Position numbers and translations under genes: made by a program. This document shows, one piece after another, positions 1 through 24,000 of a stretch of DNA of 24,000 nucleotides. The DNA is taken from the NCBI GenBank assembly GCA_043777815.1, contig JAYWHH010000004.1, positions 6,492 through 30,491 of the forward strand, read 5' to 3'. Source of the stretch: Rickettsiaceae bacterium. GTDB taxonomy: Bacteria > Pseudomonadota > Alphaproteobacteria > Rickettsiales > Rickettsiaceae. Below the pieces are notes generated by a model. It was not told the DNA's origin and ran no database searches. It was given only the letters and a program-made list of their open reading frames with translations. Position 1 is the first letter of the stretch; the number at the start of each line of letters is the position of its first letter.

Positions 1-1442
1 GGAGTGGACTCAGTGCGTTATGTATGAGTTATGCTTTACAGCAAAGACTTACTCTATACACCAAAGAAAGCTTGAGTCCTTCTAAAGATATTAGGAATAT
101 CTCTCTTACTGAAGAAACAAAAATTTTCTTTAATCAAATAAATCTTTGGCAGAAGATAGAAACATATGTAACTAAGATCCAAGATGTTTATGTAATTGAT
201 AACCAAAAAGTGATACATTTAAAATCAGACAATACCAATACCAATACCAATACCAATACCAATACCAATACCAATACCAATACCAATACCAATACCAGCG
301 CGAGTAACTACCTCAATTTTTATAAATTGATTGTTGATGGCTTTATTTTAGAAAAAGGAATGCACTTAGGATACATGATAAAGTATTGCGACTTATACAA
401 TATTTTATTAACAAGCATCCTAGATGATTCTCGTATTAAAATAATAAATACTAATTATCAAGTGCTATATGACGATATAGATTCTAAATACTATATTAGC
501 TATTCAGAAAACAGACTTGAGACTAGAAATTATTCTAAATTTAGTGAGATGTTAATAAATACATCAAATGTCCAGAGGGAGATATTGAACAGTCAGGCCG
601 AAATATCAAACAATCAAGATGAAATGTCAAGCAGCCAAATTGAGAAATTGGAAAAATATTCTAAAGAAAATATAGTTACAGAAGCATCAGAGGTGTCAGA
701 GGATAATTCTAAAAGTGAATCAACTGCCAAAACTAATGAATATCCAGATTTAATTATCTGCGCTGAAGGTGGTAACTCTGAAATTAGACATACATACTTA
801 AACAAATATTCTTATCATGTTTTTCATGATCAAATTGCATTGGTGTTTGATATTGAGCATACTGAAAATCATGAAAATTCAGCCATAGAGCACTTTACTA
901 CGTCTGGTACTTTTGCAAGCTTGCCAACAAAAAATCAAAATGTATCTTCTATTGTATGGTGTTTAAAAAACGATTTAGCAAATATTTATTCGCCTGAAAG
1001 GATTCTTAGAGAAATTACAGATAAAATTGGACTTAGCTATGGAAACATCAAAATTTTAACTCCAATATATAAGCATTCACTAAAGACTCATGTAAACAAG
1101 AAGTATTTTGATAAGAATTTAGTCTTAATTGGTGACTCTGCACACACAATACATCCATTAGCAGGATTAGGATTTAATCAAACTGTTAAGGATATAAACA
1201 ATTTCTTATCACTTAAAAGCAAATCTTGCAATCAAGACAAAAATTATAACATAAAACTAAGTGACTACGAAAAAAATAGATATAAAGATAATTTAAAGTG
1301 CGCAGTAAAATTAAATATGATAGATCTTTTATTTAATTCTGAAAAACCTGGCTTAATGAAACTTAGGCACCTTGGATTTGAAATCACAAATCAACTAAAT
1401 AAGCTCTATAAAATAACATCAGGTTTTAATAAAAAAATTTGA
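1..1442 (+). CDS. FAD-dependent monooxygenase of the UbiH/UbiF/Coq6 family (ubiquinone ring hydroxylase type); 5' end lies upstream of the window
   Basis: The frame is open from base 3 (SGLSALC looks like the tail of the GxGxxG FAD loop), so the ATG at 24 is probably internal. Family motifs are present: DLIICAEGGNSEIR (ADGxxSxxR type) and LIGDSAHTIHPLAGLGFNQTVKD (GDAAHxxHPxxGQGxNxGxxD type). It also carries an (NT)11 tract and a ~60-aa Ser/Glu/Asn-rich insertion. Confidence 0.8.
   Translation, partial: SGLSALCMSYALQQRLTLYTKESLSPSKDIRNISLTEETKIFFNQINLWQKIETYVTKIQDVYVIDNQKVIHLKSDNTNTNTNTNTNTNTNTNTNTNTSASNYLNFYKLIVDGFILEKGMHLGYMIKYCDLYNILLTSILDDSRIKIINTNYQVLYDDIDSKYYISYSENRLETRNYSKFSEMLINTSNVQREILNSQAEISNNQDEMSSSQIEKLEKYSKENIVTEASEVSEDNSKSESTAKTNEYPDLIICAEGGNSEIRHTYLNKYSYHVFHDQIALVFDIEHTENHENSAIEHFTTSGTFASLPTKNQNVSSIVWCLKNDLANIYSPERILREITDKIGLSYGNIKILTPIYKHSLKTHVNKKYFDKNLVLIGDSAHTIHPLAGLGFNQTVKDINNFLSLKSKSCNQDKNYNIKLSDYEKNRYKDNLKCAVKLNMIDLLFNSEKPGLMKLRHLGFEITNQLNKLYKITSGFNKKI
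231..296. repeat. Perfect hexanucleotide microsatellite (AATACC)x11, in frame, encoding (Asn-Thr)11
   Basis: Counted directly: eleven uninterrupted AATACC units from 231 to 296 inside the ubiH-like ORF. Confidence 0.97.
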
Positions 1443-1450
1443 TTGAGAAG

Positions 1451-1690
1451 ATTGGGGCGCCTAAGACATCATTCTGTCCAACGGCTTCAAATACTCCTAT
1501 TCAAAACTTCTTCTCTAAGTTTGTCTAAAGCTTCAAATCCTCCAAGTTTTTCAAAGTATTCAAATCTTTATTGGGGCGCCTTAGACATCATTCTGTCCAA
1601 CGGCTTCAAATCTTTATTGAGGTGCCTCAAATTGAGGAGAATAGGGTGTAATTTTGTCTAAAGCTTCAAATCCTCCAAGTTTTTCAAAAT
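1451..1690. repeat. Imperfect tandem duplication (~120-130 bp period) of the 3' end of the minus-strand GH3 gene
   Basis: attggggcgcct(a/t)agacatcattctgtccaacggcttcaaat occurs at 1451 and 1569. ttgtctaaagcttcaaatcctccaagtttttcaaa occurs at 1521 and 1654. The proximal copy encodes the real C-terminus (FEKLGGFEALDK...). The distal copy is a decayed pseudo-tail (YFEKLGGFEALDKLREEV..., FEAVGQNDVLGAPI). Confidence 0.9.
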
Positions 1691-2861
1691 CTTCAATGCT
1701 ATGATGTATAAGAATCATTGAATTTCGATTTAAATCTTTATATAAACCCTCTGCAATCTCTTTTACTATCAGTATCTTGTCATGTTTATCCTTTAAGTGC
1801 TTTGTAATAGGCATATTAAAAACATCCATAGTTATTATGGTAGTGCTTTTAGGAACTTTAGTAGTTTCAAACAGCATATTTAATATTTTAGGTGATAGAA
1901 GTAAAGGTTTTATCGGCAAATCTTCAGTAATATTGCTAAGCGTGATATTTGCCAACATCATATAATCAACATCAGTATATTCTTCAAATATTAATTTAAA
2001 AACCAATCCTTCGGTAGCCATCAAGTCCTCCATGCTGCCATGGTAATTTAAAATTACTTGATTAGGATCATTGACCCTATTGTTCACATCTCTAGCTTGG
2101 CCCTGGCCTACAAAATGACGTAAGCAGTTTTTTAATCCACTATTTTTAATTCCTTTTAAAGCAGCAATACAAAATTTGGATATTAAGTGAGGATCAGATC
2201 CAAATGATCTAGACTGTATAAGGCCTACATTACCATCATAAAAATCAGCTACTGGAGCAAGAATCACATCTGCGCCATATTTTTTGATGTTTCTACTCAT
2301 TACCTCATAGTTAATTTCAATCAAAGTAGATGTAATCAATATGGCTTTTTCATTTTCGCCTGCAGGTTTATTGGGATCTGGTTCAGATAAATGACTTTCT
2401 ATTAAAGCTTTAATATCAATATGCGCCTTCATAGTTTCCGACATTCTAAAGAAAATATATATCTCATCTCTTAACAATTCAATCAGATCATCTTGTATTC
2501 TAGAATAGAGATATGTACGTAATTTTTCATAAAACAACTTGAAAGCTAAACTAGAAGGAAATAGCACTGGCGCTAATGGAATTCTAATTTTTTGTATCAC
2601 GCCTCCCTCTGCCTCTATCATTAATAATGATTTTGGTGAGATTGCTTTAATTTGACTTGTTAATGCTAAAAATTTCTCTTCTGTTTCTGTTGAATCATCT
2701 CCTATTATATTTGCATATGCAATATTATGAGATCCTAACAAAATATTCACTGGTTTTCCTATGTCCGCTCTTTTTTTAAGTGTCGCTATAACCTTAGTGC
2801 TCAAAGTAAAATCACTGATTTTAAGAATAAACTCTTGTGTGTGTATATTAAATGATGCCAT
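1614..2861 (-). CDS. Glycoside hydrolase family 3, NagZ-like (beta-N-acetylhexosaminidase-like) protein with divergent catalytic motifs
   Basis: Colinear with NagZ blocks: LLMIEAEGGVIQK (cf. IAVDQEGGRVQR), GADVILAPVADF...SRSFGSDPHLIS (cf. FAPVLD...RSFGSDP), RHFVGQGQARDVN (cf. KHFPGHG..DSH), ITMDVFNM (cf. FSDDLSM). Confidence 0.65.
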   Translation of the reverse strand: MASFNIHTQEFILKISDFTLSTKVIATLKKRADIGKPVNILLGSHNIAYANIIGDDSTETEEKFLALTSQIKAISPKSLLMIEAEGGVIQKIRIPLAPVLFPSSLAFKLFYEKLRTYLYSRIQDDLIELLRDEIYIFFRMSETMKAHIDIKALIESHLSEPDPNKPAGENEKAILITSTLIEINYEVMSRNIKKYGADVILAPVADFYDGNVGLIQSRSFGSDPHLISKFCIAALKGIKNSGLKNCLRHFVGQGQARDVNNRVNDPNQVILNYHGSMEDLMATEGLVFKLIFEEYTDVDYMMLANITLSNITEDLPIKPLLLSPKILNMLFETTKVPKSTTIITMDVFNMPITKHLKDKHDKILIVKEIAEGLYKDLNRNSMILIHHSIEDFEKLGGFEALDKITPYSPQFEAPQ

Positions 2862-2971
2862 ATATATAATTATTAGTTTAATTATTATATATGATATAAG
2901 TCCTATGTTGTTTTCAATTACACCGTACTTAGGAACTTAAGCCTTTGGTCAAAAAGCTAAAAATCAGAAAG

Positions 2972-3583
2972 CTAAAAATTTAATTTAGAATCAAGAATTT
3001 GCTTTATGTTCAAATATACTTCAGTTATTGATTTAGATGCATCCACAACGTTAATTACAGGCTCATAGTATTCTATCAAGCTTTTCGTGAATTCTTCAAA
3101 TTCTCTTAATCTATTGTGGATAGTTGATATGCTATCATCTTCTCTTTGACTTATATCTACACTTCCACATTTAACACATTTAGTACTTTGTGAAAGAATT
3201 TCTTTACATTGATTACAGTATGCCCTTACCTTCAATCTCTTGATTATGGTTTCGTTATCAAGCTTTAGATAAATAACTAAAATTTCATAATTTAGCTTTA
3301 AATGTTCGGCTTGATCTAATTTTCTTGGATATCCATCGAGTAAGATTATATCTTCTTGTATTTTATTTAACTCCAAATCTACTAGACTATTAACATAATT
3401 AGAGTCTAATAATTGACCTGAAGCTAAAATTGCTTTCATTTTAGGATCTTCATTCATGACCTCTCTTAACTTGTCTCCTACGCACAAATATCCAAAATCA
3501 TAATCATGTAAGATATTGGATGATTGTGTACCTTTTCCTGATCCAGGAGCGCCAAGTAACGATACAATTAATTTTTTATTCAT
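2972..3583 (-). CDS. adk: Adenylate kinase (long form with a four-Cys zinc lid)
   Basis: P-loop LLGAPGSGKGTQ; GYPR motif (LLDGYPRKLDQA); lid CNQC...CVKC. The likely true start is the ATG at 3583 (MNKKLIVSLLGAPG). The ORF-track start at 3625 adds 14 non-conserved residues. Confidence 0.9.
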   Translation of the reverse strand: MNKKLIVSLLGAPGSGKGTQSSNILHDYDFGYLCVGDKLREVMNEDPKMKAILASGQLLDSNYVNSLVDLELNKIQEDIILLDGYPRKLDQAEHLKLNYEILVIYLKLDNETIIKRLKVRAYCNQCKEILSQSTKCVKCGSVDISQREDDSISTIHNRLREFEEFTKSLIEYYEPVINVVDASKSITEVYLNIKQILDSKLNF

Positions 3584-3755
3584 ATACTTTATAAAATAGA
3601 GTTTCAAACAAACAATGCTAACCAAAAAATTTGGCTGAGTATTGAATAGCAGCTAATAATTCTCTTAATTAATCAGGATTTAAAAGATGTAATCTGAATA
3701 GTCATTATACAAGTTTATTGCGCAGTCAGAAGCTGGCTAAGTATAATTTGAGAAT

Positions 3756-4418
3756 CTAACTATAATCAATTATAGTATTTTTTCTCAAGATTTGGATATT
3801 GGTAATATCTGTAAAAATGGTTTCACCAAAAATAGTAAAGTTTAATATACAGTTTTCAGAAGAAAATTCTGGATTTTTTAAATAGGTTTTCAAAACACCT
3901 CTTATAACATATAATATTCCAACTAAGTGATGAATTAAAAAACTTTCTTTGGAAATGAATACTAAATGATAAACCGTTTTTTTTATATAAAACTTAAAAG
4001 GGAGTAAATTTATTTTCCTGGCAGTACTAAATATCTCATAAATAGCAGCGATATTATTATCGTGTATAACTTGCTTTTGTTCACCTATAGTGAACTTTAT
4101 CTCTATTTCCACAACGCTTTTATCCAAATCAAGATAAGTTTCAGACTTTAATAAAAGATTGTTAAAAATATCATTATTGTTTGATTTTGAGGCATTATTT
4201 AAGCCTAAGTTAATCTTAGAAGGCTCTATGTGGATATGAGGGCCTAGCTCAATAATCGATATAGTTCTAAAAATTCTAAAAGGATCTTCAAAAGCTAAAA
4301 ATTTTTTGTTATTTAGATCTTTAACATAATTTGCCAAATCATAATTGTGATAATGGGTAATCTCTTGATCATTTTCAGTTATAGTAATGAATTGGAGCAT
4401 CTGAAACATAATAAACAC
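3756..4418 (-). CDS. Hypothetical protein (220 aa), no recognisable family
   Basis: Long intact ORF co-oriented with its neighbours. No TM segment, signal peptide or known motif recognised by eye. Confidence 0.5.
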   Translation of the reverse strand: MFIMFQMLQFITITENDQEITHYHNYDLANYVKDLNNKKFLAFEDPFRIFRTISIIELGPHIHIEPSKINLGLNNASKSNNNDIFNNLLLKSETYLDLDKSVVEIEIKFTIGEQKQVIHDNNIAAIYEIFSTARKINLLPFKFYIKKTVYHLVFISKESFLIHHLVGILYVIRGVLKTYLKNPEFSSENCILNFTIFGETIFTDITNIQILRKNTIIDYS

Positions 4419-4564
4419 ATCAATATATTATCAATATATACTTCAAATTCAAGCAAAAACAATTCTTAGGTTGCCTTGATTCATAATTAGGAAATTCTAC
4501 TTTTCGAATATTTTATTAAAATCCATGTCTATAAAAAACATGCTTTTTACATATCTCCCTAATC

Positions 4565-5251
4565 TTAAAAATTAAATCCATGTCTAATGATAGGCAATAT
4601 ATCTTTTACAGGTCCATCTAATTTTATCTTACCATTATCAATCACTATTATTCTGTCACAAAGTTCCTCTACTTCATGGAATTGATGAGTAGACAAAATA
4701 ATATTTCTTCCGGTCGATTTAATAGCTTTCAAGTGGTTCATAATTAATCGAGATAAGTTCACATCTACCGCAGCAGTAGGCTCATCTAAAATAAGTACTT
4801 GTGGATTGTGCAGCATAGCTTTAGCGAGGCAAAATCTTCTTTTCATGCCACCAGATAATGACTTAGTATTGTGTTTTAAATTAGGAAGTAGGCCAACTTT
4901 ATCTAACAATTCCCAAATCTGCTCCGGAGTTATTTCTATTCCATAGCTCCAAGCCCAAACTTTCAAATACTGTTCTAAATTTAAGAATACGTTTAAAAAT
5001 GGCTCTTGAGGCATAAATCCTAAGTAATGTTTAGCGCCTTTATCTAAATCAAGTCCACAAACCTTAATACAGCCTTCAGTTTTTTTTATAATTGAGCCAA
5101 TTATATTAAGCAAAGTTGACTTCCCTGCTCCATTTTTGCCTAAAATTGCCACAGCTTGTCCATATGGTAATTCGAAAGATATATGATCTATCCCAACATT
5201 ATAAGGATCTTGATAAATTTTAGACAAATTTGAAATTGATAAAGCGGACAT
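4565..5251 (-). CDS. ABC transporter ATP-binding protein (ABC-2/DrrA-NatA-like ATPase)
   Basis: Walker A GKNGAGKST, signature LSGGMKRR, Walker B VLILDEPTAAVD, H-loop STHQ. Its start lies 5 bp downstream of the stop of the preceding gene, so the two are probably co-transcribed. Confidence 0.88.
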   Translation of the reverse strand: MSALSISNLSKIYQDPYNVGIDHISFELPYGQAVAILGKNGAGKSTLLNIIGSIIKKTEGCIKVCGLDLDKGAKHYLGFMPQEPFLNVFLNLEQYLKVWAWSYGIEITPEQIWELLDKVGLLPNLKHNTKSLSGGMKRRFCLAKAMLHNPQVLILDEPTAAVDVNLSRLIMNHLKAIKSTGRNIILSTHQFHEVEELCDRIIVIDNGKIKLDGPVKDILPIIRHGFNF

Positions 5252-5256
5252 AAATT

Positions 5257-6081
5257 TTATTTACCGAAAAAAGTTAAGAGGTTGGTATTATGAATTTTGT
5301 TTTTTTCAGCAATTAAATCTAAAATTAACATCTGATTAATTGACATTTGATTTTTAGATTTTGTCTGATCAAAGAACTTTTTAACTTTAACATAAAAATT
5401 AAAAAACTCTTCTATGTTAATTTTTTTTAGCCAAATACCTTTTAATAAAATTAAGTTGGACACTTCATCAAATCCACGCGAAACATTCCCACGCGAAACA
5501 TTATCTAGTTTAACGTCTAATTTTGTATCAATAATTTGTCCAATTTCGGTGAAATATTTAAGCGCGTAATCATGAGTGAAATTTCTAGGTTGATCTAGTA
5601 TCAATTTTCCTAAGTAATCTAAAGCTAATTCGGATACAAAACGATTCGAACTGGATTTTAAATCTTCAAGTATATCAATCACATTTAATCTAAACTCAGG
5701 ATCTATTTTATTTGCAAACTGAGCTTTGACTCTATTAACGTCATTTGCAAACTGAGTTGTGTTGATGTTGTTGATATCAACATCAGATGAATCATCTAAC
5801 GTTTCTGCGGACTTAGTAATGAAATTAGAGATAAATTTAAACTTTGCTATGTAGTTTATTTTGGAATCATTTTTTAATTTATCCAGTTCAACTGAATTAT
5901 TCAAAATATCAATTGTAATTTTTCGATTATAATGATAAGTTTGTTGATAAAAGTACCCAGTAATACTAAAGTAGCTTACTAAGCCTATTCCCAAAATGAT
6001 AGATGTATATAAAATTTTTCTAAAGATTTTTATATTTCTCTCAAATTTTTCATCTGAAATAGCCTCTTCTAGAAGATTCAT
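5257..6081 (-). CDS. Membrane-anchored hypothetical protein (single N-terminal TM); possibly YfgM/DUF2659-like by topology
   Basis: An N-terminal charged segment is followed by the hydrophobic helix ILYTSIILGIGLVSYFSITGYFY and a long soluble domain. It contains an in-frame 15-bp x2 duplication at 5474-5503 (NVSRGNVSRG). The family call is weak. Confidence 0.45.
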   Translation of the reverse strand: MNLLEEAISDEKFERNIKIFRKILYTSIILGIGLVSYFSITGYFYQQTYHYNRKITIDILNNSVELDKLKNDSKINYIAKFKFISNFITKSAETLDDSSDVDINNINTTQFANDVNRVKAQFANKIDPEFRLNVIDILEDLKSSSNRFVSELALDYLGKLILDQPRNFTHDYALKYFTEIGQIIDTKLDVKLDNVSRGNVSRGFDEVSNLILLKGIWLKKINIEEFFNFYVKVKKFFDQTKSKNQMSINQMLILDLIAEKNKIHNTNLLTFFGK

Positions 6082-6161
6082 AAATTAAGGTCTAGTTTTA
6101 GCCATTCTAGCATAATTTTATTCAAAAAATTTCTAAGTTGACAATAAACAAAGCATATCTT

Positions 6162-6440
6162 TTAAGCTGAAACAAATTTATTTTTAAATAACTTGTGAAT
6201 TTGACTAATTTTTCTTGAAGCATTGTTAGGTTTCAATATATTTTTATTTACAGATCTATGTAACATAGACTGACATTTTTGTAGCAATTCAAAAGCTTCA
6301 GAATTAGTAGAATTTTGTTGTGTTAAGCAGTTTTTAAACTTTTTTATGTAAGTTTTAAATTCACTTGCTCTGGACACATTGATAAGTCTTCTTCTTTGAT
6401 TTTGTCTAGCTGCTTTTTCTGCAGATTTAGTGTTAGCCAT
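6162..6440 (-). CDS. rpsT: 30S ribosomal protein S20
   Basis: MANTKSAEKAARQNQRRRLINVSRASEFKTYIKK is a typical S20 N-terminus; the size (92 aa) fits. Confidence 0.93.
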   Translation of the reverse strand: MANTKSAEKAARQNQRRRLINVSRASEFKTYIKKFKNCLTQQNSTNSEAFELLQKCQSMLHRSVNKNILKPNNASRKISQIHKLFKNKFVSA

Positions 6441-6523
6441 ATTGTCTAATTTAGGTTAATAAACTAAATTATATCACAAAAAATTATATTAGAAACTTCC
6501 CATAATTATGTTGTAAGTAGAAA

Positions 6524-7063
6524 CTAATTTATATAACCCTCTAACAAATCTTTAAGTTTTCCTGATTTGTGCATTTCGATTATAATATCGCACCCACCAA
6601 TAAAATTTCCATCAACATATAATTGTGGTACAGTAGGCCAGTTACTAAAAACTTTAACGCCTGATCTTACTTGCTCGCTATCTAAAATGTTAATTCCTAC
6701 AAATGGAACCTTTAAACGCTCTAATAAATCAACTACTCTAGAAGAAAATCCACAAGCTGGGAAATCATTATCACCTTTCATAAAAAGAACAATGTTGTAC
6801 GTACTAACTAAATTTTTAATTGCTTCTTGAACTTTTTCAACGTTCAATTTTGATAAAGATTCAATAAATACCTGACTTATTTGATTCAATTGAATATTGC
6901 TCAGCTTCATGAATTCTTCTTTGGATAAAGCCTTATCATGCATAATTCCATTTTTCTTGGTATCTTGAACGCGAGTTTCAATAACAGTAGTTTGATTATG
7001 TTTATCAATAATATTGGCGCTTAGATTATGAATATCAGGTGCGATGTCTGTCATTTTGATCAT
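6524..7063 (-). CDS. grxD: Monothiol glutaredoxin (Grx4/GrxD family) with a long N-terminal extension or a mis-called start
   Basis: CGFS active site (FPACGFSSRVV); VLFMKG, WPTVPQLYV and GGCDI blocks. About 70 aa precede the canonical domain. Internal Met codons (MHDKAL, MKLSN) are alternative starts. Confidence 0.85.
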   Translation of the reverse strand: MIKMTDIAPDIHNLSANIIDKHNQTTVIETRVQDTKKNGIMHDKALSKEEFMKLSNIQLNQISQVFIESLSKLNVEKVQEAIKNLVSTYNIVLFMKGDNDFPACGFSSRVVDLLERLKVPFVGINILDSEQVRSGVKVFSNWPTVPQLYVDGNFIGGCDIIIEMHKSGKLKDLLEGYIN

Positions 7064-7154
7064 ATTTAACTATTTTTAGAATATACCATAAAACTAATTT
7101 GAAATCCAACATGGAGAGATTTGAAATCATTTTAGCTATGAATGATAACAATAA

Positions 7155-7250
7155 ATACAAAATTAACTTTTATATCATGATATCTTTTACACCATCAAAA
7201 TACAAAATTAACTTTTATATCGTGATATCCTTTACGTCACCTTTCAAAAT
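7155..7250. repeat. 45-bp tandem duplication spanning the stop codon of the hscB-like gene
   Basis: atacaaaattaacttttatatc(a/g)tgatatc(t/c)tttac(a/g) occurs at 7155 and 7200. The proximal copy encodes GDVKDITI-stop. The distal copy would encode DGVKDIMI-stop. Confidence 0.92.
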
Positions 7251-7853
7251 ATTTGCAACAAATCTTAGTTTAGCCAACGCCTCAGCTGATCCAATTAGGT
7301 TAAGATTCCTAATTGCTTCGTAGCCCTCATACAGATATTGTCTATAATCCGACTTACACTTTAGTAAAATTTCTTTAGCTTCGATAAACTCTGGAGCTTC
7401 CGCAGACTCTGGATCAATGAAAGATTCATCTAATATATCTTCATCAAAATTATCAAGATTTATCTTTGATCGCAACAATTTTAGAATTCTATCAGGAGTA
7501 GTATTAAGTATTTGATTGTCTTCAAAGCATCGTGTTAAAAATTCTAAATTTAAACTTACGTTACTCAGGTCCAGATTTGTTTTTTTAGCCAATTGATCTA
7601 AATAATACTCTAGTCTCAATATATCATCATTAAGGATCTTATATCCCTGATGCGCATCGTTCGCCTCTGTTTCATCATTCAATAAATTAAAATATTTATC
7701 TTCTAGCGCCTCTAAACATATTTCTGGGGATGATTTTTCAAATAGTTTTTCAAACTGTCTTGATAGATTTAAAACTTGATATCCTTTAAGTTTAAGAGGC
7801 CTCATGTATTGTTCTGGATCAACTCCAAATAATTCAAAATAGTTCATATACAA
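7215..7853 (-). CDS. hscB: HscB-like Fe-S cluster co-chaperone with a degenerate J-domain (no HPD motif)
   Basis: NYFELFGV start (cf. DYFTLFGL), AHQGYKILNDDILRLEYYL (cf. INQAWQTLRHPLMRAEYLL) and C-terminal ALAKLRFVANIL (cf. CRKLRFLDKL). There is no HPD tripeptide anywhere in the protein. It is adjacent to grxD. Confidence 0.6.
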   Translation of the reverse strand: MYMNYFELFGVDPEQYMRPLKLKGYQVLNLSRQFEKLFEKSSPEICLEALEDKYFNLLNDETEANDAHQGYKILNDDILRLEYYLDQLAKKTNLDLSNVSLNLEFLTRCFEDNQILNTTPDRILKLLRSKINLDNFDEDILDESFIDPESAEAPEFIEAKEILLKCKSDYRQYLYEGYEAIRNLNLIGSAEALAKLRFVANILKGDVKDITI

Positions 7854-7950
7854 TTTTAGATTGTTAATAATTTATTCTATCTCAAGTAATGGTATTGGAT
7901 TCTCCATAATTTGCAATTTCAACTAGAATTATTAATAAAAAAAATAATAG

Positions 7951-8508
7951 TTACTTTAGAGACATTAGGCTTAAATTTTTCTCTTCAACTCTTTTGTTTA
8001 CTTTTTTGTTGTATTCTTCAACTAATTTATCAATCTCTGCAGTTTCTTTTTTAACAATATCTTCGGACACACCCTCTTTCTCTAATTTTTTTAAGGTTTC
8101 CATTCCATCTCTTCTGATGTGTCTTATTGCAACTTTAGCCTTCTCGCCAAATTGACTAATAACCTTAGTCATTTCTTTACGGCGCTCTTCGGTCACAATA
8201 GGCAATTTAACTATTAAGATTCCAGCTTCATTGCTAACATTTACACCTAAATTAGCAGCATTAATGCCTTTTTCAATATTCTTTAAATTAGCCACGTCCC
8301 ATGGTTGTATTTTTAGAGTTTGCTTATCTATAGCTGATGCGTGAGCTACCTGAGTTAATCTCACTCTATCTCCATGGCTTTCTACTAAAACCCTATCTAA
8401 CATTTTAGTTGAGGCCTGAGATGCGCTAATCCCAGACATGTCCTCTTCTAGAGATTTTAGAGTTTGCTCAAGTTTCTTTTGCACATTAGCTTTAATTAAT
8501 TGATTCAT
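7951..8508 (-). CDS. frr: Ribosome recycling factor
   Basis: 185 aa with typical RRF blocks: RVLVESHGDRVRLTQVA, QPWD, LPIVTEERRKEMTK, AIRHIRRDG. Confidence 0.93.
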   Translation of the reverse strand: MNQLIKANVQKKLEQTLKSLEEDMSGISASQASTKMLDRVLVESHGDRVRLTQVAHASAIDKQTLKIQPWDVANLKNIEKGINAANLGVNVSNEAGILIVKLPIVTEERRKEMTKVISQFGEKAKVAIRHIRRDGMETLKKLEKEGVSEDIVKKETAEIDKLVEEYNKKVNKRVEEKNLSLMSLK

Positions 8509-8607
8509 AACTTAGAAGATTAGAAGAATTTTTTTCGAAAAGATTATACCACGAAATTTATAATACATTGCACAATCAAGTTTCTCGATAAAGAAATAAA
8601 GCTAAAG

Positions 8608-9858
8608 TTATGTTTTGAGGATTTTTTTGAACGTAAATCCTAAATAAGTCAATAAAAATACTGAACTTGAAAGAATGATTAAAATAATTGGCATGCTAAA
8701 TAAATTAAGCTGTGAATAACTACCAATGAGAAAAATCATCAAAGTGATAATGCTATAGTACATAGAAATAAAAATAGAGCTCGAAATACCTATATTTGTT
8801 TTATTTTTAAAAGAAGAAGTTAAGATGTTGTTGCTTGTAGTAAAGCTTAAACAAATTATTAATATTTGTAAAATAGCACTGATTATAGTTATTGATATTG
8901 TATTAAGATACACAGATTTAAAATTTTGAAACACCATAATAAGCCCTAAGAAAATAAAGCTCAGAACTCCTGACGCAAATGAAGTTAGTTCAACTATACG
9001 TCTTGTTTCAATTCTTTTAATCAAGAAATTATTTAGTGTGCCCACTAAAAACATTCCAATACCAAAGCTTAAATACACTAAGCTATAAGCTTCAGAAGAC
9101 AGCTTCAAAACTCCCATATAAAAAAATGGAGCTTCATAAAATATTCCAAAAACAATACTTGCGGAAAGGCCTATTATAATTGCTCTTAATAAGATATTTA
9201 AATCAAAGATCATACTTCTAAAAATAAGAATAAATAGTTCAAAATTAGTTCTTAAAGTTTTAAAAAAACTTTTACTGAATAGTTGACTCTGAGTAGACGG
9301 ATTAGTTTCTTTAAGAAAGAAAATATTAAGCAACAGAAGAGCTATTAAAATTGGAGCAACAACATAATATCCTAATCTCCAATTAGTTTGTATTGCTAAA
9401 TAATTGCCCAATAATATCCCCATGAATTTTGTAAAAAAGGAAAAATAATATGCATGACCATAAACTTTACTCAATTCTTTTCCCTCGTATACATCGCGAC
9501 ATATGGCTTGAGATAATACACTGCTCATACTAGATCCCGCACCTTGAATAAACTTACCCAAATAGAAAGTGTCAATTGTATGACTATTGCTAAATATAGA
9601 AATCCCTAAAACAATCAACAAGAAGCATATTAAAACACAACGTTTTCTACCAATTATGTCGGATAGTTGACCAAATATCATTACGCCCACTACAAACCCA
9701 CTAAAGTACATTGAAGATGCATGTTGCATATTAGACTTAAGCATGCCCAAGTCATTAACTATTTCTAACGTAAGTGGAGAATATATGTCTTCTACAAACT
9801 TTGCAATTGCTATAATTACAAAAACTAATAGCAAATTGATTCGATTCAATTGGCTCAT
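8608..9858 (-). CDS. MFS transporter, DHA1 Bcr/CflA-like drug:H+ antiporter
   Basis: About 12 hydrophobic segments. MFS motif A region is FGQLSDIIGRKRCVLI. The N-terminal DIYSPLTLEIVNDL pattern is typical of the Bcr/CflA subfamily. Confidence 0.8.
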   Translation of the reverse strand: MSQLNRINLLLVFVIIAIAKFVEDIYSPLTLEIVNDLGMLKSNMQHASSMYFSGFVVGVMIFGQLSDIIGRKRCVLICFLLIVLGISIFSNSHTIDTFYLGKFIQGAGSSMSSVLSQAICRDVYEGKELSKVYGHAYYFSFFTKFMGILLGNYLAIQTNWRLGYYVVAPILIALLLLNIFFLKETNPSTQSQLFSKSFFKTLRTNFELFILIFRSMIFDLNILLRAIIIGLSASIVFGIFYEAPFFYMGVLKLSSEAYSLVYLSFGIGMFLVGTLNNFLIKRIETRRIVELTSFASGVLSFIFLGLIMVFQNFKSVYLNTISITIISAILQILIICLSFTTSNNILTSSFKNKTNIGISSSIFISMYYSIITLMIFLIGSYSQLNLFSMPIILIILSSSVFLLTYLGFTFKKILKT

Positions 9859-9907
9859 AATATATGGAGTATAAAATCAATAAAGATACATGTCAGAGGT
9901 TGACAAG

Positions 9908-10384
9908 CTAATTAATCTTAACATTTTTGAACAACTTCTGGATAATTTTTCTTTTACTGGTTTCAGAATAATTAGATTTATTTCTAAAGTATTCAATCGC
10001 TAAAAGATAAGCGGTTTCTATAATTCTATCTTTTATTTTGGCTTGTTGGGTTAAGTAATCCGTTTCGACCCTAGATTCTACTTCACTAGAATTTTTAGTC
10101 ATTTCCACTTCCAGAGATTGTAGCTTTTCTTCTCTAATTTTATTCAAGTCATCTGTAATCTGGTCACAAGTTTGTTTAAAGTTAATTTGCATATTTACAA
10201 ATTCCTTCTCCATTTCTTCAAGCTTGAGGCTATATTCATCCAATTTAGATTCTGAAGTGGCAATATCATCAGAAATTTTCTTAGCTTGTATGTCTAAGCT
10301 ATTAACCATTTTTTTATGAGCAAATTTGTAATAACCCATCAGCAATAAAATAAAACCAGATAAAACAATAATTTTGTCTAACAT
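9908..10384 (-). CDS. atpF: F0F1 ATP synthase subunit b
   Basis: One N-terminal TM helix (IIVLSGFILLLMGYYKF) is followed by a long charged coiled-coil (LDIQAKKISDDIATSESKLDEY...). It is the second of two tandem b-type genes. The b versus b' assignment rests only on gene order. Confidence 0.75.
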   Translation of the reverse strand: MLDKIIVLSGFILLLMGYYKFAHKKMVNSLDIQAKKISDDIATSESKLDEYSLKLEEMEKEFVNMQINFKQTCDQITDDLNKIREEKLQSLEVEMTKNSSEVESRVETDYLTQQAKIKDRIIETAYLLAIEYFRNKSNYSETSKRKIIQKLFKNVKIN

Positions 10385-10666
10385 AATATAATCACGTGTA
10401 TACTCAAGATTATACTAGAAATTTGACCAAAGATTATTTCATGCACAGAGTTAAATTCTATTACTAAAAATTAGGTGTAGATAATTTACAACAAATTGTT
10501 TTTTATAAATCATTTTTATAAATCGATATTGAGTATGAGATAAATCGATATTAAGACTCAATTGCGCATGAATAACTCGTATTGAAACCCAAATAAACCG
10601 AAGATAAATCGATTTGAATCCCAAATAAAACGATATTGAACATGAATAACCGTATTGAAACCTACT

Positions 10667-10930
10667 TAATTAGGCTGCTTAATCTTAAAGCAATTAATAT
10701 TGATCTTCTAATTAGGCTGCTTAATCTTAAAGCAATTAATATTGATCTTCATTTTATGATATATTCGCACCAAATCTTTTTCGTTAATATCTTCATCATT
10801 TGCCACAGTCTGAATTGAATTCAGCTAATTAGGCTGCTTAGTCTTAAAGCAATTAATATTGATCTTCATTTTATGATATATTCGCACCAAATCTTTTTCG
10901 TTAATATCTTCATCATTTGACACAGTTTGA
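10667..10930. repeat. Triplicated 3' end of the atpF' gene (42-bp partial copy, 105-bp copy, then the functional gene end)
   Basis: taattaggctgctta(a/g)tcttaaagcaattaatattgatcttc starts at 10667, 10709 and 10826. Copies 2 and 3 continue for ~105 bp (attttatgatatattcgcaccaaatctttttcgttaatatcttcatcattt...). A 12-bp spacer (attgaattcagc) precedes the functional copy. Confidence 0.95.
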
Positions 10931-11334
10931 CATATAAGTTTAGAGTAAACTATCATCGATTCTTCTATTTTTTCCTCGCTACTTAAAATATTTAATTCCT
11001 GGCTACGTTCTCCACTCAATTCTTGGTATTTTTTATGTAATTTTTCCTGATATGTTTTTTCTGTTTTTAAAATTTCTTTTTCCAATTCATTAATTTTAGT
11101 ATTTCTATACTCGGAAATCTTTTTTTGATGACTTGAAAGTTCTTGTCCTAAGTGTTTAATTCTATCGGATAGGATAGTTAATTTTTCCCCTCGATTAATT
11201 TCTTTACTGACTCTATTTTGTAGATTTTTTTTGAGAGTTGGGTAAAAATATAATGTGAAAAAACAATAAATTGAAACAAATGCTACCAGAGTCCAAACTA
11301 ATTGGATTATCGAATTATAACTGAAGTCCAACAT
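10825..11334 (-). CDS. F0F1 ATP synthase subunit b' (second b-type subunit)
   Basis: N-terminal TM helix (LVWTLVAFVSIYCFFTLYFY), then the PTLKKNLQNRVSKEI pattern (cf. P.i...L..R...I) and a coiled-coil. It is the first of two b-type genes, as in the alphaproteobacterial order atpB-atpE-b'-b. Confidence 0.72.
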   Translation of the reverse strand: MLDFSYNSIIQLVWTLVAFVSIYCFFTLYFYPTLKKNLQNRVSKEINRGEKLTILSDRIKHLGQELSSHQKKISEYRNTKINELEKEILKTEKTYQEKLHKKYQELSGERSQELNILSSEEKIEESMIVYSKLICQTVSNDEDINEKDLVRIYHKMKININCFKTKQPN

Positions 11335-11482
11335 ATTATTTTGTTTAAAAGTTAAGTTTTACTAACCTATAACGCATTAACTTAACGTGCTATAAGTAAA
11401 TTATACCAATAATTTGACATAAACGTGAATTATTCTTGGCATTTCTTTCATCGTGTCTATGTTTTTAATAAGACTTTGTTCA

Positions 11483-12868
11483 CTACGCATTATGCATAGA
11501 ATTTTCTCCGGATAACTTCAAAGAAAAATCAGTTATACATTCAGTGAATATTGTTAAATCATTTTCTATACCTTCATAAAAATCACACAAATCATCAACG
11601 TTATCAGATGCGTTGAATTTAATAATTTTATCCTTCAAATTCATTTTCATATCACCAACCTTTTTCAATGCATCAAGAAATTCAGTCGTAAAATCTTCAA
11701 TAGAAATTTTATTCTTTTGATTCTCTAATACATCAAGCTTACGCTTTGAGGTTTTTGATAAATTATGTATTAATTTTAAATTATTTACCGTATCTACTTT
11801 TTGCTTTTCGGAGTAATAATATGTGTTGGATGTATATGAGGATCCTTTCAATTGACCTGGACCACATTCTTTATCTTCTTGAATAGTACCTTGTGATACT
11901 GTAAATTTATCTTGATCAAGTTCAGGCGAATGTCTCTTAATAATTTTAATATAGTATTTATAAATTTGTTTTAATCGCTCAATTAAAAGACTATAATCTG
12001 TTTTAATTACGGATCCATTCATTTTATCGTGATCTGAACTTTTATAGTTGATCTCTAAACCATTATGTAATGTCGCAATTATCTGTGTCGCTTTATTTTC
12101 CATGTCGTTTTTATGGGGTTGTCCAGATAAAACAAGATCTGTACCTATTTTAAGCTGCAACTCGCTTTTATTGGGTTTAAAATTTCCAAGTGGAACTTTT
12201 ATAGTCATACAACTCTTTCCTTTGGTTACCAGTTCAGTACTGGTAGCTTCGTTTTTTGTTGTTATGCAAACTCTTTGAGGCGCAGTTTTTGATTTATCAT
12301 TACAAATAAGTGTAAACATTTTTGGTCCCAAATCTTTAGGCAAAATCGCTAGATGTTTTTTTGAACAATCAATATGAGCAGTTGAAATTACATAAGGAAA
12401 AAGAACAAGATCTTTATTATAACTAATCTGATTACAAAAATGAATTTTAATATGTTTATATTTTGCATTACTTAGTAAATCGCACTTATAATCATAATTA
12501 AATCCAATAAAATTTAGGGTTTTCATATCACCTATTTTAACTTCTAAGAAATTGATAGATTGTTTAGGGTTCTCACTATAGCGAATGTCTAATTGTTTCA
12601 AGAAATAATCAGAATTATTTTCTCTCTTATAATGAAATTTGGCGCCTATAAAATTGTTAAAATTTGAGCCTAGCTTTGAAAAAGACCCGAGTTTATCCTC
12701 AGGCGAAAAACTTATTGTAAAATCATATCCTATGCTGGTGCGCAAAATCATTTTTTGTTCTACAACATTGCATCCTATAACATCACCGCTTGTAGTGAAG
12801 TTAGGATAATATTTAGTGTAATTTGTTGGTTTTGACTTGTATGATGAGATTAAATGTAATTGTTTCAT
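11483..12868 (-). CDS. Orphan hypothetical protein (461 aa): Cys-rich, apparently beta-rich N-terminal ~290 aa plus a helical acidic C-terminal region
   Basis: Long intact ORF flanked by 148-bp and 351-bp AT-rich spacers. No signal peptide, TM helix or known motif recognised. The antisense ORF 12048-12278 is a shadow. Confidence 0.55.
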   Translation of the reverse strand: MKQLHLISSYKSKPTNYTKYYPNFTTSGDVIGCNVVEQKMILRTSIGYDFTISFSPEDKLGSFSKLGSNFNNFIGAKFHYKRENNSDYFLKQLDIRYSENPKQSINFLEVKIGDMKTLNFIGFNYDYKCDLLSNAKYKHIKIHFCNQISYNKDLVLFPYVISTAHIDCSKKHLAILPKDLGPKMFTLICNDKSKTAPQRVCITTKNEATSTELVTKGKSCMTIKVPLGNFKPNKSELQLKIGTDLVLSGQPHKNDMENKATQIIATLHNGLEINYKSSDHDKMNGSVIKTDYSLLIERLKQIYKYYIKIIKRHSPELDQDKFTVSQGTIQEDKECGPGQLKGSSYTSNTYYYSEKQKVDTVNNLKLIHNLSKTSKRKLDVLENQKNKISIEDFTTEFLDALKKVGDMKMNLKDKIIKFNASDNVDDLCDFYEGIENDLTIFTECITDFSLKLSGENSMHNA

Positions 12869-13102
12869 GTTGTAAAAATTATATATAACTAATTATATAT
12901 AATATAATATATATAAAAAAGTAACATATTTTCAATTATGAAAACTAAATCTATAAAATAAGATCTATAAACTACTTGAAAAAATCGAAATCTTAAGTTA
13001 ATTCGAGATCTTAAGCTGATAAAGAAATATATTCAAACTATAGTTTTCTTTTAATACTACATTTTCTCGTGCGTGATATATTCATCTTCAGGTAATTCTA
13101 GA

Positions 13103-13321
13103 TTAAAGTTTTTTCCATACCAAGATTCTTTAAAAACGTACTACTTGGTGCATGAATATTTTGGACATAGACAGGTTAAAGCTGTAATAACCTTGAACTT
13201 CTATTTAATAAACACAGAGTTATTTAAAGTTTTTTTCCATACCAAGATTCTTTAAGAACGTACTACTTGGTGCAATGAATATTTTGGACCTGGACAAATT
13301 CATAATGTAATAACCTTGAAC
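13103..13321. repeat. ~120-bp-period tandem duplication of the hflC 3' end, including the stop codon
   Basis: Copy 1 (13103-13198) and copy 2 (13224-13321) share ttaaagttttttccataccaagattctttaa(a/g)aacgtactacttggtgca..tgaatattttggac...gtaataaccttgaac. They differ by scattered substitutions and 1-nt indels. Confidence 0.93.
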
Positions 13322-14074
13322 CTCTCTGTATAGACTATAAAAATCATAATTTTTACCGTAAGCCTCAGATAACATTATCACTGCTTGTTTATCCGCTTCA
13401 GCTTTAATTATTTCGGATTTTTTTTCAGCTTCTGAAAGCAGTATTTGAAATTCTTTATCAGTTGTAGAAGTAATTTCCATAGCAAGCTCATGCCCTTCTG
13501 CTCTAATTTGCATAGATTCTTTAAGTCTTTCTGTTTCCATACGATTATATATGGATATACTATTCTGTTCTGGAAAATCTGCATGCACGATCCTAACATC
13601 CGTAATTTTTATTCCAAAATTTGGAGCATCTTGATTCATTAAATCTTTTATTTGAGTCATTATTGAAGAACGTTTACTCGAAAATAGATCTGTCAATTGA
13701 ATTTTACCAATGATTTGACGCATGGCTGTTTCTAATAAGCGCTCACCAGTGTTTTTATTATTCATTTTTTTATAGAAAATCAAAGGATCTTTGATTTTGA
13801 ATTTACCAAATGCATCTATTAATATTCTTTTTCCATCAGCAGTAGTTAACTCTTTTGAGATAGAATCGATATTTGAAAGACGTTTTTCCATAAAAGAAAC
13901 CGTATCTATAAAAGGTACCTTTAGTTTTAAGCCTGGCTTGTCCAAAATTCTTACCGCTTCTCCAAATTCAAATACGATAGCATATTTGCGTTGGTCTAAG
14001 ATAAAAAAACCGTCCATGATAGTTAGTAATGATATGACGGCTATCGAAATGTATAGATAATATCTATTTTGCAT
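13220..14074 (-). CDS. hflC: Protease modulator HflC (SPFH/band-7 family)
   Basis: N-terminal TM helix, then the SPFH core (YAIVFEFGEAVRILDKPGLKLKVPFID). It lies immediately downstream of hflK with a 13-bp gap. Confidence 0.88.
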   Translation of the reverse strand: MQNRYYLYISIAVISLLTIMDGFFILDQRKYAIVFEFGEAVRILDKPGLKLKVPFIDTVSFMEKRLSNIDSISKELTTADGKRILIDAFGKFKIKDPLIFYKKMNNKNTGERLLETAMRQIIGKIQLTDLFSSKRSSIMTQIKDLMNQDAPNFGIKITDVRIVHADFPEQNSISIYNRMETERLKESMQIRAEGHELAMEITSTTDKEFQILLSEAEKKSEIIKAEADKQAVIMLSEAYGKNYDFYSLYREVQGYYIMNLSRSKIFIAPSSTFLKNLGMEKNFK

Positions 14075-14087
14075 AATCTTTGATATA

Positions 14088-15089
14088 TTAATTATTTTCT
14101 AGTGTTTTGAGAGTAGGTGCATTTAAACTTTTTTCACCATCAGCATAGTAAACATGGTCAGCATCTGTAAATATAATTTCTTTTACATTAGACAACAAAT
14201 AGTCTCTAGCCTCGCTAATCATTTCAAGTTTAATTGCACTTTGCTTTGGTTTATCGCTACTAATAAATCTGTCTAATAGAACATTATATCTGGCAATCTT
14301 TCCTTCTGCTTGCATAATTCTCTTGGCTTTAAAACTTTCAGCTTCTGAAAGTAATTTCTGAGCCTGCCCTCTAGCCTCAGGAATTTTTTTATTTCTGTAA
14401 GCCATAGCTTCGTTAATAAACTTTTCTTTATCAGCTTTAGCTATTTGAACTTCACGATAAGCGCTAATCACTTGGGATGGTGGCTCAGCGGTCAAAAGTT
14501 GAATCATTTCAATTTTTATTCCTAAACCATATCCATCAAGTATATCTTGAGCCAATTGTTTAGTTTGTTCTATTATTCTCTGTTTTCCGTCTGATAAAAT
14601 GGCTTGAGTATTTATCCTAGAAGCTACTTCTCTAAGCGAACTTTCAACTACTGATTTTATCGTAGAATCCGGATTTACTACATTCATTGCATATTTTTCT
14701 AAATCATCTATATAAAACACAACGTCTGCAGTTACGCGAACTATATTCTCATCCCCTGTTACCATAGTACTTTCGAGATGATACTTTTCATTATCTTTAT
14801 TTTCAGAACGATATCCAATTTCAATTCTTCTTGATTTATCTACTGGTATTACTGACACTTTTTCTACAAGAGGAATTGCAAAATTAAGTCCAGAATTACC
14901 CATTCTAACTATTTCACCAAATCTAACAACTATAGACTGTTCGCCCTCTTTAACTTGATATACACCAGAAGACAATACGAATATGCATCCCAATAAAGCA
15001 ATGATGATCAAGATGCTTTTTTGATGCTTGAAGTTAATGCTATTGTTAGAACTACTGTTTGGGCTATCCCAAGGAGATTTAAAATTCAT
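14088..15089 (-). CDS. hflK: Protease modulator HflK (SPFH/band-7 family)
   Basis: SPWDSP N-terminus, TM helix, VYQVKEGEQSIVVRFGE SPFH core, and a coiled-coil region (EARGQAQKLLSEAESFKA). Classical hflK-hflC pair. Confidence 0.88.
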   Translation of the reverse strand: MNFKSPWDSPNSSSNNSINFKHQKSILIIIALLGCIFVLSSGVYQVKEGEQSIVVRFGEIVRMGNSGLNFAIPLVEKVSVIPVDKSRRIEIGYRSENKDNEKYHLESTMVTGDENIVRVTADVVFYIDDLEKYAMNVVNPDSTIKSVVESSLREVASRINTQAILSDGKQRIIEQTKQLAQDILDGYGLGIKIEMIQLLTAEPPSQVISAYREVQIAKADKEKFINEAMAYRNKKIPEARGQAQKLLSEAESFKAKRIMQAEGKIARYNVLLDRFISSDKPKQSAIKLEMISEARDYLLSNVKEIIFTDADHVYYADGEKSLNAPTLKTLENN

Positions 15090-15154
15090 AGGTTAACTGT
15101 TTTTTTTAAAGTATAAGCTAATATCAACAAAATTTCAAAACAACCTGGTTTATA

Positions 15155-16489
15155 ATGATAGTTAGATTATTCAGCAAAACGCTTATGATGGAAGATAAAA
15201 ACAATAAGATAAACATCGACCTCAAAGAGATTGATCAAATAGTTCAGAATCGAAAAGCACGCTTGATAAATAAAAACATTAAGTTTCCTATATATTTGGA
15301 TTACAATTCAACCACGCCTGTTGATATTAAAGTTTTGGAGCAGATGATACCATACTTCAATTCTGATTTTGGCAATCCACATTCTCGAACTCATTCATAT
15401 GGCTGGTCTGCTGAAGAGGCAGTAGAAAAGGCTAGGGAGCAAGTAGCCAAGGTTATAAATTGCGAGACAAAAGAAATAGTATTTACTTCAGGTGGAACTG
15501 AGGCTAATAACTTGGCTATTAAAGGAGCTGCTAGATTTTATAAATCAGACACTAAAAATCATATTTTAACCATATCTACAGAACATAAATGTATTATAGA
15601 AACCTGTAGAAATTTAGAAGATGAAGGATTTGAAGTAACTTATTTAGATGTAGAAAAAGATGGATTAATCGATTTAGAGAAATTTGCTAAAGCAATTAGA
15701 CCTTCTACTATATTAGCTTCTGTGATGTTAATTCAAAATGAAACCGGTGTAATTCAAGACTTGAAATCTTTGGGAAAAATTTGTCGAGATCACAATATTT
15801 TATTTCATTCAGATATTGTTCAAGGTTTTGGCAAAATTCCTATTGATGTAGAAGAATGCAATTTAGATTTAGTTACCATTAGTGCGCATAAAATATACGG
15901 CCCAAAAGGTATTGGAGCATTGTATGTTAGAAAAAAACCTAGAGTCAGACTTAAATCCATTTTTAGCGGCGGAGGACAAGAGAGAGGAATGCGTTCTGGA
16001 ACTAATCCAACTCCATTAATTGTTGGGTTTGGGTTAGCGGCGGAGATAGCTGTTTCTAAAATGGAAGAAGATAGAAAACACTATACCCTTTTATCTAACA
16101 AACTATTAGAAATACTTAATAAATATTTGGATTATATATATGTAAATGGCAATATAGATCATAGATATCCTGGTAGTTTAAATATTAGTTTTGAATTTGT
16201 TGAAGGTGAGTCATTAATTATGGCAATTAAAGATTTGGCTTTATCGTCTGGTTCAGCTTGTACTTCTGCCTCTTTAGAATCCTCTTATGTTTTAAGAGGA
16301 ATGGGTGTAGACGAAGCTTTGTCTCATACATCTTTAAGAATTTCTTTTGGGCGTTATACTAGCTTAGAGGAAGTTGAATATGCAGGATACCTGATAGTTA
16401 AAAGTGTACTTAGGTTAAGAGAATTAAGTCCTCTTTGGGAAATGAAACAAGAAGGAATAGATATCAATTCTATAGAATGGTCCCATTAA
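15155..16489 (+). CDS. iscS: Cysteine desulfurase IscS (group I, PLP-dependent)
   Basis: [13 protein letters not shown], the HK pyridoxal-lysine context ([17 protein letters not shown]), active-site loop SSGSACTS, and a C-terminal ...IEWSH typical of IscS. About 40 aa precede the canonical start. The ATGs at 15185 and 15188 are alternative starts. Confidence 0.92.
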
Positions 16490-16694
16490 ACTAGTGTCTT
16501 TTTTATTAAATGAGATCATTAAAAAATGAATAGTTTCACTAAAAAATCTAAATAAATTTAGGTTTATTGGATAAATATTAAGTGTAGATATTTTTCAAAC
16601 ATAACCATATAACTTGAAGTAAGGTGACTATATATTCCAAATTTCTTAGTTATTAAAGTATAATCATTCATATTTTCTATATATAATAGGGATC

Positions 16695-18527
16695 ATGAGT
16701 CAAAATAGCAACTATAATACCAAAAATACAAGTGACCTAATCAATGAGCCTGTATTTGAAAATGCGAACTATAGAAAGATATTGTATTTTTTTTTTAAAA
16801 ATCATAAATTAGGCGTAAGTTACTTATTGTTACTAATGTTAATCGGCGGAATTACAAATTCAATTGATAGCATTTTAATTAAAAAAGTTATTGATTTTGT
16901 TGACACAAAGTTTGATGTTAAACCTACTCATTGGTTAGATTGGAATTTAATGATTTGGCCTTTAATTTTTTTTGGGTGGTGGGAATTTTTAAATCTTCTG
17001 TGGAGAGCATATGATATTGTCTACTTGAAGGTAATACCAAAAATTAAGCAAGAAATTATAGAAAAATTGTTTAGTGATATTCAAACTTATCCATATCAAT
17101 ATTTCAAAAATCAAGATAGCAGCTTAATACCCGGAAGAATTATGGAAGCAGCCAGATCATTAGAAATGACCTATGCTATCTTTACTGAACAAATCTTACG
17201 AAAAATTGTTAGTATAATTACAGCTTTATTTGTTATTTATTATATAGATATAAATTTATTTTTAATATTTTTTGCATGGATTGTAATTTTTACTTTAATT
17301 AGTTTTTCAATATCAGCTAAGGCTGAAAATTATTCTAAAACATATAGTAAAAGCAAAGTCAAAATCAATGGATTATTGAGTAATTCTTTACTAAATATAT
17401 TTAACGTCAAAATATTTAATGGAAGAGCTAAAGAAATAGCTTTTTTATCAAAATATACGGATAAGATGAGGGAAAAAGATGAAGTTATGCAAATTTTTAT
17501 GACAAAAGTTAGATATTTGCTAGGTATAAGTTGCAGTATTATGGTGTTGTTTATAATATATTTTACAATTAAATTAAAGTCTGAAAATATATTATCGTTA
17601 GGTGATGTGGCTTTAGTTATTAATATGTGTATTTTTGTTGCTAATGATGTTTGGGAATTGGTGCAAGAAATGAGTGATTATAGTGAAGAATTAGGTGCAT
17701 TTAAACAATCTTGTAATGTTATAAGATCACAAATCGAATTTGAGCAATTTCAATATCCAAATTTATCAAAAAAATCTAAAAATTTTATATTGACCAAGGG
17801 CTCAATTGAATTTAAAAACATATCTTTTGGATATGTAGATCAACAAAAATTATTTATTGATGAATCGATTTTAATTAATGGGGGAGAAAAAATTGCCTTA
17901 GTGGGGTCTTCTGGATCAGGTAAAAGTACATTCGCTAATTTAATTGCCAGAGTTTTTGATATTCAAATGGGCAGTATTTTAATTGATAATCAAAGCATAT
18001 ATGACATATCCATTGAAGATTTAAATAAAAATATTAGCTTTATTGCTCAAGAGCCAATTTTATTTGAAAGAACTATTTTTGACAATATTGCTTATGGGGT
18101 TTTAACTCCTACATTAGAAGAGGTAATAACTGCATCTAAAAAAGCATTTATTCATGAAAAGATTATGTCTTTAAAAGAAAATTACTATTCCAAGTTTGGT
18201 GAAAAAGATATTAATTTTTCTATAGGAGAAAAGCAAAGAGTCATAATAGCTAGGGCTATTTTAAAGAATGCGCCTATCTTAATACTTGACGAAGCAACTA
18301 GTGCTTTAGATAATATTACGGAAAAATTAATCACTAATTCTTTGGATGAATTAATGAAAAATAAAACCTCTATAATCATAGCTCACAGGCTTTATACTCT
18401 AACTAAAGTAGATAAAATCTTAGTGTTTGAAGGAGGCAAAATAGTAGAAAGTGGTAAGCATGAAGATTTGCTAAGTAGGCGTGGTCAATACTATAAATTA
18501 TGGCAGTCTCAATTTGAAATCAAGTAA
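16695..18527 (+). CDS. ABC exporter, fused permease-ATPase half transporter (MsbA/ABCB-like)
   Basis: N-terminal 6-TM-type domain. Walker A GSSGSGKST, Q-loop IAQEP, variant signature FSIGEKQR, Walker B ILILDEATSALD, H-loop IAHRL. Confidence 0.88.
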   Translation: MSQNSNYNTKNTSDLINEPVFENANYRKILYFFFKNHKLGVSYLLLLMLIGGITNSIDSILIKKVIDFVDTKFDVKPTHWLDWNLMIWPLIFFGWWEFLNLLWRAYDIVYLKVIPKIKQEIIEKLFSDIQTYPYQYFKNQDSSLIPGRIMEAARSLEMTYAIFTEQILRKIVSIITALFVIYYIDINLFLIFFAWIVIFTLISFSISAKAENYSKTYSKSKVKINGLLSNSLLNIFNVKIFNGRAKEIAFLSKYTDKMREKDEVMQIFMTKVRYLLGISCSIMVLFIIYFTIKLKSENILSLGDVALVINMCIFVANDVWELVQEMSDYSEELGAFKQSCNVIRSQIEFEQFQYPNLSKKSKNFILTKGSIEFKNISFGYVDQQKLFIDESILINGGEKIALVGSSGSGKSTFANLIARVFDIQMGSILIDNQSIYDISIEDLNKNISFIAQEPILFERTIFDNIAYGVLTPTLEEVITASKKAFIHEKIMSLKENYYSKFGEKDINFSIGEKQRVIIARAILKNAPILILDEATSALDNITEKLITNSLDELMKNKTSIIIAHRLYTLTKVDKILVFEGGKIVESGKHEDLLSRRGQYYKLWQSQFEIK

Positions 18528-18633
18528 AAAATAGTTCAGCTAAATTATTAAAAAATGTATTTGGAAAATTCAATGATTTATTATCAAGTAACTTAGCGCT
18601 AAAGCTTCTTTGTAATATAAATCTTAATGTTAA

Positions 18634-19860
18634 TTGAAAAACATTACCTTGAAACAGACCTTACGAATACATCAAAAATCTAACATTAAAGTTACGACAC
18701 CTATTTCTGCTTTCAAATTCAAAAAATTTGAACCAGTTACAACGCCTATTTCTGCTTTCAAATTCAAAAAATTTGAGCCAGCCAACGATAATATTCCTGG
18801 TAATATAGTTACTAAGGCATTTGGAAGAGAGGAAAAAGAAGAGGATGACATGATAATAAGTGGCCTATGCTCTCTTTCTATCGTGGACCATCAAAAGCAT
18901 TTAATATTACCTGAAGCATACGAAAAAATCTTTGAGCAATCCTTGGAGAACGTAAAAGTTGTATATAACCACAACTATACTAGTCCACTCTTGGGTCGCA
19001 TTTTAGAGCTTTCTTTGGTTACCATTGATGTGAAGCCACCTAAGCTTTTCGACTCCAATCGTAAGCCCCATAAAACTTATGGACTATATGTAAAAATAAA
19101 ATTTCATAATACTGAAGAGGGCAGATTAACATATAGACAATATAAATCTCAAGCAGTTCCTAGTTTTAGCATAGGCTTTGAGGCTTTAGACTACGATACA
19201 ATTTGTGCTACAAAACTAATAAATGATAAAAAATATAGTCAATATATTCGTACATTTAATGAAAAGACTAGCCCTAATCAAAATGATGTTATTTGGGTAA
19301 TTTCTAATATAAATTTGATAGAAGTCAGTTTAGTTTCAGTGCCCGCTAACTCATATTGCCATACGCTTTCGTATGCAGAGACACTTGATTTATTTAAGCC
19401 TGAAAGTATTGAATATGTAGATGAAAGGAATTTTTGTTACCGTGACCCACAAATAAATAATAATGAGGGTGGAAAACATGGCAATGAAAGAGGGGGGGAA
19501 GGCGATATTCAAACTAGTACGAAGAAAAATAATAACAAAAAAGGGGTCACGGGACTTGAGGGAAAGAAAAACAATGCAGAAAGTAAACCAAAGAATATAG
19601 TAAGAGCTTATTTGGGGGATGAAACTGTTGACGACCTTGGTCACATCAATTCATGCTTAAATGAAAAGGATGGGAAGGATGGGAAGGATGGTACTCAATT
19701 AAATTCACAAGATTTCCAATCATATTGCCAGTCATCAGACAAATTATCAAAGAAGCATTCAACTAAAGCTAAATGTTTTTTATTTTCTAAATTATTTCCC
19801 AAGCTTCATAAATTAAATCAAAAATTAAATCAAAAAATATATGGATCAAAATTCAAATAA
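18634..19860 (+). CDS. HK97-family phage prohead serine protease with a ~160-aa low-complexity C-terminal extension
   Basis: Core blocks: IISGLCSLSIVDHQKHLILPEAY, VKVVYNHNYTSPLLGRI (candidate catalytic His), GLYVKIKF, VPSFSIGFEAL (candidate catalytic Ser), NLIEVSLVSVPANS. The TTG start at 18634 is doubtful. The ATG at 18850 (MIISG...), preceded by the purine-rich gaagaggatgac, gives a canonical N-terminus. Confidence 0.75.
   Translation: MKNITLKQTLRIHQKSNIKVTTPISAFKFKKFEPVTTPISAFKFKKFEPANDNIPGNIVTKAFGREEKEEDDMIISGLCSLSIVDHQKHLILPEAYEKIFEQSLENVKVVYNHNYTSPLLGRILELSLVTIDVKPPKLFDSNRKPHKTYGLYVKIKFHNTEEGRLTYRQYKSQAVPSFSIGFEALDYDTICATKLINDKKYSQYIRTFNEKTSPNQNDVIWVISNINLIEVSLVSVPANSYCHTLSYAETLDLFKPESIEYVDERNFCYRDPQINNNEGGKHGNERGGEGDIQTSTKKNNNKKGVTGLEGKKNNAESKPKNIVRAYLGDETVDDLGHINSCLNEKDGKDGKDGTQLNSQDFQSYCQSSDKLSKKHSTKAKCFLFSKLFPKLHKLNQKLNQKIYGSKFK
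18691..18780. repeat. 45-bp x2 tandem duplication (3 mismatches); in frame if the TTG start is used (TTPISAFKFKKFEP x2)
   Basis: 18691-18735 (gttacgacacctatttctgctttcaaattcaaaaaatttgaacca) versus 18736-18780 (gttacaacgcctatttctgctttcaaattcaaaaaatttgagcca). Confidence 0.95.
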
Positions 19861-21166
19861 CACAGATATAAATGAGATCTTGTCAATTTTAAGTGACATA
19901 CTCGATGAAAAAGATGACAAGGATAAAGATATAGAAAAAAATAAAATCTCTAATAAGGAAAATGTAACTGAAGAAAATACAACTAAACAACCAGGTGAAT
20001 ATACTTATAAAAATATGAACTCAAACAAAAAAAATGAATTGATGGATTCAAATTTCCATAATACTGTTAATATAAATAGCAAAAATGAATTGATGGTACA
20101 CAAAGGTCAATTTAGCGCCCCAGCTAAAACTAATATGATTAATTTAGGAGACGGTTTTTTTACTAAATCTACCGAAGATCTTTTGGTTTCTAGCGCACAT
20201 TGGTCCCATAAACCTCATAAATCTTATTTAGAAAATACGCATCATCAGAGTTTATTAAACTACTTTGATACAATAAAGTCTAATAATCCAATAGAAGTCA
20301 TTGACTCTAGCAAAGTTAAAGTTTCTATCAAGACTTCTGATAATCCAGTTATGATTGCCATTAATAATGGCAACAATGTTTCAATTGATGAAATTAATCC
20401 TATAAAATTAGCTTCAGTGTTTCTTAGTGTCGCTGTCACTTGCATTGATACTATTACAGAAGATTTGGTAGAAATAGTCACTAAAAAAATGAAAGATGAA
20501 ACGGAGGATTTTATTACAGAGCAAATTTTTACTAGAGGTAAACCTAATCCTAAGCAAATAAAATCTATCTTTAATTTAATGGAAGAGACAGATGTTCAAA
20601 TCAACGCGGAAATTGGAAAAAGTGCAAATGAAAAGAAAAAACTCAGTTTAAAAAATGATCTATCGATTGTCAGTATAAAAAAATATGGAACAAATGGGGA
20701 GAGTAAATTGGGTGATGTGGACATGATTAGTTTATTACACGCGATCAATTCTACTCTTTTACATTCTATAAACTCTGGACAATACAAGAATTTATATTGT
20801 TTTATGTCTCAAAGCGTATATAGCGCCTTAGTAAGTAGTTCAATAAAAGTTTTTTCCGATTCAGACAAAGAAGCAGGAGATGATGAAGATAGTGGTGTTA
20901 AATCATTTTTTAGTCATTTATGCAAACATCAAATACCCATACTCAAGGGTATGCAAATAGTTTTGGTAAACAATTTGGAGTTAGAAACTGATGAATCAAC
21001 GCATAAGATTTTTATAGGAGATCCAAAATCTTTTAAAATATTCAGCAATGATTTCAAAATTTCTAGGAATCATCAATGTAATGCGGATGTTTTTTATGTA
21101 GATTGTAAGATATCTACATTTTTGGCAAATAAAAACTTTAAATGTTTAACTTTACTTAAAAATTAA
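19841..21166 (+). CDS. HK97-fold phage major capsid protein (highly divergent) with a charged N-terminal delta/scaffold-like region
   Basis: It immediately follows the protease, overlapping it by 20 nt. By eye it is colinear with HK97 gp5 blocks, e.g. IKLASVFLSVAVTCIDTITEDLVEIVTKKMKDETEDFITEQIFTRG (cf. [45 protein letters not shown]) and DMISLLHAINS (cf. DIIAHAIYQV). The N-terminal ~90 aa are Asp/Lys/Asn-rich. Confidence 0.6.
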   Translation: MDQNSNNTDINEILSILSDILDEKDDKDKDIEKNKISNKENVTEENTTKQPGEYTYKNMNSNKKNELMDSNFHNTVNINSKNELMVHKGQFSAPAKTNMINLGDGFFTKSTEDLLVSSAHWSHKPHKSYLENTHHQSLLNYFDTIKSNNPIEVIDSSKVKVSIKTSDNPVMIAINNGNNVSIDEINPIKLASVFLSVAVTCIDTITEDLVEIVTKKMKDETEDFITEQIFTRGKPNPKQIKSIFNLMEETDVQINAEIGKSANEKKKLSLKNDLSIVSIKKYGTNGESKLGDVDMISLLHAINSTLLHSINSGQYKNLYCFMSQSVYSALVSSSIKVFSDSDKEAGDDEDSGVKSFFSHLCKHQIPILKGMQIVLVNNLELETDESTHKIFIGDPKSFKIFSNDFKISRNHQCNADVFYVDCKISTFLANKNFKCLTLLKN

Positions 21167-21231
21167 GAACACGTTAAGCAAAGAGTGGGAACTGTAAAGG
21201 GCCCGTAAAAAAATAATTAATTAATATTTAT

Positions 21232-21912
21232 ATGACTTATAAACAAATTCTAACCGAGAGCATAATCAATATAATTGATGAATCGATCGTTAATGTAATC
21301 AGCAGCGAGTTTTACAAATTCATTTATCCCAATCCTGATATTGCAAATATAAATATTAAATTAGTTTCAGATTCCAAAACTAATTTTCGAAGTTTGGTTA
21401 TAGAAGATGAAAAAGAAGAAAAAGATCAGCAATCGTCTTTAGCTAAAAAAGATGCTAAAGATGCCATAGATCTTGAAATGTTTATTATGTTATACGATTA
21501 TGCTAATACAATTTTGTTTTATTTAAATACTAAACTTGGTATCCCATTGATGTATAAAAATATTAAATGCACTTTACCTCCAATCACCAGAAAGTCAAAG
21601 TACAGAATAGAATTGCCGTTTTATCTCTCTCCAAATATATCAATAAAATCAGATACTTTGTTTATAGAAATTATTAGCAATAATAATTGTAGAAATGTTT
21701 TTTCTAATTTAATATCAATAGAAGTTATTAAAGACATTGACTCACCTCATCAATTTGAAATACATGATACAAATATCATGTATAGATTGATGTCAGGAGC
21801 TATAAAAAAGCATATGATGCATCTTCTAGGAAAGTCCAAAGAGTCTAAGGAATCTCTCGAAAATATTTATGAAATGTATATACCGAGATTTAACATTATT
21901 GATGAATTTTGA
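21232..21912 (+). CDS. Hypothetical protein; candidate gp6-like head-tail connector/adaptor (about twice the usual size)
   Basis: It occupies the position after the capsid gene. DLEMFIMLYDYANTILFYLNTKLGIPLMYKNIKCTL...RIELPFYLSPNISIKS resembles the connector pattern (d..li..li.aA...ie..tg..l..qt....i.LP..Pv.sv.sv). The assignment is by eye only. Confidence 0.35.
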   Translation: MTYKQILTESIINIIDESIVNVISSEFYKFIYPNPDIANINIKLVSDSKTNFRSLVIEDEKEEKDQQSSLAKKDAKDAIDLEMFIMLYDYANTILFYLNTKLGIPLMYKNIKCTLPPITRKSKYRIELPFYLSPNISIKSDTLFIEIISNNNCRNVFSNLISIEVIKDIDSPHQFEIHDTNIMYRLMSGAIKKHMMHLLGKSKESKESLENIYEMYIPRFNIIDEF

Positions 21913-21923
21913 TTTTATAAAAT

Positions 21924-22418
21924 ATGAATTTATTAGACAAAATAACACTTCTACATTTAAAGTGTAAATATGATGATATTTTTAACGTAAGCTTTCTTGA
22001 TTTGATTAAAAAGAACGCCACTAGTTTATTGACGACTAGATGTGATTTTAGAGAGTATCAAATCAGGATAGTTAATCCTAACTCCAAGTTAAAAGATAAT
22101 GGTTTAGTTTATCAGCGTTGCGGGGTTTTCGATATGATGTATCATCACAAAATATTAGAATTCCAGCCCTCTATTGATATATTGAAAGATATATTGAAGA
22201 ATGATATGGGAAATAGTGAAAAGAAGAAGGATGATTCATCTAATGCTTTAATTTCAAGCACAAATAAACCAGAGCAAAATAAAAATGTTCATGATGATAA
22301 GGATTTTTACCATGATTGTATAATAATTTTATTTAGCAAAAAGGTGTATTATGCAAATACAATTTTATCGAAGAATATTGAAAGATTAATTCAGATAACT
22401 GGCATAGAAATTATTTAG
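21924..22418 (+). CDS. Hypothetical protein; candidate head-tail joining/head-closure protein
   Basis: It is the fourth gene of the head module. The N-terminal MNLLDKITLL and C-terminal ...KVYYANTILSKNIERLIQITGIEI loosely match the head-tail-joining family pattern (M..G.L..rI.i ... y.I..v......l.l.c.e). It has a central Lys/Asp/Asn-rich insertion. Confidence 0.3.
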   Translation: MNLLDKITLLHLKCKYDDIFNVSFLDLIKKNATSLLTTRCDFREYQIRIVNPNSKLKDNGLVYQRCGVFDMMYHHKILEFQPSIDILKDILKNDMGNSEKKKDDSSNALISSTNKPEQNKNVHDDKDFYHDCIIILFSKKVYYANTILSKNIERLIQITGIEII

Positions 22419-22432
22419 GTTCTAAAGTATTG

Positions 22433-22490
22433 TTTACTATACCTTGAATGGAAAAGCATAATTTACTATACCTTGGATGGAAAAGCGTAA
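22433..22490. repeat. 29-bp x2 tandem repeat in the spacer after the head module
   Basis: tttactataccttgaatggaaaagcataa (22433-22461) versus tttactataccttggatggaaaagcgtaa (22462-22490); 2 mismatches. Confidence 0.93.
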
Positions 22491-22650
22491 TAACTAAAAT
22501 ATTTTAAATTCAATCTAACGTAATAAAATCGATTTTAATCAACCCTTATAAAATACACTAACTTCAATGTTAGAATAATGTATTCACATATTTTATATTT
22601 TTATGAATTTATCAGCTTTAGAAGAAATAAAATTTTACAAGGAGCTTTGT

Positions 22651-23304
22651 ATGCAAAATAACAATTTCACTTTAGAAAAATTGCAATATACTGCAATTGA
22701 TTCGTTTATTTCTGCAGAAACTTTAGAATATCATCATGGCAAACATCATCAAGGATATTTAAACAATTTAAATAAATTAAAAGATACTTTCAATCAAGCG
22801 ACAAATGATTCTCAAAAAAATCATTTCATACATGATTTTTATTTAAAATCTTTAAAAGGTTTAGAGAGATTTAAAGATCTAGAAGTGGCCAAAATATGCC
22901 AAGAGGTATACAATAATAGTGCGCAATGTTTAAATCATTCTTTTTATTGGCAATCTATTAGCTCGGTCGCGATGACTCCTAGTGCAAAAGTTTTGAATCA
23001 TTTTGTCAATTATGAGGATTTTGTAGATAAATTTTTAGCAAAATCATCTCACTTTGGATCAAGTTGGGCATGGCTAGTATGCGATAAGGATTTTCGAGTA
23101 TTTTTTCATTCTACATCTAATGCTTCTAATCCCTTAGAATTAAATTTATTCCCGCTTTTAGTTTGTGACATTTGGGAACATGCTTATTATGTTGATTACC
23201 GAAATCAGCGTCTTGAATATATGAAAAAGTTTTTAAATGTTATCAATTGGAATTTTGTAGAGACGAACTTAGACTCGGCTAAGAAATTCTTTAACGCTGT
23301 GTAG
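22651..23304 (+). CDS. sodB: Iron-type superoxide dismutase
   Basis: LEYHHGKHHQGYLNNLN, NNSAQCLNHSFYW (Fe-type AQxxNHxFxW) and the DIWEHAYYVDYRNQR metal-ligand block. The ATG at 22651 has an AAGGAG Shine-Dalgarno sequence 6 nt upstream, so the ORF-track start at 22603 is probably too early. About 19 extra residues lie between the NLN and NNSAQ blocks relative to E. coli SodB. Confidence 0.9.
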   Translation: MQNNNFTLEKLQYTAIDSFISAETLEYHHGKHHQGYLNNLNKLKDTFNQATNDSQKNHFIHDFYLKSLKGLERFKDLEVAKICQEVYNNSAQCLNHSFYWQSISSVAMTPSAKVLNHFVNYEDFVDKFLAKSSHFGSSWAWLVCDKDFRVFFHSTSNASNPLELNLFPLLVCDIWEHAYYVDYRNQRLEYMKKFLNVINWNFVETNLDSAKKFFNAV

Positions 23305-23361
23305 TACATTAACATTTTATCAAGCGAGACGTGTAGCGCTTTTTCTCATTTTCTAATTAAT

Positions 23362-23391
23362 TTGAAATTCTTCATATATATGTGATACAAT
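23362..23391 (+). promoter_or_regulatory. Putative sigma70-type promoter for tRNA-Arg
   Basis: TTGAAA (23362-23367), an 18-nt spacer ending in TGa (extended -10), then TACAAT (23386-23391). The tRNA 5' end is 11 nt downstream. AT-rich background makes chance matches likely. Confidence 0.35.
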
Positions 23392-23402
23392 TTATTAGTA
23401 AA

Positions 23403-23475
23403 GCACCCGTAGCTTAATGGATAGAGCATATGACTACGGATCATAAGGTTAGGGGTTCAAGTCCTCTCGGGTGTG
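23403..23475 (+). tRNA. tRNA-Arg (anticodon ACG); CCA not encoded
   Basis: Folded by hand into a 73-nt cloverleaf. Acceptor GCACCCG/CGGGTGT has a G1-U72 wobble. D stem is GCTT/GAGC, anticodon stem TATGA/TCATA with loop CTACGGA, a 5-nt variable loop, and T arm AGGGG-TTCAAGT-CCTCT. Discriminator is G. Confidence 0.92.
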
Positions 23476-23597
23476 ATTTTACTATTTTAGTAAATTTGTA
23501 TCAGGTGTTTATGTTTTAAATTACCTAGATACAGTTTTAACTTTTCATTAAATCAATTATTTTTTTAGCAATTTCTACGAATTTTTAGTTAAAAAAC

Positions 23598-23626
23598 TTG
23601 ATTTTTTGCAAAAAAAGTACTAATAT
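23598..23626 (+). promoter_or_regulatory. Putative sigma70-type promoter for tRNA-Ile
   Basis: TTGATT (23598-23603), a 17-nt spacer, then TAATAT (23621-23626). The tRNA 5' end is 12 nt downstream. Confidence 0.4.
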
Positions 23627-23638
23627 TTCTATGTATGT

Positions 23639-23715
23639 AGGCTCGTAGCTCAGGTGGTTAGAGCGCATGTCTGATAAGCATGAGGTCGGTGGTTCAACTC
23701 CACCCGGGCCTACCA
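23639..23715 (+). tRNA. tRNA-Ile (anticodon GAT); 3' CCA encoded
   Basis: 77 nt. Acceptor is AGGCTCG/CGGGCCT, anticodon stem CATGT/GCATG with loop CTGATAA, T arm GGTGG-TTCAACT-CCACC, discriminator A, then CCA. It is nearly identical in layout to E. coli tRNA-Ile1 (AGGCTTGTAGCTCAGGTGGTTAGAGCGC...). Confidence 0.95.
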
Positions 23716-23738
23716 TTTTATTTTTTTTAAAACTATTT

Positions 23739-24000
23739 GTGACTTTCATAGATGAAACTTTAAAGATTGGAGTTTCTTGTAGGTTAGAATTTACTGTTCA
23801 GCACCCTAAATTCCTCACAAAATATAAGATTATATTCTATAGTTGCGATGATGCGGAAAATAGCTTTCTAATAAGACAGCTTTTTGATATGCCTTTTGGA
23901 ATCAAGAAGATCGAAATAGAAGATAACAAGTTGATTTTAAATTTAGAGAATTCATTAAATCATCATTTAGATATATTGAAAAAAGAAGTTGTGGTTTTAA
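23739..24000 (+). CDS. Nfu/NifU-like Fe-S scaffold protein, N-terminal (Nfu_N-like) domain; 3' end beyond the window
   Basis: Not in the ORF track because it runs off the window. A GTG start gives (M)TFIDETLKIGVSCRLEF...SFLIRQLFDMPFGIKKIEIEDNKLILN. This resembles MFIQTE...SPLA..LF.i.GV..Vf.g.dFiTV of Nfu N-terminal domains, but the TPNP block is not conserved. Confidence 0.4.
   Translation, partial: MTFIDETLKIGVSCRLEFTVQHPKFLTKYKIIFYSCDDAENSFLIRQLFDMPFGIKKIEIEDNKLILNLENSLNHHLDILKKEVVVL

Follow-up and report, generated by a model that had tools for sequence, protein, structure and literature searches.

Four consecutive genes in an AT-rich, symbiont-like bacterium are, on balance and with modest confidence, best explained as a long-resident, vertically inherited remnant of the head-assembly module of an HK97-type phage or GTA. 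Judged by its sequence, the first gene is a genuine HK97-type (S78) prohead protease that keeps its predicted catalytic His and Ser; gene context indicates that the second, a 441-aa ORF, is probably, but not provably, the major capsid protein; and the third and fourth (ORF3 and ORF4) may serve to complete the head or may be no more than host orphans.

Layout of the locus

The module lies in a window of 24,000 nt (the whole stretch of DNA that was analysed) and consists of four ORFs in the ORF listing, all on the + strand (18634-19860, 19841-21166, 21232-21912, and 21924-22418), the first two of which share a 20-nt overlap. Re-inspection bore out the ORFs, coordinates, overlap, and flanking genes of the initial annotation: the ABC exporter gene stops at 18527, leaving a gap of 106 bp to the module; sodB, with Fe-SOD domains, follows at 22603-23304; and genes for tRNA-Arg and tRNA-Ile lie ~1 kb downstream. 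The features of the locus are as follows.

16695..18527, + strand: ABC exporter, fused permease and ATPase (ABC_membrane and ABC_tran), host gene
18634..19860, + strand: HK97-type (S78) prohead maturation protease, 408 aa from TTG at 18634 (Pfam, phrog_80, TIGR01543)
18690..18779, + strand: 45-bp tandem duplication, two copies 93% identical, in the protease N-terminus
19441..19860, + strand: protease C-terminal extension, ~140 aa, low-complexity and basic, with conserved motif NIVRAYLGDETV (alignment A1, three homologues)
19841..21166, + strand: 441-aa orphan ORF, candidate major capsid protein and as such protease substrate (by gene context)
20084..20107, + strand: motif NELMVHKG, aa 82-89 of the 441-aa ORF (invariant columns of alignment A2)
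21232..21912, + strand: ORF3, 226 aa, orphan, putative module member
21924..22418, + strand: ORF4, 164 aa, orphan, putative module member
22603..23304, + strand: Fe/Mn superoxide dismutase gene sodB (Sod_Fe_N and Sod_Fe_C), host gene, downstream flank

Three features of the host genes hint weakly at an alphaproteobacterial host: the tRNA-Ile(GAU) gene lies apart from the single 23S-5S locus seen, two neighboring ATP-synthase b-like genes have Pfam matches below cut-off, and the match of UbiH to the NCBIfam model PRK06617 also falls below the cut-off of that model.

Prohead protease

The prohead protease proposed in the initial annotation is confirmed by Pfam PF04586 (Peptidase_S78; 43.4 bits against a cut-off of 21, E 5e-11), with the predicted catalytic His and Ser intact, and also matches the PHROGs family phrog_80 ("head maturation protease"; 3.6e-16). 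The match to TIGR01543 (proheadase_HK97; 1.7e-10) reaches 41.2 bits, below the equivalog cut-off of 59; as far as these profiles go, the protein is a member of the S78 family, but no close HK97 equivalog. The protease domain spans aa ~60-265, in which H113 (VVYNHNY block; codon 18970-18972) and S179 (SFSIGF block; codon 19168-19170) align to H65 and S114 of HK97 gp4 and are invariant across three protease homologues (alignment A1). A third conserved block, EVSLVSVPAN, is located C-terminal to S179. The protein is ~25% identical to the proteases of Marinomonas phage P12026, Vibrio phage VCPH, and Streptomyces phage Wakanda, and the protease homologues P0002 and P0003 show 44% identity.

The likelier start of the protease is TTG at 18649, giving a 403-aa product ("MKQ...") that agrees with the homologues. 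The 45-bp duplication doubles the 15 aa VTTPISAFKFKKFEP, which occur as a single copy in the homologues. At the other end of the protein, the C-terminal extension may act as a scaffold or as a capsid-targeting segment.

The 441-aa ORF as candidate capsid protein

The 441-aa ORF lies directly downstream of the prohead protease gene, a position occupied by an annotated major capsid protein in all three of the phages nearest by protease (P12026, VCPH, and Wakanda, with capsids of 437, 462, and 335 aa, respectively); in HK97, too, the capsid gene follows the protease gene. An open frame of 441 codons at 29% GC, for which stops are expected at ~8% of codons, has a chance probability near 1e-16, and the identical protein was assembled in seven contigs, the places listed covering at least four samples. 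In a second lineage (L002), a homologous ORF with the same core follows the protease gene directly (26% identity, E 1e-12, z=11), and in a third (L003) the ORF after the protease gene shares an N-terminal motif with the 441-aa ORF; across the three homologous protease genes, the partner ORF begins -20 to +67 nt from the protease end.

The N-terminal ~85 aa of the 441-aa protein are acidic and of low complexity, with a conserved amphipathic helix INEILSILSDIL, and are followed by a conserved core. NELMVHKG sits where these two parts meet. Its counterparts are NELNIYKS in L002 and EELNFHKG in L003, with the motif NEL.[VIF][HY]K[GS] common to the post-protease ORFs of all three lineages and E83, L84, and K88 invariant in 3/3 (alignment A2). 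Cleavage of HK97 gp5 falls after K103, and by analogy NELMVHKG is a possible maturation cleavage site.

Counting against the capsid assignment, there is no sequence, profile, or structure signal for an HK97 fold in the 441-aa protein. The Phage_capsid profile called for in the initial annotation gave no match, nor did Pfam, NCBIfam, and PHROGs as a whole at E<=1-10. The PDB holds solved HK97, RcGTA, and encapsulin shells; its sequences gave no match at E<=10, whether queried with the protein alone or with a profile of three sequences. Likewise, tblastn against 50,697 phage records found nothing at E<=10, and an exhaustive phmmer scan of 1.84 billion representative proteins gave no match. The proposed colinearity with HK97 gp5 was not upheld: BLASTP against gp5 returned merely scattered, non-colinear scraps, none of three custom capsid profiles matched (the HK97/P12026 profile scored -0.6 bits), hhalign gave probabilities of 0.04-0.3% against three capsid families, and semi-global alignments to capsids gave z-scores of -0.8 to 1.5. 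These negatives carry little weight, because true capsids from different families, used as controls, were also left unlinked (hhalign probability 1-2%, z about 1.6). AlphaFold2, run on the single sequence without an alignment, produced a model with pLDDT 31.5 and pTM 0.21, on which a Foldseek search is meaningless. Eight of the 10 unassigned ORFs of the region that were scanned stayed without a family match; because so many regional ORFs are of this kind, an orphan beside the protease is not special in itself.

ORF3 and ORF4

ORF3 and ORF4 have no match in Pfam, NCBIfam, PHROGs, or the PDB. Their designation as gp6-like and gp7-like, respectively, found no backing: a custom gp6-like profile scored 1.4 bits on ORF3 (16.0 on the control, HK97 gp6) and a custom gp7-like profile -0.2 bits on ORF4 (41.7 on HK97 gp7), both inside the range of shuffled sequences. 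Only an "IELPF" motif in ORF3 is at all suggestive of a gp6-like adaptor, and the AlphaFold model of this ORF (pLDDT 42.5) makes a Foldseek search meaningless.

Conservation and composition

The protease and its downstream ORF are intact as a pair in three diverged lineages (the window, L002, and L003). In L002 the same ABC exporter, at 67% identity, lies upstream of the protease, and in L003 the pair occurs in another genomic context, with a yciB-like gene and secE. Non-synonymous divergence is graded, from 0.23 for the ABC exporter through 0.35-0.44 for the protease to 0.8 for the 441-aa ORF, which is fast-evolving, yet alignable; pS is saturated at 0.67-0.77, so that dN/dS is uninformative on purifying selection. 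As the initial annotation held, the composition of the module is host-like, its values for GC3 and synonymous codon likelihood falling among those of the neighboring housekeeping genes. Neither an integrase nor flanking direct (att-like) repeats were found around the module, again in line with that annotation. The intact pair in three diverged lineages argues for long vertical residence over a recently dead prophage, and this part of the original interpretation stands.

Missing phage genes and alternative explanations

Portal, terminase, and tail genes were not detected in ~50 kb around the locus, relaxed thresholds included. The absence of these genes, as first proposed, holds for the surroundings of the locus. 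Since these ~50 kb are the whole inspected scope, the locus could be one part of a dispersed but functional GTA, with portal, terminase, and perhaps neck or tail genes at other loci and with DNA-packaging particles being made. There are precedents for such an arrangement: several scattered GTA clusters occur in Sneabacter and other Rickettsiaceae, and in Holosporaceae the large terminase is encoded apart from the main cluster (George et al., 2022; PMC9254644). In the described endosymbionts, however, the portal gene normally travels with those for protease and capsid (George et al., 2022; PMC9254644), whereas here it is not beside the protease, nothing phage-like was detected in the surrounding 50 kb, and neither ORF3 nor ORF4 shows a signal of an adaptor or of head closure. 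We regard a dispersed GTA as credible, though unlikely.

The lack of any capsid, adaptor, or closure signal in the three ORFs downstream of the protease would also fit a protease that is the sole survivor of the module, exapted for a role in the host or being lost, next to lineage-specific orphans unrelated to capsids. Orphan ORFs are frequent on this contig, and evolution of the 441-aa ORF is about 3.5 times faster than that of the ABC ATPase domain beside it. Set against this are the tight pairing of the protease with one and the same family of downstream genes, conserved in three lineages, with L003 in a different context, and the failure of the control tests, which equally miss true capsids of different families. 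Moreover, we know of no S78 protease substrate other than procapsid components. A solitary protease is accordingly an improbable explanation.

A shell with neither portal nor tail, which its own protease would mature and which would serve as a storage or cargo compartment rather than in DNA transfer, would account for the portal, terminase, and tail genes that went undetected nearby. To our knowledge, encapsulin systems do not use an S78 (prohead) protease. No encapsulin-family match was obtained for the module in Pfam (E<=1-10) or PDB sequences (E<=10), and neither a cargo-like gene nor, on inspection, a targeting peptide was recognized beside it. The possibility has been raised for reduced GTAs (George et al., 2022; PMC9254644), yet positive evidence for it is lacking here and 50 kb cannot show that a portal is absent, which makes a shell of this kind highly doubtful.

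A prophage of recent origin that is now decaying, or a fragment of a capsid-forming satellite (cf-PICI-like), is already largely refuted and hardly needs to be entertained: the head-only set and the order of protease and putative capsid would suit it, cf-PICIs encoding heads without tails, but no integrase, att repeat, terminase, or portal was found in the element, codon usage and GC equal those of the host, and conservation of the locus together with its left flank extends to a relative with an ABC exporter at just 67% identity.

Under the preferred reading, a vertically inherited head-module remnant, the 441-aa partner would be a major capsid protein that has diverged past sequence recognition, and its acidic N-terminal segment would play the part of a scaffold-like (delta-like) domain. 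During assembly of the procapsid the protease would be built in, possibly via its ~140-aa C-terminal extension, and would then remove the N-terminal segment of the 441-aa protein, perhaps between K and G of the conserved HKG, whereupon the shell would mature.

Comparison with known systems

Encapsulin nanocompartments, with an HK97-fold shell that has neither portal nor tail, offer a functional analogy for a shell-forming role, but they differ from the present locus, which has no encapsulin-family match and no cargo gene. The protease resembles the protease-scaffold fusion gp22 of phage Wakanda in combining an N-terminal S78 domain with a C-terminal extension (445 aa in Wakanda, 408 aa here), and as in gp22-gp23 of that phage, where the capsid is delta-less, a long protease ORF directly precedes the capsid gene (putative here). 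The identity of ~24% is, however, confined to the protease domain, and the capsid of Wakanda is not similar to the 441-aa ORF. With HK97 gp4 and gp5 the locus shares an S78 protease whose His and Ser correspond to H65 and S114, followed by a (here overlapping) ORF of ~400 aa in which the N-terminal ~85-100 aa are of different character. Unlike HK97, the 441-aa ORF has no detectable similarity to gp5, a delta-domain capsid, the protease bears a C-terminal extension of ~140 aa that gp4 does not have, and counterparts of portal, terminase, gp6, and gp7 could not be identified.

Small GTA clusters in Rickettsiales were reportedly noted by Lang and Beatty as early as 2007. They were noted again by Shakya et al. 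(2017; PMC5721377), and tail-less GTA head clusters under purifying selection have been described from Rickettsiales and Holosporaceae by George et al. (2022; PMC9254644), who consider a dispersed GTA as well as a storage shell of the encapsulin type. The suggestion that the locus represents a type of system undescribed for symbionts is therefore mistaken, these studies having preceded it. Differences from the RcGTA-like small clusters are that the protease alone is recognizable here, whereas DELTA-BLAST and HMMs sufficed to find the published clusters, in which capsid and portal genes can thus still be detected; that no portal lies beside this locus; and that an ABC exporter rather than ybgF forms the flank. 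In common with those clusters, probable HK97-family head genes lie among housekeeping genes of an AT-rich, apparently reduced genome, in the order protease, putative capsid, and adaptor-like or unknown ORFs, without tail genes or prophage features, and intact over long divergence. The phenomenon is probably that of the known tail-less GTA "head/capsid" small clusters of endosymbionts, and the locus is probably a very diverged case of the tail-less head-gene remnants already described, a concept that is not new.

Locus organization and genomic setting

The window is contained in a 67-kb metagenome contig (ENA ERZ27314333, k141_1727052) and is densely packed with housekeeping genes at 26-33% GC, including ubiH, adk, frr, grx4, hflKC, iscS, and sodB. 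Four same-strand ORFs occupy exactly the positions assigned to them in the initial annotation, between an ABC exporter gene and sodB:

Features of the locus and its flanks (window positions)
ends at 18527: ABC exporter, upstream flank, 106 bp before ORF1
18634-19860, + strand: ORF1, protease
19841-21166, + strand: 441-aa ORF
21232-21912, + strand: ORF3
21924-22418, + strand: ORF4
22603-23304: Fe-SOD (sodB), downstream flank
~1 kb beyond Fe-SOD: tRNA-Arg and tRNA-Ile

Seven contigs carry an identical 441-aa product, and the places listed include at least four samples; an assembly artefact can thus be dismissed. Samples carrying this genome are ERZ27314333, ERZ27314299, ERZ28573614, ERZ28573532, and SRR14689420. 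Many ORFs around it are without any family match. Between ORF4 and sodB, a spacer of 184 bp contains a 29-bp tandem repeat in two copies (22424-22481; 86-93% identical), perhaps with a regulatory or promoter role.

The head maturation protease

Of the four ORFs, the protease alone is identified by family scans with Pfam, NCBIfam, PHROGs, and PADLOC. ORF1 scores 43.4 bits against Pfam Peptidase_S78 (above the gathering score of 21; E 5e-11), and also matches phrog_80 ‘head maturation protease’ (3.6e-16) and TIGR01543 (1.7e-10, under the equivalog cut-off of that model). In a BLASTP alignment with the HK97 protease gp4, VVYNH113 pairs with FFNH65, and SFS179IGF pairs with GMS114VGF; H65 and S114 are the catalytic His and Ser of gp4. 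The Peptidase_S78 score and this alignment confirm the earlier recognition of a prohead protease with His and Ser blocks. H113 and S179 are invariant in P0002 and P0003, homologues from Logan assemblies (44% identity to ORF1) that are the only two relatives recovered among 5.8 billion proteins. The closest phage proteases, from Marinomonas phage P12026, T5-like Vibrio phage VCPH, and Streptomyces phage Wakanda, are ~25% identical to ORF1. The low-complexity C-terminal extension of ORF1 (~140 aa), which carries the conserved motif NIVRAYLGDETV, is reminiscent of proteases fused to a scaffold, of which that of Wakanda (445 aa) is an example.

Near the N-terminus of the protease, a 45-bp tandem duplication (18690-18779; 93% identical) doubles a 15-aa segment (VTTPISAFKFKKFEP) that is present only once in P0002 and P0003. 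Independent assemblies of this organism repeatedly start within the 5' part of the protease gene (L048-L050), which suggests that this repeat disrupts assembly.

Genome, metagenome, and viral collections scanned with the protease alignment and exact peptide patterns yielded no relatives; with the ABC exporter as query, the only matches were 25-57% identical and from unrelated taxa. Because these genome scans used exact peptide patterns, which by design reach very close relatives only, their failure to find a close relative cannot prove that related genomes are absent.

Coupling of the protease to the 441-aa ORF

Protease and partner ORF occur together in two further diverged lineages. In L002, the protease is preceded by the same ABC exporter (67% identical) and followed by a homologue of the 441-aa ORF (26% identity, E 1e-12, semi-global z = 11). 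In L003 (1-2587), the protease follows a yciB-like gene and secE, and an ORF of matching layout lies directly after it; thus, the two genes either moved together or had their flanks rearranged, and stayed coupled throughout. The common layout consists of an N-terminal amphipathic helix, a long acidic low-complexity stretch, and the motif NEL.[VIF][HY]K[GS]. In HK97, as in P12026, VCPH, and Wakanda, the major capsid gene lies directly after the protease, and by analogy with that gene order a capsid is the best guess for the 441-aa ORF. The conserved Lys followed by Gly/Ser, at the junction of N-terminal segment and core, is reminiscent of the K103/S104 maturation site of HK97 gp5 and may be its counterpart.

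Within the low-complexity N-terminal region of the 441-aa ORF, an imperfect 39-nt internal repeat (20007-20096; 74% identical) doubles the motif N(K/S)KNELM, which holds residues conserved in the three lineages.

Direct tests of capsid identity

With thresholds as loose as E<=10, Pfam, NCBIfam, and PHROGs give no matches for the 441-aa ORF or its homologues. Searches of PDB chain sequences, which include the HK97, RcGTA, and encapsulin shells, were likewise negative with either the single protein or a three-sequence profile, as was tblastn against 50,697 phage genomes (E<=10). A word-indexed search of 5.8 billion proteins and an exhaustive phmmer search across 1.84 billion representative sequences were also negative. 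The 441-aa protein belongs to a 90%-identity cluster whose representative is a fragment of 48 aa, which accounts for the missing self-match in the word-indexed search and keeps the full-length protein out of sight of searches run on representatives.

Custom capsid profiles were built from viral contigs for three families (HK97/P12026, T5-like VCPH, and Wakanda-like). With hmmsearch --max, the HK97/P12026 profile gave -0.6 bits for the 441-aa ORF vs. 360 bits for the control, HK97 gp5; hhalign against the three families gave probabilities of 0.04-0.3%, vs. 1.1% (HK97 vs. Wakanda) and 1.7% (VCPH vs. Wakanda) for true cross-family capsids. Semi-global alignment z-scores against capsids ranged from -0.8 to 1.5, and true cross-family pairs reached ~1.6. 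BLASTP against HK97 gp5 returned scattered, non-colinear scraps. The colinearity with gp5 originally perceived by eye is therefore without statistical support. Because true capsid pairs of different families fail the same tests, sequence comparisons of this kind do not separate extreme divergence from non-homology as the cause of these negatives. A single-sequence AlphaFold2 model of the 441-aa ORF had a pLDDT of 31.5, and its Foldseek result was meaningless.

ORF3 and ORF4, earlier likened to gp6-like connector and head-tail joining proteins, have no matches in Pfam, NCBIfam, PHROG, or PDB. Custom profiles of the P12026 family gave 1.4 bits for ORF3 (gp6-like; HK97 gp6 control 16.0) and -0.2 bits for ORF4 (gp7-like; HK97 gp7 control 41.7), both within the spread obtained with 200 shuffled sequences. 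The sole hint of gp6 in ORF3 is an IELPF motif that pairs with eieLPy of the P12026 family, and its single-sequence AlphaFold2 model (pLDDT 42.5) gave a meaningless Foldseek result. ORF3 and ORF4 may simply be host orphans. They have in common a 19-nt stretch (21497-21515 and 22348-22366; 18/19 identical) encoding DYANTILF and YYANTILS, respectively, which could be due to chance or be the trace of a partial duplication between them. Of the initial annotation, the ORFs and the protease are confirmed and the likenesses to gp5, gp6, and gp7 are not supported; profile HMM searches recover the protease and none of the capsid, gp6-like, or gp7-like families.

Host affiliation

Two adjacent small ORFs resemble ATP synthase subunit b (9908-10384 and 10825-11334, - strand; PF00430, weak, below cut-off); a b/b' pair is typical of Alphaproteobacteria. 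In L045, another assembly of the same organism, a 23S-5S rRNA locus (17791-21068) lies ~16 kb upstream of the window start. tRNA-Ile(GAU) adjoins tRNA-Arg (window 23403-23715) in the interval between sodB and a NifU-like gene, apart from this sole 23S-5S locus seen. Such a placement would fit an rRNA operon whose genes are unlinked, a Rickettsiales-like trait; inspection covered 180 nt on the upstream side of the 23S gene. Together with a sub-threshold match of UbiH to NCBIfam PRK06617, the b-like pair and the tRNA placement may point, weakly, to Alphaproteobacteria. The public NifU-like gene call (L047 13827-14849; 340 aa) begins inside tRNA-Ile (L047 13799-13872), and its start was thus probably called too early. 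Housekeeping proteins carry low-complexity insertions, such as a (TN)n run in UbiH (L045), and the whole genome appears to be evolving very fast.

Residence, selection, and alternative explanations

In GC, GC3, and synonymous-codon likelihood, each of the four ORFs lies inside the range of 19 flanking genes, in agreement with the host-like composition noted initially. Open frames of this length, kept in three lineages at 29% GC, imply that selection acts on the coding capacity of these ORFs. Between the window and L002, dN increases from the ABC ATPase domain (0.23) to the protease (0.35-0.44) and the 441-aa ORF (~0.8); synonymous sites are saturated (pS 0.67-0.77), such that dN/dS is uninformative in comparisons with L002 or L003. 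We favor, with modest confidence, a long-domesticated HK97-type head-maturation pair, comprising a protease and a highly diverged capsid, of a kind known from endosymbionts.

Nothing resembling portal, terminase, tail, or lysis genes was found in ~50 kb around the locus, relaxed thresholds included, and the module has neither flanking direct repeats nor an integrase; the absences originally reported are borne out at this scale. It is possible, but unlikely, that the locus is a piece of a dispersed functional GTA. Somewhat more doubtful is a protease-only relic with orphan neighbors unrelated to capsids: the negative searches with the 441-aa ORF, ORF3, and ORF4 are consistent with it, and the partner ORF nonetheless accompanies the protease in three lineages. 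We regard a portal-less matured shell as improbable. Equally improbable is its most far-reaching form: the 441-aa protein would found a new, extremely diverged HK97-fold family, portal and terminase would be absent genome-wide, and the S78 protease would mature a shell free of DNA, kept by a minimal symbiont genome for a use other than transfer, such as storage, a compartment, or interaction with the host. Scarcely credible is a fragment of a recent prophage or satellite: both the recent prophage and cf-PICI readings are rejected given the lack of integrase, att repeats, terminase, and portal in the region covered, the host-like codon usage, and the conservation of the locus and its left flank in L002, whose ABC exporter is 67% identical.

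Two large orphans, of 461 aa (window 11483-12868, - strand) and 492 aa (L045 13264-14742), have no Pfam or PHROG match and lie near smaller orphans; as hidden portal or terminase genes they gave no signal and were rejected. A defense-system reading was also rejected; the PADLOC matches for the four ORFs are noise (E 0.003-0.07).

Comparison with known endosymbiont GTA remnants

If the 441-aa protein is a capsid, then the favored protease-capsid pair would be the most stripped-down and most diverged head-only phage/GTA remnant so far in reduced endosymbionts, and a useful extreme case for the function of such shells after loss of tails and perhaps portals. It would also mark a limit of annotation, in that capsid genes can diverge past every sequence profile while the protease is still recognizable; the protease could then be used as a marker to locate capsid genes that are otherwise hidden.

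GTA head and capsid-portal genes that persist in the absence of tails are common across Rickettsiales and Holosporaceae, where they are expressed and under purifying selection, with no particles observed by TEM of >850 cells; the possibilities discussed for them are ongoing DNA transfer and a change of function, for example to encapsulin-like storage (George et al., 2022; PMC9254644). That Rickettsiales have small GTA clusters had been recorded earlier (PMC5721377). Because such remnants and both functional ideas are already published, the suggestion of a system type undescribed for symbionts fails as a concept, and the locus opens no new category. Unlike the published endosymbiont GTA clusters, the module in the window has only its protease recognizable, has no adjacent portal, and is flanked by different genes.
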